From: a virus
Lineage: Duplodnaviria; Caudoviricetes
DNA: 64,000 nucleotides
Virus record (IMG/VR): IMGVR_UViG_3300048854_000074
Location: 6,118 to 70,117 of that record
Direction: 5' to 3' (one strand)
The notes beneath the pieces were generated by a model. The model did not search any database and had not been told where the DNA came from. It worked only from the letters and a program-made list of their open reading frames with translations. Position 1 is the stretch's first letter. Every line of letters starts with the position of its first letter. The translations under genes and the position numbers were made by a program. Positions 1 to 64,000 of the stretch are shown in pieces.

Positions 1-297
1 CGCGACTGACAACCCGCCGAGCACCTTCCACGTTTTGTTCGACGAGCCAACGTTCTCGCGGATATTGGAAATGGCAGTCTCGGCGGCGTCGATCTTCTGA
101 AGCGCGGAGTCTGACTTCTGGTCGGCTGCGGCGACGTCCTTCTCGATCCCGCCGATCCGAACCAGCATGTCGGGCAGAATCTTCAGTGAGCTTTTGATTT
201 CGGAGATGTCAGAAACGATGCCCTTTACCTCCGTAGCAAGAACAAGAATGGATGCGTCAGTCACAGCAGATTCGGGCCTGGCGTCTTCGTGGGACAT
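1..297 (-). CDS. Holin- or XhlA-like membrane protein, partial (runs off the left edge)
   Basis: Translated by hand: MSHEDARPESAVTDASILVLATEVKGIVSDISEIK...TWKVLGGLSVA; coiled coil then hydrophobic segment; first gene after the tail fibres. Confidence 0.55.
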   Translation of the reverse strand, partial: MSHEDARPESAVTDASILVLATEVKGIVSDISEIKSSLKILPDMLVRIGGIEKDVAAADQKSDSALQKIDAAETAISNIRENVGSSNKTWKVLGGLSVA

Positions 298-335
298 GCG
301 GGGAGAACTCGGTTGAGGCCCGGAGGCTGGAAATG

Positions 336-359
336 AAAAAGCCCGCACATGGCGGGCTT
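336..359 (-). terminator. Intrinsic terminator
   Basis: AAGCCCGC-ACATG-GCGGGCTT with A5 on the + strand (U-tract on -). Confidence 0.75.
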
Positions 360-404
360 GGAAATGGGTGCCGCTCTGGGGCGGCTAGGTGTTGGTCTAG
401 GCGT

Positions 405-429
405 AAAAAAACCGCCTAAGTGGGCGGTT
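405..429 (-). terminator. Intrinsic terminator
   Basis: AACCGCC-TAAGTG-GGCGGTT with A7 tract. Confidence 0.7.
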
Positions 430-556
430 CAATGGGGAGCCAGCGCGTGCGGACGCGCTGGCTTGCCGTTCAATGACAAAAGGGAATAGACGCCCTTTTG
501 TCTGGCCGCAGAAGCGTACGCGACTTGAACAGAATTTTCAACCGCAGCGGCGGTTG

Positions 557-1366
557 TTAATGTTTCAGGATAACGATTCCGATCGATGTCGTAACATACT
601 TGTTCTCGATCATCAGTCGGAGATGTTTGTCGTGGTTATAGGGAGGCAGATCAACGTACGTATCCAGCTCGCCTTCGCCAGTTTCGAAGTTGACCGTCAA
701 CATCGTGTTGCCCTGCGATTCAATCATGCCCTTCAGTCGATAGATCTCCGACTTCCTGTAAAGAGAAAGATCCTGCGCTTCAAGCGTTCCGTCATCACCA
801 TTCACGTTGTATTCGGTGGTATGCACCGCAATGCCGCCCGGCTTGAGGCATTTGTTTGCGTTGGCCACAAATTCCATACCCTGTTGCAGCGAGCCTAGGT
901 GTTCAAACGCGCATGAAGACCAGACGAAGTCGTGCATTCCCAAGTCGTCGGGAATCGAATTCATATTCACCGGCCTGAAACTGACGTGCTTCTCGAAATG
1001 CTCCCATGAGCAGATGCCGTCATAGAAGTAATCACGCACATTCGTGCTGCCCCAGTGCGAGTCGGCCGCGGCGATTGGAGCGATGTCCGTGCAGATAACG
1101 TCCACTCCGCGCTTGGCCATCACAGCAGCCAAAGGCTCTTTCCCACAACCAAAACCAAGCCCCGAATTTCCTTTCTTGAGAGCACCAAACTGTTCCAAGG
1201 CTCGCAGGATATAGATGTACTCCCACTGCTTGCGATGCATCGTTTTCTTTTGAGCGATTTCGTCACAAAGACGATCGTACACTGGCTCAGAAAACTGTCG
1301 GGAGGTGCACAGCTGCGATGTGACCGACTCCAGGCTTGGCTCCTTCCGAGAAACACCAGCTACCAT
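557..1366 (-). CDS. Class I SAM-dependent methyltransferase (moron)
   Basis: GLGFGCG motif I, ICTD, DFVWSSCAFEH, LKPGG motifs; strong RBS GGAGGAG. Confidence 0.85.
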   Translation of the reverse strand: MVAGVSRKEPSLESVTSQLCTSRQFSEPVYDRLCDEIAQKKTMHRKQWEYIYILRALEQFGALKKGNSGLGFGCGKEPLAAVMAKRGVDVICTDIAPIAAADSHWGSTNVRDYFYDGICSWEHFEKHVSFRPVNMNSIPDDLGMHDFVWSSCAFEHLGSLQQGMEFVANANKCLKPGGIAVHTTEYNVNGDDGTLEAQDLSLYRKSEIYRLKGMIESQGNTMLTVNFETGEGELDTYVDLPPYNHDKHLRLMIENKYVTTSIGIVILKH

Positions 1367-1440
1367 GCTACTCCTCCCGCAATTGGTTTTGTTGATTGGC
1401 CCAGCGGGAGTTTATCCGAAAGAAAGCAAAAGCATAACGA

Positions 1441-1470
1441 ATAATGCCATCGATACCCAATCGGCATTAT
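1441..1470. promoter_or_regulatory. Inverted repeat in the AT-rich region upstream of the methyltransferase
   Basis: ATAATGCC (1441-1448) / GGCATTAT (1463-1470); TTGACT on the - strand at 1498-1503. Confidence 0.45.
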
Positions 1471-1499
1471 TCGTTAATATTCACGAGAATTTCATTTAG

Positions 1500-3494
1500 T
1501 CAATATAGGGGAAACCATGTCGTATTAGTGCCGCGACAAACCATCGCGTGCCCAGAGCCCGCGGCCAGCGAGGTCGGCGCGTTCGAGACGCTCCCGGATG
1601 TTGCAGTCAACGTCAGCGTGGTGATCGTCTGGCTGGAGGAGTATCGAGCTATCGATCCGTCATAACCAGATGTGCAGGCAGGCAAAGTCACAGTCAACGC
1701 CGCAAGTGTGCCCGCCGGATTGATGACCGCCGTCTCCGTTCCAGTTGCAAGCGCGACTGTGGTTCCCGTTGTCGGCGTGCTATAGGAATATGACTTGTCA
1801 ATCTCCTGGGCAGAATGGCTAATGCTCCCCGTGATAGCTGCAGAGCCAGATGAAAACGCAGCGACGGTTGATCCGCCGTTCAGGATCGTCACATTGCTGC
1901 CGTGCGTGCCATCGAATAGCTGGATTGCTCCACCACTTGAAAGACCGGTCGTCGTCCCGATCGAGTAACCGCCGCCGCCGCCCAGAAAATTGCCGTTCGT
2001 CGTTGTGACGTTCCCCGCGGCAGTAAGCGCCGATGCTGAAATCGAACCCGTCACTGGAAGAACCAGCTTCGCCGTACCCGTTCCGCCGTCCGAGATCCCG
2101 CCCGTAACGTTGCTGGGAGTGAGTACAGCCTGGATAGAATAGTTGTTCGATGAACCGGCATCGACCTTGACGCCGTAGGCCTGAAGATTCGTCGAGTCGA
2201 AGAGTCCGCACAGGCCAGAAATGCCACCCGTCACCGCGAACTGTTGAGCACCGGCTGCAAACTCAATGCCGCTAAAGAGTGCCGAGCCGGCTGTCGAGTT
2301 GCTGCAAACCTGGGGATTCAGAATCGAGACATTAACCGAGTTCGCATCAACATAAATGCCATCGCCGTAGTTATTCGAGATACGCGGGTTTTCGATGCTG
2401 ACGCCATCGATTGCACCGGACGTCGCGGCACTAAATTTAATACCGTGGTCGCCCGAGGCTGTACCAACAGTGGAGACCCAAGGGTCACTCAATGAAAGCT
2501 CTTTGACGGTACCCCCATTCGTAGCGATGTAGTAACCGCTCCGGGTGAGCGAGTCGGTCAAGACGTTTTTCAGGTGGCCAGCGAGTACCGCTTGCCCCGA
2601 CCCGGGGTATGTCATCAAACCATACCCATTGTTACCAGCAATGTCGACATCGCTGAAATACCAACCGCTCGCCACGTAGATGATCGCACCGCTCGTAGTG
2701 GTGTTTGCAACGATGCCCTTGCTAACAAACACATCCTGCAATGGCGTGCCGTTAGCGCCCAACACCAACCCATATGTGCCGCTGTCGATCTCGAAGTTCT
2801 CGAGGAAGTATCCGAACTGCTGTGCCCCACCGTCGAACACGATGGCATTGTACTGATTGCCGGTGATGCGAAGATCCGCAAGACGAATGAAGTGTCCGTT
2901 CATCAAATGGACCGCAGCGCCTGATGTTCGGGCAACAGTCCCGTTGATCGTGAGGCCACTTACAACCACATTGTTAGGGTTGGTGGTCCCATTGCCAATC
3001 TGAATAACGTCACCGGATGCGAATGCAGGGGAGATGACAGTCTGCCCCTTGCCGGCGCCTATCAGCGATTGATTCGTCGCGACATTGATCGTTCCGGTTG
3101 TGTAGTAGCTGCCGCTGGGCAAAGAAACAGAGTTGTACGTGCTCAGGCATGAATTGATGGCTGCCGACTGGTCGACCGATCCACCTGCTACGACTCCGCA
3201 GGCAGTAATGGCATTCACGTAGTGGTTTGCCGAGTAGAACGAAAGACCCGTCCCCCCAGAAGCCGTTGGAACCGGCGCAGCCAGACCGGTAATCGTGCCG
3301 CCTGTAATCGTCGCATTTGCGGTCGAAAGCGTCGGAACCGTCAGCGACCCCGTCAACGTACCCCCTGCCATCGGCACATAAAGCGAGAACTGGCTATTGA
3401 GTTGCGCTGCCGTCAGAATCTGCCCTGGCGTGAACTGGGCATGCGCTGTGACAACGAACAGCGACAGGACGACGGTAAGTAGGCGTTTGATCAT
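1500..3494 (-). CDS. Parallel beta-helix (pectate-lyase-3-like) tail-fibre/depolymerase-like protein with N-terminal Sec signal peptide
   Basis: MIKRLLTVVLSLFVVTAHA-Q signal; DQSAAINSCL...VSLPSGSYY...LIGAG pectate_lyase_3-type start; G/N/T-rich beta-helix repeats. Confidence 0.75.
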   Translation of the reverse strand: MIKRLLTVVLSLFVVTAHAQFTPGQILTAAQLNSQFSLYVPMAGGTLTGSLTVPTLSTANATITGGTITGLAAPVPTASGGTGLSFYSANHYVNAITACGVVAGGSVDQSAAINSCLSTYNSVSLPSGSYYTTGTINVATNQSLIGAGKGQTVISPAFASGDVIQIGNGTTNPNNVVVSGLTINGTVARTSGAAVHLMNGHFIRLADLRITGNQYNAIVFDGGAQQFGYFLENFEIDSGTYGLVLGANGTPLQDVFVSKGIVANTTTSGAIIYVASGWYFSDVDIAGNNGYGLMTYPGSGQAVLAGHLKNVLTDSLTRSGYYIATNGGTVKELSLSDPWVSTVGTASGDHGIKFSAATSGAIDGVSIENPRISNNYGDGIYVDANSVNVSILNPQVCSNSTAGSALFSGIEFAAGAQQFAVTGGISGLCGLFDSTNLQAYGVKVDAGSSNNYSIQAVLTPSNVTGGISDGGTGTAKLVLPVTGSISASALTAAGNVTTTNGNFLGGGGGYSIGTTTGLSSGGAIQLFDGTHGSNVTILNGGSTVAAFSSGSAAITGSISHSAQEIDKSYSYSTPTTGTTVALATGTETAVINPAGTLAALTVTLPACTSGYDGSIARYSSSQTITTLTLTATSGSVSNAPTSLAAGSGHAMVCRGTNTTWFPLY

Positions 3495-3545
3495 GGGTCG
3501 TGAGTACGGTGAGGTGCGTTGATTATTCCAGACCGGCAGAATTGA

Positions 3546-3569
3546 AAAAGCCTCCGGGGAGGGAGGCTT
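3546..3569 (-). terminator. Intrinsic terminator bounding the moron
   Basis: AAGCCTCC-GGGGAG-GGAGGCTT with A5. Confidence 0.7.
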
Positions 3570-3580
3570 GGGGGTATTGC

Positions 3581-3609
3581 TTGACGTCAGGGACCAGTGG
3601 TCCTATAGT
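3581..3609 (+). promoter_or_regulatory. Sigma70 promoter with palindromic operator in the spacer
   Basis: TTGACG-17 bp-TATAGT; GGACCA-G-TGGTCC at 3591-3603. Confidence 0.8.
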
Positions 3610-3663
3610 TATTCCCACTGGCACCACGCACACCGCGCGGTCCGATACCCCGAAAGGAAGATC

Positions 3664-4860
3664 ATGAAACTCTGTTTTCGTGCGGCTATGCGCACGTCTG
3701 GATTCATCCGAGATGCATTACAAGCCACCCAAACCAGCCGACGTGGAGCGTCTGAAACTGCAGTTGGGCTACGACGGGGCGAAGATGGCCGATCTGTTCG
3801 GTGTAGCCGGAAGCAGGGCATTCAGGCGATATACGTCGCCATCGGGGAGCAACCAGCGCGAGATCAGCGCACACATGTTGTTCTTCGCGATGGCCAGACT
3901 CGAATTGAGCGACGAGGCTATCGAGCGGATCCTGTCACGCATGCGTCAGGCCGGCGCGACAATCGACCTGGACGCCGCTGGCGAGCCGGGCCCATCGCAG
4001 GACTGAGCATCTGTCTTGCTGCGTGCGGAGGCGGTGGCTCGCCGGCTGCAACGCCCACCGCTACCGTTGCCAGCACACCGGCAGCAGCATCTGCACCGGC
4101 AGCATCTTCAACACCCGCCGTGGCACCAGCTTCATCGCCCGACCAGGCATCCTCACCGGTTTCTGCCTCGAGCCCGGATGTTGCCTCGAGCCCGGTCGCC
4201 GCATCAACACCCGCTGCGTCAGCCTCGACGCCGGTTGTAGCGATTGATGTGTATGGCGACGATCAGATGACCGGATTGTTTCTAAACCAGTCTGGCCTTT
4301 ACTCGCAAATCACGCCGGACGAACCTGAGTCGCTTCAGTCTCTGCTGCAGACCCAGTTCAATGATACGGGCATCTCGGTCGCCAACCACGCAACCGGCGG
4401 CACTTCGAGTAGCCTTATGAATGAAATGCTAGGGCTGGACGGTAACGGCGCACCGTTCGCCGACCGGATCAAACTGTCCCCTGCATCCATCGTCATCGAA
4501 AGCCACACATTGAACGATGCGCTCGGCGGCGAAACGATTAACGATTACCGGCAGTATCTTGCTGCTTGGGTTGTTGCCGTCCGGGCTGCCGGGAAAACGC
4601 CCGTATTCGAAGAGTCAGGCCCGGTCTGCGACGACGATCATCCCCAACTGGCGGCTTACGTGCAGGCCATGGACGATGCCGCGGTTCAATTCAATGTGCC
4701 GATAGTGACACAGTACGCGTATATCAGCGGTCTATCGAACTGGCAGGCGCATATGGGTTCGTGCTTCTATCCGGATGCGTACCTGGCACAGATCAGGGCG
4801 GAGCGCGAACAGGCTGTGATTGGGTCGCTCATTCAGACTGTTATGCAGGGTGCGCAATGA
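3664..4860 (+). CDS. SGNH/GDSL-fold lipoprotein-like protein; start uncertain
   Basis: RBS AAGGAAG then ATG 3664; lipobox LAAC (Cys codon 4024); Ala/Ser/Pro linker; VYGDD, NHATGG, SHTLND blocks. Confidence 0.7.
   Translation: MKLCFRAAMRTSGFIRDALQATQTSRRGASETAVGLRRGEDGRSVRCSRKQGIQAIYVAIGEQPARDQRTHVVLRDGQTRIERRGYRADPVTHASGRRDNRPGRRWRAGPIAGLSICLAACGGGGSPAATPTATVASTPAAASAPAASSTPAVAPASSPDQASSPVSASSPDVASSPVAASTPAASASTPVVAIDVYGDDQMTGLFLNQSGLYSQITPDEPESLQSLLQTQFNDTGISVANHATGGTSSSLMNEMLGLDGNGAPFADRIKLSPASIVIESHTLNDALGGETINDYRQYLAAWVVAVRAAGKTPVFEESGPVCDDDHPQLAAYVQAMDDAAVQFNVPIVTQYAYISGLSNWQAHMGSCFYPDAYLAQIRAEREQAVIGSLIQTVMQGAQ
3713..4006 (+). CDS. XRE-like HTH regulator nested in another frame of the lipoprotein ORF
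   Basis: MHYKPPKPADVERLKLQLGYDGAKMADLFGVAGSRAFRRYT helix-turn-helix pattern. Confidence 0.75.
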   Translation: MHYKPPKPADVERLKLQLGYDGAKMADLFGVAGSRAFRRYTSPSGSNQREISAHMLFFAMARLELSDEAIERILSRMRQAGATIDLDAAGEPGPSQD

Positions 4861-6050
4861 CAACGGCTATGATGACGTACGTCAAAAATAGAACCGCGAG
4901 AGAGATCATGGCGCGTGGGCTGATTGCATCCGTACTGGGAATGTTTGTCGTCGCATGTAGCGGCTGTGGTGGCGGTGGCGGCTCCGGTAGCCCTGCGCCA
5001 GTTGCATCCTCGCCAGCCCCTGTCGCAGGATCGCAAATCGTCGCTATTACGCCAACCGTCTACGACAACAACCGGCCTGCTGCCGCGTTCAAGGTGTCGG
5101 GCGTGCAGGACCAGGGAATTGTGCTAAAGCACGGTACCGCGCCAAATGGCGAAGACGCTGGAGGAGCGCGAGACGCCTTTGTCTACCAGGCAAATGGGTC
5201 TTACTACATGACCTACGACGGCGCGGGCTCGAATGCATGGAACACGGTACTTGCGAAAAGCTCCGACCTGACAAGCTGGACACCGATCGGCAACATCCTG
5301 CCACTTGGATCTGTGGGGTCTGACGATCAGTTCTGCGTTTGCTACGCCAATACATTCTTCGATGGCAGCCTATATCGGATGTACTACACGACGGCTAATA
5401 ATCAGTCAGCGCCTCCATACGTGGTACCTAATGCGCCATATGGGTCGATGGAGGCGACCGCGACCTCGCCAGAGGGACCTTGGACCAAAAAATCTACTGG
5501 CAATGTCATTCCGCTAGTTCCAGGTAGCTACCACTCGATTGTGGCCTCCCCGGGCAGCACCATTCAGTACGGCGGTCATTACCTGATGTTCTTCAGCACG
5601 CAAAACGCTGAGCAAGGAACTGAATCAGTAGGCATCGCGCGATCGAGCAGCCCAGATGGACCATGGGTTCCCGACGCCAATCCGGCACTCCCAGATGACA
5701 AAATAGAAAACCCAGTCCTCTGGTATCAGGCATCGTCTCAGACGTATTTCATGTTTATCAATCACTCAGCGCTGAAGAACGGCGTGCTCTATACCGATGC
5801 CGTATGGGTCTACTGGACGCAAGACCCTACAAGCTGGAACGGGGACAAAAAAGCAGTCGTTATCGATGGATCGGTGTCGACATGGGCAAAATACGTCATC
5901 GGCATACCCGCCGTTCAACAGGTTGGCGACAAGCTCGCGGTAATCTATGACGGCAGATCCGACCCGAACTTCCCAACCGGCATAGCCGACCATCTGCAGC
6001 GCGACATTGGCCTCGCTTGGATCAACTTGCCGATCAAGACACCAAATTGA
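4857..6050 (+). CDS. Lipoprotein with five-bladed beta-propeller glycoside-hydrolase-like domain (GH32/43/130-like)
   Basis: ATGA-coupled start; hydrophobic signal and Cys (VVACSGCGGG); repeats such as LAKSSDLTSW, IARSSSPDGPW, IENPVLW. Confidence 0.7.
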   Translation: MTTAMMTYVKNRTAREIMARGLIASVLGMFVVACSGCGGGGGSGSPAPVASSPAPVAGSQIVAITPTVYDNNRPAAAFKVSGVQDQGIVLKHGTAPNGEDAGGARDAFVYQANGSYYMTYDGAGSNAWNTVLAKSSDLTSWTPIGNILPLGSVGSDDQFCVCYANTFFDGSLYRMYYTTANNQSAPPYVVPNAPYGSMEATATSPEGPWTKKSTGNVIPLVPGSYHSIVASPGSTIQYGGHYLMFFSTQNAEQGTESVGIARSSSPDGPWVPDANPALPDDKIENPVLWYQASSQTYFMFINHSALKNGVLYTDAVWVYWTQDPTSWNGDKKAVVIDGSVSTWAKYVIGIPAVQQVGDKLAVIYDGRSDPNFPTGIADHLQRDIGLAWINLPIKTPN

Positions 6051-6236
6051 TTACGATGGCACTGGAAGTCCTACCTGAAGCTGGGGCGGCACTGAATCGT
6101 AATATGCCTTCCAGCGCAAATCACTCGAGGAAAGCTGCCCTTGATTCGGATACAGCGCACTATTCGCTGGCGAGAAGAAGTATGAGATGACTGCGGATTC
6201 CGTTGCATCCGAGAACTGTACGTTGATCGTCGCCAT
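6051..6236 (-). CDS. Small tail-fibre-associated protein
   Basis: Directly follows the tail fibre gene; MATINVQFSDATESAVISYF. Confidence 0.6.
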   Translation of the reverse strand: MATINVQFSDATESAVISYFFSPANSALYPNQGQLSSSDLRWKAYYDSVPPQLQVGLPVPS

Positions 6237-7232
6237 TTAGATGGTATAGCCGCAAAGATTGATCGAAAAAGCCGGTGTTCCGCTAGCTGTGGTGAATATC
6301 CAGTAAATGGTCTGGGGCGTCACGATCGGCAACTCGCCTGAAGCAGACGAATAGCCCGCATTGGTTCCGTTGGAAGTCACGAAAACCGAGCCTGAGGTCG
6401 CCGCCAACTGTGTCAGTGTGGCGGCCGACGAAATTGAAGTTGTGCCGTACGCGGTGAATAGTCCAGTCCTTGCATTTAGGGGGATCGCCGTACTGGTAAG
6501 CGCCGTCAACGACGATGCGGTCGAAGCCGTCGACAGAATCAGATTGTTCGCAAAAGAGATCCGTCGATCGTTCTGGAACCCGATGATAAACAGCGAACTG
6601 GAATTCGTCGGCCACACGCTTACCAATGCGCTTGCCGTGTAGCCAGCTGGCATGTTGACGCCGCCATATACGCTAGGCGCCTTTGCGCTTGTTGCATTCG
6701 TCGCCAGCAGCGCGGCAGTGGCCGTCGTCGGATTGTAGATCGCGTATAGGGCAACGAAGCCGGATGCCGGGGCGCTGCCGCTGTCCATGCCGCCTGCGCC
6801 GGTTGTGGCGAGGTTAATGGTTTTGCTGAAGGTGGCGAGCGTGTATTTGAGCCCGCCTAGCGCTGAGCCGACAATTATCTCGTCGGCGGTGAGCGTTGCT
6901 GTGGCGCTGGCCGCACTAACGCTCATCGACAGATTGCGAACTGCACCGATTAGTGCTTCTGATTGCGCGCTTACTGCCGCGACAAGATTGGCCAGCAACG
7001 TAGCGGTCGTACCATCATCGATAGCGGTCTGCCCGGTGGTGTTGACGATGAACTGCGCCAGCACCGCAGCCATAATGCTTGACTGACGCCACGTCTTATT
7101 GAGTGCAGCGGATTGTGCAATTCCAGCCTGATAGCCAGTGGAGATTGCCGATAATGCGGCGTAGCTGCTCTGCGACAGAACGTTCGCGCCAGAGCCAGTC
7201 GCGAAGGGCAAGAAATCGTTTTCGACGGCCAT
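6237..7232 (-). CDS. Tail fibre protein
   Basis: N-terminus NDFLPFATGSGANVLSQ typical of myovirus fibre anchors; follows the baseplate genes. Confidence 0.85.
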   Translation of the reverse strand: MAVENDFLPFATGSGANVLSQSSYAALSAISTGYQAGIAQSAALNKTWRQSSIMAAVLAQFIVNTTGQTAIDDGTTATLLANLVAAVSAQSEALIGAVRNLSMSVSAASATATLTADEIIVGSALGGLKYTLATFSKTINLATTGAGGMDSGSAPASGFVALYAIYNPTTATAALLATNATSAKAPSVYGGVNMPAGYTASALVSVWPTNSSSLFIIGFQNDRRISFANNLILSTASTASSLTALTSTAIPLNARTGLFTAYGTTSISSAATLTQLAATSGSVFVTSNGTNAGYSSASGELPIVTPQTIYWIFTTASGTPAFSINLCGYTI

Positions 7233-7297
7233 TTAGGCTCCAGAAAAGCAAAAGGCCCACACGCTGCGGGCCGGAATTGTGATGTGCTGATTCAGTT

Positions 7298-8017
7298 TCA
7301 GCCGAGCGTTGAAACGTCTAGAGCAAATGAGTAATCGAGATAGTTTTGCGGGACCAGATTTGACACACCCCATGCGCCCACGTCTAATCCGGACACGTAT
7401 TGGTTCTCTACGTCAAAGCCGAACAGAGCGGCTTCGCTAACGGATGTGACGACATAGCTGACCGCGACGCCTTCCGGCTTGATCGGGATATAGCCGTTTT
7501 GCAGGAGCGCAAGGAAGAGTGCCGAGGGAATCGTTCCCGATATGCCGAACGTGATCGTCATATCCTGGTTATCCTGGATAAAGACGTACGTTCCGTCTCC
7601 CTGGAAAATCAGATCCAGAATGGCGGCCGACCCCTCCAATGTCCCGTCCCAGTGGTTCGCGGCGATTCGCGCGCGAATGAGGAGCCGGAAAGTTTCGTCG
7701 TCTAGAGACGTGACCCCGCTGGATGGGTCAAACGGTCCTTGCCATACTCCTTGGTCGAACCCGAGACCTGTGACATCAAGAGAGAAATAGACGCCGGTCA
7801 GCGGTGTCGTGACGTCGCGCGTTACGCCAACCCACAATCCAACGGCATCAAGCTGAACGCCAATAGCCACGTCCGGATCGTACGATGGCGCGACCGTCGC
7901 TAGCTGGTTCTGGATGTCAACGAAAGCCTGGGATACAGCGCCGACCATCGCCACGAACTTTGGCTTATCCGCATGCTCTGACGTGATCAGGCCGGTGTAG
8001 TCGGTTTGTTGGGCCAT
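7298..8017 (-). CDS. Baseplate wedge protein (DUF2612-like)
   Basis: DVAIGVQLDAVGLWVG...LDDETFRLLIRARIAAN motif; synteny. Confidence 0.85.
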   Translation of the reverse strand: MAQQTDYTGLITSEHADKPKFVAMVGAVSQAFVDIQNQLATVAPSYDPDVAIGVQLDAVGLWVGVTRDVTTPLTGVYFSLDVTGLGFDQGVWQGPFDPSSGVTSLDDETFRLLIRARIAANHWDGTLEGSAAILDLIFQGDGTYVFIQDNQDMTITFGISGTIPSALFLALLQNGYIPIKPEGVAVSYVVTSVSEAALFGFDVENQYVSGLDVGAWGVSNLVPQNYLDYSFALDVSTLG

Positions 8018-9211
8018 TTAGGTTACCGTCAGAACAACACTATCTACCGTGCAGGATCCCGCCTGATTGAAGGCGATCGCGATATCAGGAGAGCCAGCGC
8101 CGCTGGGCCCGGTCAGGGTTAGCGCGGAGATCTTGAACGTCGTACCGCCAGCGACAGACTTTGCGGCTGTGATGCACGAGTCCCACTCGACTGCCTGCGC
8201 AGCGCCGCCGCCTATCGCAACAGAATTGATGTAGTCGGAGACTGCCGTTTGAACCAGAACACCGATTGCCGTTGTGTAGCCGGACAAAGCCTTCAATGAG
8301 ATAGCAACAGTTATTGCTTGATAGCTCGGCCTCGAGAAATTGATAACGATCGGCATCCCGTAGATGTTCGTCACCGTTTCGCTAGTCGTGCCGAACGTAG
8401 GGCCGCCAGGAGTTTTCTTGGCGGCTATAGCGTCTGCAATAGCCGTTGCGTCGCCACCCTCGACGACAAGCGCAATCGCATTGGCTGTGATTCCGTTTGA
8501 ATCGGTTGTCTTGGTGTCGTTTTCGTATGCCGCGTAGCGAGTGACGCCGGTAACGTTGGCGACTGCACCGACGATGCCTTCCATCACCGTGAGGGAAGGA
8601 ATGGCAGTCGATGTCGTCTGACGCTGGCGGAGAGTTGGGTCTTGCTCCACCGGGGCACCCTCGGCGGCATCTGCCGCTGCGGTCGCCGACTGCCAGCCCC
8701 GGGTCGGCGTTGTAATCTGTAGCGCTGAGCCGCTCGTCAAAACGATCGCACCTTGCGTTTGACATGTCGCAGTAACAGTGACTTCTCCTGCAGGCGGGAT
8801 ATTCACGGTTGCGGGAAGCGACCAGGGGTTCTCTGCTGAATCAGTGACGACTCCGCTGGTAATCGTCGTGCCAGCTTGTCCGACTATCAGGACATCAACC
8901 GTCGAAGCAGAAGAAACATTGCGGCTGATGCCATTGATTTTTACTACACTCGAAAGGTTTGCTCCTTGAGCCGTAGCAGGAGAATACGCGTTGTAGACGC
9001 TCACGCATGCGTTGTTTGCGTCATTCACTGCCTGTGCATAGATGGCAAGCATCTGTCCGTCTTTCGAGTCAGGCTCGACATAGATGTCCGATCCATAGAT
9101 AGACTGAAACGAGGCTGTTAGCGAAGCAAGAACGTCGGCATATGTCGGAATCGAGATGCCTGTGCTCGAAATCGTTGGCCCTAAGGTCGCAAGCGGGTAG
9201 GTCGTTGCCAT
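8018..9211 (-). CDS. Baseplate J-like protein
   Basis: Start MATTYPL at 9211 (TGATG overlap); baseplate J motifs. Confidence 0.9.
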   Translation of the reverse strand: MATTYPLATLGPTISSTGISIPTYADVLASLTASFQSIYGSDIYVEPDSKDGQMLAIYAQAVNDANNACVSVYNAYSPATAQGANLSSVVKINGISRNVSSASTVDVLIVGQAGTTITSGVVTDSAENPWSLPATVNIPPAGEVTVTATCQTQGAIVLTSGSALQITTPTRGWQSATAAADAAEGAPVEQDPTLRQRQTTSTAIPSLTVMEGIVGAVANVTGVTRYAAYENDTKTTDSNGITANAIALVVEGGDATAIADAIAAKKTPGGPTFGTTSETVTNIYGMPIVINFSRPSYQAITVAISLKALSGYTTAIGVLVQTAVSDYINSVAIGGGAAQAVEWDSCITAAKSVAGGTTFKISALTLTGPSGAGSPDIAIAFNQAGSCTVDSVVLTVT

Positions 9212-9558
9212 CAGGAGGTAACCGTAGTGGTGCCGTATTCGGTATCGATAGTCGCGGCCCATGTAAAGGCGCGCGTCGCCGGGTTCAGATAACTGGCGTA
9301 CTCCAGGATCTCGGTGACGCCCTGCGTATCAAGAATGATTGTCTGCAGTGCGAGATCGCGCGTAGCTTGAGTGTGCGCACCGAGAATTTCAGTGTTGTAT
9401 GGCGTGCCGGCTGTTTGATCCAGAAACCATTCTCCCTGGATCAGTCCGAGGCGAGTCTTGACAGCTTGGGCTACTGTCTCCGGGCTATCGATCAGAAAGT
9501 TGGTTCCATTCAGGCCGAACGTATAGTCGCCGCTGGCATCTTCGGATCGATATCTCAT
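9211..9558 (-). CDS. Baseplate wedge/gp46-like protein
   Basis: MRYRSEDASGDYTFG...GEWFLD motif; synteny. Confidence 0.8.
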   Translation of the reverse strand: MRYRSEDASGDYTFGLNGTNFLIDSPETVAQAVKTRLGLIQGEWFLDQTAGTPYNTEILGAHTQATRDLALQTIILDTQGVTEILEYASYLNPATRAFTWAATIDTEYGTTTVTS

Positions 9559-9565
9559 CTATATC

Positions 9566-10309
9566 TCACTGTGGCGGGCCGCCCAATCCAGAGCCACCAG
9601 AATTCGTATGCTGGTGAGTGCTATCGATCGCGTGTCCGTTCGATGTGATCGACCCGATGAAATTGATAATGCCGGTGACGGTCGCTGCCACGCCGCTGGC
9701 GGTGCTGCCCGCCATGCCTGCTAGCCACGTGAGCAATCCCTGTATCGTCACAGCACCGGTAAACAGATTGGTCGGTGCATCGACCTCGAATCCACCCGGC
9801 GCGACGATCTTGACCTTCTGAGAGGTCGGGTTGAGATCTATGTAAGTCGATGCGTCGTTGCTACGAAGCTGCACGCTGTTAGTGCTAATGCCGGCAATCT
9901 TTGTCGCCTGTGAGAACGGGCCCGGTAGACAGAAGCCGTCCGACAGGTCATGCATCCGGAACTCGGACTGGACCTGCACTCCGCCCGACGACCACCATGC
10001 GTCAATGCATCGCGAAGAAAACACGATCAAACACTCATCGTCTTCTGCGATTGGGAACGTAAGCGTGCATCCGCCGCCGCGGGGAAATACAACGGGGCAA
10101 TCAAGCAGAAGGGGAAGTGCAACCCACTGAGTAGAGCCATCGGGCGCGCGGATCTGGGCCTTGATCGCGGGCTGGGCCACGCATGTGACGGCGTCGGCAT
10201 CGAAACTCTGTATGATTGCCGGTACGGCTGTCCAGATTTGGGACTGGCGGCCATCCAATGCCGAATTCAGGCCCTCTTCGAACGAGCCTAGACGTTCGGT
10301 CTGTCGCAT
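9566..10309 (-). CDS. Baseplate spike (Gp138-N/gpV-like)
   Basis: CPVVFPRGGG, RMHDLSDG, C-terminal HQH. Confidence 0.9.
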   Translation of the reverse strand: MRQTERLGSFEEGLNSALDGRQSQIWTAVPAIIQSFDADAVTCVAQPAIKAQIRAPDGSTQWVALPLLLDCPVVFPRGGGCTLTFPIAEDDECLIVFSSRCIDAWWSSGGVQVQSEFRMHDLSDGFCLPGPFSQATKIAGISTNSVQLRSNDASTYIDLNPTSQKVKIVAPGGFEVDAPTNLFTGAVTIQGLLTWLAGMAGSTASGVAATVTGIINFIGSITSNGHAIDSTHQHTNSGGSGLGGPPQ

Positions 10310-10327
10310 TTTCGGGGGTATTACAAA

Positions 10328-10744
10328 ATGAAACTGCTGATTGCTGCCGCGCTAGGTTTAGCTGCGGCATCTACGTTTGCACAAACCGCAGGGGATTCAC
10401 TCAGCGGGGCGCTCCACCCGCCAGGCAAGACAATCGCTCGTAACTTCGATCCGTCCAGGCCCACATATCTGCGCATTGGCGCTTTGGTATGTCAGAGTTG
10501 GCAACTGATGAGAGGGGCCGCCGAGGATGCAGCAAAAGTCTCAGGCGCAGAACGTCAATCAGTTTTGGAGCGCTATAAGTGCACCCAAGCCCCAACCCGC
10601 ATGGAGGTTGGTGTGCTAATTCCCGAGCGACACTCCCTGACCGAGGCAGCAGAGGCCACTTACGGCTATGTGGGCATCAGGTGGCGCCGATCAGATGGAA
10701 CATTTGACTTTGGGTTCGTCGGCCCGACTGCACTCGAAAACTAG
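10328..10744 (+). CDS. Secreted hypothetical protein, antisense to the tail operon
   Basis: MKLLIAAALGLAAASTFA-Q signal peptide; ends in a CTAG shared with the converging gene. Confidence 0.7.
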   Translation: MKLLIAAALGLAAASTFAQTAGDSLSGALHPPGKTIARNFDPSRPTYLRIGALVCQSWQLMRGAAEDAAKVSGAERQSVLERYKCTQAPTRMEVGVLIPERHSLTEAAEATYGYVGIRWRRSDGTFDFGFVGPTALEN

Positions 10745-11694
10745 CCCGCTGCCTGCACAGAGTTATAGGCGTTTGCCGATACATCGACGGCCAGACAAGT
10801 AAGATCGACGTACCAGGACTGGCCTCGTGTGTCGCCTTCGAACTCAGCTACCATGACGCGATAAAACCCTTGCGCGGTCGTAACAGTGGCAATTGCAGGG
10901 GAGTATTGAAGGCCTTGCTGCTGAACCGTTATCTGGTTGATGTCAGACTGCGCGATCTGTACGAGGCCACCGATCCTAATCAACGGATTGAGCAGCGCTC
11001 GGGCTCGCACACCATCGTTTGTGGCTTCCGGAATTCCGATCAGGCCTGAGGTTGACGACAGCACAACCGCTTCGCCAGGCCGATAGCCTGTGATTGGAAC
11101 TACGACAAATTGTCCGTTCTGCATCGACCAGCGATAACCATATTTGGAGGCCCAATCTCGCGCATAGTCGCGCGTCATGCCGAACATGACTTTCCCGCGG
11201 GAGAGCGACTGCGCCACGCCTGCTGGGCCACCTTGAATTAAACCGCTCGCATCTGTTGCGAAGGGAAGTGGTGCGACGCCATTCGCTGACGGCGCATTCT
11301 GGATTTCCGTGATGATCTGTTCGGGAGTCTGGCCGGCTGCGATCGAGCGATTGATGACGGCGAAGTTATACCACTCGTCTCCGTCAGCCGCCCATATGTC
11401 AAGATAGCTGTCGACGTTTCGCTCGCGACCGGTTGCGATCTGCTTGATGGACCCTTGAAAAATGATCCCGAAGTTTCCAGTTTCATATCCAGCCTGAAGC
11501 GTAATGGCTGTAAATTCTTTCTGAATCGTCTTCACCGTCGCATCGGCGAGGTTATAGATTCGGACATACAGCGTGTTCGGCGCCTGCTCATCTGCGCATC
11601 TCGTCTTGAACGTGAAGCGGAACTCAGAAAGATCCAATCCTTGCGTGCCAGTCGACACGATGAGACTGACCTTTCTTCCGAACTGATCGCTCAT
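10741..11694 (-). CDS. Baseplate hub protein
   Basis: Synteny and length; LQAGYE and ALLNP motifs. Confidence 0.8.
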   Translation of the reverse strand: MSDQFGRKVSLIVSTGTQGLDLSEFRFTFKTRCADEQAPNTLYVRIYNLADATVKTIQKEFTAITLQAGYETGNFGIIFQGSIKQIATGRERNVDSYLDIWAADGDEWYNFAVINRSIAAGQTPEQIITEIQNAPSANGVAPLPFATDASGLIQGGPAGVAQSLSRGKVMFGMTRDYARDWASKYGYRWSMQNGQFVVVPITGYRPGEAVVLSSTSGLIGIPEATNDGVRARALLNPLIRIGGLVQIAQSDINQITVQQQGLQYSPAIATVTTAQGFYRVMVAEFEGDTRGQSWYVDLTCLAVDVSANAYNSVQAAG

Positions 11695-12002
11695 GGAACT
11701 ATCGCGTATAGATGGCCGGTTTCGCCCAAATTGGCGTATGTCGGAACTGCATCAGGTTCGTTGTCTGTCTGGCAGACCAATTTGAATCCGAACGCGAGAT
11801 ACCCGTATTGCGCCAGAAGATCGGCACCGGTAATCAATGGGATTCCAGACAGAATTGCATTTCCGCTCGAATCCGATATATCCAGGACCCATGATGCATT
11901 CGGGATATTCCATTTGGTCGTGAAGCCATAGGTGACGCCAACCAACGGGATATTGAAGGTCTGCGGCTTTGGCGAGAGCGGAATTTCGTAGTAGGTCGTC
12001 AT
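11691..12002 (-). CDS. Baseplate plug/hub-associated protein
   Basis: GIPLITGADLLAQY motif; synteny. Confidence 0.75.
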   Translation of the reverse strand: MTTYYEIPLSPKPQTFNIPLVGVTYGFTTKWNIPNASWVLDISDSSGNAILSGIPLITGADLLAQYGYLAFGFKLVCQTDNEPDAVPTYANLGETGHLYAIVP

Positions 12003-12688
12003 GCTGGCAATGCGGAGACGTTGATATTGGGCGCCGGGACTGGGTAGGTCGTGCCCATATTCGTCGTCGATCCGTTCTGCTCAGGATTTGCCATCACAGA
12101 CGAGTCGGGCACCGTCACAGTCTGAGTCTGTGCCATCAGGATCTGCCTGCATGTGATCCGGATAATCGCCGAGTTTTCCGTTCGCTGATCAGTGGTCGTC
12201 GCAAGCGACTTGATCAACATATTCTGGTACGTGCGCTTGCCGGTATAGATCGTGAACAATGACCGGTTCTGCTGCATCGCCACGAGTGACTGATATGCCT
12301 GTGTCGACGGACTGGAAGTGCTGCTGCCGTCGAGCACATTCAAAGCGCCGCCGATTAATTCCGCGGCACCGATAACAGCCCGGACAGCAGCATTGGCATT
12401 AGATGCAGCGCCTAGTACCGTATTAACGATGCCGGAGTTGTTCGGGCTATCCGACCACCCTGCAGTAATCACCACCTCGGCAGGACGCTTAAAAGCATGA
12501 TCAGATATGGATGCGCCCTGCTCGACAGGGTGATCTGTGATCTCCATGTCGTCTGTGTGAACCTCTTCAATGGTGGCATCCGGGATAAGTAACGTCCCGG
12601 AGCCATCATCAAAACCGCGCTTTGGCTTCGTCGAGAGCAACTGAAGCGCTATCTGCCCAGCCGCCGCCCCGATTCCAAGTACGGTCAT
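11999..12688 (-). CDS. Distal tail (Dit-like) protein
   Basis: EITDHPVEQGASISDHAF motif; follows the tape measure gene. Confidence 0.8.
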   Translation of the reverse strand: MTVLGIGAAAGQIALQLLSTKPKRGFDDGSGTLLIPDATIEEVHTDDMEITDHPVEQGASISDHAFKRPAEVVITAGWSDSPNNSGIVNTVLGAASNANAAVRAVIGAAELIGGALNVLDGSSTSSPSTQAYQSLVAMQQNRSLFTIYTGKRTYQNMLIKSLATTTDQRTENSAIIRITCRQILMAQTQTVTVPDSSVMANPEQNGSTTNMGTTYPVPAPNINVSALPA

Positions 12689-14448
12689 TGCACTGCTCCA
12701 GCAAAGTTTCTAACGAGATCGCCGTTGACCCGACTTTGTTCTGCGCCAACAGCACGAGCGGTCCCCTGCGGGTCTGCGGTTCCTGCGATGTGATAGGTAT
12801 TAGTCTGCGTCACATTTACCGCGCGAGATGACTGGGGCGAGGCGCCCAATCGGGTGTTTTGAGATGAGCTCATCAGTGCCGACGCATTCGCGTAAGCCGA
12901 TCCGTTTTCATGCCCAAATATCGCGCCGGCTACACCAACCAACTGATTCCCGCTCAGCCTTGAATCCGCTGATACTCCAAGCTTCTTTACGACCGCTGCG
13001 ATATAGGCTTCGGTGTTGTTCTCGTTTGACGGTGCCCATTTGGAAATGATCTTCCTGATGGTGTCGAAGCCACGCGACGCGTAGCTCTCGAGTAGCCTTA
13101 TCGCCGCCTGAATGCCATCCTGCATCGAGGAAAACACCGCAAATCCCCCTCCATCTGGGCCAGTCGCTCCAAGTTGGCGGGCGAATGACCCATACCGCAG
13201 GTTTCCTGGGTTGTTATTGCGTATCCCGCGCGGAGCGGGCCGCTCTGGCGGCAACTCAACGATCTTGCCAAACTGCTCAATTGGTTGTCGAGGAGGCGTC
13301 AGCTTTGCTCCGCCGCCGTCTTTCATGCTATCCAGTTCGGCCTGCGTGTATCCGCCTGTGGCGTCGAGTTGACTGCGATCGGTTCCCGTCAAGACATCCG
13401 ACAGCGAGCGATACTTTCTTCCGCTCATACGGGTTATCAAACCATCAACCTTATCGCGAATCAGATCGCCCACTTTCCAGCCAGCAAACCCAGCTCCGAC
13501 ACCGAGTAACGCCGTGAGTGCTGCGGTCAACCCACCGATACCTCCGATGATCCCGGCGAGTTTGAGGCCCGCAAGAATAAGGAGCGCATTCCCCCATCCG
13601 CCCACCGCCTTGGCTGCATCGTTTGCCAGAGTGACAAATCTGTCTAGTGCGTTGAGGGTTTTATTCCAGTCAATTCTCGAAAGCCAGTCGGCTAGTCGCT
13701 GCACAGCGTCGGCAATAGCATTCGCCGCGTCGCCGGCATGGTTTTCGGCCCACCGCTCAAACCTCTCAATCAGAGGCGTGAGGACAGGCACAAGCTTCGA
13801 CTCGATGACGACCCACAGCAACTCAAAATCTGACGTCGCCCGACGAATTGTGTTGTTGAAGTCGATGCCAGCCTTTGCAGCCTGGTCAGAATCAATACCG
13901 AAGCGCCCTAACCGGTCCTTGTACTTGCCCTGCTCAGCCTCCAGCTTCGGAAGGCCGTTCTCCAGCATCAGCAGCGTGTCTGGGTCAATGCCGAACAAGC
14001 TGGCATATGCTGCGGCCACATAGGGTTGCATGCCCTTCATCTTGGCGATGAAGTTGGCGAACTTCTCGGTCGGGTCCCCGCCTGTCACGCCGAGGGACGA
14101 CAACAGGCTGTTCGACCCGGGGTTGAGTCTCAGCGTGCGCGTGAAATTCTCGAGCGACCCCTGGGCCTGCTCTGCAGTCAATCCAATCTGGCCAGCCGCG
14201 TAGCGCAGCGCCATCAGGTTTCCAACAGTGGCACCTGTGCGCTGCGATGCGTAATACAGATTCTCCATCTGGCTGGAGATGACCTTTACGCCCGCTACGA
14301 CGCCAGCAGCAGTTGCAGCGACGGCAGCGCCAGCCGCCAGAACGCTCTTTGTCACGCCTTCTACGGCGGTGTTGAACTTCTTCAATCCAACCTGATCGAC
14401 TTCAAACCCGAGACTGACGAGGAACTCGCGCAAGACATTTTCGTTCAT
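12685..14448 (-). CDS. Tape measure protein with C-terminal lysozyme-like domain
   Basis: LREFLVSLGF start; RGIRNNNPGNL motif. Confidence 0.88.
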   Translation of the reverse strand: MNENVLREFLVSLGFEVDQVGLKKFNTAVEGVTKSVLAAGAAVAATAAGVVAGVKVISSQMENLYYASQRTGATVGNLMALRYAAGQIGLTAEQAQGSLENFTRTLRLNPGSNSLLSSLGVTGGDPTEKFANFIAKMKGMQPYVAAAYASLFGIDPDTLLMLENGLPKLEAEQGKYKDRLGRFGIDSDQAAKAGIDFNNTIRRATSDFELLWVVIESKLVPVLTPLIERFERWAENHAGDAANAIADAVQRLADWLSRIDWNKTLNALDRFVTLANDAAKAVGGWGNALLILAGLKLAGIIGGIGGLTAALTALLGVGAGFAGWKVGDLIRDKVDGLITRMSGRKYRSLSDVLTGTDRSQLDATGGYTQAELDSMKDGGGAKLTPPRQPIEQFGKIVELPPERPAPRGIRNNNPGNLRYGSFARQLGATGPDGGGFAVFSSMQDGIQAAIRLLESYASRGFDTIRKIISKWAPSNENNTEAYIAAVVKKLGVSADSRLSGNQLVGVAGAIFGHENGSAYANASALMSSSQNTRLGASPQSSRAVNVTQTNTYHIAGTADPQGTARAVGAEQSRVNGDLVRNFAGAVQ

Positions 14449-14687
14449 GTTCGGTTCCGTTCTGCGGCTTGCTGGAGTCTTTCTTGGTTTATCGCTCGAA
14501 CATCGAGCGCCTCATTCATAAAGGCGAGGTCTTCAAGATTTATCGTCCCGTCGATAAGGGATTCGTACTTGCACATCCCCTCAATCACAGGCCGAATTAG
14601 CCAGTCCTCTCCATCCGGCAGCGATATCAGATCAATGCCGCCCTCTACGGGGTCAGCGCCGATCCCGCTGCGGCGGCGGGAAAAAAA
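14445..14687 (-). CDS. -1 frameshift extension of the tail assembly chaperone (gpT-like)
   Basis: The -1 frame after T TTT TTT reads SRRRSG...LPDGEDWLIRPVIEGMC...NRT* and ends in an ATGA overlap with the tape measure start. Confidence 0.8.
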   Translation of the reverse strand, partial: FFSRRRSGIGADPVEGGIDLISLPDGEDWLIRPVIEGMCKYESLIDGTINLEDLAFMNEALDVRAINQERLQQAAERNRT

Positions 14688-15043
14688 CCTTGCATATTCT
14701 CCTGAATCACCTTCACTGTGAGCTGAATCATCTGGCTCATGTCGATGTCCTGAAACATCATGCCGCCGCCGCGAGCCATGATTGGAGCAGCAGGGCCATT
14801 TGGCTGAATGCGATGGCAGACAGAAAGGCAGACATCGAGAACATAGTCGACGTCTTCGTCGGACATTCGCGACAGTGCATCAGTCAGAGGCCCGAGAAAC
14901 CGCGCTACACCTTCGCCTTTAAAGGCGGAGTCACTTAAGCCAGCCAGGAGCGGCGCGAGTCGACGCGCCACGTGGAATTGCTTACGCGCATCGATCCGGC
15001 CAACCCGGTAGCTAAAACCGCCTACTTCGATCGTATCGCTCAT
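14645..15043 (-). CDS. Tail assembly chaperone (gpG-like)
   Basis: Between tube and tape measure genes; ends GFFP over the slippery run. Confidence 0.85.
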   Translation of the reverse strand: MSDTIEVGGFSYRVGRIDARKQFHVARRLAPLLAGLSDSAFKGEGVARFLGPLTDALSRMSDEDVDYVLDVCLSVCHRIQPNGPAAPIMARGGGMMFQDIDMSQMIQLTVKVIQENMQGFFPAAAAGSALTP

Positions 15044-15046
15044 GCG

Positions 15047-15490
15047 TTACACCCCGACCGACAGAGCGGGGTCCATCACGCCGACGTCAAAGTTCCACTC
15101 GATGATGTTGCCGTCCATCGCGTAGGTGTTGCTTGGGAACTTCGAGAAGGCGACCTGTTGACAGGAGTACTGCTCGCCGCGAACGATGTCTGAGCCCGCC
15201 ATAACGTTTTGCCCCCAGTTAGCCGAGCTCGTGCGCTGAAAGTTGTAGAGGGCGGAAAGCAGGCCATTGGTCGGCGAGGTCTTCAGAAGCCGAACGGTAG
15301 CCTTGCCACCCTTGCTGGCGTTCAGGCTATGCATTGCTGTACCGTCTGCGCCAATCGTCATCGTGTTGGCGTTTTCGACGAATTCGAAGGTCACGCCTTC
15401 TTTTGCGTTGCCCGCCCCGTCTCCCAGCGGAATAGATCCGCCGGGGCCAGTGATCGTCAGGGCAAAGTCCTGGAACGAATAAGTACTCAT
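15047..15490 (-). CDS. Tail tube protein (DUF3277-like)
   Basis: Follows the sheath gene; IGADG...LLKTSP motif. Confidence 0.85.
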   Translation of the reverse strand: MSTYSFQDFALTITGPGGSIPLGDGAGNAKEGVTFEFVENANTMTIGADGTAMHSLNASKGGKATVRLLKTSPTNGLLSALYNFQRTSSANWGQNVMAGSDIVRGEQYSCQQVAFSKFPSNTYAMDGNIIEWNFDVGVMDPALSVGV

Positions 15491-15502
15491 GCGCTTTCTC
15501 GA

Positions 15503-17317
15503 TTATTGGTTGACGGTGACAGCGAAGTCGATCGTGTGGACCGCGCCAGCCAGCTTGACGGCGATCTGGAACGGGACGCTCTTGCGCGCTGCGCGATCTG
15601 CTGCGCTTTGCGATGCAACAGTCGGCTGGTAGACGTAATACCCCTTGCTCAGATAGTCGCCCTGATTCAAGGTGCCGAATCCGCCGCTCGTCCAGGTACC
15701 CGGCGCAAACAGACCGTTACCGACGTACTGTTGACACACGCCCTCAATGACCGTCGCGAGGATGTGCATGCCGGGGTCGGTTTGCGGAATCTTTGTCGTG
15801 CTTGTGTAGAGCGCGTTGAACAGTGCGGTCTGCACATCGATACAGAACGCGTCCATGCCGACAATCGTGTCGATAAACTCGCCTGAAGCAACGACAGCCG
15901 GCTCGATAATCGTCGTGCTGTTGTTGTAGGCAACGAAGACGTTGCAGTTCTTGCCTTCCAGCGCAGACATTTGCGTGGCGTTCAGCGTTTCGGCTGCGAC
16001 ACCCGGCTCCTGCTTGTACATCAGGGTGATCGTCGTGTTGTTGCCGGTATAGTCCACCGTCAACTGACGGCCGAGCAGAGAACTCACTGCATAGGCGCTG
16101 TTACTCGAATACTGCGTTACCGTCTTGTTGTAGCCGAGGGCCTTAAGTTGGGCAGCGATATCGGTCGTCGTGACCGAATTCAAAACCCCAGCTTCCTGCG
16201 TCGTGACACCGTAGAAGTGCTTGTTGGTCGTCGCCTCGCAGAAGGCGGCCAACGCAAGGTGATCGGCATCTGCCGCTTGCGGCACGACAAGCCCATACCA
16301 CTGCTGCCCAAACTGGTTGTCGAACAGCGTAGCGGCTGCGACAGCCGACTCTGCGGCAACGCCTTGCGCCACGTAAGCACCCGACGATGCAGAGGTCGCG
16401 CCAAGCATGGCAGAGATATCCGTGCCAGCGCCGCCCGACAGGGTTGCGCCAGATACGGTTCCGACCGATCCTGCAAGCGTGAACGAGTTGCCGGTCGTGC
16501 CAGTTGCCTTGTAGACGATCTGGAGAGCCGTGCCTGCCGCGTTGACCGAGTAGGTCGCCTTCGACAGATTAGTGTCCGTCGACTGATTCAGGAACGTGAC
16601 AGCGGCGGCAAGCGTAGCAGCGAGGTTCGCGCCGATCAGAACCTGGTTGCCGGTCGTCAGCGAAGAGACGAACGTCACAACGGTGCCGCCGATGGTGACA
16701 GTAGATGCCGTAGTCGGATTGACCGAGTACGTCACCGAGCCGAATGCGGTTGGCGCAGTCGCAAAGCTGAGTGTCGACGTCGCACCGGTCGTACCGTCAG
16801 TGATCTGGAATTGTGAAAAGCTCGAGTTCCACACGCAGGTCGAGCCAGCAACGGCAGCGGCCAATGCCGTCTGGATCAGCGAGGCGATGCCGTTCAGATT
16901 GGTCGACGTCGCGAAGCTGGCCGGCGAGATCGTGTACGGAGTACCGTTGACCGTGATCGAGAAGGCGGGCGCCGTAACGACAGTCCATGCCGACATGAGC
17001 TGCTGGGCGGTCGACAGCGTGGCGCCGAACAGTTGCGCCGCGGTCGCTGTTTGTGCCCAGCGACCAATCAGTACGTTGGCGGGCTGTGGCGACTGGCCGA
17101 ACCATGTCGCAGCGGCCAGATATTCGGGCGCGGTAGTGCCGAAGTCGCCAGCGACTGACGTGAGGCTCGTGTACGAGCGCATACGCGCCGACACATCGAT
17201 CACAGGCGACGAGCCGAGAATCAACTCGGTGTTCAGGTTCTGAGCCTGCGCCGCACTCGGAGACAGGTTAATCGTCCCCTGAATCAGCCGGGAAATGGGA
17301 AGTTGACTCGTCGTCAT
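15503..17317 (-). CDS. Tail sheath protein (DUF3383-like)
   Basis: MTTSQLPISRL start; FGQSPQP and LAGAVH motifs. Confidence 0.9.
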   Translation of the reverse strand: MTTSQLPISRLIQGTINLSPSAAQAQNLNTELILGSSPVIDVSARMRSYTSLTSVAGDFGTTAPEYLAAATWFGQSPQPANVLIGRWAQTATAAQLFGATLSTAQQLMSAWTVVTAPAFSITVNGTPYTISPASFATSTNLNGIASLIQTALAAAVAGSTCVWNSSFSQFQITDGTTGATSTLSFATAPTAFGSVTYSVNPTTASTVTIGGTVVTFVSSLTTGNQVLIGANLAATLAAAVTFLNQSTDTNLSKATYSVNAAGTALQIVYKATGTTGNSFTLAGSVGTVSGATLSGGAGTDISAMLGATSASSGAYVAQGVAAESAVAAATLFDNQFGQQWYGLVVPQAADADHLALAAFCEATTNKHFYGVTTQEAGVLNSVTTTDIAAQLKALGYNKTVTQYSSNSAYAVSSLLGRQLTVDYTGNNTTITLMYKQEPGVAAETLNATQMSALEGKNCNVFVAYNNSTTIIEPAVVASGEFIDTIVGMDAFCIDVQTALFNALYTSTTKIPQTDPGMHILATVIEGVCQQYVGNGLFAPGTWTSGGFGTLNQGDYLSKGYYVYQPTVASQSAADRAARKSVPFQIAVKLAGAVHTIDFAVTVNQ

Positions 17318-17331
17318 GTGGGGTTCCAATG

Positions 17332-17357
17332 AAAAAAGCCCGCACAGTGGCGGGCTT
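17332..17357 (-). terminator. Intrinsic terminator-like hairpin upstream of the sheath gene
   Basis: AAGCCCGC-ACAGTG-GCGGGCTT with A6; near-identical to 336-359. Confidence 0.65.
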
Positions 17358-17378
17358 GGAATTCGTTACGTGATAGGG

Positions 17379-17954
17379 CTACTGCGTGACGTTGATCTGT
17401 TCGGTGCGCGGATCGGAATCGACGGTTGCTTGCGCGGAGAGGACGGAGAGAATCTGGTACGTTCTAACGATGCGGCGACGAATCCGTATGGTCAGGTCAT
17501 AGCGACGGACCCATTGCTGATTGAGCAGTTCCGGCGCCGGAATAATCCGGCTTGCCTCGACCAGACCCATCTCATGCTGGTCGAGCATGGCATTGTTCTG
17601 TGAGACGTAAATTCCGTCTCGCGCCTGCGCTGCGTTGCTCATAGCCGATGGGCCGTAGAAGCTGCACAGAACGGGCAAAATCTCATGGCGGATAAACGAC
17701 TCCGAACCATCGTCGTTCAGATGCTCGTATGGGTTGGGGTCCGGCTCAATATCCATTACGCCAACCGCGCACCAGTTGACGTTAGGCTCCGGCTGCTTCG
17801 GCACTGTCGTCTGCCACCTGGGGCGAACCATATTTCCCGGCATGCCAGTCAAGCCAACGATCATCTGCTGGAATATCGCATCCAGCGCTGCGTCTTCTGG
17901 CGGCGCAATACCGACAGGCTGAAGGTACCCGGCGACGCTAGAATCATCCGCCAT
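17379..17954 (-). CDS. Neck/tail terminator protein
   Basis: Synteny; MVRPRWQ motif. Confidence 0.75.
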   Translation of the reverse strand: MADDSSVAGYLQPVGIAPPEDAALDAIFQQMIVGLTGMPGNMVRPRWQTTVPKQPEPNVNWCAVGVMDIEPDPNPYEHLNDDGSESFIRHEILPVLCSFYGPSAMSNAAQARDGIYVSQNNAMLDQHEMGLVEASRIIPAPELLNQQWVRRYDLTIRIRRRIVRTYQILSVLSAQATVDSDPRTEQINVTQ

Positions 17955-18327
17955 TGGAACCCCCGGACAGCGGAATCAGTTCGCAGTTAGCCGCGGTGAA
18001 GCCGATCCCAAAGCGGGACCAATCGCCAACGTTTGTGACTGTGTATTGACGGCCGTTCCACGTCACGATATCGGCGTCGATTCCATCGGCGCCCGCGATC
18101 AGATTGAACTGGCTGTGAACCGTGATCGAGCCTTTGACATGCGAGCCTTCTGCCATGCGCATCAGCAGATCACCAGTGTTGTTAGTGACGACACCCCAGA
18201 ATGGCGTGGTGGTAGGCACGTCGGTGGCAATGCCGTCATCGGAAACGATCTGGGTCATGCGCGCACAGACGAGGCTATCCACGAAATCCGGGTCGAGCAG
18301 GATTTCGGCGACGTCCAAAAGTGGCAT
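17944..18327 (-). CDS. Head closure/adaptor protein
   Basis: Synteny; DIVTWNGRQY motif. Confidence 0.7.
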   Translation of the reverse strand: MPLLDVAEILLDPDFVDSLVCARMTQIVSDDGIATDVPTTTPFWGVVTNNTGDLLMRMAEGSHVKGSITVHSQFNLIAGADGIDADIVTWNGRQYTVTNVGDWSRFGIGFTAANCELIPLSGGSNGG

Positions 18328-18329
18328 GA

Positions 18330-18812
18330 CTATTTGTTCCTGATGACGTGCGTCACTGAATTTCTAAGCTGGCCGGTATCCACAAGCGTGGACTCACGCG
18401 TTACACCACGGCGGCGCCGCGCCTCGAGTGTCGAATCGGCAAGTTTGGGTTGAATGTTGCTGTTGATCTTGCGCTTGACAGAGCTTTCGGCAGTGATTCC
18501 AGCCTTGGTCAATTCTTTCTCTGCGACCGACCTGGAACCATCAAGAGCCGCGCCTGCGGCCTTCCCAAGACGATCGGCCACCTCGCCCTGAACGTCGGCG
18601 ACGCCAGGAACCAGGAATGGGCGGGCGGGAAGGTTATTGGCTGGCGATCCTGTCTCCAGGATGTACCCGATCTGCGCGTTGCTGAGCGGCCCGTCATCAC
18701 GCTCTGGGGCGCTATCGGGGATGCCTACAAGCACGTCCTTCTGTGCAATCTCGGTGATTGCCCTGATGATCGACGCGAAGTTATCGGTGGTGATCTTCGC
18801 GCCTGATTTCAT
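18330..18812 (-). CDS. Neck protein
   Basis: LPARPFL, LVDTGQL motifs. Confidence 0.75.
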   Translation of the reverse strand: MKSGAKITTDNFASIIRAITEIAQKDVLVGIPDSAPERDDGPLSNAQIGYILETGSPANNLPARPFLVPGVADVQGEVADRLGKAAGAALDGSRSVAEKELTKAGITAESSVKRKINSNIQPKLADSTLEARRRRGVTRESTLVDTGQLRNSVTHVIRNK

Positions 18813-18819
18813 GTGAGAC

Positions 18820-19212
18820 TCAGTTGATCTGCATTCCGCCTGCGCCCATCATTCGGGCGAGGCTAAGGTAACGAATGCCGTAGGTGGTCAATGCCCAGAA
18901 CCCTGCGTCATCGAGGGTTGCCGCGCCAGTGTCGTAACTCTTGCTGACCTTATCGACAGACTTTGATGCGGTAGGCCCAGTCATCTCGCCGGGAACACCG
19001 CCCACCGTCGCAGCGGTCTGATCGCGAACGCCAAGCACCAGATGGTGCGCAGTAACCAGCTCAATCCCGATATTGGTGAGTTCCATCCACCGGCATTCGT
19101 TCACCAGTGAGGCGGCCACCGTCAGCCACATCTGGATCATGGCATCCGAATATCGCGTGGCGTCCGAAAACTCTGGGAAGTTAGACCGGAATTGAGTTGG
19201 CGTGATCGTCAT
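18820..19212 (-). CDS. Head-tail connector (DUF4054-like)
   Basis: FRSNFPEF, TTYG motifs. Confidence 0.85.
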   Translation of the reverse strand: MTITPTQFRSNFPEFSDATRYSDAMIQMWLTVAASLVNECRWMELTNIGIELVTAHHLVLGVRDQTAATVGGVPGEMTGPTASKSVDKVSKSYDTGAATLDDAGFWALTTYGIRYLSLARMMGAGGMQIN

Positions 19213-19385
19213 GTCTTGGCGGGGCGACCTGGTTTGCGTTTATCTTCAACAGCAGATTCGTCGCTATGCAGCAACACCCACCAATGCGATTCGTACTCGG
19301 CGGGGATTTCCTGACCGACCGAGAACGGCAGCGGCCGGCAGTCGTCGCGGGTCAGGACAAAGTCCTGATTGGCGATGCGTGTCAT
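19209..19385 (-). CDS. Small head-associated protein (58 aa, not in the ORF track)
   Basis: MTRIANQDFVLTRDD...KRKPGRPAKT; RBS GGAG; ATGA-coupled to the next gene. Confidence 0.7.
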   Translation of the reverse strand: MTRIANQDFVLTRDDCRPLPFSVGQEIPAEYESHWWVLLHSDESAVEDKRKPGRPAKT

Positions 19386-19443
19386 CGTTTGCTCCAGAAT
19401 ACTGCCGGGAGAGGCCTATATTACAACGACTCCCGGCAATCGC

Positions 19444-20511
19444 TTAGATTGCGTCCCGGTATGCCAGGGTCGTTCCGTAGCGGAACTCGACCTGGCCAAA
19501 ACGCGACCAGTAGGTCGTGATCTGGAACAGCGAGCGATACTCGAGCGGCGTGCGCTGCAGTTCCGTCATCGGATACTGGACGTACTTCTTGTCCTTGTTG
19601 TACGCGACCATACGGTCGACCGTGCCGAGCGTGCCCGGCGTGCCGCCGACACCCGCACCGATCAGCCACTTCAGAGGGAGAATTTCCAGCTTCGTGCCCG
19701 ACTTCGTGCTGATGTTGTTTTCCAGCAGGTATGTCAGGATCGACTGGTTACCCGCCGAGCTGACGATCGTCGCCGCCAGATAGCCGTACTGCGCCGGGGG
19801 CAGAAGCAAGCGATTGGGCATGACCTTCCAGCCTGCCGCCTGCCATGCGCTCGTCAGAAGTTCGTTGACGTCCTTCAGGATTTCAGCCGGCGTCTTCGTA
19901 GTCCATTGCGGCGTGCTTGCGGCACCGTTCGCAACGTTCGAATAGCTACCAACAAGCGAATTCGAGTTCACGAGACCGGAGGTGCCGATGTTCGTGTCGC
20001 CCATGTAGACCAGTTGATCCAGGTCCATGTTGCGCTTGAGGTTCATGCCCTCGACCTTCTGCGCGTCTACCGGCTGGCCGAGCGCCTGCGCCTTCACTAG
20101 CTCGGGCACGGTGTATTTGACTTCAGCACCCCACAGGCGCATCGCCTGCGCGGTCTTGCCGATGTCGAGCGACGGGCCAGCAATCGCATTGCCTTCGTTC
20201 GAGATCCAGTTCAGGCCGCCCGGCGTCATGCCGCCAGCCATCGCGAATGCCGAGTTCGTGAACGAGGCGATTTCATCAGCCGGCGAAACGTCGGTGCGGA
20301 TGTCGATGTCGCGCGACCAGGTGAATTCGACCAGCGGCTCGTTGAGCGTCTGGTCGAGACGTTCGAGCTGACCGATCAGGAACGCACCGGTCGAGTCGAT
20401 CGTCATCTGATCGTAGGTCATCATGCCATCGGTCGTGAAGTGGCGCGCGAACTTGCGCGATGCTTCAGCGATTTCCCGGCGCTTGAGGAATTTTTGAACA
20501 GACATGTCCAT
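19444..20511 (-). CDS. Major capsid protein (DUF2184-like)
   Basis: GAFLIGQLERLDQTL, PNRLLLPP motifs; synteny. Confidence 0.92.
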   Translation of the reverse strand: MDMSVQKFLKRREIAEASRKFARHFTTDGMMTYDQMTIDSTGAFLIGQLERLDQTLNEPLVEFTWSRDIDIRTDVSPADEIASFTNSAFAMAGGMTPGGLNWISNEGNAIAGPSLDIGKTAQAMRLWGAEVKYTVPELVKAQALGQPVDAQKVEGMNLKRNMDLDQLVYMGDTNIGTSGLVNSNSLVGSYSNVANGAASTPQWTTKTPAEILKDVNELLTSAWQAAGWKVMPNRLLLPPAQYGYLAATIVSSAGNQSILTYLLENNISTKSGTKLEILPLKWLIGAGVGGTPGTLGTVDRMVAYNKDKKYVQYPMTELQRTPLEYRSLFQITTYWSRFGQVEFRYGTTLAYRDAI

Positions 20512-20532
20512 TGTGTTGTTGCTCCAGAAACG

Positions 20533-20553
20533 AAAAAACCCGCCGAAGCGGGT
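20533..20553 (-). terminator. Terminator-like hairpin with UUCG loop
   Basis: ACCCGC-TTCG-GCGGGT followed by T-tract on the - strand. Confidence 0.65.
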
Positions 20554-20585
20554 CTGTAAGCGGATGCGCGATTAAGCGCCGGGGA

Positions 20586-21092
20586 TCAGATATTGACGGC
20601 GATTTCCGTGATCCCGTATGCATCTGCGGGACCAGTGAAGTACCAGTTCGACGGCATCGCGACGGTGTTGGTCGTATCGGATGCAGCTTCGAAGCCACCG
20701 AGCGGCTTGCCGGAAGCGGCGCCAGCGACGCGCACGTACACGGCGCCGCCCTTGGCTGCTGCGGTTGTGCCACCGAGCGAGACCATCACATAGCCGCGTT
20801 TGAGAATGTCAGTCACGCCCGAGGTCGGGGGCGTCGACGTGCCGAGCGGGTCAGTGCCGTTGCCTTGGATCGGATACGGGCGAAGGTTCACGCCCTGCAC
20901 GAGCGCTGCGGTGTCGGCCGACAGGTTGATCGGCTGAACCTTGCCGGAAACGTATTTCACAGCCACGCCAAATGCGGTCGGCGGCGTTGCCGAGTCGATC
21001 AGTTGAGTCTCGATCGTCGCGACTTCAGCGCGTTGAAGATCGCCAGCGAAACCTGCCGGCATGCGGAATTGATAAGCTTGCAACGAGGGCAT
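20586..21092 (-). CDS. Capsid decoration/cement protein
   Basis: Between scaffold and capsid genes; RMPAGFAGD start. Confidence 0.8.
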   Translation of the reverse strand: MPSLQAYQFRMPAGFAGDLQRAEVATIETQLIDSATPPTAFGVAVKYVSGKVQPINLSADTAALVQGVNLRPYPIQGNGTDPLGTSTPPTSGVTDILKRGYVMVSLGGTTAAAKGGAVYVRVAGAASGKPLGGFEAASDTTNTVAMPSNWYFTGPADAYGITEIAVNI

Positions 21093-21101
21093 GTCGGCTC
21101 C

Positions 21102-22526
21102 TTACTTACGGTTCGCCCAAAATTCGGCGTGGATCTGGTTGATGTCTTTGGCTTCTGCGGCGGCGTCGGTCGTCTTGCGAGCGACGGTCTTGTTTTTCTG
21201 CTTGACGAGTTCCGATGCAGCATGGAACGCCATCTTGGCAGCCACGCAATCCATCTTCGATACGTCGGCGTCGCCAGTGATACTGCGGACGAGGTCGCCG
21301 TGATCGTTCGTCAGCGCGGCACGCAAAGCGCGGCGGCGAAGCACGCAGATCGAGTCGGCGGTCTTCTTGCCATCGGCCTTCGCGTCGTAGGTCGGCAGCT
21401 TCACGCCAGGAGCGAGGATTTCAGCGCGCGCCTTAGCGTCCTGGAACTCATCGCGGAACGAGGCGGAATCGTTGGTCGACTTTTTCTCGTCGTCCTTCTT
21501 TTCTTCGTCGCCGTCCTCGTCTTCCGTCATCTTTTCGTCGTCCTCATCGGCGTCGCTTTCTTCGTCCTTGGTCTCTTCCTTCTTTTCTTCTTCGGCAGAG
21601 TCCTTGGTGAGCGCCTTGACGGATTTTTCGAGGGACGAGAGGCGGTCGTCGAACTTGGTCAGCACCGCCGCCAGATCCGGACCTTCGTCCTTCGTTTCTT
21701 CTTTGTCCTCATCCTTTTTGTCGTCTTTCTTTTCCTCGGACTCAGAGTCCTTGGTCGACATATGGATATGGATGTGCTGACCGTCGCCCGCACTTTCCTC
21801 ATTAATCTCGTCGAGCGTCTTTTCAAAGCCCTCGGAGTCTTTTGTCATAAAAGCCTTGCGCAGTCGGTCGAACAGCGCCGAGGGCTTCGTCTTACTCGAC
21901 ATGGATGAATCTCCCAAAAATGGATTGGAGTCTTGGACGGAACAGGTTGTCCCGCAGCGCGGGTTCCTGACCAACGCAACGTGATTTGCCACGATGGTCG
22001 TTTGCCGCGCCCGTCCCGGCGCGATTTGCTGGTAGCCCGCGTCATAACCGACTGAAATGCCTTTCAGGCCGTTGTTTCGGACTTCGTTGATGGCGAACTT
22101 GTCTGTAATCAACAGGTCCGCAATGAGTAGGTCGGATTGATCGCCTGAGCCGCGGCGCGGGTTATGTGTCGACCCCTTGGCGAGAGCAGACCAGTTTTCC
22201 GGATTTACTTCGCCTTCGGGATGCCCAATGGTCACCGGCTTTCCGATAAGGCTGGCGAACGTTTCTGGCGAGAACACAACGGCCTCATCGCGCTCGACGA
22301 CAATGAGGCCGTCTTTTCCGGCCTCAAGGTCGGGCAATTCGATATCGACGTAATCCTGAGTCCCGATACGCGCAATCGGCACGTCCTCGCAGATCAGGAA
22401 GCCCTCAGGAGTAAAAGACTGGTTCGGGCCAAGTTGCTCGATCGAAAAGAATCCGCGAGTGGTCACCGAATCTTTCGTAGGCGCGCGCTTGCTCACGCAC
22501 GACTTGCACTCGCACGCTTTTGACAT
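21102..22526 (-). CDS. Prohead protease/scaffold (DUF2213-like)
   Basis: TPEGFLIC, NHVALV..PRCG motifs; acidic C-terminal scaffold. Confidence 0.9.
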   Translation of the reverse strand: MSKACECKSCVSKRAPTKDSVTTRGFFSIEQLGPNQSFTPEGFLICEDVPIARIGTQDYVDIELPDLEAGKDGLIVVERDEAVVFSPETFASLIGKPVTIGHPEGEVNPENWSALAKGSTHNPRRGSGDQSDLLIADLLITDKFAINEVRNNGLKGISVGYDAGYQQIAPGRARQTTIVANHVALVRNPRCGTTCSVQDSNPFLGDSSMSSKTKPSALFDRLRKAFMTKDSEGFEKTLDEINEESAGDGQHIHIHMSTKDSESEEKKDDKKDEDKEETKDEGPDLAAVLTKFDDRLSSLEKSVKALTKDSAEEEKKEETKDEESDADEDDEKMTEDEDGDEEKKDDEKKSTNDSASFRDEFQDAKARAEILAPGVKLPTYDAKADGKKTADSICVLRRRALRAALTNDHGDLVRSITGDADVSKMDCVAAKMAFHAASELVKQKNKTVARKTTDAAAEAKDINQIHAEFWANRK

Positions 22527-22556
22527 GGATATAGAGGAGCAATCCGCTTGCGCGGG

Positions 22557-23303
22557 TTAATCGGAAATGATGGGTTCTGCCCAGCAGCGGCAGTTATAAA
22601 TGCAGCCTGGGTTTGCTCTAGCACCCGTGCGCTCATCGGCAACGGGAGGATTTCGCCACTGGAAAACGCGGCCGTTAAGCTTGCGGTGATCGCTGCGAAC
22701 GTCCGAGTCTTCGGATGTGTGCCAGATGTACGAGTCAGAGCCGATCGATTCGGCCCGGGCCTGCGTCAGAGTCGTGGCCGTGCGCGAGACTTCAGTTCGA
22801 GCGATCGTGTTAGCCCTGCTGGCTGTCACCTCGCCAGAGCGCATGATCTCTTTGGCGATCTCGCTGGCGCGGGTTGAATCTTCGATGCCGGCAAGCGTCA
22901 GTTGATGGACTCTTTGCGCCGCCTCGCGCGGCAGGCTTTGGATCAAGTCAACCTGTTCCGCCAGCAGCGCCCGCATTACGACGCCGGTCGGCGCATTGCG
23001 GATTTCTTCGCGAAGCCCGCGTGACAGGTCTTTAGCCAGGACCTTCCACGTCTGCTCATCGCGTAGCGCCACGTCCATCAGCATGTTGCTGGCTGTCTGC
23101 GTGGCCCAGCCCTTGAGCATGTCCGCGTAGGCATTCAGCAAGTGCTCGATCGTCGGCACCTGCGACATGTCGCCCGGCGTGAACGGCTGGATGATCGCGC
23201 CTACCTGTTGCGCGACCTTCCTGAGCTGAGATCCGTATCGAAGCTCTGCGCCTCGCGTCTTGACCGGGTTGCGTTCGCGCTTGCGGTCGAGAGTGAAGAT
23301 CAT
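22557..23303 (-). CDS. Head morphogenesis protein (SPP1 gp7/Mu F family)
   Basis: TIARTE...VRSDH...NCRC motifs. Confidence 0.92.
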   Translation of the reverse strand: MIFTLDRKRERNPVKTRGAELRYGSQLRKVAQQVGAIIQPFTPGDMSQVPTIEHLLNAYADMLKGWATQTASNMLMDVALRDEQTWKVLAKDLSRGLREEIRNAPTGVVMRALLAEQVDLIQSLPREAAQRVHQLTLAGIEDSTRASEIAKEIMRSGEVTASRANTIARTEVSRTATTLTQARAESIGSDSYIWHTSEDSDVRSDHRKLNGRVFQWRNPPVADERTGARANPGCIYNCRCWAEPIISD

Positions 23304-23603
23304 CTAGTCTGGAACAAAAGGGGATGGGCAATCAGCACAAGCTGCTCCAGTGCGCTTCAGGTTGCAACAAATTCGCGGCCTTTCTGTCGGCTCATTAATT
23401 TCTCTCTCGACCTCTTCCAGCCAATAACGCACAGACCGGAGTGCATCAACCATCTGCGATTTGCTCCACGCTGCATTTGCACGCTGCGCCGATTTAACAA
23501 GTTCATCCGTAGCTGAACGAGCCGCTCGAATGTTCGGCATCGGCGAGGGCGGAGGAGGAATCGGAGATCGCATAGCTTTCCTCTTTGGTTGATAGCCGAA
23601 CAT
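23304..23603 (-). CDS. Hypothetical protein
   Basis: ORF abutting portal and gp7-like genes; Cys-rich end. Confidence 0.5.
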   Translation of the reverse strand: MFGYQPKRKAMRSPIPPPPSPMPNIRAARSATDELVKSAQRANAAWSKSQMVDALRSVRYWLEEVEREINEPTERPRICCNLKRTGAACADCPSPFVPD

Positions 23604-25054
23604 TATTTCTTACGAATCCGTTTCCTGATCCAATCCAGCGCAGAACCAGAATCGCCGGTCAGACTCGATACATCTGGCAAGTCCATCTCACCGGGTGGCG
23701 GGGCGTTCTTTTCCTGTTCTTCGGCTTCGGCAATATCGTCGTCCGTGATTGACCCGAACAGGCCGGTCACTTGCGCCGAGGCCTTAAGATCCTTCATTGC
23801 AGAGGATGGCTTCTGGACATTGGCATCCACAGCCTTGGTAACAGCATCGACCTTCTTGACAGCGATCTCAGCCTTCTCGGCTTCGTTCATTTCCTGAAGC
23901 GACCGGAACTCGAAGCCGAAGTCATCAGGCAAAGGCTTGCCGAGCGACGACATCGACATCACGCCGAACAGGCGGTGTAGAGGGTTGCGTAGGCGCCGCT
24001 CTTGGTTCTGCTTGACCTTCTCTTCCCACTGTTTCATTTCGCCTTCGCCAGTCGCGCCGAGCCCGGTGGGAGACTGGCCGAACAGGCGAGTGAATGGCAT
24101 ACCGAGTGCACCGCACAATTGCTGCGCGAACTGAAGCAACATGTCGGACAGGCCCGCAAAAGAATATTGGTGCGTCTCGAATTTATCCTTCCCGTCGACG
24201 ACCGTGAGCCCTTCATTGGTCTGCGCCTGACGTATGAATTCCATCTGCTTCTGAAGTGCAGCCAAAGCGGGGCCGCCCATGCCGATGATTTCGCGGAGTT
24301 TGTCGATCGTCATCGTGCGCAGATGAGCTTTGTAGACAAGCTGCCCGGCGCCGACTGATGCGCTGTCGAATGCGATCAAACGATCCCACATCGGCTCCAA
24401 AACCGACAAGCCCCAGCCGTTCTCCGAGACGCGCTGATAGAAAGGCAAGTCCATCCCATCCATGCGGATGACGCGACTGTAGTGAATCTTTGCTTTCGGA
24501 ATTGCTGCGTAGTCGGCGAGTACGTTGTAATAGACCGGCTTCCCCATGTCGGGGCCAAACTCGGTCACGACATCGCCAACAGGTGGCGATACCATCCAGC
24601 GGTCCAGAATCAGAAGGCCCTTGAATTGGCCTTTCGAAATAGCCTCGACGCGCAAAGGAGTTGAGAAGTCCTGCCCATCAATCAGCATGACAGCAAGGCT
24701 GCCGCCATAAAGGTTTGCCCACTTGCCGTTATCGCATAACGCATCCCAGATCGCCATGCGCATCAAGTCTTGATCCAGCTTGGTGATGTCTTCTGGATCG
24801 AGCCCGGAAAACTCCACGCCCGCCCTGGTCATATCTTCCGGCAGGGCGTCGACAGCAGCACGAACAATCCACGATCCGCGATAAGCCGCTTCCAGATTGA
24901 TCCGGTTGCGGCTTTGATACGTGAGCGTGTACTGAGACGCTGACGACTGGTTATTAGTGCCCCAGCCGACGTTTGCAGCGAAATTCGAGAATGAATCGTT
25001 GGTGCGGACCGGTTGCGTCACGCTTGCCTTCATGTTTCGACGTGACTTAGCCAT
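23603..25054 (-). CDS. Portal protein (DUF1073-like)
   Basis: Follows the terminase; LFGQSPTG motif. Confidence 0.9.
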   Translation of the reverse strand: MAKSRRNMKASVTQPVRTNDSFSNFAANVGWGTNNQSSASQYTLTYQSRNRINLEAAYRGSWIVRAAVDALPEDMTRAGVEFSGLDPEDITKLDQDLMRMAIWDALCDNGKWANLYGGSLAVMLIDGQDFSTPLRVEAISKGQFKGLLILDRWMVSPPVGDVVTEFGPDMGKPVYYNVLADYAAIPKAKIHYSRVIRMDGMDLPFYQRVSENGWGLSVLEPMWDRLIAFDSASVGAGQLVYKAHLRTMTIDKLREIIGMGGPALAALQKQMEFIRQAQTNEGLTVVDGKDKFETHQYSFAGLSDMLLQFAQQLCGALGMPFTRLFGQSPTGLGATGEGEMKQWEEKVKQNQERRLRNPLHRLFGVMSMSSLGKPLPDDFGFEFRSLQEMNEAEKAEIAVKKVDAVTKAVDANVQKPSSAMKDLKASAQVTGLFGSITDDDIAEAEEQEKNAPPPGEMDLPDVSSLTGDSGSALDWIRKRIRKK

Positions 25055-25099
25055 ATCAGCGGAAAATCCTTTCTCTCGGCTCGGTGGCCCTTGGTGTTT

Positions 25100-26695
25100 T
25101 TAACTCGCCAACCTAGCCCAGATGTCGAGCGATCGACTAGCAGGCTGAAAGCAGATCATCACGGAGTCGGCAAGGTTTGGTGACATCGTTCCTTCTGGCG
25201 CCTTATCGACCACGATCTTGCCGACTGTGTTGACGGTGTATGTGGGCTGAGACAGCTCCATTGTCAGCGCCACCAACTCTTCAAGGTCTGGATCAATGGA
25301 GATGATGTCGTCGGGGTTGTACGGCATGTTCTCAACGACAGCACGATAGACGGCCTGGAAACGAATCCGGAGAGCCCACCAGGCTTGAGCTTTGGCATTG
25401 GCGAAAAAATCCTTGTTCTTTCGCTCTTTGACCATTTCCCCTTCCGGGTCATCAACAGCACCAGAGCCTCGGAACGGCTCATCGCGAACGGGGTATTTGC
25501 CTGCGGCGGCCCTTTGCTCGTTGATAACACGCGCATCACCGCGGACGCCAGCGCCCAGCCCGTCTGCGTCGTAGTCGAACGCCTCATACTGACGCTCGTC
25601 GCAGATCGCCATAGCACGCTCAACCGTCGAGAAAATGTCGCTGCCTTTCCCAGACCACGACTTCACGTAGTCCAGTAAGAATCCGTGACGCCCAGCAAAC
25701 GCGTTCTTGTCTTTGCCTTCATCGGCTACATCAAGTGCGCCGCGTCGAGTGCCAGTAGGGTCAATGCCAAGCTTGCGATGCGCCCCAATGGCTGCTTGCA
25801 CCCACTCCGATGGGATAAGCACCCCCTCGGTCGATGCCGAGTAGTTGATGTCGATTTCCTGGGCGACCGTTACCGGATCCAGAAACTCGCGCTGCTTCGC
25901 GTACCATGCGTCGTCTTTGCGCGGATCATCACGCCAGTGAAACGTGAAAACCTTGATCTTTCCGCCGTGGCGCTTCTGGGCAAAGGGGTTGCCCATACCA
26001 TTCGGTGTCGATATGTCCTGCCTGCAATTCGTTGTGGCGGAGAGAGACGCGTCAACCAGTTGCGGGCGCTCAAGGAACGCCGATTCGTCTACGATATAGA
26101 AGCTGGATCGGTCACCGCGCCCGATGCCATCGCCAGACTCTCCTGTAATGACTGAGCCGCTATCAGGAAACACGATCCGCATGTGTGGCGCATGCGAGCC
26201 AACGTCCCAAGAGCCGCGGAACTCGGCGGGCAGCAGCGTCATGAACTGCCTAGCCTTCCAGAACAGCGACTTGGGCGAGCCGATCTTGTCGACGTATTCT
26301 TCCTTGCGCGATCCGAAGCCCACCACCACGCCGGGGTTGAACAGGCAGACAGTGTCGGCGAGCGCCACGGTGAGCCATGACATACCCATGTCGCGGGTCT
26401 TCTCCGTGATGCCGGGCTCCTGCGCCTTCCATCGGTCCAGGAACCAGACGATCCACTCTTCCTGCTTCGGGAACAGCAGAAACGGAATCTGCGCCGGCAG
26501 GCCGCGCTCGACATTGCGCGGGTCGAACGTCATGCCCCAGTCGATGATGAACTGGGCCGGATTGTCCCGGTAGTACGTCTTCAACGCAGGAACCATAGAT
26601 GGATCTGCGCGAATTCGCCTCAGCCTCTCCGCCCGCCATTCGAACACCTGAAGGTAATCAGGGTTGCGGAAGTCGAACGTAAACGGGATCGGCAT
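25100..26695 (-). CDS. Terminase large subunit
   Basis: EKTRDMG Walker A region, YIVDES Walker B, ALDVADEG nuclease motif. Confidence 0.93.
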
Positions 26696-26696
26696 G

Positions 26697-27341
26697 TCAT
26701 GGATTCATCAGCCGCGCGTATTGCTTCGCCGCTTCAATTGGGTCGGATGCAGCGAACTGCTTTGGATTGCTATCGCCTCCAGCCGCTTCAGCGCCAATGC
26801 TGTACGCCTCGCGCTCGAGCGTAATAAGCGTCTTGAGCGAATCCGACAGCGCCTTCATGGTCGACGTCCGGCCGCCCAGCGACATAGCCTTCATATAGGC
26901 CTCGTACAGTTTGTCGCGCCCGTTGTCGTCCGGCGTCATCATAAGCACGCCCAGATTCTCGTACAGATCGCGGTACTCCGTCTGGTGTTCCAACTCCGCT
27001 AAGAGCGTCATCACCAGCGTGCGCGACTTGGAGATGTCAGACCGGTGGGACAACCGGACGTTAGCAATTACCTCGGCGTTCGCTTCAACGATCGCCCTTT
27101 CGGTAACCGCCTTTTCCGTGGATACCTGAGTGGATACCTCACGCTTGGATACCAGTGCGTCGGCCTTTGCCTGTATGCGTTTGGCTAGATCTCGCTCCCA
27201 TCCATCCCGCTTGGCGCGCTTGTTGATTGCGCCATGTGTGATGCCTTGAGATGCAGCAATCTCCCGAACCGACAACAAGCCAGCCCGGTAGTCAGCTTCA
27301 ATCCGCTCCCAGTCCGGCGCGGCTTTCTTCTCTTGCGCCAT
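26697..27341 (-). CDS. Terminase small subunit
   Basis: [16 protein letters not shown] start; immediately upstream of TerL. Confidence 0.85.
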
Positions 27342-27405
27342 ATTCTCTCTGTAGCGTCAGGGCTACGGGTTTAGCGGGTTTGGGTGGTGGTGTGGCCGGA
27401 GGGCG

Positions 27406-28572
27406 TCAGGCTGCTTCGAACATTTCCGGGCACACGATCGTCCGCGCCACTTGCCCGTACTTCTCGTGATATGTAATTGCTGCAGCCGCCCGCTCCGAGA
27501 TCCACCCGCCACGCGCAGCATGCGCATCGCGAGCAGCGAGGGTAGGGTGCTGCGTAACCGTCATGCCGGCGTACTCTTTCTCGTCAACATGGTGCCGATG
27601 ACCGCAGTGGGCGTATCGCTTTGTCGTCGCGCCCCACAACTTCGGGAACTGCGCCGCAAAGAGCATTGGCAACTGTTCGTTGGTCACCTTGTGACCGTGG
27701 TGGAACGCCAGCATCGTCTCGCCGTGCTGGTGGACGTAGAACGGTAATTCGGAGTCGTTCACTGACAGGCGCGGCTCATCCTCATACAGCGCGGCGAACA
27801 TCTGCCGCATCCACATAGAACCGCTCTCGTCGTGATTGCCCTCACAAACGATCAGATGCACCGTTTTGTGCTTCATGAGCGCGTGGTTGATCAGGCGACG
27901 TAGAACGCGTATCGCAGCGGCCACGATCTTCGAGAACCGGCCGTCTGTGTCTAAAACGTTCTTGTGTGCAGGCGTAAGGGGCAAAAGCCCGTCGCTATGC
28001 AGGAAGTCACCTTGAATCGTCAGAACGCACGTGGCGGCTTGCGGCGCGGACTCGACCATATGGACGAAGCTGGCGAGCAGCAAGCGCTCGGCAATCTTTA
28101 AATCCCAGTCGGCGCCACCTTCGCGATGCCAACTGAGTTGGCCCATATGATAGTCAGTGAAAACTATCAGGTTGCACAGCGCAGAATCGACCTTGATCGG
28201 CCCTGGCGCGGCCTTAACCCGAGGCAGCGTCTCGCTCATCGCGGCGCATGCTTCGCGGAAGATCGCTTCCTGTCGATCGTGGTCGACCTGGCTTTTCACC
28301 CATTGACCAGTAAGAACGCCGTCCTTATTGAAGTAGGACGAGACGCCTTTTGTCAGGAAGCCATCAGGCACAGCCCGAGTCATGTGACATTCGGGCGCGT
28401 AGCCCATCTTCGCCGCTTTCTTCTTGAGCGAAGCAATCGCATTGCCGATCGTGCCGCGACTCAAACCAAGCTCTGCGGCGGCTTTGCTGTCGGTGCCAAG
28501 CCGGTCGATTGCTTCGATGAATTCGAGTTGCCGCGGCGTTGCCCACTCTTTCAGTTTCTGGTCAATCGCCAC
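27406..28572 (-). CDS. HTH plus calcineurin-like metallophosphoesterase
   Basis: TDYH, GDFLH, GNHD, HHGH, GHRH metal motifs. Confidence 0.85.
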   Translation of the reverse strand: MAIDQKLKEWATPRQLEFIEAIDRLGTDSKAAAELGLSRGTIGNAIASLKKKAAKMGYAPECHMTRAVPDGFLTKGVSSYFNKDGVLTGQWVKSQVDHDRQEAIFREACAAMSETLPRVKAAPGPIKVDSALCNLIVFTDYHMGQLSWHREGGADWDLKIAERLLLASFVHMVESAPQAATCVLTIQGDFLHSDGLLPLTPAHKNVLDTDGRFSKIVAAAIRVLRRLINHALMKHKTVHLIVCEGNHDESGSMWMRQMFAALYEDEPRLSVNDSELPFYVHQHGETMLAFHHGHKVTNEQLPMLFAAQFPKLWGATTKRYAHCGHRHHVDEKEYAGMTVTQHPTLAARDAHAARGGWISERAAAAITYHEKYGQVARTIVCPEMFEAA

Positions 28573-28580
28573 AGTTTCCC

Positions 28581-28802
28581 CTAAGAATTAAGCTTGCCCG
28601 CGAACTCACCGCAGGTTAATTGCGGCTCGACCACCGGGAACTGACTGAATGAACCGAGCGATTCAACGTCGTACACAACAACTGGCGGATACCGGCGACA
28701 TAGCCAGAATTCGCCTTGGTAGTGCGCATGCCTACATGACTTGCATGTGCTTGTCGGCTCCTCGACCTCAGTTTTGGGCTTTCGGGCCATCGGCACACTC
28801 AA
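28581..28802 (-). CDS. Cys-rich hypothetical protein
   Basis: CKSC...CRRYPP...CGEF. Confidence 0.6.
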   Translation of the reverse strand: MSVPMARKPKTEVEEPTSTCKSCRHAHYQGEFWLCRRYPPVVVYDVESLGSFSQFPVVEPQLTCGEFAGKLNS

Positions 28803-28865
28803 ATAAAAAAGCCCTCAACCTTTCGGGAGAGCAGACGCCGCAGGGGAACGGCGCGAGGAGAAAAC

Positions 28866-28938
28866 TGGCGGGCAGCGAAGGAGTCGAACCCTCACGGCTA
28901 GGATTTGGAATCCTGCCTGCTCCCTGAGCTACCACCCG
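28866..28938 (-). tRNA. tRNA-Trp(CCA)-like, non-canonical
   Basis: TAGCTCAG, anticodon loop TTCCAAA, T-arm GAGGG-TTCGACT-CCTTC, encoded CCA end; D-loop short. Confidence 0.7.
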
Positions 28939-29102
28939 TTATTTGTGAAAGCACTCCGTACCGTGGAGCATCCGTTTGTATCACTAGCAGCACGTTATCC
29001 GCCGCATCTGGGCTAATGTCGTGCATGCGTTACGTTAGGCGCTTCCGTCGCCCGTCTAAATCTACCGGCCCGACACCGGCTGACGGCGGAAGCAGGGGAT
29101 CG

Positions 29103-29372
29103 TTATGGCTTGATGCGAAATTCCCACAAGTCAGATAGCTTGCACGACTGCAGATCAATGACCTTTTGCGCTTCCTCGACAGTTCGGTAGCTTCCCCACT
29201 TACGCCATTCCGGCTCTGCCAACCATTTAGGAAGGACGCATCGCTTATGACGGCGTGACTGCACGATGACCGGCTTGTCTTTCTTGGCCTTTGGCGCCAA
29301 TGGGCGCTGCTCAACAATGCCTTGGCGAGCCGCCTTGGCTTCGTTACAGTCTTCGCGATAGGTCTGGGTCAC
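29103..29372 (-). CDS. Hypothetical protein
   Basis: ORF track; coupled to neighbour. Confidence 0.6.
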   Translation of the reverse strand: MTQTYREDCNEAKAARQGIVEQRPLAPKAKKDKPVIVQSRRHKRCVLPKWLAEPEWRKWGSYRTVEEAQKVIDLQSCKLSDLWEFRIKP

Positions 29373-29560
29373 AGGTTTGCCATTTCAATCGGGTCGCAGC
29401 ACGGCTTGCCGTCTACCAGCTCGCGGGAGCACCACCAGCAGCGATCCCGATTGCCTGAATAGAAGACTGGCAGCGTAGCCGCTCTAATAGCCAGATCGAT
29501 CGGGGAGTAGATCGGCTTACCTTTGAGGTCGTGATCTACTGGCGTCATCAGCCATCCCAT
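29369..29560 (-). CDS. Hypothetical protein
   Basis: ORF track; CxxC...CC. Confidence 0.5.
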   Translation of the reverse strand: MGWLMTPVDHDLKGKPIYSPIDLAIRAATLPVFYSGNRDRCWWCSRELVDGKPCCDPIEMANL

Positions 29561-29648
29561 CCTTCCATCTGATCCGCCCAGTCTATATAGAAGCGCGAGG
29601 CTTCAAGGTGCCAAGTACCGAGCCAGAGCATCCATGCGGTTAGCGGGT

Positions 29649-29819
29649 TCATGACAGCGCCAACCGTCGCATCCACTCCGATTCATTCGGCCTGCGGTGC
29701 GTGCTGGTTACTCTCAGCGTCTTGTTTCGTGGCCAGGTGACCGGCGGCTTGGATTCCGCTTTCGGATGGGCCAGCAGGGCATTTACCAGTCGCGTGTACG
29801 TGTCAGTGGATTTACTCAT
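29649..29819 (-). CDS. Hypothetical protein
   Basis: MSKSTDTYTRLVNALL; overlaps the upstream stop. Confidence 0.45.
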   Translation of the reverse strand: MSKSTDTYTRLVNALLAHPKAESKPPVTWPRNKTLRVTSTHRRPNESEWMRRLALS

Positions 29820-30075
29820 TACTGTCCACCGGCTTACTAAATAGTGCTTCCGCCAACTTCCGGGCCTCGCTCCAATCTTTAGTTGAGGACTCCTCAGCCA
29901 GAAACTCTTCAAGCGTCTTTGTCATGCGGCGCGGTTGCTCTGGAATAGGGGAGTTGCCCCAGGTGGATCGATCTTTCTTGGAGACGACCTGGCGCGATCC
30001 TTCAGCACGGCTTCTCTCAAGGTTCGCCAGCGGATCGCCGCCGAACGAGCCGGAGTAGGTAATTGATCGAGCCAT
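29812..30075 (-). CDS. Hypothetical protein, first late gene
   Basis: ATG 30075 just after the late terminator. Confidence 0.5.
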   Translation of the reverse strand: MARSITYSGSFGGDPLANLERSRAEGSRQVVSKKDRSTWGNSPIPEQPRRMTKTLEEFLAEESSTKDWSEARKLAEALFSKPVDSNE

Positions 30076-30088
30076 GAGGACGGAAAGC

Positions 30089-30120
30089 AAAAAGCCCGCA
30101 AGGCTTTACCTGGCGGGCTT
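30089..30120 (-). terminator. Late-leader terminator (tR'-like)
   Basis: AAGCCCGC...GCGGGCTT with U-tract on the - strand. Confidence 0.7.
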
Positions 30121-30229
30121 CAATGGAAATTCGGGACGAGTTCAACCATCACGGTTTGAACTGGAGCTTTCGCTCTATCGTCCTGCGTCGGCTCTGTTTC
30201 GCTTTCGCTACTACGACGACTAAGTCCGT

Positions 30230-30257
30230 AGAATACACCATCCATTGTGGTTTACAA
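30230..30257 (-). promoter_or_regulatory. Putative late promoter (pR'-like)
   Basis: TTGTAA-16 bp-TATTCT downstream of the Q region. Confidence 0.55.
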
Positions 30258-30258
30258 G

Positions 30259-30573
30259 CTAATTCTCGCAAGATAGCGCAAATTTTCTGAAATCCTCGTC
30301 GCCGGTCGCGATGTGCTCCAGATTGCTGCGCTGATTAGTCTTGAATTGGCCTTTGGGTAGGAACACTCGGTCAAACTGCCCGTGCCACTTGCCAAACCTG
30401 GTTGGCTCTCCTCCTCTATATGCAGACGGGCCACACGCGCTGCAAAGCTTTTTGCCCTCGCGACCCTCAATGCCGACCCAATCGAAGAACTCGTCATGAA
30501 CGCCAGCGCCCCAGTAGCGGCCCAATGCAGTGTTTTCACAACACCCGCAGTGCTCACATTGAAATAAGCTCAT
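30259..30573 (-). CDS. Cys-rich hypothetical protein
   Basis: MSLFQCEHCGCCENTALG; ATGA-coupled to Q. Confidence 0.65.
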   Translation of the reverse strand: MSLFQCEHCGCCENTALGRYWGAGVHDEFFDWVGIEGREGKKLCSACGPSAYRGGEPTRFGKWHGQFDRVFLPKGQFKTNQRSNLEHIATGDEDFRKFALSCEN

Positions 30574-31082
30574 GCCGCATCCCTCAAAAGACTCCGCGCC
30601 CGGCCAGAGGTATCCGCAACCGACGACATCATGCAAGTCATCACGCCGTCGAATTTCTTTTGATGCTTCGCCCAGGATTCAACCGGCAGCCCAGCAGCCA
30701 ACGCGCGCTCTGAATCCGAGTAACGCTTGGCTCCTGTTCCGCCGCATTTGTTGCACTTGCTGGAGTGGCCCGACTCGATCGTGTATCCAGTACCCTTGCA
30801 CGTATCGCATGTGTCGATCAGATATTCCTTGATGCATGCGGTCGCCAACTTCTGTGCGTAGGTCAATTCAACCTTCAAACGCTGGGCCGCTTTGTTCGCC
30901 AACATATGCAACGCACGCTTCCCAGCGGAGCGATCATTAGCAAACTTGAACCTCAGTAGAGCGGAGCCGAGCGCATCCGACATTCCCAGCGCAGTAATTC
31001 GGTCAATCGCCTTTTCCTCTCGCTCATTCCACGCGAGATTTGACGAATGAACATCACTGGCGATCTTCTCTCGAATCATCAC
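30570..31082 (-). CDS. Antitermination protein Q-like
   Basis: CDTCKGTG...CNKCGGTG zinc finger; position before the late promoter. Confidence 0.75.
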   Translation of the reverse strand: MMIREKIASDVHSSNLAWNEREEKAIDRITALGMSDALGSALLRFKFANDRSAGKRALHMLANKAAQRLKVELTYAQKLATACIKEYLIDTCDTCKGTGYTIESGHSSKCNKCGGTGAKRYSDSERALAAGLPVESWAKHQKKFDGVMTCMMSSVADTSGRARSLLRDAA

Positions 31083-31162
31083 GAACCCCGCTTACCGATT
31101 GAACTACTATTAGTTGTCCTATTTTACCGTAAAAACACTACAGGTACCACTTTTTACGTTTG

Positions 31163-31540
31163 TCAATCACCTATTTTGCGATTCATTCCAGCGACCTCGC
31201 GCACTTCGATACCAGCATCACGCGCCTGCTTAACCATGTTCGCCGTACCTCGGCCTCCAGCAAATGCAATGACGAGTTGCGGCTTGTAGTTCAGCATCCG
31301 GGTGTTGCGCATTGGGCCGGCGGCTCGACCATGAACCTCCCATTTAGCAGGGACGTTCAGGCAATCAACGCTTCGCGCCTCTGCCCATAACCTACCCATC
31401 GTGTCCGCGCCTCGCGCACCTCCTTGAATAACCAATTCAATGGCCTTAGTCGCATGTTGCGCGTCGAGCACTTCAAACAATCTCCGCTCCTCCCATTCTT
31501 GCTGACCGTAGTCGCGGCCACCGCATACCAGAACCCTCAT
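31163..31540 (-). CDS. DUF2493/YspA-like SLOG-fold protein
   Basis: MRVLVCGGRDY, IQGGARGAD, GPMRNTRML, AFAGGRGT. Confidence 0.85.
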   Translation of the reverse strand: MRVLVCGGRDYGQQEWEERRLFEVLDAQHATKAIELVIQGGARGADTMGRLWAEARSVDCLNVPAKWEVHGRAAGPMRNTRMLNYKPQLVIAFAGGRGTANMVKQARDAGIEVREVAGMNRKIGD

Positions 31541-31809
31541 TCCCCCTCCAATCCCGTCAAGTTGATCCACTCATACCGAACGCCATCTGGCCGTGGCTGA
31601 TAGCCGTCTTCCAACTTCCGCGCGAATGCCGCTTCCTCATCGGTCATAAGTTGACCGTGCGCCACTCGCTCCGGCCTATCCCGATTCTTCCTCCGCTTCG
31701 TTGGTGCTGTATAGCGGGGGCGGTGGAGGAGCCAGATATCGAGCAGAGCGCCCCATGCGAAGGTGGCGAGGATGAAGCCGACTAGCAGCCCCGGGACGAA
31801 GGCGGTCAT
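31537..31809 (-). CDS. Hypothetical membrane protein
   Basis: N-terminal hydrophobic helix. Confidence 0.55.
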   Translation of the reverse strand: MTAFVPGLLVGFILATFAWGALLDIWLLHRPRYTAPTKRRKNRDRPERVAHGQLMTDEEAAFARKLEDGYQPRPDGVRYEWINLTGLEGE

Positions 31810-31810
31810 A

Positions 31811-32125
31811 TCAGTGGTTTCCTTCTGTAACGATTGTCTCGGACTTATGGACATTCATCTTTCCTTGGCGCTCGCTCCAGTTGCGCTCTGTCGTCACGGT
31901 TCCATCGCTGCAGCGAGTAAAGTAATGCCAATCGCCGGACTTGAACGCGTAGACTTTGCAGCCATCCGCTTCGCGAATCACATGCGGCGTCGCGTCGGCA
32001 CGCTCTTGCGCCTCTCTGTCTGCGACAACTTGCTTTGACCAATCGGAAAAAAAGCAGCCGTACATCATTCCGCCGCATACCCCAGCAGTAAGAATCCATT
32101 GCAGTAATGTGCTGATTCGGATCAT
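31811..32125 (-). CDS. Hypothetical membrane-anchored protein
   Basis: ORF track; N-terminal TM segment. Confidence 0.6.
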   Translation of the reverse strand: MIRISTLLQWILTAGVCGGMMYGCFFSDWSKQVVADREAQERADATPHVIREADGCKVYAFKSGDWHYFTRCSDGTVTTERNWSERQGKMNVHKSETIVTEGNH

Positions 32126-32134
32126 GTCGCCACC

Positions 32135-32398
32135 TCAATAAAGATTTTCGGAATACAGCGTCCCGCCGTCCGTATCATCGCCACCGCATCGCCGGATGAT
32201 CTGCACAGCAGCCTCGGCAACCTTCCAAGCTTCCGTGCGGCTCAGGAAATTCCCCTTGTTGTCGATGAAGCCTTGGTCGACCGGATCGCCCTCGGCGTCG
32301 AGGTGGCGCATGAAGGCGTCCCAGTGCCGGATGCCCAGAACAACTTCGCCAGTGAAGCGCTTGCGGTTTGCTGCACAGACTATGCGGTGGATGGTCAT
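32135..32398 (-). CDS. Conserved-looking phage protein
   Basis: RIVCAANR...QGFIDNKGNFLSRTEA...LYSENLY. Confidence 0.7.
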   Translation of the reverse strand: MTIHRIVCAANRKRFTGEVVLGIRHWDAFMRHLDAEGDPVDQGFIDNKGNFLSRTEAWKVAEAAVQIIRRCGGDDTDGGTLYSENLY

Positions 32399-32672
32399 TT
32401 GGCACCTCGCAACGAATCAATCTCAGCAGTGATGCTCTCACCAGATTCTGCCCCGCAACTCGCCACTGAGATATAGAGCTGCTCGGCGTTGCCTTCGGCA
32501 GAGATGGCCCATCGGTAGCGTTCGGCGTCGGATCGCAGCGCCCGAACCTCAGCGATGAGGGCGATGATGTCCCGTGGCTCACTGGCCTCTACGAATGACA
32601 TTGCTTGGTCCACGGTGACATTCTTGGACATGGCCGCCTTCGCCAGCGCTTCCAGTGCGCGATGTCGATCAT
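32395..32672 (-). pseudogene. Ead-like gene with probable 1-bp deletion near codon 5
   Basis: Coupled ATG 32672 (MIDIA) goes out of frame with LEALAKAA...DAERYRW; in-frame ATG at 32631. Confidence 0.5.
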
Positions 32673-32881
32673 TTTCCGCCTCGGTCAAACAGATCCACTG
32701 GATCCTGATTGAATACGGCAAAGATGCTGGCACCCCAAATGATGGCCGCCAGCGTATAAAAGACGCCCCACCCGATAGGCGGCATGTGAAGCCGGTCCAT
32801 CAACAACCACCAGGCGACGGTTGCCACAATCGGGAAACGGGCCGGGAGGTTTGTCATCTTGACTACCTTGTTCTTTTTCAT
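32669..32881 (-). CDS. Small two-TM membrane protein
   Basis: ORF track; two hydrophobic helices. Confidence 0.65.
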   Translation of the reverse strand: MKKNKVVKMTNLPARFPIVATVAWWLLMDRLHMPPIGWGVFYTLAAIIWGASIFAVFNQDPVDLFDRGGK

Positions 32882-33483
32882 GCGATCTCCAATTCGTTAG
32901 TTGCCGCCTTCTGAAGCTCGCGGACTTTCGCCCGGTAATAAGCCTTCAGTTCTGTGATTTCAGCTATGGTGAGCTTTTTCGGGGCATGCGGTCCTTCGAT
33001 CCATTCGACCCGCTCGACTCCGATCTTCTTGATGAGGTTTGCACGGTATGGGATTAAATTCCCTGACAGGTGGACGTTGCAGGGCTGACAACTGAGGTGA
33101 CAGTTATCTGGCTCGAACCTTAATTCTGGGCACGAGCCAACGCTGCGGTAATGTCCGGCGTGGAGTTGCCCCTGGTGATGCCGGCCGCAGGCGATGCAGG
33201 GCTTACCAGCATCCCGCAAACGAATCCACTGGTTGAATGCCACCTGCAACTCCTTCAGGTGCGTGCCGCGCGTCTTGGCCTTCTCCATCGCGACGCGTAT
33301 CGACTTCCGCTCCTCACGATTAGCGCGAGCGGCTTTCTGCTCGGCGAGCTTGCGGGCGTGAGCGGCGGCGCAATAAGGTCCGCACACCTTCTGCATCGTG
33401 CGGGATGGGGTGAAGACCGTTTTGCATGAGGCGCATTTCTTGGGCTTGAGTGCCTTCTTGACGGGGAGGGAAGTACGGATCAC
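32878..33483 (-). CDS. ninG: NinG/Rap-like recombination endonuclease
   Basis: FNQWIRLRDAG..CIACG...HAGHYRSVG...QCN motifs. Confidence 0.9.
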   Translation of the reverse strand: MIRTSLPVKKALKPKKCASCKTVFTPSRTMQKVCGPYCAAAHARKLAEQKAARANREERKSIRVAMEKAKTRGTHLKELQVAFNQWIRLRDAGKPCIACGRHHQGQLHAGHYRSVGSCPELRFEPDNCHLSCQPCNVHLSGNLIPYRANLIKKIGVERVEWIEGPHAPKKLTIAEITELKAYYRAKVRELQKAATNELEIA

Positions 33484-33611
33484 TCATCCCTCCACATCGC
33501 CACAAACATGAGGATTAGATAAACGGCGGCGCTCCCCAAAGCGAATGACACGGACATGTGGGGCGACACCATGATCGCAAGCAAAATTGCGTATAGTTGG
33601 CTTCGCTTCAT
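33480..33611 (-). CDS. 43-aa two-TM membrane peptide (not in the ORF track)
   Basis: MKRSQLYAILLAIMVSPHMSVSFALGSAAVYLILMFVAMWRDE; coupled at both ends. Confidence 0.55.
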   Translation of the reverse strand: MKRSQLYAILLAIMVSPHMSVSFALGSAAVYLILMFVAMWRDE

Positions 33612-33727
33612 TCGAAAGTCACCCCCAATGTTCCTGCCGCGTAGCTCTGCACGGCGTCCAGGTATTCACTGAACTCGCCGACACTCATCTGTGTCGTGGA
33701 CTTCCGCCGCGTGATGATCGGCGTCAT
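33608..33727 (-). pseudogene. Stranded NinB C-terminal fragment (39 aa)
   Basis: MTPIITRRKSTTQMSVGEFSEYLDAVQSYAAGTLGVTFE; ATGA-coupled to the HNH stop. Confidence 0.65.
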
Positions 33728-34293
33728 TGGACGTGCCCCCAAGTGTGTCCACGGTTAATGCTGCTGATGTTCGTTGAACACGTATTGAATTGGGCGGCTA
33801 TTTCTCGCTGTAACTTCCCCTCCCTGAGAAGCCGCTTTATCTCTATGACTTCAGCCTCTGTCAGCTTGGAGGCGCTCGACAACTCGCCTTTCCCTCCATG
33901 GAGCTTCTCGGCAAAGTTGCGGCCCAAAACGGAGATTGCGTGTGCAGTGTTGTGTTTGTGGGTACACCACTCAAGGTTATCTGCTCGCGGATCTAGATAA
34001 TCACCATTCATGTGGTTCACGCAAGGCAGGTTGTCAGGATTGGGGATAAAAGCCTCGGCGACGAGACGATGCACATTTCTACCGTGTGTCGTTCCGCCCA
34101 GCCATGCATACACTAGAAGGTACCCGCCGCGGTTGTTGATGACTCGCTTGTTAATTCGACCGGATTTAGCGTTTCGAACATTACCAAGATTCGAAACTTC
34201 GTACTTACCTTCCCACCGTTCGATAGGCAGCCAAACTTCAGAAGCTCCACTCGATTCCAAATTCATTTGCGCCCTCTGCATGGATTTTTTCAA
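33724..34293 (-). CDS. NUMOD4-HNH homing endonuclease
   Basis: EVWLPI...YEVSNLGNVR, VHRLVAEAFI, VNHMNG...NLEW. Confidence 0.92.
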   Translation of the reverse strand: MKKSMQRAQMNLESSGASEVWLPIERWEGKYEVSNLGNVRNAKSGRINKRVINNRGGYLLVYAWLGGTTHGRNVHRLVAEAFIPNPDNLPCVNHMNGDYLDPRADNLEWCTHKHNTAHAISVLGRNFAEKLHGGKGELSSASKLTEAEVIEIKRLLREGKLQREIAAQFNTCSTNISSINRGHTWGHVQ

Positions 34294-34651
34294 TGAGATC
34301 GGAGAACTGTTTTACCGAAAGATCAGCAGTTGACCAGTAGACCTGAATTATCTCATTATCGGGTGTTTGATATTCGTCCTTCAGAAGGAATCTTCTTCGG
34401 TAATACTCCTTCCAAAACTCCATTGGATATTGTTTTCCATTCCACCAAGCGTTGATAGCCATTTCCTCCAGCATGGCATGCAACTTCCTATTTTGCGGCC
34501 CATTCCTCTGCCGCTCCTCCGCAGTAACAATCAACCGCAGCGGCTCGCCCTTGTCGGCAAAGACCGGCGCGTTAGCCTTGATGAAGGCGACGACAGCATT
34601 CCATGCACCGCCGTCTTTCAGTTTGAACTCGCGGTAGAGGGCGGCGGTCAT
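34238..34651 (-). CDS. ninB: NinB/Orf-like recombination protein
   Basis: RNGPQNRKLHAML, WKEYY, STADLSVKQF motifs. Confidence 0.8.
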   Translation of the reverse strand: MTAALYREFKLKDGGAWNAVVAFIKANAPVFADKGEPLRLIVTAEERQRNGPQNRKLHAMLEEMAINAWWNGKQYPMEFWKEYYRRRFLLKDEYQTPDNEIIQVYWSTADLSVKQFSDLIEKIHAEGANEFGIEWSF

Positions 34652-35955
34652 GCCGCCTCCAACTCAATCCAGTCTCCGCCAGCCACATATGCGAGACAGC
34701 CATCAAGGTCGTAAGCTCCGGTCTTCTCGGAAAAGCCATTGCGCTTGACGACATACACGTCGCCATTCGGCTGAACCTGAATGTAGTCGGTATCGTCCTT
34801 GAAGCCGCCCCGATTGCGGAATTGCCGCACCTTGATTGCAGATGCATTCGATTCGGCAATTTGGCGGGCGTCGGTCTCGCGGGCCGCGTGCTCGGTCATC
34901 GCCTTACTGTCAGCGAATCGCCACGTAAATCCATAGGCGCGCGGGAGTTTCCCTGCGCATGCGGAGCTGATGTTCCCACCACGCGCTTTCGTCTTTCCGT
35001 TCTCTCGGAGCCACGCCGCGGCGAGTGAAATTGCGCCAAATGTTATGCCAGCCTCGACGCAGAGAATCTCCCGTGCGCTAGGATGCTTCTCGCCCGAGAA
35101 AGCGGCAGAAATTTTTTCCCGCGTCTTCGCCGATGCAATACGCGTGCGGTTGTGCGCAGCAATAGCAGCGCATCGCTCCACACCAAGCCTCTTGCCGTAC
35201 ATATGATTCCTTTCGCCACTCAGGGCGATTGAAAGTTTCGCCTTCGTATCAGCGCTAAGGGGCTTTCCGAATTGATGGTGGTTCTCGCCCTTCATCTTTC
35301 CGACTAGGCTGGCTGAGACCTTGGCGCGATGCTCGGCTGTTAGCTTTCGCCCCCACATCGGATTGCCGTCGCCGGTCATACGAATCGACATTGCAGCCCG
35401 TTCTATCGGATCCGCCCAACGGCGCAGTGCTGCGAGAGACATCTTTTGAATGGTCGACTTACGGTGACTTTTCCCCCAGTTCGGATGCTTTTCACCGCTG
35501 CGAGCCGCAGACATTCTGGCCCGAACTTCTGCGCTCAGCCGCTTCCCTTTGCTGGCGATAGATAGTTTTCTCCTGGTCTCGGCGTTCGGAACTTTGCCGA
35601 ATTTCTTCGCTGACATTGAAGCTCTCGCCTCATCCGTGTGGCGACGGCCGCGGAACGGTGCGCCGGCAAAGTGAGCCATGTTGTAACGACGATCAGCAGG
35701 GATTGCCTCGATTTGCTCCTGCTCTCGCGCTAAAAGCTCAGACTCAGGAACAATGGCAATCTTCGCGAAGACCAATTGACCTTCACCGTACTTGGCAAAC
35801 GCGCGCTGAAGCGGGCGGCAATGATGCTTCTCGAATCGCAGGAGTGAACGGTGCTGCTGCCAGCGACGCGAAAATGACTTGGTGCTTCCCACGTAGACCT
35901 TTCCGCTTGGAGAGGTGATCGTATAGACGCCGCAATCAAAATTCAGGGCGTTCAT
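34648..35955 (-). CDS. GIY-YIG homing endonuclease with NUMOD3 repeats, fused in frame to an ~83-aa phage protein
   Basis: GVYTITSPSGKVYVGS; repeated HPNWGKSH/HHQFGKPL units; ATG 35955 coupled to the upstream stop. Confidence 0.9.
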   Translation of the reverse strand: MNALNFDCGVYTITSPSGKVYVGSTKSFSRRWQQHRSLLRFEKHHCRPLQRAFAKYGEGQLVFAKIAIVPESELLAREQEQIEAIPADRRYNMAHFAGAPFRGRRHTDEARASMSAKKFGKVPNAETRRKLSIASKGKRLSAEVRARMSAARSGEKHPNWGKSHRKSTIQKMSLAALRRWADPIERAAMSIRMTGDGNPMWGRKLTAEHRAKVSASLVGKMKGENHHQFGKPLSADTKAKLSIALSGERNHMYGKRLGVERCAAIAAHNRTRIASAKTREKISAAFSGEKHPSAREILCVEAGITFGAISLAAAWLRENGKTKARGGNISSACAGKLPRAYGFTWRFADSKAMTEHAARETDARQIAESNASAIKVRQFRNRGGFKDDTDYIQVQPNGDVYVVKRNGFSEKTGAYDLDGCLAYVAGGDWIELEAA

Positions 35956-36476
35956 AAATCCTCCGGTGCGGCCGGCTCCGCTAACCATTGCGAGGGACGG
36001 TCGTCGCCCTCCGGGTAGGTCCGGATAAACGTCAGTAGCATCACGATGTTGCAGAGGAAGTGGCCACGATGTGGATGACCAGACTCGGCGTCGTTTTCCT
36101 CGTTGTCGATCATGCGGAGCAGGTGACGAGCGGCACACGCAAACGCAATACTCCATTGCATGCCCTTGGCCCAATTCCACTCGGCATACTTACGGCGTCC
36201 ATAGTCGAATACGGCGGCGCATTCGTCCCACACGGGGCCGACCAGCCCAATCGCATCCCACAGGGTTTCTGCGTTACCCCCCTCTTGGAAGTGAGCCAGC
36301 GCATGTAGCGCCGAGATCAGACGCGGCTGAGCCAGACCGTCGTGCGCCAAGTGATCGGCAATGACTCGCAACGGAATCAGTTCGATAGGCACCTTGCCGG
36401 AGTTGTAACGCGCCCCGGATCCGCGCGCACTGGAATTGATGTCACCGATACCGTCTTTTTGCCAATGCTCTTTCAC
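35952..36476 (-). CDS. dATP/dGTP diphosphohydrolase-domain protein (DUF5664-like)
   Basis: RYNSGK, YGRRKYAEWNWAKG, AARHL, DAESGHPH motifs. Confidence 0.85.
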   Translation of the reverse strand: MKEHWQKDGIGDINSSARGSGARYNSGKVPIELIPLRVIADHLAHDGLAQPRLISALHALAHFQEGGNAETLWDAIGLVGPVWDECAAVFDYGRRKYAEWNWAKGMQWSIAFACAARHLLRMIDNEENDAESGHPHRGHFLCNIVMLLTFIRTYPEGDDRPSQWLAEPAAPEDL

Positions 36477-36784
36477 GCTGCCTCCGCTACCAAGTCCGCC
36501 AGATCAAAAATCTCAAGTCCCATGCGCTGCGCCACCAGGTGCTCAATCCGCGCGCCGAACGACGCTTCCCAGCCCGGCAACATGCAAATGGCTGTGCAGC
36601 CGCGCATTGCCACCACATCGGCAGCGATGCAATCAAGCCAGTCGGCTTCAGGATCGTTGTTGATGGCCACCGGGTTCACCACGTCCCAGCGGAGATTGCG
36701 CAGGCGAACGGCTGTGCGGTTGAACAAAGGCCAATTAAGGCGGGGAAGGCCAGACATCGGGCCGGAAATATAAATGCGCTTCAC
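36473..36784 (-). CDS. DUF4406-like nucleoside deoxyribosyltransferase-fold protein
   Basis: KRIYISGPMSG...VVNP...LPGWEASFGARIE. Confidence 0.85.
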   Translation of the reverse strand: MKRIYISGPMSGLPRLNWPLFNRTAVRLRNLRWDVVNPVAINNDPEADWLDCIAADVVAMRGCTAICMLPGWEASFGARIEHLVAQRMGLEIFDLADLVAEAA

Positions 36785-36951
36785 TCTGCAATCTCCTTCT
36801 CTTGCTTCTTCGTGGTCTGTTCGACAGCTCGGCGCTGCGCCTCCTGCCACGTCTCCCAGTGGCTTTCGCGTGCGGAGTGCAAGAGCGATTTGTTCTGGCT
36901 TTCGTACCAAGCGTCGAAGTCGGGGCGGTTGAATCCGGGTAGGGTGGTCAT
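36781..36951 (-). CDS. Hypothetical protein
   Basis: Coupled small ORF. Confidence 0.5.
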   Translation of the reverse strand: MTTLPGFNRPDFDAWYESQNKSLLHSARESHWETWQEAQRRAVEQTTKKQEKEIAE

Positions 36952-37115
36952 GGCATTACCTTCCAAAGGACAATGGCAATACCAAGAGAGAACAACCCCA
37001 GTCCACTGAACGTCCAAAGAAGTAAAGGAACGCCAATCAGCAATCCGGGCCATTTGTCGATAAGCCTGACGGCCAGTACTCCGCTCAAGAACATCATCAA
37101 TCCGATCGCTGTCAT
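36948..37115 (-). CDS. Small membrane protein
   Basis: Two hydrophobic helices; coupled. Confidence 0.55.
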   Translation of the reverse strand: MTAIGLMMFLSGVLAVRLIDKWPGLLIGVPLLLWTFSGLGLFSLGIAIVLWKVMP

Positions 37116-37297
37116 TCCCCACCCCCCATCTCCCGCCAAACGTCCCACTCCGAAACGTCCAGCCCTGCCTTGTTGATCCACTCACCTCGCCATTCCATTG
37201 GCTCTGGTGGTTCCAGTTGTTCGCCGGTTATGAAGCGGCGTTCGACTTCGAATGTGTCGTGCCGTGGTGGCGGTTTTGAGCAACTTGTCCACGTCAT
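37112..37297 (-). CDS. Hypothetical protein
   Basis: ORF track; coupled. Confidence 0.55.
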   Translation of the reverse strand: MTWTSCSKPPPRHDTFEVERRFITGEQLEPPEPMEWRGEWINKAGLDVSEWDVWREMGGGE

Positions 37298-37818
37298 AAC
37301 GCCTCCCTATGAACATCACGCGCGTACGCGACAAGCTGGGTAAATGGTGTGGCGCCGACTTTCGGAACGTCTTTGCGTCGGAGCCGATTCCGCATCGCTG
37401 CAGGCTTGGGCTTGCGAACGTCGTCGCCCTCTCCCCATGCGTAAATTGGAAAGGGCGGCCCATTAACTTCAGTCTTCCGCCAACCGGTAATATGGATGCG
37501 GCCGGCGCCATGCATCACTTTCAGAAACTCGCCGACTCGGCGATAGGAAACTCCGGTCCTTTCCGACAGACCCTTAGCGTGATCAGAAGATGATTCAAGA
37601 GACGCCTTCAGCACGGCAAACGCTGGCGAATACTCCGACTTCACATTCCGGCGTTGAGCGAGTCCGAGGTTTTGACCCTTGACCAGCGTGGCGCGAAGGG
37701 TATGCCGAGGTAAGAGGTGCATTTTGGTTTTGAGCGGCTCATTGCAGGCCCAGATTTCCTTGAGAATGCGAATCTCGACTGTCGTCCACTCATGCCAAAC
37801 TTTAGGTGCGCGGCTCAT
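37294..37818 (-). CDS. Winged-HTH-like phage protein
   Basis: ORF track; coupled. Confidence 0.6.
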   Translation of the reverse strand: MSRAPKVWHEWTTVEIRILKEIWACNEPLKTKMHLLPRHTLRATLVKGQNLGLAQRRNVKSEYSPAFAVLKASLESSSDHAKGLSERTGVSYRRVGEFLKVMHGAGRIHITGWRKTEVNGPPFPIYAWGEGDDVRKPKPAAMRNRLRRKDVPKVGATPFTQLVAYARDVHREAL

Positions 37819-38291
37819 GCTGCCTCCCGATGCTTCCAGTACTCCCGCTCGACTATCTTAGTAGCGGCGTCTACTTCGCCGATCGTCGCCATGCGGAGTT
37901 GTTGGCCCCACAGTGCGATCGCTTCCTCAACCGCCGATTGGTCGGCGTGCGACGCAAAGGCCAACTTGCCGGTTGCTTCATAGCCGGGGATCATGCGACG
38001 CATTGCTTCATGTGCCGCATTGAATGTGTCGAGCGCTTCAGCGCCGAGACCGCCTTTTGCAAAGAGCCACGCCTGATTCAGACAGTTAGCAAGCGTGTCC
38101 CATTGACTTTTCTGGCCGTAACCGCGCGTCACTGCGTCAAGAGACGTCAGCGCAGCCATTTCGAACTCGCCTGCAAACGCCTCATTGACGTCCTGGCGTA
38201 GCACCTTGAATCGCTCGAGCGCGATCATGCAGGCGTTAGGATTGATGCGCTTGGGCCGATATGCCTTGCGCGGTTTGCGATTGGCTGCCAT
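37815..38291 (-). CDS. Hypothetical protein
   Basis: MAANRKPRKAYRPK start. Confidence 0.65.
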   Translation of the reverse strand: MAANRKPRKAYRPKRINPNACMIALERFKVLRQDVNEAFAGEFEMAALTSLDAVTRGYGQKSQWDTLANCLNQAWLFAKGGLGAEALDTFNAAHEAMRRMIPGYEATGKLAFASHADQSAVEEAIALWGQQLRMATIGEVDAATKIVEREYWKHREAA

Positions 38292-38593
38292 TACGCTGCC
38301 TCCAGCATTGGTTGTTTGACAAGTCGCTGACGTGCAACTTCCTGCATGCTGCGCAGCGTCTCCATTGCGCGAAAGATCGGTGGAGTAGCTTTCGCCGATA
38401 GCGCCCACATTGCATTTGCGAAAACGTCGGACTCAAACACCTTGACTACTTCACCGCGGGCCTCCATGCGACGAAGCGCCTGAACGGTGGTATCGATGCT
38501 TGATCCTAGGAATTCAGCCAACTGCCACACGGGCGCGCCGTGGGGGCGGTCAGTAAGGAACTCAGTTGCGCGCGGCTGGATTTGGCGTGACAT
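38291..38593 (-). CDS. HTH-like hypothetical protein
   Basis: ORF track. Confidence 0.55.
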   Translation of the reverse strand: MSRQIQPRATEFLTDRPHGAPVWQLAEFLGSSIDTTVQALRRMEARGEVVKVFESDVFANAMWALSAKATPPIFRAMETLRSMQEVARQRLVKQPMLEAA

Positions 38594-38648
38594 CAGATTC
38601 CCCCATTCAGCGCAGCAAGCGCTTGTTTGACTGTTTTGACGACATGAT

Positions 38649-38807
38649 TCATTTCTTCTTCGCCTCCCACGCCTTAACCAGTCCTTCCTTCAATTGCCGC
38701 GCTTCGTCGGCGCTATGAACTTCGAGGTTCGCCAGATAGGCCCTGCGATCTTCCAGCGGCCACTCAGCGATCTCTTCGATTACGCTTTGGAGCTGGTCGG
38801 GGGTCAT
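38649..38807 (-). CDS. Small hypothetical protein
   Basis: MTPDQLQSVIEEIAEWP; ATGA-coupled. Confidence 0.5.
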   Translation of the reverse strand: MTPDQLQSVIEEIAEWPLEDRRAYLANLEVHSADEARQLKEGLVKAWEAKKK

Positions 38808-39463
38808 GTTGCAAATGCTCCCTTGCCAACCATGTCTTTCATCTTGGCGATCTGCTCTTTGACGTTCGCCCGCTTCTCAGGGGCAACGCTTTCTAGGAGG
38901 GGCTTGGAATCTCCAGTCAAAAGGAATTCGACCAAAACATTATTTTTCGGCGCAGGCAAAAGGTTCTTAGCGTGGTCTGCCGTGATGCGCCCCAGTTCGA
39001 CCGCGCGATTAACGACTTCGGTGCGGCCATCCACGTCGTGACCCAAGGAAATTTCCCAACGCACAGGCGCATGGCTATCGCGGGCTGCGGCAAGTGCTTT
39101 GACGTACGATTCCTTGAATGCCATGCGTGCCGGAATGTCTTCGCCAGCCTCTAGCAGCGGCCTCGCAACACTCCAAGCCTGACGCATTTCATCGGTCCAA
39201 GCGACAGTCGTAGCCTCGTCGCGTGGCAACATCGCCCAAGCCTCTTCGGGACCGGGGCGTCCATCATCAATGCGCGACACCACGTCCGATACCGTCAGGA
39301 CACCTCGGACTTCCCGGCGGCAGCGGGTGAGGGCGCTCAACACTGCTCGATCGGGGAAACCAGCAAGATCCGCAACGAACATCGATGCCGCAGCGGGAGA
39401 AAACGTTCGGCCGCAAAGTTCTGCAGTGACCGCGACAGCTTCCAAAACTTGACTGCTAGGCAT
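38804..39463 (-). CDS. Replication-associated protein (helicase loader/P-position gene)
   Basis: Directly downstream of the initiator; DGRPGPEEAWAM. Confidence 0.65.
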   Translation of the reverse strand: MPSSQVLEAVAVTAELCGRTFSPAAASMFVADLAGFPDRAVLSALTRCRREVRGVLTVSDVVSRIDDGRPGPEEAWAMLPRDEATTVAWTDEMRQAWSVARPLLEAGEDIPARMAFKESYVKALAAARDSHAPVRWEISLGHDVDGRTEVVNRAVELGRITADHAKNLLPAPKNNVLVEFLLTGDSKPLLESVAPEKRANVKEQIAKMKDMVGKGAFAT

Positions 39464-40364
39464 TGCTCGACTCCTTTGCTTCACGTTTTTTGGCCGCTTC
39501 GATAAGCGGGGCGAATGCGTTGAAATTCGTTTGCGTCTTGTCGGCCTGCTGCGCTTCAGCCGCCGTTACCTGTCTTCTGCGTACCCACTCCGTCCGAAGC
39601 TTCTCGGCATCCTTCGTCATCGCCGCGACCGAGTGGCAAACCTGCACGTAGTACCGGTTGTTGTGCGACACGTACCACGCAGCTACCGCGGGCGCCTCGT
39701 CTGCACCAAGCCGTTTTACAAAGTTCGCCATCTGCCCATTGACCGTTGCGTTGCGGACTGGCTGCGTGCCGTACCGTGCTTCGTATGCCGTTGCGTATGC
39801 GCTCCAAGTCTCGCTCGTTGGTACGGCCGGCTTCACAGCCTGTGACTTTTTCGGGGCGGCCTCCGACGCAGTCGGTGGCAAACGGGTTTCTGCAGGGATC
39901 AGCGAATCAGTCAATCCGGGATCAGTCAATCGGTCAATCAGAGAATCAGAGATACAAGGGCCAAGTGCTTCTTCAATCGGTTCGCAGTCCTTACTCGCTT
40001 GGTCAAAAGAACTTTGCACCTTGGTCGAAAGTTCTTCACTCCATGCGGGCAAGTCACTAGCAACTTCGTTCGAGTGCGGCTTCTGATGTTTGGAGAAGTT
40101 GGTGATCTGGATGTACTTACCACCATCAACTTCGTACCTTGCAATGAAGTCGCCTGCTTGCAATTCGTTTAACAGAACATCAACATCAACACCGTCGTCG
40201 TAGGCGAGTGCTTTCGCCTTGATTTTTTTCGGCCGGTCCTCGAGACGACCTTCGCGGTCGGCCAACATCCATAGGTAGATAAACAGGAGCCGAGTGATCG
40301 GAGCGAGTTCGGCTAGATCCTCGTTCTCCATCACGCCTGGTTTAATGTTCCGCGCTCTAGCCAC
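39456..40364 (-). CDS. Replication initiator (O-like)
   Basis: MARARNIKPG...LADREGRLEDRPKKIK. Confidence 0.85.
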   Translation of the reverse strand: MARARNIKPGVMENEDLAELAPITRLLFIYLWMLADREGRLEDRPKKIKAKALAYDDGVDVDVLLNELQAGDFIARYEVDGGKYIQITNFSKHQKPHSNEVASDLPAWSEELSTKVQSSFDQASKDCEPIEEALGPCISDSLIDRLTDPGLTDSLIPAETRLPPTASEAAPKKSQAVKPAVPTSETWSAYATAYEARYGTQPVRNATVNGQMANFVKRLGADEAPAVAAWYVSHNNRYYVQVCHSVAAMTKDAEKLRTEWVRRRQVTAAEAQQADKTQTNFNAFAPLIEAAKKREAKESSNA

Positions 40365-40552
40365 TTATTGCTCCGTCAAAACTTCGAATCCGGCCATCGT
40401 CACTTCATAATCAGTTCGGCGACGCTGCAGGCGACTATCGCGGCCAGCAGAACGATGCCACCAACAACAATCAACGTTTTCATACGGCCCTCGTAAGGCG
40501 TTAGTACAACTACTTAGGTGGGTGGCGCCGGTCAAATCGGCCGGCGCTTGCT

Positions 40553-40744
40553 TCAGTGTTTCGTGTCCTGCTGCGACCCTGTGAGCTTCGATGCACCTAC
40601 TAGCGCAAACGCAGCAAACAACTTAGGATCCGCCTCCATCATTCGCTCCAGCTCCTGCTGGAGAATTTTCTGTTCAACCCCCACCCGCTTCCGGGCGTCC
40701 TCTATTGCCGTTTGGCAAACCTGGAGCGCCTCGTCTCTCGTCAT
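40553..40744 (-). CDS. Hypothetical protein
   Basis: ORF track. Confidence 0.55.
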   Translation of the reverse strand: MTRDEALQVCQTAIEDARKRVGVEQKILQQELERMMEADPKLFAAFALVGASKLTGSQQDTKH

Positions 40745-40745
40745 T

Positions 40746-41153
40746 TCATAAGCCTCCCCTCTGTGAATTGATTACCTCTTCCATCAACGTGAGCATCGCG
40801 TCTCGCGCAAGCCACTGGCTGATGCCGTAGTTACCGACTTGCTCCTGGACTGCCACCAGATGTTTCGCTGGCAGATCCCGGCGCTTCTTGCCCTTGTCGG
40901 TGTACTCCTCTTTGGCGAAATACTCGGATGCATGCGACGCGTAAAAGTCGCCAGAGATTTCCGCCGCCATGAGACTGAATGTCAGGTTCTTCCGCGTCCT
41001 GTATTCCCACGCAAGGTGGCAAGCATCGCGGAAGGTCTTGCACTCAGCTATCAGTGCCTTCGGCAAAAACACCAGAGCTTGGGGCGTCAAACCAACGGAG
41101 CCGGTCTGTGCGCCATGCTGGCTGGCACTGGAGAGGCTTTCGTGGTGTTGCAT
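40746..41153 (-). CDS. CII-position regulator
   Basis: RBS AGGAG; second gene after cro. Confidence 0.6.
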   Translation of the reverse strand: MQHHESLSSASQHGAQTGSVGLTPQALVFLPKALIAECKTFRDACHLAWEYRTRKNLTFSLMAAEISGDFYASHASEYFAKEEYTDKGKKRRDLPAKHLVAVQEQVGNYGISQWLARDAMLTLMEEVINSQRGGL

Positions 41154-41271
41154 TGATCGACTCCTATAGTGAAATTTCATCGGAATACCGGTTGAAATAC
41201 CCGAGGAAACCGGAGGAAATTTAAGGCGCCGAATGAGGCGCCTTAACCTAAAAACTATGAAACCGAACTAC

Positions 41272-41613
41272 CTACTTCTGCGTATCACCTTCATCAACGC
41301 TACCGCCAGTCGGGTTTTGAACATCGTCCGAAGCAGCGGCTCGGTCTACGGCGTCCTTCGTCTTGATTTCCCGATCCTTGTTGGCCTCGTAGAAAAAAGC
41401 GATCAGCTCTGCCTTGGTAAAATTCGCACCGAATTGGAGGCACGCAGAGAACAAGCGCTCCATCCGCGTGGGGCCGGGGATCTTTCTCGCATAGACCCAA
41501 TGCGCCTCAATGTTCCCGGTGGTGGTCTTCGCAGCAACGGCGAATCGCTTCTTCGACTCGGCATCGAGTGAGCGGTAGAAGCTCTTGAAATCGGCAGGTT
41601 CGTTAGTGTCCAT
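41272..41613 (-). CDS. cro: Cro-like repressor, probably leaderless
   Basis: Divergent from cI; ATG 41613 lies 7 nt after the -10 box. Confidence 0.75.
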   Translation of the reverse strand: MDTNEPADFKSFYRSLDAESKKRFAVAAKTTTGNIEAHWVYARKIPGPTRMERLFSACLQFGANFTKAELIAFFYEANKDREIKTKDAVDRAAASDDVQNPTGGSVDEGDTQK

Positions 41614-41620
41614 GAAGGAC

Positions 41621-41689
41621 ATTATCTATTACCCGCACGGTAGATACAAGAAGTATTTCTACCTTGTCGGACAATTTACCCAAAGGGTA
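41621..41689. promoter_or_regulatory. OR: pR and three 13-bp operators
   Basis: pR TTGTAT-17-GATAAT on -; operators 41630-41642, 41660-41672, 41677-41689 (TACC-N5-GGTA/GGAC). Confidence 0.85.
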
Positions 41690-41709
41690 AGAAGTGGCCT
41701 AATGTTGCT

Positions 41710-42477
41710 ATGAAATCAATCGATGACGTCCGCAGGGGAAATCTGAAAAAAGCCATTGACGATCTGTTTGGCGGGAGCCAAACGGCCGCTGCTGTTCGGA
41801 TGGGAAGGGACAAGCCCACCCAAATCAATCATTGGCTCGGTGGCGTCAAAAATATGAGCAAGGACAGCGCGCGCCTCATAGAAGAAAAGTTTGGGCTCCC
41901 CGCATTCTGGATGGACGCAGAGCACAACTTTGATAACCCCGATGCCTCAATCAGTGCACCAAATATTGGCGTGATTGTGAAATCGAATGCGGCTGACATA
42001 AGTAATCTGGATGCAGGAGACCTACCAAATCCAACATCCGAAGAGTTTGCTTTCGTGCCCCAATTAGATATCGCTGCGGCCTGCGGCAATGGCCGGTTTG
42101 AGGATCATGTCGTGGTTAAAGGCGGCCTCGCGTTCAAGAAGTCTTTTTTGCGCGAGAAAGGCGTCCCCGAACATGCCGCCCGGGTCATCTATGCGTCCGG
42201 TGGCAGCATGTCTCCGACGTTGCAGGACGGCTGCGTGGTTCTTCTAAACCTCGCAGACACCGAGCCTCGCGACGGGAAGGTCTATGCTATTTGCAAGCCA
42301 GACGACGGACTCGTCCTCAAGAGGCTGATTTGGGACTTTCACCCCTCGATGGGGCGTCAGACGTGGATTCTGCGCAGCGACAACCCCGATAAGATCGGGC
42401 ACCCGGATAAGGTCTTGCCTCCAGATGACCGGACGATGATCGCTGGCCGAGCCGTCTGGAACGACAACCAACTGTAG
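41710..42477 (+). CDS. cI: CI-like repressor (HTH plus S24 peptidase)
   Basis: HTH; ACG cleavage site; GGSMSPTL Ser and LVLKRL Lys. Confidence 0.93.
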   Translation: MKSIDDVRRGNLKKAIDDLFGGSQTAAAVRMGRDKPTQINHWLGGVKNMSKDSARLIEEKFGLPAFWMDAEHNFDNPDASISAPNIGVIVKSNAADISNLDAGDLPNPTSEEFAFVPQLDIAAACGNGRFEDHVVVKGGLAFKKSFLREKGVPEHAARVIYASGGSMSPTLQDGCVVLLNLADTEPRDGKVYAICKPDDGLVLKRLIWDFHPSMGRQTWILRSDNPDKIGHPDKVLPPDDRTMIAGRAVWNDNQL

Positions 42478-42516
42478 GTCCGCCAAAAAACCACAAATAC
42501 CGGTTAGGTGCATCTC

Positions 42517-43038
42517 ATGCGCAAATGGATCTTTGCGGTCGCATTGGTGGTTGCGTCGTCTGGCGCGCCCGCCATGTGCCTGTACAGCGACGATGTTTCC
42601 TTGATCCTCGATGCACATGCGCGGGGCGAATCGCTTGTCAGCATTCAGAGAGGATTCTTCCCGGGTGCCGACGCGGAGAAGCTAGCGACTGTCGAGCAAA
42701 TATATAAGTCGGGCGTGAAGCCTTGGGATGCCGACGAGCTTTCGATGAAACTGTGCCGTCCTGAAATTTCAGCGTCCAACGCCAACAATGAGGCTCCCAT
42801 TGTCCAAAATTCAAAATGTCCGTATGGCGCGCATGTTTTTGGAGGCGGCGCATATGAGTGCGTCAAATCGCCCGACCAGGTAGCCGCAGATCGGTCAGCT
42901 TTAGAGAAGCGCAAGGAAGCCGACTACAAGGATTCCTTCAACAGAGTTCAAAATATTCCAGGCATCTGTGTCGGCAGCGACTGCAAGAACATCCGAAAAA
43001 TCCAGCACTGGGATGCCAACGGTAACATGCTGAATTGA
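42517..43038 (+). CDS. Secreted Cys-containing protein downstream of cI
   Basis: MRKWIFAVALVVASSGAPA signal; six Cys. Confidence 0.65.
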   Translation: MRKWIFAVALVVASSGAPAMCLYSDDVSLILDAHARGESLVSIQRGFFPGADAEKLATVEQIYKSGVKPWDADELSMKLCRPEISASNANNEAPIVQNSKCPYGAHVFGGGAYECVKSPDQVAADRSALEKRKEADYKDSFNRVQNIPGICVGSDCKNIRKIQHWDANGNMLN

Positions 43039-43224
43039 TCGCCGGCCGCACCCTCTGGACAGATAGCTTGTCTTAGTCCATAGGTGGACTTAAGGTGATT
43101 TCTGCGTTGCAGATAGTTTTGAGCCGAATTTCCTACCGGAACCGGGGTTTGCTGGATGGGATTTGGGAAGATAACGGTAACCGGGAGCGTACGCTGGGCA
43201 AGATCAACAAGGAGCCGTATACAG

Positions 43225-43983
43225 GTGCAGATGCTATTCGTTGATGAGTCAGGTACACCGCCACCTCTGGATCGAGTTCGCGATACGCCATTTTTCGTGC
43301 TTGGTGGCGTCTCTATCCCGGAAGAGGTCTGGGGCAAGCTGGCAGCGGACCTTGTGCGGATCAAAAAGAATTTCAACGTCGAGTGCGAGATCAAATGGCG
43401 GTACTTCGCGCCGGTGCGAGATCGGGCTAAGCCGCACGGGCTCTCACATTTGTCACCCACCGATAAAGAAAGCCTTCGCACCCAGTTGTATCAAGCATTG
43501 ATCAGCTATCGGGCTATTCGGCTCATATGCGTTGTGACGAACGTCGAGTTGGCATACAAGCTTGACTACATAAACAATCCCGATGACCTCTACTGGTATT
43601 CGTACAAGCAGCTAACTGAACGCTTCCAGTACTACCTGCAAGATTTGGAGCGGACCGTGGGCACTAAAACTCACGGAATAATCGTCTGCGATCACAGGGG
43701 CCCGAAAGACGACGAAAGGCTCCGTGAGCTACACCATAAACTGATGAACGCGCCAAAGTCGGTGACGTCGACTTACCTAAACTTGATCGAAGGCCTGTTT
43801 ATTGCCCCGTCTCATCTTAGTGTAGGAATCCAATTTGCCGACTTGGTGGCCGGAGCCGTTTTCCGAGTGAAAAAGGCCAAAGACTTACGATTCTACAAGC
43901 AGATTGAGCAGAGCTTCCGGCGCTCGCCGGACGGACGTATCGAGGGATATGGGGTCGTCAAATTCCCGAAGGGAACTTGGTAA
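43225..43983 (+). CDS. DUF3800-family protein (RNase H-like fold)
   Basis: LFVDESG start, FVLGG, IVCD, SVGIQFADLVAG end; RBS AAGGAG. Confidence 0.88.
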   Translation: MQMLFVDESGTPPPLDRVRDTPFFVLGGVSIPEEVWGKLAADLVRIKKNFNVECEIKWRYFAPVRDRAKPHGLSHLSPTDKESLRTQLYQALISYRAIRLICVVTNVELAYKLDYINNPDDLYWYSYKQLTERFQYYLQDLERTVGTKTHGIIVCDHRGPKDDERLRELHHKLMNAPKSVTSTYLNLIEGLFIAPSHLSVGIQFADLVAGAVFRVKKAKDLRFYKQIEQSFRRSPDGRIEGYGVVKFPKGTW

Positions 43984-43990
43984 GGAAGGA

Positions 43991-44077
43991 GGCGCCGTGT
44001 CGATGGTGACCCATCAATCCTGCTAGTATCGGCGCAGTCACGGCGTACCGCTAGGATAGCCTAATAAGCTTTTATTA
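43991..44077 (+). ncRNA. Putative DUF3800-associated structured RNA
   Basis: GCGCCG/CGGCGC stem enclosing the GATGG-TGAC-CCATC hairpin whose loop matches downstream GTCA. Confidence 0.55.
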
Positions 44078-44213
44078 TCAATGTAATACTGGCCGGTGCT
44101 CTAGAAAGAGCGAAGGCCCCCGATAGCAACACCGGAAGCCCTCGCCGGCCGAGAATCCCCAGCCCTTGATCGCATTCTAGGTTCCTGCGAATTGTTAGGC
44201 AAGGTTTGAGGCC

Positions 44214-44232
44214 GCCCAGTGCCGGGCTTTTT
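44214..44232 (+). terminator. Intrinsic terminator ending the cI-side transcript
   Basis: GCCC-AGTGCC-GGGC-TTTTT. Confidence 0.6.
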
Positions 44233-44432
44233 CATATCGGCCTCTGCGCAAACCCCTCCCGCCACAGCGTGGCACCGACCGACGTCAATAGCGCCAGGTC
44301 GTCTCCCTCGAATCGATCCCAGTTATCCGACAGCCAGCCCGCGAAGCCCGCTACAGCCTCGTCTATCGGTATGTCTGCACGTCCCTCGACGTTCAGGCGA
44401 TCGAAGATGGTGATTACGTCGAAAGCGTTCAT
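44232..44432 (-). CDS. Small acidic hypothetical protein
   Basis: Strong RBS GGAGGAG; 66 aa. Confidence 0.7.
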   Translation of the reverse strand: MNAFDVITIFDRLNVEGRADIPIDEAVAGFAGWLSDNWDRFEGDDLALLTSVGATLWREGFAQRPI

Positions 44433-44500
44433 TTTCTCCTCCCTTGACTAAGCCTAGGGCAAGTAACTGAGATTGCGTCAATACGTGTTCCTATCATTAC

Positions 44501-44575
44501 TATCCGCGCGGTAGAAAAATCCAATCGCTTCTATTACCCTGTGGGACTTGCAAATATCTACCCGGAGGGTAATAT
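44501..44575 (+). promoter_or_regulatory. OL: pL and three 13-bp operators
   Basis: TTGCAA-16-TAATAT; operators 44501-44513, 44535-44547, 44559-44571. Confidence 0.85.
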
Positions 44576-44637
44576 TCAACTCAAGCAAGCAGCAACCACC
44601 CGCGCCACCCACCCGCAACAGACGAAGGGGATTGAGC

Positions 44638-44922
44638 ATGCAGCTCACCAATGAAGAAATCACGGCAATTTGGGATGGAATGCCGGATGGCCAAGAAGGT
44701 TTTCGAATCACATGGGGGTATCAGCAATTTGCTCGAGCAGTCATAAAGGCGCACGACGACAAGTTGGCAACTCTGCTTGAAGAGGTTCTCGCTGAGTTTT
44801 CCGCTATGACCGACGCAACCGAGCGGTGGAATGCAGCAGTCGAGACGATTGTCGGTCGTCACCCAGAGTCTGGAATTGACGTGGCGCGTGCCCGGGCGGT
44901 AATCGCCAAGGCGACCGCCTAA
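44638..44922 (+). CDS. First PL gene, hypothetical
   Basis: MQLTNEEITAIW; RBS GAAGGGG. Confidence 0.65.
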   Translation: MQLTNEEITAIWDGMPDGQEGFRITWGYQQFARAVIKAHDDKLATLLEEVLAEFSAMTDATERWNAAVETIVGRHPESGIDVARARAVIAKATA

Positions 44923-44966
44923 ATCTCAAATCCGCCGCAGCTTATCGCGGCAACAGGGGAAGGAAG

Positions 44967-45140
44967 ATGAGCGAATGGATAGTCCATATCTACGCCGGCC
45001 AGTACCACACTAACCCGACGTGGCGTTTTGCAGTTAATGCAGAAAGCAAGGCAATGGCGATCACTGCTGGACTCTGGTTGTTCCGTCAGTCGGCGGAGTA
45101 CACAGAAGAGTTCGACCGAGTGGACGCTGACAAGATTTAA
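44967..45140 (+). CDS. Small hypothetical protein (57 aa)
   Basis: RBS AAGGAAG; MSEWIVHIYAG. Confidence 0.6.
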   Translation: MSEWIVHIYAGQYHTNPTWRFAVNAESKAMAITAGLWLFRQSAEYTEEFDRVDADKI

Positions 45141-46310
45141 CTGTTCGTAGCGAGAAGCGCCAGATCGCTTCTCAGTGCGAATAGCACCGCAGTAACCGCC
45201 CCGACATTGCGATCGGGAACTGGCGGGATGAACTTTAACAACGTGGATTTGAGTGTTTTCAGTGCTGGCGGTTTGCGGCGTGGAGAGTAGACACGCGACG
45301 CGGGCAGGGAGCAGGCCTGCAACCCTAGCGCAATGAACCGGCGCCTTTTGATTAACAACCCGGGTATTCGGCGCCGCGCAAAGAAGTAGGGGTTACAAGA
45401 GCTAAAACTGGTAGCCGGAGTCACGACCGGCCAAGCCGCCAGCCCTGATGACATTCAAACCACATCATAAGAGATACCCGTAAGGGAGCGCTCAACGTCC
45501 TACCGCTGAAAAGATCGGGACCTATCTCTCAAGTGCCTGGTGCCCAGATGGCGCTAAAGAACACTTGAGGGATTGATAACCGCCGCACCTGAGCCGAAGC
45601 CAGCATAGCTGGGAGTAGTCGGAGTGGTGCGGCATGCAGTTTTCTAGCTTGGCGATTGTGTCCGTTGGTGGTACCGGTCGCTCCGGGAAGTGGTTCGACT
45701 CCACAAGTGCAGGGCTATGCAAAGAGGTTCGACTCCTCAGCACAGTCGCCACGCTAGAACATTGCAGCACTGAGGCGAACGCATTGCGCTCCCTGCCAAA
45801 GTAGTCCGGCGTAAGGCCGGTCGGCCCGGGCCACAACCCGGGGACGCCGTTCGAAAGGGCGCCGTTTAAAGGGACCGGAAACACCAGTAGGAAACTCCCT
45901 GGCAAAGCGTAGTGCGTTCTCTTGAGTGCTGAACGGCTCCAAACAGCAAGACAATCCCGGAGGTTGCCATGAAGAAGTGACCGATTCACTAACCCAAGGT
46001 TGACTACTCGCCCGTGAAAGCGAAACGACATTCGCATGGGATCAGACTTGCCCGATGGTTAGCGGAGTGCCCACCCGCTGATAACCAGATGACGGCGCCA
46101 AAGACACATGAGGTCGCAGCACACTGCCGGGCCTGACGATCCGGGTGAAGCCTACCAAAGCAGGCCGAGTGGTCCACGTCACGGACCGTTTTGATGGAAT
46201 CGGAATGCGCAGGCTGATGCGCGCTGAAGTGCACAGGTGGTGCGGGCGGCGATGTAGTCGTAACCGTTCCAAGCCGGAGATCAGCGCCGGCCCCTTCCCC
46301 TAAACACGTT
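45141..46310 (+). ncRNA. Large multi-domain structured RNA region in the PL transcript
   Basis: At least eight adjacent helix-closed domains, GNRA-type loops, two GGTTCGACTCC T-arms, kissing loop; no credible + strand ORF. Confidence 0.7.
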
Positions 46311-46406
46311 TCGAGTCCCCTTGCAGTTACCGACTCCCCGAGCCGATAGCAACAAGGCGATTCAAGAGCTTTACACATTGCCATTAGGACAACTACGGAG
46401 TAGGAA

Positions 46407-46685
46407 ATGGACATCAAAGGCATCAGCAAGGCAAAGATCCTCGCAGCGCTTTACAACGCAAGTCGTCCGCAGGGGATGGGATTTCTGCAGGCGAAGAACG
46501 GCGACATGACCGAGCAGGAAGCGCAGAAGCTTCTCGACGCGGGGCAGACCTACTTCGACTACCTGCATGGCCGGGTGATGAAGATCGACCTGAGCGGCAA
46601 CGAACTGCGAACCGCGCTGTATGACCGCGACAACGGGCAGGGCGCAGCAGAGGATGCGATCACGCGGGCTCTCTGCGCCGCCTAA
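46407..46685 (+). CDS. Conserved-looking phage protein
   Basis: YFDYLHGRVMKIDL...LYDRDNG; RBS. Confidence 0.75.
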   Translation: MDIKGISKAKILAALYNASRPQGMGFLQAKNGDMTEQEAQKLLDAGQTYFDYLHGRVMKIDLSGNELRTALYDRDNGQGAAEDAITRALCAA

Positions 46686-46710
46686 CCGCCAAACAGCATA
46701 GGAGGGAAGG

Positions 46711-46962
46711 ATGAGCAAATTCGAAGGAACGCCGTGGTCGATCGACACGAACCACGACAAGGAAATCGAGATCGTTGGCGCGGGCGCTTGGGTCGACAAC
46801 GACGACCGAGACAGCGGCGTCGAGATTGCGAACTTGTTGTCGGCTGCGCCGGAGCTATTCGAACTGGTTGAGCTTGCTAATCACGGTTTCAAAGGCTCGC
46901 ATACAGTCGCATGGCAAGAGAAGGCTCGCGCCTCAATCGCAAAGGCCAGAGGCCAATCATGA
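46711..46962 (+). CDS. Hypothetical protein
   Basis: TPW...ANLLSAAPEL...ARASIAKARG pattern. Confidence 0.7.
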   Translation: MSKFEGTPWSIDTNHDKEIEIVGAGAWVDNDDRDSGVEIANLLSAAPELFELVELANHGFKGSHTVAWQEKARASIAKARGQS

Positions 46963-47096
46963 CCGGCTACACCGCAACCTTCGCTGCCCTCCAAAACGCC
47001 TATCACGTCCTGATCGAGTTTGTATGCGCTGATGGCCATCGAATCACTTGCCGGCATATTGAGATTGATTGGCAGACTAATTTTCTGTGGTGTTGA
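46959..47096 (+). CDS. Small hypothetical protein
   Basis: ATGA-coupled. Confidence 0.45.
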   Translation: MTGYTATFAALQNAYHVLIEFVCADGHRITCRHIEIDWQTNFLWC

Positions 47097-47206
47097 TATG
47101 ACCGAAAAGAGTGTGACTTTAAAAACTGGCTCTGCGGAATAACGTGTGTAATTCATGATTCTCCACTATAATTAAAATTCGGAATAACGTGTGGAAAGGA
47201 GGGGTC

Positions 47207-47662
47207 ATGAAGATTCAAGATGGGCATAAGCTGGTACCGGTTGAGCCGGTGGCGTGGCAATACCGAACGAAGATGGGCGAGTGGGATGTCGTCGATAAAC
47301 GACAAGTCGATTGGCACGTCTCGAGAGGTTTCGAAATTCGGCCGCTCTACGCCGCCCAGACCGCCCAATCGGGTGAAGCAGAATTTCATGAGGCGGTTGT
47401 CAAGCTTGTTTGCGACATGCTTAATGCATGGATGCAAGGCATCTCGTACATCGAAGTGCCATCGGGACTGCAATGTCGCGTTGAGGCGCTGCTTACTTCG
47501 CCGAAGCCGGCACAGACGAGACGAGAGCTGGCGGATGAAACTCTCGGCCGACAGTTTCGCGATTACTTCGGACATATCACGCCGGAGGAAGCGTGCAGAA
47601 CAATTAACGAATTGCAGGCCAAATTGACCGCCGCGCAGTCCGCAAGCGGAGCGTGCGAGTAA
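47207..47662 (+). CDS. IS passenger gene resembling phage Ead/Ea22-type modules
   Basis: RBS GGAGG; KLVPVEPVAW...PLYAA motif. Confidence 0.7.
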   Translation: MKIQDGHKLVPVEPVAWQYRTKMGEWDVVDKRQVDWHVSRGFEIRPLYAAQTAQSGEAEFHEAVVKLVCDMLNAWMQGISYIEVPSGLQCRVEALLTSPKPAQTRRELADETLGRQFRDYFGHITPEEACRTINELQAKLTAAQSASGACE

Positions 47663-49111
47663 GTGACCGACATTCTCGACCTTCCCGGCTGGGTACCGAC
47701 TGGCACGCGCACGCAGGACGACCAATACATAATCTCGGCTGACTACACAGTTTTTCCTGAGGCGTGCCAAAAATGCGGCGTAATTGGCCGAGTTTATAAG
47801 CACGGCCCCAAAATGATCATTTTTCGAGATAGCCCTATTCGGGGCCGTCCGGTGAGCATCGAGGCCAACGCCCAGCGCTTCAGATGCAGGGAATGCGGGG
47901 GCACGTTTATCCAGCCCTTGGGTGGCATTCATCCAGCCTCGCGCATGACGGCTCGTTGCGTCCAGTACATCGAGGAGCAGTGCCTGCGCGACACCTTCAC
48001 TCGCATCGCTGAGCACGTTGGCTGCGACGACAAGACCGTCCGAACCCTGGCCGGCGACTACATCAACCGCGTGAATGCGGAGTACAAGCCCTGGATGCCA
48101 GAGTGGCTGGGCATCGATGAGACGCAGATTGACGGCAAGCTCCGTTGCATCATCACCGACGTTGTCAACCGCGTCCCCATCGACATGCTGCCAGACCGCG
48201 ACAAGCCGCTGGTGACGGCTTGGCTGCATCAGTTCAAGGAACGCGGCGGCGTCAAGGGCCTCGCCATCGACATGTGGCGCCCATACAAGGATGCGGCGCA
48301 GTCTGTCTTCCCTGGTCTGCCGGTCGTTATCGACAAGTTCCATTTGGTCAGAATGGCGAACCGCGCCATGGACGACATCCGCATCACGCTGGCCAAGGAC
48401 CAAGAGAAGGCCGTGGGTCGGGACTGGATGCGGCGCAAGGCGCTGCTCCGGATGCGATACAAGAACCTCGACGAACAGGGTCGCTTCAACCTCCAGATGT
48501 GGCTGGACAACGAGCCGTACGTGGCGAACGCCTACCGGCTGAAGGAAGCGTTCTACGACATCTATGACGCGCCGTCCAAGGCTGAAGCCGCAGAGCGACT
48601 GGACGAATGGCGCAAGTCTGTGCCGGCCGCCATGAAGAAGGGCAAGAAGAGCTTCCAGCCGTTGCTCACGTCCACCCGGAACTGGCGAGAGGAAATGCTC
48701 GCCTACTTTGACCACCCGATTTCGAACGGCTACACGGAAGCCCTGAACGGCGTCGCGAAAGTCATCAACCGCGCTGGTCGCGGCTACAGCTTCGAGGTAC
48801 TGCGCGCCCGGCTGCTGTACGGGAAGCTGCACAAGAAGGAACCAGTGGAGGGCCACATGAAGAAACGAACTGCTGACCAGGTCGAAAGGCAAGTCGCGCT
48901 CGTTGAGGCGCTTGGCAGTCGATGCGGCTCGTGCAATGGCGTGTTCGACCCTGACGAGTTGGAGGCACACACACTGCCGCCCATCACAAAGGATGAGATT
49001 CGCCGGGAAGCAAGCCGTCGCGCCTACCCGAAACGGGTGTATGTCTGCTCGACCTGTTATCGACGATTCCACACGGAGAGAGCTGGTCATGGCTCACAGA
49101 CTTCCACATGA
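47663..49111 (+). CDS. ISL3 transposase with C-terminal CxxC..CxxC extension
   Basis: N-terminal Zn finger CQKC/CREC, LGIDE, IDMW, IDKFH, NGYTEALNG. Confidence 0.95.
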   Translation: MTDILDLPGWVPTGTRTQDDQYIISADYTVFPEACQKCGVIGRVYKHGPKMIIFRDSPIRGRPVSIEANAQRFRCRECGGTFIQPLGGIHPASRMTARCVQYIEEQCLRDTFTRIAEHVGCDDKTVRTLAGDYINRVNAEYKPWMPEWLGIDETQIDGKLRCIITDVVNRVPIDMLPDRDKPLVTAWLHQFKERGGVKGLAIDMWRPYKDAAQSVFPGLPVVIDKFHLVRMANRAMDDIRITLAKDQEKAVGRDWMRRKALLRMRYKNLDEQGRFNLQMWLDNEPYVANAYRLKEAFYDIYDAPSKAEAAERLDEWRKSVPAAMKKGKKSFQPLLTSTRNWREEMLAYFDHPISNGYTEALNGVAKVINRAGRGYSFEVLRARLLYGKLHKKEPVEGHMKKRTADQVERQVALVEALGSRCGSCNGVFDPDELEAHTLPPITKDEIRREASRRAYPKRVYVCSTCYRRFHTERAGHGSQTST

Positions 49112-49538
49112 TTTTCCGGAGAGCCTAAAAACTCCGGCGCCGATCGCGATCAGCGTCGAGAAGATTGCCGAGGTTGCGAGAAAGTACGCCATCGGCAATC
49201 CTCGCCTTGATGCGCTTCAGGGCTTTGTCAACGAAATCATTCTCGTCAACGGTGCTGAGTACGCAGCCGATAGCCAAGACGAGCTGACTCATTGCCCTCA
49301 ATGCCGTACGGCGTTGCAGTATATCGAATGCTCCCACTGCGGATTCGACACTTCACGCGCCACCGTCAGAAAGCACCATGAAAGCGGCGTACACACTGGC
49401 GAAAAGGACATCTTGATCGACTTGCTCTGCGGCCAACTTAGCGCAGCGGTCTACTTTACAAATAGCAAAGAATTCAACAAGAGCGAAGCCCTTGCACTCA
49501 TAGAGAAAGCCCGCGCCATTCTGGAGTCATCCAAATGA
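49089..49538 (+). CDS. IS-interrupted phage gene (original start 47098) with a possible new start inside the IS end
   Basis: MTEKSVTLKT|PAPIAIS split at the TSD; in-frame ATG 49089 after GGAGAG. Confidence 0.65.
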   Translation: MAHRLPHDFPESLKTPAPIAISVEKIAEVARKYAIGNPRLDALQGFVNEIILVNGAEYAADSQDELTHCPQCRTALQYIECSHCGFDTSRATVRKHHESGVHTGEKDILIDLLCGQLSAAVYFTNSKEFNKSEALALIEKARAILESSK

Positions 49539-49681
49539 ACCTCACAACCTACATCAACGTCGCCTATGTCTGGGACGGAATCATCCTGTGGGCCGCGTTG
49601 GCACTGGCAGCGATGGCATTCAACCGTGGCGCCAGCGAGCGTCTTAACGATGGCGAAGAGCCGGTGGGGAGGGAAGCGTGA
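49535..49681 (+). CDS. Small membrane peptide
   Basis: Coupled at both ends; hydrophobic helix. Confidence 0.5.
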   Translation: MNLTTYINVAYVWDGIILWAALALAAMAFNRGASERLNDGEEPVGREA

Positions 49682-49872
49682 AATACCAACAGGGCAGCAC
49701 AACAGCCGGAGTACTCGGCACTCTGTTCGTGATCGGATTCTTTGCAGCATGGTTGACGCATATCGTTGACTGCTTCACGCAACACACGTGGGGCCTGCTG
49801 ATTGCCGGCGCGATCTTCTTTCCGGTCGGGATTGTGCATGGAGTCGGGGTCTGGTTTGGCTTCTGGGCGTAG
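49678..49872 (+). CDS. Small two-TM membrane protein
   Basis: ORF track; AWLTHIVDC...IFFPVGIVHG. Confidence 0.7.
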   Translation: MKYQQGSTTAGVLGTLFVIGFFAAWLTHIVDCFTQHTWGLLIAGAIFFPVGIVHGVGVWFGFWA

Positions 49873-49881
49873 GAGGCAGAT

Positions 49882-50133
49882 ATGAGCGACTCAACGATTG
49901 AAGAGCGCGTGAAGAAAATCATCCGCGCGCAGATGTCGACATACGGCGCGACTGTTGCCGAGATGCCGAACGATTACACGCTCGACGCGGCCGGGTTCGA
50001 CTCGCTGGACTTGCTTGAGGCGACGATGTCGATCGAAGACGAGTTCGGGATCGAAATCAGCGATGAGACTGCATGGGCGGTCAAGTTGGTTCAGGACTTT
50101 ATTGATGCGGTAACGCAGAAGGTGACGGCATGA
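49882..50133 (+). CDS. Phage-encoded acyl carrier protein
   Basis: IEERVKKII...GFDSLDLLE...IEDEFGIEISDE, with the phosphopantetheine Ser motif. Confidence 0.92.
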   Translation: MSDSTIEERVKKIIRAQMSTYGATVAEMPNDYTLDAAGFDSLDLLEATMSIEDEFGIEISDETAWAVKLVQDFIDAVTQKVTA

Positions 50134-50375
50134 AAAAGATAGCGATTGTTTTGGCAATGATTGCGCTGGCAGGCTGCACCGATGAAACCGCAGCGCGAAA
50201 GGCACTCGAGGGCTCTGGCTTCAAGGACATCAAGCTGACCGGCTATTCGTACTTCGGTTGCGATAAGAACGATACGTTCCACACCGGATTTGAGGCGCGC
50301 GGACCATCCGGTCAATTTGTTGAAGGCGTCGTTTGCTCCGGCTGGATGAAGGGTGCAACTGTTCGGTTCAACTAG
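50130..50375 (+). CDS. Small lipoprotein
   Basis: Lipobox LAGC. Confidence 0.8.
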   Translation: MKKIAIVLAMIALAGCTDETAARKALEGSGFKDIKLTGYSYFGCDKNDTFHTGFEARGPSGQFVEGVVCSGWMKGATVRFN

Positions 50376-50383
50376 GAGCAGCC

Positions 50384-50509
50384 ATGCAACAACTAGATGA
50401 CTGGATCGCCATTAACCGTGCGTGGCTCGACGAGCAGATGCGGATTCAGCGGGCTCTGGATGAGGCTGCGTGGTTGAGGTTTCGGCGGCGGTTGCTGCCG
50501 TTTGATTGA
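50384..50509 (+). CDS. Small hypothetical protein
   Basis: RBS AGGAG; 41 aa. Confidence 0.45.
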   Translation: MQQLDDWIAINRAWLDEQMRIQRALDEAAWLRFRRRLLPFD

Positions 50510-50529
50510 TCAATAACAGGGGGGGCGAA

Positions 50530-50904
50530 ATGACTGATATCACGGGACCCATCTCAACATTACCGGGCGCACATCACCCAGTACCGGAGGCGCGTACGTG
50601 TGACACCCACCTGGATCGGCCGGCAACGTACCGCATCCAGGGCGAAACCGATTCGTTTGGCAGCGAGTTGCACGACATGTGCGACGAGTGTTACGCCGAA
50701 CACAAATCGGTGATGGCTGCGACGGCTGCCGAGCGAGCGACTGGCACTTGCGAATGGTGCGGCAATCATGCAACGGACTTGCGCTCTACTCGTGACTATG
50801 ACGAAGGATCATACGGTCGTCTGTATGACGTCTGCTTCGCCTGCCGCAAGCGCGCCAACGAAGAGGCCCAGAAAGAACTGGACCGATACGGTTACTACGA
50901 CTGA
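50530..50904 (+). CDS. Zn-finger hypothetical protein
   Basis: CDEC, CEWC, CFAC. Confidence 0.7.
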   Translation: MTDITGPISTLPGAHHPVPEARTCDTHLDRPATYRIQGETDSFGSELHDMCDECYAEHKSVMAATAAERATGTCEWCGNHATDLRSTRDYDEGSYGRLYDVCFACRKRANEEAQKELDRYGYYD

Positions 50905-50912
50905 TTACCCCA

Positions 50913-51059
50913 AGCCAGCGCGGCTCCAACAGCGTCAAGTCAGGTGGGAAGCCTGGCGCCCTGACATGTGGCGATGATCGGTAGCGGGCGGGATGCCCTG
51001 AAACAGAGCGCCCTTCGTCGTCACACATCAGGGCCAAAGCGGATGGCGCGCGGAAGGCT
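50913..51059 (+). ncRNA. Putative structured intergenic RNA element
   Basis: Nested helices AGCC/GGCT, GCCCTGA/TCAGGGC, GCGATGA/TCGTCGT, GGGCG/CGCCC. Confidence 0.5.
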
Positions 51060-51061
51060 GT

Positions 51062-51307
51062 ATGAGTAAGCGCGCTGCAGCGAGTAGTCCTTACACCATT
51101 TCGGAGTGCATAACTATGGGAAAGCGTGCAAATCAAGCCATCTGGGACATGTTTAAACCAGACAACAAGGCAGAAGACGAACCCGAATACTCCCCAGAAG
51201 AAGACTGGGAAGTGGGATTCAGTGACTGGAAGTGGAACAAGGACGACGACAGGGCGGTGCCAGTGCGCCATGTGCGGCTGCTAGATGAATGCGGGAGGGG
51301 GCGATGA
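51062..51307 (+). CDS. Hypothetical protein
   Basis: ORF track. Confidence 0.45.
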   Translation: MSKRAAASSPYTISECITMGKRANQAIWDMFKPDNKAEDEPEYSPEEDWEVGFSDWKWNKDDDRAVPVRHVRLLDECGRGR

Positions 51308-51546
51308 GTGAGATCAAAGACGGTGGGCCGGCGTTTCCGGTCTTGCGCGATGACGTTGCGCAGAACGATGCATGGGGCGGCATGACGCTGCGCGATTATT
51401 TCGCGGCGAAGGCTTTGACAGGGCTGCTTTCATATCCGGGCGACGCGCAGCGAGGCAGCTATCACAACAATTCATCGCCCGAGTATGTCGCGCTTGACGC
51501 TTACGAATACGCCGACGCCATGCTCCGCGCCCGAGGTGCAGCATGA
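51304..51546 (+). CDS. Conserved-looking phage protein
   Basis: GGPAFP...GMTLRDYFAAKAL...ADAML. Confidence 0.8.
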   Translation: MSEIKDGGPAFPVLRDDVAQNDAWGGMTLRDYFAAKALTGLLSYPGDAQRGSYHNNSSPEYVALDAYEYADAMLRARGAA

Positions 51547-51731
51547 GTGCCACATTCGAATCGACCGACGACTACACGGTCTGCATTAGCGACAAGGGCT
51601 ACGCCCGCCTCAACGACGAGCAACGCCTAGCCGAGCTTGATCCTATTTACGACGCAGTGAAGATCGGCAGCGTGGCGGGTTCGGTGATCGCTGTTGCGAT
51701 TCTGGTGATTCGACAGATTAAGGGGGTGTGA
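51543..51731 (+). CDS. Small membrane-anchored protein
   Basis: C-terminal TM segment. Confidence 0.55.
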   Translation: MSATFESTDDYTVCISDKGYARLNDEQRLAELDPIYDAVKIGSVAGSVIAVAILVIRQIKGV

Positions 51732-51732
51732 G

Positions 51733-51957
51733 ATGGATCTGCATATGGTTGATTTGCGCACTGTGACGACCACGGTGCAACTGACTCACGCTGAACGTAT
51801 GGCAGCGCAAATGCGCCATCTGGCAGCGATGAACGACTCGCAGCTTGCCGAGAAGAAGGCGAGGAATGCACGACGCGGGCTGGTGCCGATGGCTATCGGG
51901 CTGGCTCATGTACCGGCGAATGTGGCGCGGGCTTTTACGCACATCAAGGTTGCTTGA
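51733..51957 (+). CDS. Hypothetical protein
   Basis: ORF track. Confidence 0.55.
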   Translation: MDLHMVDLRTVTTTVQLTHAERMAAQMRHLAAMNDSQLAEKKARNARRGLVPMAIGLAHVPANVARAFTHIKVA

Positions 51958-51981
51958 CACAACGGATAACAGGGGAAAGAC

Positions 51982-52287
51982 ATGAAGATCAAGATTGAGG
52001 GATGGCTGTATGCCCAACACAACGAATACAACCCGGCAGCGCCGCGCATCAGCTTCTGGGAGGGCAAGGAAACGAAATTTTGGGTGTCACAGGGTTACAT
52101 CCCTGTGTGCGAGCACACCATCGAAGTCGAGTCGGCCGATGTAGACATCATCGGTGGTCAGGTGCAATGCCTGATTGCCAAGCGTGACAAGCTGACCGAG
52201 GAATTCACGGCGGCGACGTCGAGGATTGATGACGCCCTGGCACAACTTAAGTGCCTGACGTTTGACTCAAGCGGAGTCGTCTCATGA
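51982..52287 (+). CDS. Hypothetical protein
   Basis: ORF track; RBS. Confidence 0.6.
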   Translation: MKIKIEGWLYAQHNEYNPAAPRISFWEGKETKFWVSQGYIPVCEHTIEVESADVDIIGGQVQCLIAKRDKLTEEFTAATSRIDDALAQLKCLTFDSSGVVS

Positions 52288-52386
52288 CGCACGACGACGG
52301 GCCAAGTTGGCGGCAGGCACAAGAAGAACAGGAGCAAGCGGAGTATCTGGAGTGGATGGAATCTCAATCAAACAGGAGATCAGAAA

Positions 52387-53049
52387 ATGAGCATTGCAAC
52401 TCTAATCATCGGCGAGAGCGGCACCGGGAAATCGACCAGCTTGAGAAATCTAGACCCTGGCAAGACCCTTTTGATTCAGGCAGTCAAGAAGCCCCTCCCA
52501 TTCAGATCCAACGCTTGGAGGCCGGTTGTTAGGGGCGAGGGCGGATCGGTGTACGTGACGGACGACAGCGCAAAGATTGTTGGGGCCATGCGCAAGACAG
52601 ATAGGGAGATCATCGTCATTGACGACTTCCAATATGTGCTTGCGAATGAGTTCATGCGGCGCGTCACGGACGTTGAAACGGGAAACGGCGCATTCGCCAA
52701 GTACAACGATATCGCCCGCCATGCATGGGATGTACTGATGGAGGCGAGTGCTTTGGCGGATCACAAGCGTGTCTACATCCTGAGCCATACCAGCACCGAC
52801 GATTTCGGCAAGACGAAGATCAAGACCATCGGTAAGTTGCTCGATGAAAAGATCGTGATGGAAGGGCTGGTCACGATCGTATTACGCACAGCGGTATCGA
52901 GCGGAGATTACACGTTCAGTACCAAAAACAGCGGGTCGGACACAGTGAAATCACCCATCGGCCTGTTCGATTCCGATCACATTGAGAATGACCTTGCAGC
53001 AGTTGACGCGGCCATTACCGAATACTACTCACTCAAACAAGCAGCATAA
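52387..53049 (+). CDS. AAA_24/Sak4-like recombination ATPase
   Basis: GESGTGKS Walker A; IVIDD Walker B. Confidence 0.85.
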   Translation: MSIATLIIGESGTGKSTSLRNLDPGKTLLIQAVKKPLPFRSNAWRPVVRGEGGSVYVTDDSAKIVGAMRKTDREIIVIDDFQYVLANEFMRRVTDVETGNGAFAKYNDIARHAWDVLMEASALADHKRVYILSHTSTDDFGKTKIKTIGKLLDEKIVMEGLVTIVLRTAVSSGDYTFSTKNSGSDTVKSPIGLFDSDHIENDLAAVDAAITEYYSLKQAA

Positions 53050-53061
53050 GGAAAATCAGAA

Positions 53062-53721
53062 ATGTACTCACTCGACAAGCAAGCCGCGATGAACGCAGAC
53101 AAGACGTCGAACTGGCTCACCGATACCGGCAAGTACATCGGCCGCATTGCGTGCGGCGAGGATATCAAGGCGTCCACCGGAACGCGCGGCATTGCGCTGA
53201 CGCTTCAGGCCGACGATGGGCGCGAGACGCGTCAATTCATCTACACGGTCAAACCGGACGGCGAGAAGCTGTCGGGATATGACTTGGTGATGGCATTGAT
53301 GACGTGCTTGCGATTGCGCGATATCAAGCCAGCTAGCGGCCCCGTAAAGCGATGGGACGGGGAAGCCAAACAGGAATTCACTGAGCAAGGAACGGTGTTT
53401 CCTGAACTGGCGAATAAGCCCATTGGCTTTCTGCTGCAGAAGACAGAGGAACCGAGCCGAAAGAATCCCGGCGAGACGGCATGGACAGCAAAGTTGGTCG
53501 CCGTGTTCGATCCACAAACGGAGTTGATGGCAGCAGAAATACTCACAGGAAAAAAGGAACCGGTAATGCTGGCACAGAAAGTAGCCACGCTTGCCGACCG
53601 CCCGATGAAGACGCGTGCTTCGGCATCGCGCTCGACCACCCCTGCGGGCGGAGGAGCTGACCCAGACGACGACATTCCGTTCAGCCCCGCATTTGCGCGT
53701 GCGGCATGGTCGATTATTTAA
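53062..53721 (+). CDS. Single-stranded DNA-binding protein (Sak4 partner)
   Basis: Follows the Sak4-like gene; acidic DDDIPF near the C-terminus. Confidence 0.75.
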   Translation: MYSLDKQAAMNADKTSNWLTDTGKYIGRIACGEDIKASTGTRGIALTLQADDGRETRQFIYTVKPDGEKLSGYDLVMALMTCLRLRDIKPASGPVKRWDGEAKQEFTEQGTVFPELANKPIGFLLQKTEEPSRKNPGETAWTAKLVAVFDPQTELMAAEILTGKKEPVMLAQKVATLADRPMKTRASASRSTTPAGGGADPDDDIPFSPAFARAAWSII

Positions 53722-53731
53722 GGAGCCGACA

Positions 53732-54496
53732 ATGGACGTAACGATCGATATAGAGACAATCCCGAACCAAGACCCGGCAGTCCTCGATGCAATCCGGGCA
53801 AGTCTTGCTGATAATTTCAAAGCTCCGTCGACGATGACGAAGGAGCAGGCATGCAAAGAACTGGGGATGACGGACCCGGACAAGATCAAGTTCACTAGCA
53901 AAGACAGCGCACTTGCTGCATGGGCTGAGCGGTTCAAAGAAGAAAAAGGCGAGGAGGCAGCGCAAGAATTGTGGCGCAAGACCTCGTTTGACGGCGGATC
54001 GGGTCAGATCGCCGTTGTCGGTATCGCGTTGGACGACGCTGAGCCGATTACGTTCTACTCGGAAGATTGGGCAAACGATGAAGCCAAGGTGTTGCGTGCT
54101 GCGTTCGACGCCATCAAGGATGTGTACACGCCGAGCTCCGATCGTCGCCCGGTATTCATCGGCCACTACGTGACCGAGTTCGACTTGCGCTTTATCTTTC
54201 AGCGTGCGGTTGTTCTGGGCATCAAGCCGCCGTCGATCATTCCTTTCCACGCCCGTCCGTGGGATGACCATGTTTTTGACACGATGACGCGCTGGGCGGG
54301 TATCAAGGGCAGCGTCAAGCTCGACAAGCTTTGCGATGCACTTGGCCTGGCAGGAAAGACGGAAGGCATGGACGGCTCGCAGGTGTGGGATTACGTAAAG
54401 GCTGGTCGCATCGCTGAGGTTGCTACGTATTGCGCCAATGATGTACGCATGGCTCGCGCTGCGTATAAGCGGATGACGTTCGCACAAGCCGCCTAA
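53732..54496 (+). CDS. DnaQ/PolB-type 3'-5' exonuclease
   Basis: IDIET, GHYVTEFD, YCANDV. Confidence 0.88.
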   Translation: MDVTIDIETIPNQDPAVLDAIRASLADNFKAPSTMTKEQACKELGMTDPDKIKFTSKDSALAAWAERFKEEKGEEAAQELWRKTSFDGGSGQIAVVGIALDDAEPITFYSEDWANDEAKVLRAAFDAIKDVYTPSSDRRPVFIGHYVTEFDLRFIFQRAVVLGIKPPSIIPFHARPWDDHVFDTMTRWAGIKGSVKLDKLCDALGLAGKTEGMDGSQVWDYVKAGRIAEVATYCANDVRMARAAYKRMTFAQAA

Positions 54497-54499
54497 CCT

Positions 54500-54638
54500 C
54501 CACGCACCCCTCGCCACCAATCTCCTGATGAAGCCTACGGGTACGAATCTCAGTAACGGCGAGTGGTGCGCCCCTAAACCTTGCGGTGGTCCCCGCGAGT
54601 GCGTGGTTGGAAGGGGCGCTTCCTCGGCCCCTCTTTTT
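54500..54638 (+). promoter_or_regulatory. Terminator with competing antiterminator helix (attenuator-like)
   Basis: AGGGGC/GCCCCT-CTTTTT terminator; GCGCCCCT (54568-54575) can pair with AGGGGCGC. Confidence 0.55.
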
Positions 54639-54668
54639 CCACCCTGATAACTCTCACGAGAGACGAGC

Positions 54669-55082
54669 ATGAAAGAGTATTACGTCATCAGCGTGATGCA
54701 CACGCGCCGCGACAACCGGTATATCACGCTTTGGTGCCCGGACGACAAGGGTTACTGCTTTCGCGCTTACAGGGCGGGCCGCTACGGCGACGAGCACGTG
54801 CGACGTTCGCTGGGGTACTACAACTCTGGCTGCTCGAACATCGCCGTTCCGTGTGACGTTATCGAGCCGCTAATGGTCATGACCACGCCCGCAGACATGC
54901 TCGACGGTGCGGACGGCCTCGCATTGCTCAACACATGCGCCAACTGGAAGGTCTTGCTGGCGAATGTGATCGAGACACCTGCATACAAGCCCGAGCCGCT
55001 TTACAAGGGCGCGCCCTACAGCGATTACGAGCGCGAGTGCCGAGGCATGCCTAAGCGGAAAGCAGCGCTGGCCGCCGCCTAA
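54669..55082 (+). CDS. Hypothetical protein
   Basis: ORF track. Confidence 0.65.
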   Translation: MKEYYVISVMHTRRDNRYITLWCPDDKGYCFRAYRAGRYGDEHVRRSLGYYNSGCSNIAVPCDVIEPLMVMTTPADMLDGADGLALLNTCANWKVLLANVIETPAYKPEPLYKGAPYSDYERECRGMPKRKAALAAA

Positions 55083-55120
55083 CCCCACCCCGCAGATAAA
55101 ACACTTCTATTGAAATCGTC

Positions 55121-55702
55121 ATGAACATTCTGGTCGGCTGCGAAGAATCCGGAACCGTGCGCGACGCATTCGCTGCACTTGGCCACAAGGTGCTGTCGTG
55201 TGACCTTCAGCCGACGCGATCCCGCGGCCCGCATTACGAAGGTGACATTTTCGACGTGATCGATTATCCGTGGGATCTGGCTATTTTCCATCCTCCGTGC
55301 ACGCACACATCGGTCAGTGGGGCGCGGCATTTCGCTGAAAAGTGGATGGATGGCCGCGGCGCTGCCGGGGTCTCGTTCTTCATGAGCCTAGTTCGCCGCT
55401 CGGCACACATCCCAAAAACGGTATTCGAACAGCCTGTTTCGATCATGTCGACGCTGTATCGCAAGCCTGACCAGGTGATTCAGCCGTGGCAATTCGGTCA
55501 TGGCGAGACGAAGGCGACGTGTCTTTGGCTGAAGGGGCTGCCGCCACTAGTGCCAACGCAGGTAGTCGAAGGCCGCGCCGATCGCATCCACAAGATGGCG
55601 CCCGGTCCCGAACGCGCCCGTGAGCGCTCCAAGACGTACGACGGCATTGCAGCCGCAATGGCAACCCAATGGGGCGGCGATCTCATATCGCGTGCCGCTT
55701 AA
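55121..55702 (+). CDS. Short DNA cytosine methyltransferase-like protein
   Basis: ILVGCEESG motif I, HPPC catalytic motif, EQP, RERSKTY. Confidence 0.8.
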   Translation: MNILVGCEESGTVRDAFAALGHKVLSCDLQPTRSRGPHYEGDIFDVIDYPWDLAIFHPPCTHTSVSGARHFAEKWMDGRGAAGVSFFMSLVRRSAHIPKTVFEQPVSIMSTLYRKPDQVIQPWQFGHGETKATCLWLKGLPPLVPTQVVEGRADRIHKMAPGPERARERSKTYDGIAAAMATQWGGDLISRAA

Positions 55703-55715
55703 CCGAGACCAGACC

Positions 55716-56090
55716 ATGAGCACCAGTGATACAACGGCAGTGCAGAACCTGAGCGACGAGCAACGCGAGGCGCTGAGCCACCTGATCGCGAAGGGCTCAA
55801 CGTTTCCCGATCACAACGGCCCGAGCGGCGGCGTAACGCGGGTCAAGTATGAGCACTTGTTGACGGCAGCCCCACTTCTCAAGCAGTTGCTCGATGCTGG
55901 CGCGGCGCCGCAATCCACCACCCCGCAGGCAGACGCCGCGATAGCTGCAGGAGAGGCGGGGGAGGCGGTGGGCGAAATCGCTTCGTCGCATTTCGTTCAG
56001 GGCGGCACGACAGTGAAGCTGTTCGACCAGTCCTTGCCGGTTGGCACGAAGCTCTACGCCGCGCCACTAAATGAGGATCGAACGAAATGA
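55716..56090 (+). CDS. Ead/Ea22-like modular protein, N-terminal part
   Basis: Ends LPVGTKLYAAP. Confidence 0.6.
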   Translation: MSTSDTTAVQNLSDEQREALSHLIAKGSTFPDHNGPSGGVTRVKYEHLLTAAPLLKQLLDAGAAPQSTTPQADAAIAAGEAGEAVGEIASSHFVQGGTTVKLFDQSLPVGTKLYAAPLNEDRTK

Positions 56091-57496
56091 AGCAGATCCC
56101 TTTGAGTGACGGCGTCCTTGCCTTGGTCGATGACATCGACTATGAGCGAATCGCTCAACATAAATGGCGGCTGAACAAGAAAAAGTATCCGGCGCGCGTA
56201 GCGTATCAGGGCGATGGAACGCGGCAGAAGGTATATATGCATCGCGAAATTCTTGGCCTTACGAAAGGTGATCCGCGTCACGTTGATCATCGCGATGGAA
56301 ACCCGCTGAACAACGTTCGAAGCAATCTCCGGTTTGCATCGCAACTGCAAAACAACAGGAATATCGGAATGATCTCGACCAATACATCGGGCTTCAAGGG
56401 GGTTAGTTGGAGTGCTATGTCTAAGAAATGGCAGGTGAACATAAATGCCAATGGCAAAACGCACTACTTCGGCCTATACGATTCTGTCGAGATCGCCGGA
56501 TATGTGGCCAAGTGCGCTCTTAAAGCATTGCATGGTGAGTTTGCGAATGACGGTAACGGACCATTCGAGTTGGAGATCCCTCGCGTAGCCGCGACTGTCA
56601 ACCTGCAAACGGTGTTCGCCGAACTGCGCGAGGACTTCTCTGTAGCCGATTCAGGCAAGGCACTCAAGGCTGTCGAGCGCGCTCTGTCCGCCGCTCCCCA
56701 AGCTGCCGCGACTGCGGCGCTGACGGAACGCCAATGCGCCGCGATCCAGTTCGCTATCGGCTATCTGCAAGGTCGGCAGGGCTGCGCCGAAGACGTGGCC
56801 GCGCTCGAATCCATCGAGACAGGCGATCCTCGCGTGCCTAGCCAGATCCCCGCCGCAGATAGCCAAGACGAGCGGGCGGCGTTTGAGGCGGATTACGCAA
56901 TTGTGTGGAACGCCGCAATGACGGAGAACGGCTGGAATGGCGGCCACACCGCCGCCGATGTTAAAGCGCTGCGCGAAGGCAACACTTACGGCAAGGGTCG
57001 CGACTATCTCAATGCGCGATGGGAAGGCTGGCAAGCCCGCGCCGCATCTCCAGCCACGGCTACACGCAAGGGTGGGGATGAACCGGAGTTCGTGAACCTC
57101 GAAGGTCTGCGTTCTAAGTTGCTCGCACCGCGCGAGACTTTCCGTGACGATCACGGCTGGTTGGCTCACCCGGACGTTCCTGTGTGTGACGAAGGCACAC
57201 GCGTCGACAAGTTTCTCGAAGCATTCGGCATCGAAACGCGCTTCCGCTCAATGGAAAGCGATTTGCCCGACCTGCATGAGCGCTGGTGCGACGAAGGTCT
57301 GGACGATTGCTCCGAATGGACGCCGACACGACCGGAAGGCGACGGCTGGCTGCTGCTCGAAATCTACGACACCGAGGACGGCCCGTACGCGATGTTTGGC
57401 CGCGATCTGTTCGAGGCCGAGAACGCTCGGAAGCGCGAGGCCCATCGTGCTGCCCGTGCCGCCCGAAACCAATCGACTGGCGAGGCCGCAGAGTGA
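56087..57496 (+). CDS. HNH-AP2 homing endonuclease fused to Ead-like modules
   Basis: MHREIL...VDHRDGNPLNNVRSNLR; TSGFKGVSW AP2 domain; long unrelated C-terminus. Confidence 0.85.
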   Translation: MKQIPLSDGVLALVDDIDYERIAQHKWRLNKKKYPARVAYQGDGTRQKVYMHREILGLTKGDPRHVDHRDGNPLNNVRSNLRFASQLQNNRNIGMISTNTSGFKGVSWSAMSKKWQVNINANGKTHYFGLYDSVEIAGYVAKCALKALHGEFANDGNGPFELEIPRVAATVNLQTVFAELREDFSVADSGKALKAVERALSAAPQAAATAALTERQCAAIQFAIGYLQGRQGCAEDVAALESIETGDPRVPSQIPAADSQDERAAFEADYAIVWNAAMTENGWNGGHTAADVKALREGNTYGKGRDYLNARWEGWQARAASPATATRKGGDEPEFVNLEGLRSKLLAPRETFRDDHGWLAHPDVPVCDEGTRVDKFLEAFGIETRFRSMESDLPDLHERWCDEGLDDCSEWTPTRPEGDGWLLLEIYDTEDGPYAMFGRDLFEAENARKREAHRAARAARNQSTGEAAE

Positions 57497-57870
57497 GCGA
57501 CCTCTTCTACCTCCAAGACAGCCGCAGCTTCGTCGGCAACGACGTTATGTGGTGGGCGCTCGGCGGCAATGGCTACACGACGGACTTGCGACAAGCGCAA
57601 ACCTACTCGCGCGAGGATGCGCAGGCCAGGCACAACGCCCGCGAGACCGACATACCCTGGCCGAAAGAGTACATCGACGGCAAGACCCGGCCAGCTGTGG
57701 ACTTTCAGTACATCAGCAAGGTTGCGGTCGCCGCCGCTGGGATCGCACTGGCGAAGCCTCGCAAGCCGCGCGCATACACCTTCAACTGTTCCGGGTGCGG
57801 CCGCTTTCTGCGCGACCTCGATCGATATTCACAGGATTGCCGGAATTGCGGCGCCGACAACAGACCGTGA
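57493..57870 (+). CDS. Conserved-looking phage protein
   Basis: FYLQDSRSFVGNDVMWW; C-terminal CxxC pairs. Confidence 0.7.
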   Translation: MSDLFYLQDSRSFVGNDVMWWALGGNGYTTDLRQAQTYSREDAQARHNARETDIPWPKEYIDGKTRPAVDFQYISKVAVAAAGIALAKPRKPRAYTFNCSGCGRFLRDLDRYSQDCRNCGADNRP

Positions 57871-57878
57871 GGACCAAC

Positions 57879-58613
57879 ATGAACACCACAAATACCGATG
57901 GCGCTGCGGGTGGGCTGTTGCCGTGCCCGTTCTGCGGCGGCCAAGCCCAGATGATTGAAGGCGATGGCGGGTTCTCGGGTCGTGTGCAGATTGATTGCAC
58001 GGTATGCCGAAATGCCACTTGGTGGTGGGGCGAAGCTGTCGCGATCCGGCAATGGAACCGCCGCGCCACTGCCAGCGCTCAGGCGACCGTACCGGCTGGG
58101 TGGAAGCTCGTGCCGATCGAGCCGACCGAATCGATGGTCATCGATGGCTTTGAATCTGCGCCGAGCGCGTTGTTCAGTGAGCCTGAAGTGTGGGGCGCAT
58201 TCGAGGCAATGTCGGGTTGCCAACAGGCCGCGCACAAAGCCAGGCTCTGCTATGCCGCAATGCTCACCGCCGCTCCCGCCGCCCCACAGGCATCTGACCG
58301 ATGCTATGCGCCAAGCTGCGGGCAATGGGACGGCACTCAGACGTGCACCTGCCAGAACGCCGCCTCACAGGCATCGGAGAGCGTGCGCATGGATGCGGAG
58401 CCGCGAACGCTCGACGAGTACCACGAGGATTACGGAAATGTCGTGTGGTGGTGCTGGCAGGACGGTGAATGGCTAGGCGAACCCGCTTGGATCGGGAAGC
58501 CGCACGACAGCGACTGGCCCGACTATCACACGCACTGGACGCCGCACCCGGCGTTTCCGGCCGCCATTGCCGCCGCTCAACCTGCAAGCGGGGGCAAGCA
58601 TGAAACTCGATGA
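57879..58613 (+). CDS. Lar-family restriction alleviation protein with added modules
   Basis: LLPCPFCGG...CTVC...AIRQWNRRA. Confidence 0.8.
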   Translation: MNTTNTDGAAGGLLPCPFCGGQAQMIEGDGGFSGRVQIDCTVCRNATWWWGEAVAIRQWNRRATASAQATVPAGWKLVPIEPTESMVIDGFESAPSALFSEPEVWGAFEAMSGCQQAAHKARLCYAAMLTAAPAAPQASDRCYAPSCGQWDGTQTCTCQNAASQASESVRMDAEPRTLDEYHEDYGNVVWWCWQDGEWLGEPAWIGKPHDSDWPDYHTHWTPHPAFPAAIAAAQPASGGKHETR

Positions 58614-58854
58614 ACTGATCCAGCGAGTCGGAGTGGATAACGTCGGCGTACAGGTGTTGAGTGAGTCGATCACAGGCGCGAAACAACGTCGGGGCTACGT
58701 CGATGTTTCATTCGGCACTGATTGCGTGTCGATGCGAGACATCGCTACCGGCGAGTGGAAGAAGGTTGTGTTTGTCGTCAGCGTAAAGCGCGATGCATTT
58801 GAAGCAGCTCGTGACGCCTCTCTTGCCGCACCTACTCATGGAGAAGCGAATTGA
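58600..58854 (+). CDS. Hypothetical protein
   Basis: ORF track. Confidence 0.6.
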   Translation: MKLDELIQRVGVDNVGVQVLSESITGAKQRRGYVDVSFGTDCVSMRDIATGEWKKVVFVVSVKRDAFEAARDASLAAPTHGEAN

Positions 58855-59057
58855 AGGACGCACTGTTCTTTAGATACCTGGGAGTGGGAGTCTTCTTGGC
58901 GATAGTCGCCGTTATATCGGGAAACTTCAAAACCTTTTCAACGTTCGGCGGCGGAAGGGCAGGAACTCCTATCGGCTTGATAGTCTTCTTTTGGCCCTTT
59001 TGGATCGTCGCTGTGATTGCGGACTACCTGATTTCTCGAAGAAGGGATAAGAAATGA
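58851..59057 (+). CDS. Small membrane protein
   Basis: Two TM segments; coupled. Confidence 0.55.
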   Translation: MKDALFFRYLGVGVFLAIVAVISGNFKTFSTFGGGRAGTPIGLIVFFWPFWIVAVIADYLISRRRDKK

Positions 59058-59218
59058 CCAAGCAATGGACCTTCGAAACCGCGATCGACTGGATCAAAGG
59101 CAACTTCCGCTGGCCCGGAGGCTTCATCAGGGCACGCGCTGGGTACGTGCCTACGTCGCTTGATCGCGAGGCGATTCAATACCTGGTCGACCATCAGCAG
59201 TTTGCGTGGGAGGGCTGA
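59054..59218 (+). CDS. Small hypothetical protein
   Basis: Coupled at both ends. Confidence 0.5.
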   Translation: MTKQWTFETAIDWIKGNFRWPGGFIRARAGYVPTSLDREAIQYLVDHQQFAWEG

Positions 59219-59484
59219 TGCCAGCAATCGAAACGCACCAGCGCACTGTTTATCGCTCGCCATCGAGTCGCCGGTCATTCCTCACCCCGAAAGCTGCGGC
59301 ACGTTCAGAGGCTGCAATGCTCATCAAACGGAAGTATCCGAGCGAGAGCGCCGAATATGGCGATTACGGAATGATCGAATACCCCGGCTTTCATTGGTCC
59401 GAGGACGAGCGCTTGCAACGCGTTCACCAGCGACTGGTTCGGATGATGCTGCGCAAGATGAAGGAACCACCATGCACCGCCTAA
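59218..59484 (+). CDS. Hypothetical protein
   Basis: TGATG-coupled. Confidence 0.6.
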   Translation: MPAIETHQRTVYRSPSSRRSFLTPKAAARSEAAMLIKRKYPSESAEYGDYGMIEYPGFHWSEDERLQRVHQRLVRMMLRKMKEPPCTA

Positions 59485-59672
59485 CCAACCGCCACACCTT
59501 CTGCAAAAGTTTCGACTCCTACCGCAAAGCTATCTCCCCAACATCTCAGCAATTCGCCGGCCTATGCGCTTCATTTGCGCAGATGGTGGCTGATGATTCT
59601 CAGGGAAGGGTCGCAGTGGCTGTGTCGGTCGCGAACGTCAATGTAGTGCGGGAGCCGAGGGTCAAGGTATGA
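59472..59672 (+). CDS. Hypothetical protein
   Basis: RBS AAGGA. Confidence 0.45.
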   Translation: MHRLTNRHTFCKSFDSYRKAISPTSQQFAGLCASFAQMVADDSQGRVAVAVSVANVNVVREPRVKV

Positions 59673-60076
59673 AAACCGAGCCGATTTTTTTGCATGACTG
59701 GAAAGATGGTACAGCGATTGATGTATTCACCGATTTTGATGGCTCGCGCTGGCCGTCATATAGAGATGACGATGCGATTCCGGTGCAGGATAAACCCGAG
59801 TATCAGGGCGTCGAAATCCTGTTGGCTTACTACAGTTACGAGAATTATTCCGGGGATGCGTTCGTGCTTTTTCGCCGTGACGGTAAGCTTTTCGAGGTCA
59901 ATGGAGGTCATTGCTCGTGTTATGACCTGGAAGGGCAATGGGAGCCCGAAGAGACGAGTGCAGAAGCATTGCGCCACCGACTCAAGAACGGCGGCCTAGG
60001 CAAAGACTACGATGACATGAACAAGTTTGCGGATGAGCTATCTGGATTGCTCGACGCTCTGGAGGCTCAATGCTAG
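59669..60076 (+). CDS. Conserved-looking phage protein
   Basis: YSYENYSGDAFVL...GGHCSCY. Confidence 0.7.
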   Translation: MKTEPIFLHDWKDGTAIDVFTDFDGSRWPSYRDDDAIPVQDKPEYQGVEILLAYYSYENYSGDAFVLFRRDGKLFEVNGGHCSCYDLEGQWEPEETSAEALRHRLKNGGLGKDYDDMNKFADELSGLLDALEAQC

Positions 60077-60221
60077 GAACCACATGCAGCCACGGCAACA
60101 CATGGGCCGATTGCCCCGAGTGCAAGCTAGCCGCCGCTCGCTGGCTGGTCGATCAGTGGGGAAGTGAGGTAGATGAGGCTAGGCGGGTGATTGCGGAGAT
60201 TGAGGAACAGGGGGTGAGGGG

Positions 60222-60488
60222 ATGAGCGAAGTATCCGACGAGCGGAACTGGACGCGTGTTCCTATTGCTGACCTGGCGTCTCCGAAAGGCGGCGGCCTTC
60301 ACATGGTCTACCGCGATTCGTGGTGGGCTATCGATGCCGAGAATCGCGCGTTCTTTTTCAGGAAGACGAGCCCGCAATGCAACGCAAATCGAGCGATTGT
60401 GGAGCGCCTGAAGACGCACCCGGATATGACCGGGGTTGTGCAACTGCCGTTGGCCATGTGGCCAGTAAATATCAGCGACTACGCCTGA
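60222..60488 (+). CDS. Hypothetical protein
   Basis: ORF track; SPQCNAN. Confidence 0.6.
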   Translation: MSEVSDERNWTRVPIADLASPKGGGLHMVYRDSWWAIDAENRAFFFRKTSPQCNANRAIVERLKTHPDMTGVVQLPLAMWPVNISDYA

Positions 60489-60499
60489 GGAGAAAAACT

Positions 60500-60934
60500 T
60501 TGAACGCAAAAGAACTGGCCGCGCAACTGAGCGGCATCCAATACCCCGTTCGCATCCCGAAAACGCTCACCGATGAGGCCAAGGCTTCCGGGCTTGTCAT
60601 TGTCTACGGTGCATCGGACGATCTGATGGAGTTCGAAGGGGCAATCTATGACGAGGTCGGTTGCTATGACGGAGGCACGGCGTACGTCGATGGCAACGGG
60701 CTGCTACCGGATCGCGACAGCATCGAGGAAGACGACGAACTGAAGGATTACTTCGGGCGTAAGCCGAATGCGAAGACTATCGAGGCGTTGTGGTGCGCTG
60801 AAGGCGAGTTCTCATGGACATATAAGACCGACATTCCGCACGAAACTTTCGAAGTCTGGGAGGACGGCGAGCCCCCGTACTGTCGCGGCATCGTGTTCGC
60901 GCTGGCAGATGTAGCGGAGAAGCAAGCCGCCTGA
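60500..60934 (+). CDS. Conserved-looking phage protein
   Basis: TTG start after GAGGAG; VYGASDDLMEF...DIPHETF...YCRGIVF. Confidence 0.7.
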   Translation: MNAKELAAQLSGIQYPVRIPKTLTDEAKASGLVIVYGASDDLMEFEGAIYDEVGCYDGGTAYVDGNGLLPDRDSIEEDDELKDYFGRKPNAKTIEALWCAEGEFSWTYKTDIPHETFEVWEDGEPPYCRGIVFALADVAEKQAA

Positions 60935-60991
60935 TGGAAGCCGCATTCAACAAGATATTGGCCACAACGAAACGGGTTTGGGAGGTGGGGG

Positions 60992-61258
60992 ATGAATACA
61001 GTGTTCTTGCTTATGGCGCAGTTTGGAGCCCGGGCGGTAATCCCGATTGAGGAGGTGCGTCGCGCATACTTCGCGCATCTCGAACTAGACAAACTGCTTC
61101 GCAAGATCGCCATAGGCGAAATTTCGATGCCGCTTGTCCGGATCGAGAAAAGTCAGAAATCCGCGAAAGGCGTATATGTTCAGGATCTGGCCGACTATAT
61201 TGACGCCGCGCGGGAGGCGGCATTGAAGGAGTGCAATCAGCTAAGGGTGGCCGCCTGA
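60992..61258 (+). CDS. PrtN-like excisionase
   Basis: MNTVFLLMAQF...VQDLADYID; converges on the integrase. Confidence 0.85.
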   Translation: MNTVFLLMAQFGARAVIPIEEVRRAYFAHLELDKLLRKIAIGEISMPLVRIEKSQKSAKGVYVQDLADYIDAAREAALKECNQLRVAA

Positions 61259-62328
61259 GGGGCGATTTTATCCAGCCATTCCCAGCCGGACCACTTGTCG
61301 CCTACCTCGCGAACGTGCGTGTACCGTTTCAGTGTATTCCAGGACCGGTGCCCTGAAACGGAAGCCACGCGCTGCACGGTCCATCCCATCTCAGACAATC
61401 GACTGGCTCCCTCGTGGCGCAGGTCGTTCAACACTAGGTCATCGATGCCCAGAGCCAGTGTCGCGGATCCGAAAGCGCCGCTGGCAGACTTCGGGGCGTA
61501 AGGGAAGATGCGAGGCTCGCCGGCAACTTTAGGCTGAGCGAGGATAACCCGGAGAGCTTCCGGTGTGAGATAGCACCATGTGTCGTTTCCCGCCTTTTCT
61601 TCTGGATGCTTCAAGTCGCGAACCATTACCCGGCAGCCGTCAACATCGAGATCGGTCCACGTAATTCCGCATATCTCAATCGCCCGCCTCAACGAATACA
61701 TCGTCATTAGGCAGAATGCGGTCATTGGCACCGTATCGCCACGCGTGCTTTTAGATTTTGAGAAGTAATCCATAAGCCGATCCATTTCATCGCGCGTGGG
61801 ACGCCGGTCGCGCTTATTCGATCGGGCTATCGTGCCAAGCCGCTTCATTACAACTCGCGCATCATTTATTGCCTGATCATCAAACGGAAATCCCCATGCT
61901 GGCCTGGCTATTTTCAGAATGGATGCAAGGTGAGAAAAATAATTGTCCGCTGTCGATGGCGAAACCCCTAAATCATTAACGAATTTGACGAGTGCGGCGC
62001 TGTCGATCTGGGAGCATCGCTTTTGCGCAAACTCGTGAGCTTCGATCATCTTTAGAACGTTGCTTTTCGATTTGCTCATAGCGCGCTTAGTTTCTTTGCG
62101 CGCCCGGTCGATCACATCCTTGAGTGGCGGATCCTCGGCCATCGCTTTTTTCAGGCCAACCGGATCGGCCAGTTCAGTCTCCAGCTTTTTTATCCAGGCG
62201 ACCGCCGCTTGCCGCCGCGAAAAGGTCTGAGTTTCCTGGTGCAGAACCTTGCCGCCCTTACGTATCCGCACCTGTGCTTTGTAGGAGGTGCTACCATCCT
62301 TGTTCATTCGTGGGGTGATCGCGCCCAT
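61237..62328 (-). CDS. int: Tyrosine integrase
   Basis: R..E; DLRHEG; SGHRSW..LKRY; first His of the HxxR motif is Asn (LNDLRH). Confidence 0.93.
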   Translation of the reverse strand: MGAITPRMNKDGSTSYKAQVRIRKGGKVLHQETQTFSRRQAAVAWIKKLETELADPVGLKKAMAEDPPLKDVIDRARKETKRAMSKSKSNVLKMIEAHEFAQKRCSQIDSAALVKFVNDLGVSPSTADNYFSHLASILKIARPAWGFPFDDQAINDARVVMKRLGTIARSNKRDRRPTRDEMDRLMDYFSKSKSTRGDTVPMTAFCLMTMYSLRRAIEICGITWTDLDVDGCRVMVRDLKHPEEKAGNDTWCYLTPEALRVILAQPKVAGEPRIFPYAPKSASGAFGSATLALGIDDLVLNDLRHEGASRLSEMGWTVQRVASVSGHRSWNTLKRYTHVREVGDKWSGWEWLDKIAPQAATLS

Positions 62329-62341
62329 TTTTCTCGCTCCG

Positions 62342-62386
62342 TGGTGCCATGACATTCGCGGCACCGATTTTGGCACCATGGCACCA
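62342..62386. repeat. TGGCACCA repeats (putative integrase arm-type sites)
   Basis: Inverted copy at 62342-62349; direct copies at 62371-62378 and 62379-62386; partial at 62360-62366. Confidence 0.65.
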
Positions 62387-62522
62387 CGAAAACAAGGTCA
62401 AATCCGGGTAAACGCGATACAATAAGACGCTGTCGAAACACTCGTAAATGCATGAGCAGAAACGAAAACCAATGAAATCAAGGCTTCTGGCCGGAACCGA
62501 GAAACCCATCATCGACAAGCCC

Positions 62523-64000
62523 TTGAGCAAATTTCCCTATCCGATCCCAAGCCGCGAAGAAATCCTGGGCGTGCTGCGCACGAGTGAAGCGCCGCTTGCC
62601 GCGAACGACATCGCTGAAGCCTTGTCGATCAAGCGCCAGGAGCGCGAGGGATTTTTCAAGCGCCTCGGCGCCATGGAGCGCGACGGCCAGATCCGGCTCG
62701 ATCAGCGCAATCTTTATCAGCTTACGCATCCGTCGAACTTTGTCGCGGGCCGCGTGCAAGGTCATCGCGACGGCTACGGCTTCCTGATTCGCGACGACGG
62801 CCAGGACGATCTGTTCCTGCCCACCGGCGAGATGCAAAAGGTCATGCATAACGACCGCGTGCTCGCGCGCATCGTCGGCTATGACCGGCGTGGCCGCCCT
62901 GAAGGGCACATCGTCGAAGTCACGGACCGCGCGAACAAACGCGTGATCGGCCGTCTTCTGAACGAGAACGGCGCGCTGATCGTCGCGCCCGAAGACAAGC
63001 GCATCGGCCACGACATTCTGATCGCGCAGAACACCAAGAAGGCCAAGGTCGGCCAGGTAGTGGTGGTCGAACTCACCGATTTCCCGAGCCGTCACTCGCA
63101 GCCGCTCGGCCGCGTGGTTGAAGTGCTCGGCGATATCGACGACCCCGGCATGGAAATCGAAATCGCGGTGCGCAAGTACGGCGTGCCGCACGAGTTCGGC
63201 CAGGCCGCGCTCGACGAAGCCGCGAAGCTCCCCGACGAAGTGCGTCCGGTCGATGCGCGTCATCGTATCGATCTGCGCGATGTGCCGCTCGTCACGATCG
63301 ACGGCGAAGACGCACGCGACTTCGACGACGCGGTGTATTGCGAACCGGTCCAGGTCGGTCGCGGCGAAGGTTTCCGCCTGATCGTCGCGATCGCCGACGT
63401 ATCGCACTACGTGCACCCGAAGAGCGGGCTCGACGCCGATGCGATCGAGCGCAGCACGTCGGTGTATTTCCCGCGCCGTGTGATTCCGATGCTGCCGGAG
63501 AAGCTGTCGAACGGGTTGTGCTCGCTGAATCCGAACGTCGACCGTTGCGTGCTGGTGTGCGACATGATCGTCACCGCGCGCGGCGAAGTGAAGGCGTATC
63601 AGTTCTATCCTGGCGTGATGCATTCGGCCGCGCGTCTGACCTATACCGAAGTCGCCGCGGTGTTGAAGAACACCAAGGGACCGGAGGCCACGCGTCGCGC
63701 TGCGTTGCTGCCGCAGCTGCAGAATCTGTATGGCGTGTACAAGTCGCTGTTCGCGGCGCGTCAGAAGCGCGGCGCGATCGACTTCGATACGACCGAGACG
63801 TACATCGTCTGCAATGCGCAGGGCAAGATCGAGCAGATCGTGCCGCGCACCCGCAACGACGCGCACAAGCTGATCGAGGAGTGCATGCTGGCGGCGAACG
63901 TCTGCGCGGCCGACTTCCTGAAGCGCAACAAGCATCCGGGCCTGTTCCGCGTGCACGCCGGGCCGACCGCGGAAAAGCTCGAAAATCTGCGTACGTTCCT
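62523..64000 (+). CDS. rnr: Ribonuclease R, partial (host gene)
   Basis: TTG SKFPYPIPSREEIL..., GHRDGYGF, VTIDGEDARDFDDAV, LIEECML; open to the window end. Confidence 0.96.
   Translation, partial: MSKFPYPIPSREEILGVLRTSEAPLAANDIAEALSIKRQEREGFFKRLGAMERDGQIRLDQRNLYQLTHPSNFVAGRVQGHRDGYGFLIRDDGQDDLFLPTGEMQKVMHNDRVLARIVGYDRRGRPEGHIVEVTDRANKRVIGRLLNENGALIVAPEDKRIGHDILIAQNTKKAKVGQVVVVELTDFPSRHSQPLGRVVEVLGDIDDPGMEIEIAVRKYGVPHEFGQAALDEAAKLPDEVRPVDARHRIDLRDVPLVTIDGEDARDFDDAVYCEPVQVGRGEGFRLIVAIADVSHYVHPKSGLDADAIERSTSVYFPRRVIPMLPEKLSNGLCSLNPNVDRCVLVCDMIVTARGEVKAYQFYPGVMHSAARLTYTEVAAVLKNTKGPEATRRAALLPQLQNLYGVYKSLFAARQKRGAIDFDTTETYIVCNAQGKIEQIVPRTRNDAHKLIEECMLAANVCAADFLKRNKHPGLFRVHAGPTAEKLENLRTF

Follow-up and report, generated by a model that had tools for sequence, protein, structure and literature searches.

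The CI RNA of phage P4 and the c4 RNA of phages P1 and P7 are cut by RNase P, carry tRNA-like features and act through loop-based RNA-RNA pairing, and the put element of phage HK022 consists of two stem-loops (about 70 nt) whose target is RNA polymerase. The stable RNAs C and D of phage T4, the TMERs of gammaherpesviruses and mascRNA are tandem, co-transcribed and tRNA-shaped, and can be recognised by host tRNA enzymes. GOLLD and ROOL are phage-borne as well and often adjoin tRNAs (Weinberg 2017, and in part general background). A further RNA, sRNA-17, was described in Escherichia coli K1 RS218, where it is encoded in an mEp460-like prophage (Front Microbiol 2020, PMC7719688). It was established as a 193-nt RNA by RACE and Northern blot, Rfam held no homologue of it according to the authors, and two prophage genes downstream of it, yfdP and yfdR, went up when its locus was replaced (PMC7719688). 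The authors regard it as one regulatory sRNA of E. coli and describe no family, cloverleaf or kissing loops.

The locus considered here lies in a 64-kb window (64,000 nucleotides, the whole stretch of DNA that was analysed) taken from a 70-kb IMG/VR virus record, whose large terminase is 82% identical to that of the Burkholderia phages Magia and Bups phi1 and therefore points to a temperate phage of the Burkholderiales type. On the + strand, a CI-like repressor gene (41710-42477) is followed by a 176-aa ORF, by a gene for a DUF3800 protein (43156-43983, 1.2 kb upstream of the RNA array) and, after a small antisense gene (44232-44432), by two small ORFs ending at 45140, the second of which encodes 57 aa (44967-45140). 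A gene-free gap of 1266 nt (45141-46406) separates this ORF from a 92-aa ORF directly on its 3' side (46407-46685, + strand), beyond which lie small early genes and an ISL3 insertion. Pairs of operator-like 20-bp sites, to which no strand is assigned, occur at 44498-44574, approximately 600 nt upstream of the array, and at 41627-41692, a short way before the cI-like gene; their consensus, TAYYACC-N5-GGTARWTA, is found four times in the 64 kb against 0.29 expected, and none of 100 shuffles reaches four. The pair at 44498-44574 supports a putative repressor-controlled, PL-like promoter region at this distance from the array and, together with the CI-like gene, bears out the original prediction that the gap belongs to the early PL operon. 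Inside the gap, no promoter or terminator consensus stands out. When the proteins flanking the gap were used in tblastn searches, only cI homologues recurred, and a search for related loci with the DUF3800 protein gave no matches.

When the gap was folded with a span limit of 260 nt and then split at helix-closed domains, the domain boundaries proposed in the original prediction were reproduced. Six of the nine domains of the + strand, covering 726 nt, have z-scores below -3.5 (45141-45184, -6.5; 45243-45463, -4.3; 45464-45577, -3.7; 45582-45633, -5.0; 45636-45765, -4.6; 45766-45930, -5.4), whereas the identical procedure yielded zero to two such domains (0-324 nt) in six coding stretches of equal length and two on the minus strand of the gap. 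Folded singly, the domains 45141-45184, 45243-45463, 45526-45572, 45582-45633, 45635-45766 and 45765-45931 reach z-scores of -4 to -6, and in all but one of them the + strand is more negative than the minus strand. Arbitrary 150-nt windows slid over the gap show no z-score enrichment, because fixed windows cut long-range stems; the signal emerges only if domains are kept whole, in the gap and in the controls alike. Weaker domains are 45196-45226 (z about -1) and 46000-46142 (z about 0). Module 46189-46306 is equally ordinary in thermodynamic terms (z about 0) and nonetheless displays the strongest covariation of all. Two of the helices named in the prediction, 45259-45275/45432-45448 and 45777-45790/45906-45919, carry compensatory changes in relatives, and no conserved ORF was found in 45141-46406. 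The claim that the gap is a structured, non-coding, RNA-type stretch of the + strand is confirmed by these results, and we hold the structural and modular reading developed below to be highly likely.

The gap is a chain of about nine independent, exchangeable RNA modules and not one giant RNA. The homologues that the prediction had proposed to look for exist: a comparison by BLAST with public phages and with loci fetched via flanking genes and motif patterns recovered pieces of the gap in which compensatory changes are present, and pairwise and four-way alignments place such changes in the modules M2, M3 and M6. Right after the stop codon of the 57-aa ORF, M1 (45141-45184, + strand) is a long imperfect hairpin (z -6.0 to -6.5) conserved in the related loci L129 and L225, the latter of which also contains M2 (45243-45463, + strand). 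The window copy of M2 shows compensatory changes relative to L129, L225 and L187, and L187 keeps its outer stems around a different insert. M3 (45465-45572, + strand) is composed of a three-way junction (45471-45529) enclosing a CCC-GUAA-GGG hairpin, and of a second hairpin (45526-45572, z -4.1); it is 83% identical to L129:3535-3628 with nine compensatory pairs, and in L129 it stands upstream of the M2 homologue, in the order opposite to that of the window. M4 (45582-45633, + strand), a stable GC-rich hairpin with an internal branch (z -4.2 to -5.0), had no homologue. M6 (45765-45931, + strand) is a long helical domain of irregular pairing whose branches end in GUAA and GAAA caps (z -5.4 to -6.0); in its homologues in L127, L267, L268 and L270, nine pairs are compensatory and one branch differs by an indel of 20 nt. 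At the 3' end, M9 (46307-46406, + strand; z -2.2) is the spacer leading to the ribosome-binding site of the 92-aa gene; its positions 46312-46363 are conserved in L127, where M6 and M9 adjoin a tRNA-like gene. Module A (46016-46106, + strand) is conserved in sequence (GCAUGGGA..CCGAUGG..GGAGUGCCCACCC..CCAGAUGACGGCGCC), with modest covariation (4 pairs) and a z-score of about 0. Acidovorax phage AP1, L033 and five Pandoraea genomes carry it as well, in arrays that also contain motif C and tRNAs; in AP1 it lies downstream of the homologue of module C and in the window upstream of it, and L033 shares the swapped order. A small number of phages of Burkholderiales or Pseudomonas share A, M3 and M6, and M3, M4, B and M6 have zero to four homologues each. 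No conserved pairing between modules was found. Since the modules occur separately and reordered in relatives, a single conserved architecture of 1.2 kb is not supported.

One of the modules, B (45635-45766, + strand; z -4.6 to -4.9), is tRNA-derived. Its long closing helix encloses UUGGUGG, a small hairpin, a first T-arm (GUGG-UUCGACU-CCAC), a hairpin UGCA-GGGCUA-UGCA and a second T-arm (GAGG-UUCGACU-CCUC), both T-arms being canonical, and the T-loop UUCGACU is identical to that of the phage's own tRNA-Trp. The segment 45659-45736 recurs in Pseudomonas phage Marin (L003:3001-3082), and the only further homologues are those in L145 and in a near-identical, Marin-like metagenome contig, with compensatory changes in T-arm 2 (GAGG/CCUC versus CCGG/CCGG) and in the closing helix. 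Exact-pattern scans for B and M3 in IMG/VR returned no matches or the known relative only; the B pattern had no matches in genome contigs and, in metagenomes, one Marin-like copy and two chance matches only. B itself is not a tRNA, as ARAGORN makes no call and the Rfam match to tRNA-Sec reaches just 19.8 bits, against a gathering score of 47.

Two modules, C and M2, belong to widespread families. Module C (46189-46306, + strand; P1 46192-46203/46292-46306) consists in the window of P1, GAAU, a hairpin GCGCA-GGCUGA-UGCGC, an insert of 50 nt and a hairpin GCCGG-AGAUCAGCG-CCGGC; P1 of this copy is imperfect and its folding energy average. In the family consensus, the last hairpin reads GCCGG-AGAUCAGCR-CCGGC and abuts the 3' strand of P1. 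The 20-mer GAATGCGCAGGCTGATGCGC is found by exact match in at least 120 IMG/VR contigs, and in 96 non-redundant copies a variable strand comes first, 26-162 nt of insert separate the 20-mer from GCCGGAGATCAGCRCCGGCC, and the variable strand meets its complement directly behind. The covariance model built for this family in our analysis, R1, finds 110 copies in the loci collected; its score for the window copy is 85.4 bits (E about 1e-21). Eight of the nine P1 pairs and all five pairs of P4, the last hairpin, change on both sides, with 93% of cells paired; none of 500 shuffles scores as high, and no slid register comes close. The G-U pairs of the family fit the + strand. The invariant loops GCUGA and UCAGC, both present in the window, are complementary, which we read as kissing loops, and a divergent copy (L075:7666-7783) carries the compensatory loop-loop variant GGUGA/UCACC, the other variants being G-U compatible. 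The family occurs in Stx2 and mEp460-type lambdoid phages, directly after cI, and in P1-like phages, in which three copies follow tRNA-Asn and tRNA-Thr beneath an opposite-strand 'plp' CDS. It is found in 856 of 5426 complete E. coli genomes, and the exact 20-mer in one of 401 sampled genomes of the class, which indicates a phage-restricted RNA and not a chromosomal housekeeping one.

By its sequence, module C is a member of the sRNA-17 family, with which it shares the architecture and the invariant hairpins. The oligonucleotides used for the full-length product, the RACE and the Northern blot of sRNA-17 map onto the motif C copy of mEp460- and Stx-type phages, both found by R1: the 'full length' primer begins CGTTGTGGTGAATGCGCAGGCTGATGCGC, its partner is the complement of a terminator-like hairpin located after the motif, and the Northern probe falls in the insert. 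The window copy differs from sRNA-17 by an unrelated 50-nt insert, a weaker P1, the lack of a terminator after it, its place in an array of nine modules and its residence in a Burkholderiales-type phage.

The second family is that of M2, whose core spans 45263-45444 (z -4.3 for the whole module). The window copy has a long closing stem, a hairpin GCGUG-GAGAGUAGA-CACGC, a multi-branched insert of 116 nt and a last hairpin, GCCGG-AGUCACGA-CCGGC, which abuts the 3' strand of the closing stem. The hairpin pattern GGCGTGGA-N-AG-N-AGACACGC is present in at least 119 IMG/VR contigs, and in 107 of 121 copies 43-269 nt of insert lead on to AGCCGGAGTAGCGNCCGGCC, after which the 5' flank is matched by its complement. 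In the consensus of R2, the model built for this family in the same analysis, P1 and GC precede the hairpin GCGUG-GARAGYAGA-CACGC; a variable insert comes next, and the last hairpin, GCCGG-AGUAGCGN-CCGGC, directly adjoins the 3' strand of P1. R2 finds 85 copies and gives 33.7 bits (E 1.6e-5) to 45263-45444, the last loop of the window copy (AGUCACGA) being divergent from the family. In all nine P1 pairs and all five P4 pairs (14 of 19 pairs in total), both partners vary; the share of paired cells is 96%, and none of 500 shuffles is as high. The array thus holds two different families which share one clamp design and the same GCCGG/CCGGC last stem.

C and M2 are clamp RNAs with a predicted cloverleaf layout: a covarying end-to-end stem, 2-3 nt, a near-invariant hairpin, a variable insert and a second near-invariant hairpin stacked on the stem. 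The variable insert sits where the anticodon arm of a tRNA would be, and in C the pairing of the two invariant loops resembles the tRNA elbow. The inserts are swappable and hold T-arm-like hairpins in places; in L107, the C insert contains a 79-nt tRNA called by ARAGORN. tRNAs also lie within the arrays of L127 and L143, and within 400 nt of about 10% of C copies, so that the link to tRNAs is real but not general. The gap itself contains no tRNA by ARAGORN or Rfam RF00005, and no complete cloverleaf with an anticodon arm. This sets it apart from phage tRNA clusters and viral tRNA-like units, no functional-looking tRNA being present. Perfect complementarity of the inserts or modules to other parts of the 64-kb window is not above chance.

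The comparison with catalogued RNAs agrees with the original prediction, which called the RNA possibly undescribed. In Rfam 15, searched at gathering score with the window and 34 related loci, neither clamp family is catalogued, and matches on the gap at E up to 10 are at chance level only (tRNA-Sec at 19.8 bits, rydB, snoRNAs). The covariance models of GOLLD (RF01998) and ROOL (RF03087) match nothing in the gap at either threshold. C4 (RF01695) has no match in the window, and the search works, since the same model finds true C4 RNAs in L125 and L126 (83.6 bits). The P4 CI and c4 RNAs bear comparison as small, stable RNAs that phages obtain from an early leader by cleavage; the C4 of Stx2a_1447 and mEp460 is a separate element, elsewhere in the locus from motif C, and the loops of C, invariant across phages, cannot give phage-specific immunity. 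The likeness to put and lambda nutL is one of position, behind the early-left promoter, and several carriers are without an annotated N-like gene, but no resemblance to put in sequence or structure was found in the gap modules. The phage motifs of Weinberg et al. 2017 (Proteo-phage-1, DUF3800-I to -XI) are likewise orphan structured RNAs of proteobacterial phages; their models have no match inside the gap of the window. Proteo-phage-1 (RF03044) lies directly upstream of the motif C copy of L042, which makes it another cassette of such arrays. The Y RNA-like YrlA was discarded, with no TROVE domain of a Ro/Rsr partner in the phage record and no Rfam match. The published catalogue of 10,006 candidate viral structured RNAs (PMC10690425) could include the C or M2 motifs.

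Several other explanations of the gap deserve consideration. That it is a decayed or unrecognised coding sequence, or that it acts at the level of DNA, as a recombination site or a set of palindromic repeats would, is hardly tenable: minus-strand ORFs of 105, 171 and 141 aa do span the gap, but they match nothing in Pfam, their frames are broken in homologues by indels of 1, 2, 4 and 20 nt, which are not multiples of three, and substitutions in stems are compensatory. Moreover, G-U pairs are common in the covarying + strand stems and the fold is stronger on the + strand, in keeping with the earlier preference for RNA over DNA palindromes. The original prediction of one multi-domain RNA of about 1.2 kb, of the large and ornate GOLLD or ROOL kind with domains co-folding into a single particle, draws on helix-closed domains that are contiguous, with almost no spacer and all on one strand, and on GOLLD and ROOL being likewise phage-borne, highly structured, non-coding and often near tRNAs. 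Those RNAs are single conserved architectures of about 600-800 nt, whereas the units of the gap are independent and reshuffled: besides the lack of any Rfam match, the order of M2 and M3 is reversed in L129, as is that of A and C in AP1 and L033, and C and M2 each occur alone, in at least 120 and at least 119 unrelated contigs. This claim, which we now regard as very improbable, gives way to the alternative offered beside it, an array of smaller RNA units, since phages, related ones and unrelated ones, carry the modules singly, reordered or beside different neighbours. There is likewise only a slight chance that the modules are partner RNAs of the upstream DUF3800 nuclease. Eleven RNA motifs associated with DUF3800 have been described (Weinberg et al. 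2017), the DUF3800 gene is present at 43156-43983, and Marin, the other carrier of B, has a DUF3800 gene and an Rfam DUF3800-VI RNA upstream of its array. Yet such a gene is present in just one of 49 array-carrying records, on which ground a general linkage was rejected, the DUF3800-I to -XI models are without match in the gap, and the operator-like sites and the small antisense gene stand between the DUF3800 gene and the array.

A cis-acting leader is the main rival and calls for a longer discussion. Here the modules would act on the transcript that contains them and provide put-like, RNA-only processive antitermination, attenuators, or nuclease-resistant stabilisers and processing punctuation, and would not be free sRNAs. 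When every ORF lying up to 3 kb from one of 203 C and M2 copies was clustered, the commonest neighbours were repressors with HTH and peptidase-S24 domains, encoded upstream in the same orientation (at least 36 cases, counted over the two largest clusters), with Cro/CII-type genes further upstream on the other strand and early-left genes (DUF2303, RecT, HNH) downstream; a smaller set has a lysozyme gene downstream. Both clamp families thus lie mostly downstream of cI-type genes, on their strand and before early-left genes, and some copies precede lysis genes. This usual place behind an early promoter fits a leader equally well, as do the position of the window array 600 nt behind operator-like sites, the post-cI gaps of Stx2a_1447 and mEp460, which are without an annotated gene of N size on that strand, and the rise of yfdP and yfdR upon replacement of the sRNA-17 locus (PMC7719688). 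On the other hand, a P1-like phage carries its three copies beside tRNA genes, outside the immunity region, two ORFs intervene between the promoter region and the array in the window, and sRNA-17 accumulates as a discrete RNA (PMC7719688). Terminator-like hairpins follow just 32% of C copies (30 of 93) against 18-23% in controls (17-21 of 93), a weak enrichment, and 14% of M2 copies against 17% in controls, which is no enrichment; neither C nor M2 is followed by a terminator in the window. On this evidence, we consider a purely cis-acting role rather unlikely.

The explanation that we favour, and consider probable, is that the gap is an untranslated spacer of the early operon, in which some nine autonomous modules, subject to cassette exchange, are co-transcribed as tRNA-like RNAs. 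The array would be transcribed along with the early operon from the upstream promoter, each module would fold on its own, and some at least may remain as separate, stable small RNAs, which tRNA-type processing by the host would probably set free. The invariant hairpins of the clamps might then serve to dock on a factor that is conserved in hosts from Enterobacterales to Burkholderiales, an idea based solely on the invariance of these hairpins across very different phages; closing stem and insert would be under no such constraint. The partner might be a tRNA-processing or tRNA-modifying enzyme, a tRNA-targeting nuclease or RNA polymerase. No conserved partner protein encoded by the phages was found among the clustered neighbours of the 203 clamp copies. 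Taken as a mechanism, processed tRNA-like small RNAs acting via a host factor are a possibility that we put forward tentatively. A bolder proposal, which we regard as unlikely, is that the clamps are a general phage RNA chassis, with an invariant, elbow-like core for one conserved host machine (one of the partners just named, a nuclease then being a defence nuclease) and a phage-specific payload in the variable arm, and that early arrays are batteries of decoys or guides. If true, such decoys or guides would come into play during the first minutes after infection or induction, and the payload would sometimes be a whole tRNA.

What is new in this work is the occurrence, outside Rfam, of two RNA families which are each present in at least 119 viral contigs and display strong covariation and near-invariant loops; one member only, sRNA-17, had been published, as a virulence-related sRNA of E. 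coli. A practical consequence concerns annotation, in that the 'plp lipoprotein' CDS of P1-like phages is drawn antisense over three C copies and should be corrected. In phages of Enterobacterales, Pseudomonas and Burkholderiales, these RNAs occupy a strategic position, on the first transcript from a repressor-controlled early promoter. Whatever binds the invariant hairpins could therefore reveal a general mechanism of early infection, for instance the mimicry of tRNAs as a shield from defence nucleases, or transcription control by RNA alone.

The variable arm of motif C, the sRNA-17-type clamp RNA with a closing stem and two near-invariant hairpins, can accommodate a complete tRNA, as seen in the related locus L107, where the copy at positions 7008–7209 contains a tRNA detected by ARAGORN and called as Ser-GCU (L107:7100–7178). 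This is a tRNA nested in a clamp RNA. An aberrant tRNA-like gene (L127:3460–3547) is present in the corresponding, homologous array of a related phage; ARAGORN reports it as 'tRNA-???' with a two-base anticodon, and it scores 44 bits with the Rfam tRNA model. In the Stx2 phage Stx2a_1447, the pL leader located after cI displays two T-arm-like hairpins (CUGG-UUCAAUU-CCAG and GUCCG-UUCGAUU-CGGAC; L125:2900–3000) 5' of the motif C copy.

Three tandem copies of the clamp RNA are found on the + strand of the P1-like Escherichia phage JL22 (L124:2514–3339), immediately preceded by a tRNA-Asn and a tRNA-Thr. Because the three clamp RNAs overlap the opposite-strand CDSs annotated as a 'plp lipoprotein' and a hypothetical protein, these annotations are probably spurious.

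Within the window, four 20-bp operator-like sites of consensus TAYYACC-N5-GGTARWTA lie at 41627–41692 and 44498–44574. No further copies are present, and the four sites probably correspond to the phage's OR and OL. The region between the DUF3800 gene and the operator-like sites (43984–44450) comprises a structured stretch immediately 3' of the DUF3800 stop codon. The same region contains, on the minus strand, a 66-aa ORF (44232–44432) that has a strong Shine-Dalgarno sequence as well as a terminator-like hairpin; it is a small antisense gene separating the immunity genes from the early operon. A short distance downstream of the array, the early operon has received an insertion encoding an ISL3-family transposase (47153–49111; DDE_Tnp_ISL3, 1e-55).

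Pseudomonas phage Marin is, besides the window, the sole carrier of module B, the module with two tRNA T-arms (window 45635–45766). In Marin, too, there is a DUF3800 gene, and an Rfam DUF3800-VI RNA lies ahead of it (L003:31–880). A link between module B and DUF3800 is possible, but has just two cases behind it.

A Pandoraea prophage harbors a type II hammerhead ribozyme (L141:3573–3636; Rfam, 42.8 bits), about 0.8 kb from module A and on the opposite strand. In the related locus L042, the Rfam Proteo-phage-1 RNA (3205–3282) shares its strand with a motif C copy and lies immediately 5' of it, which makes this known orphan motif a further cassette of such arrays.
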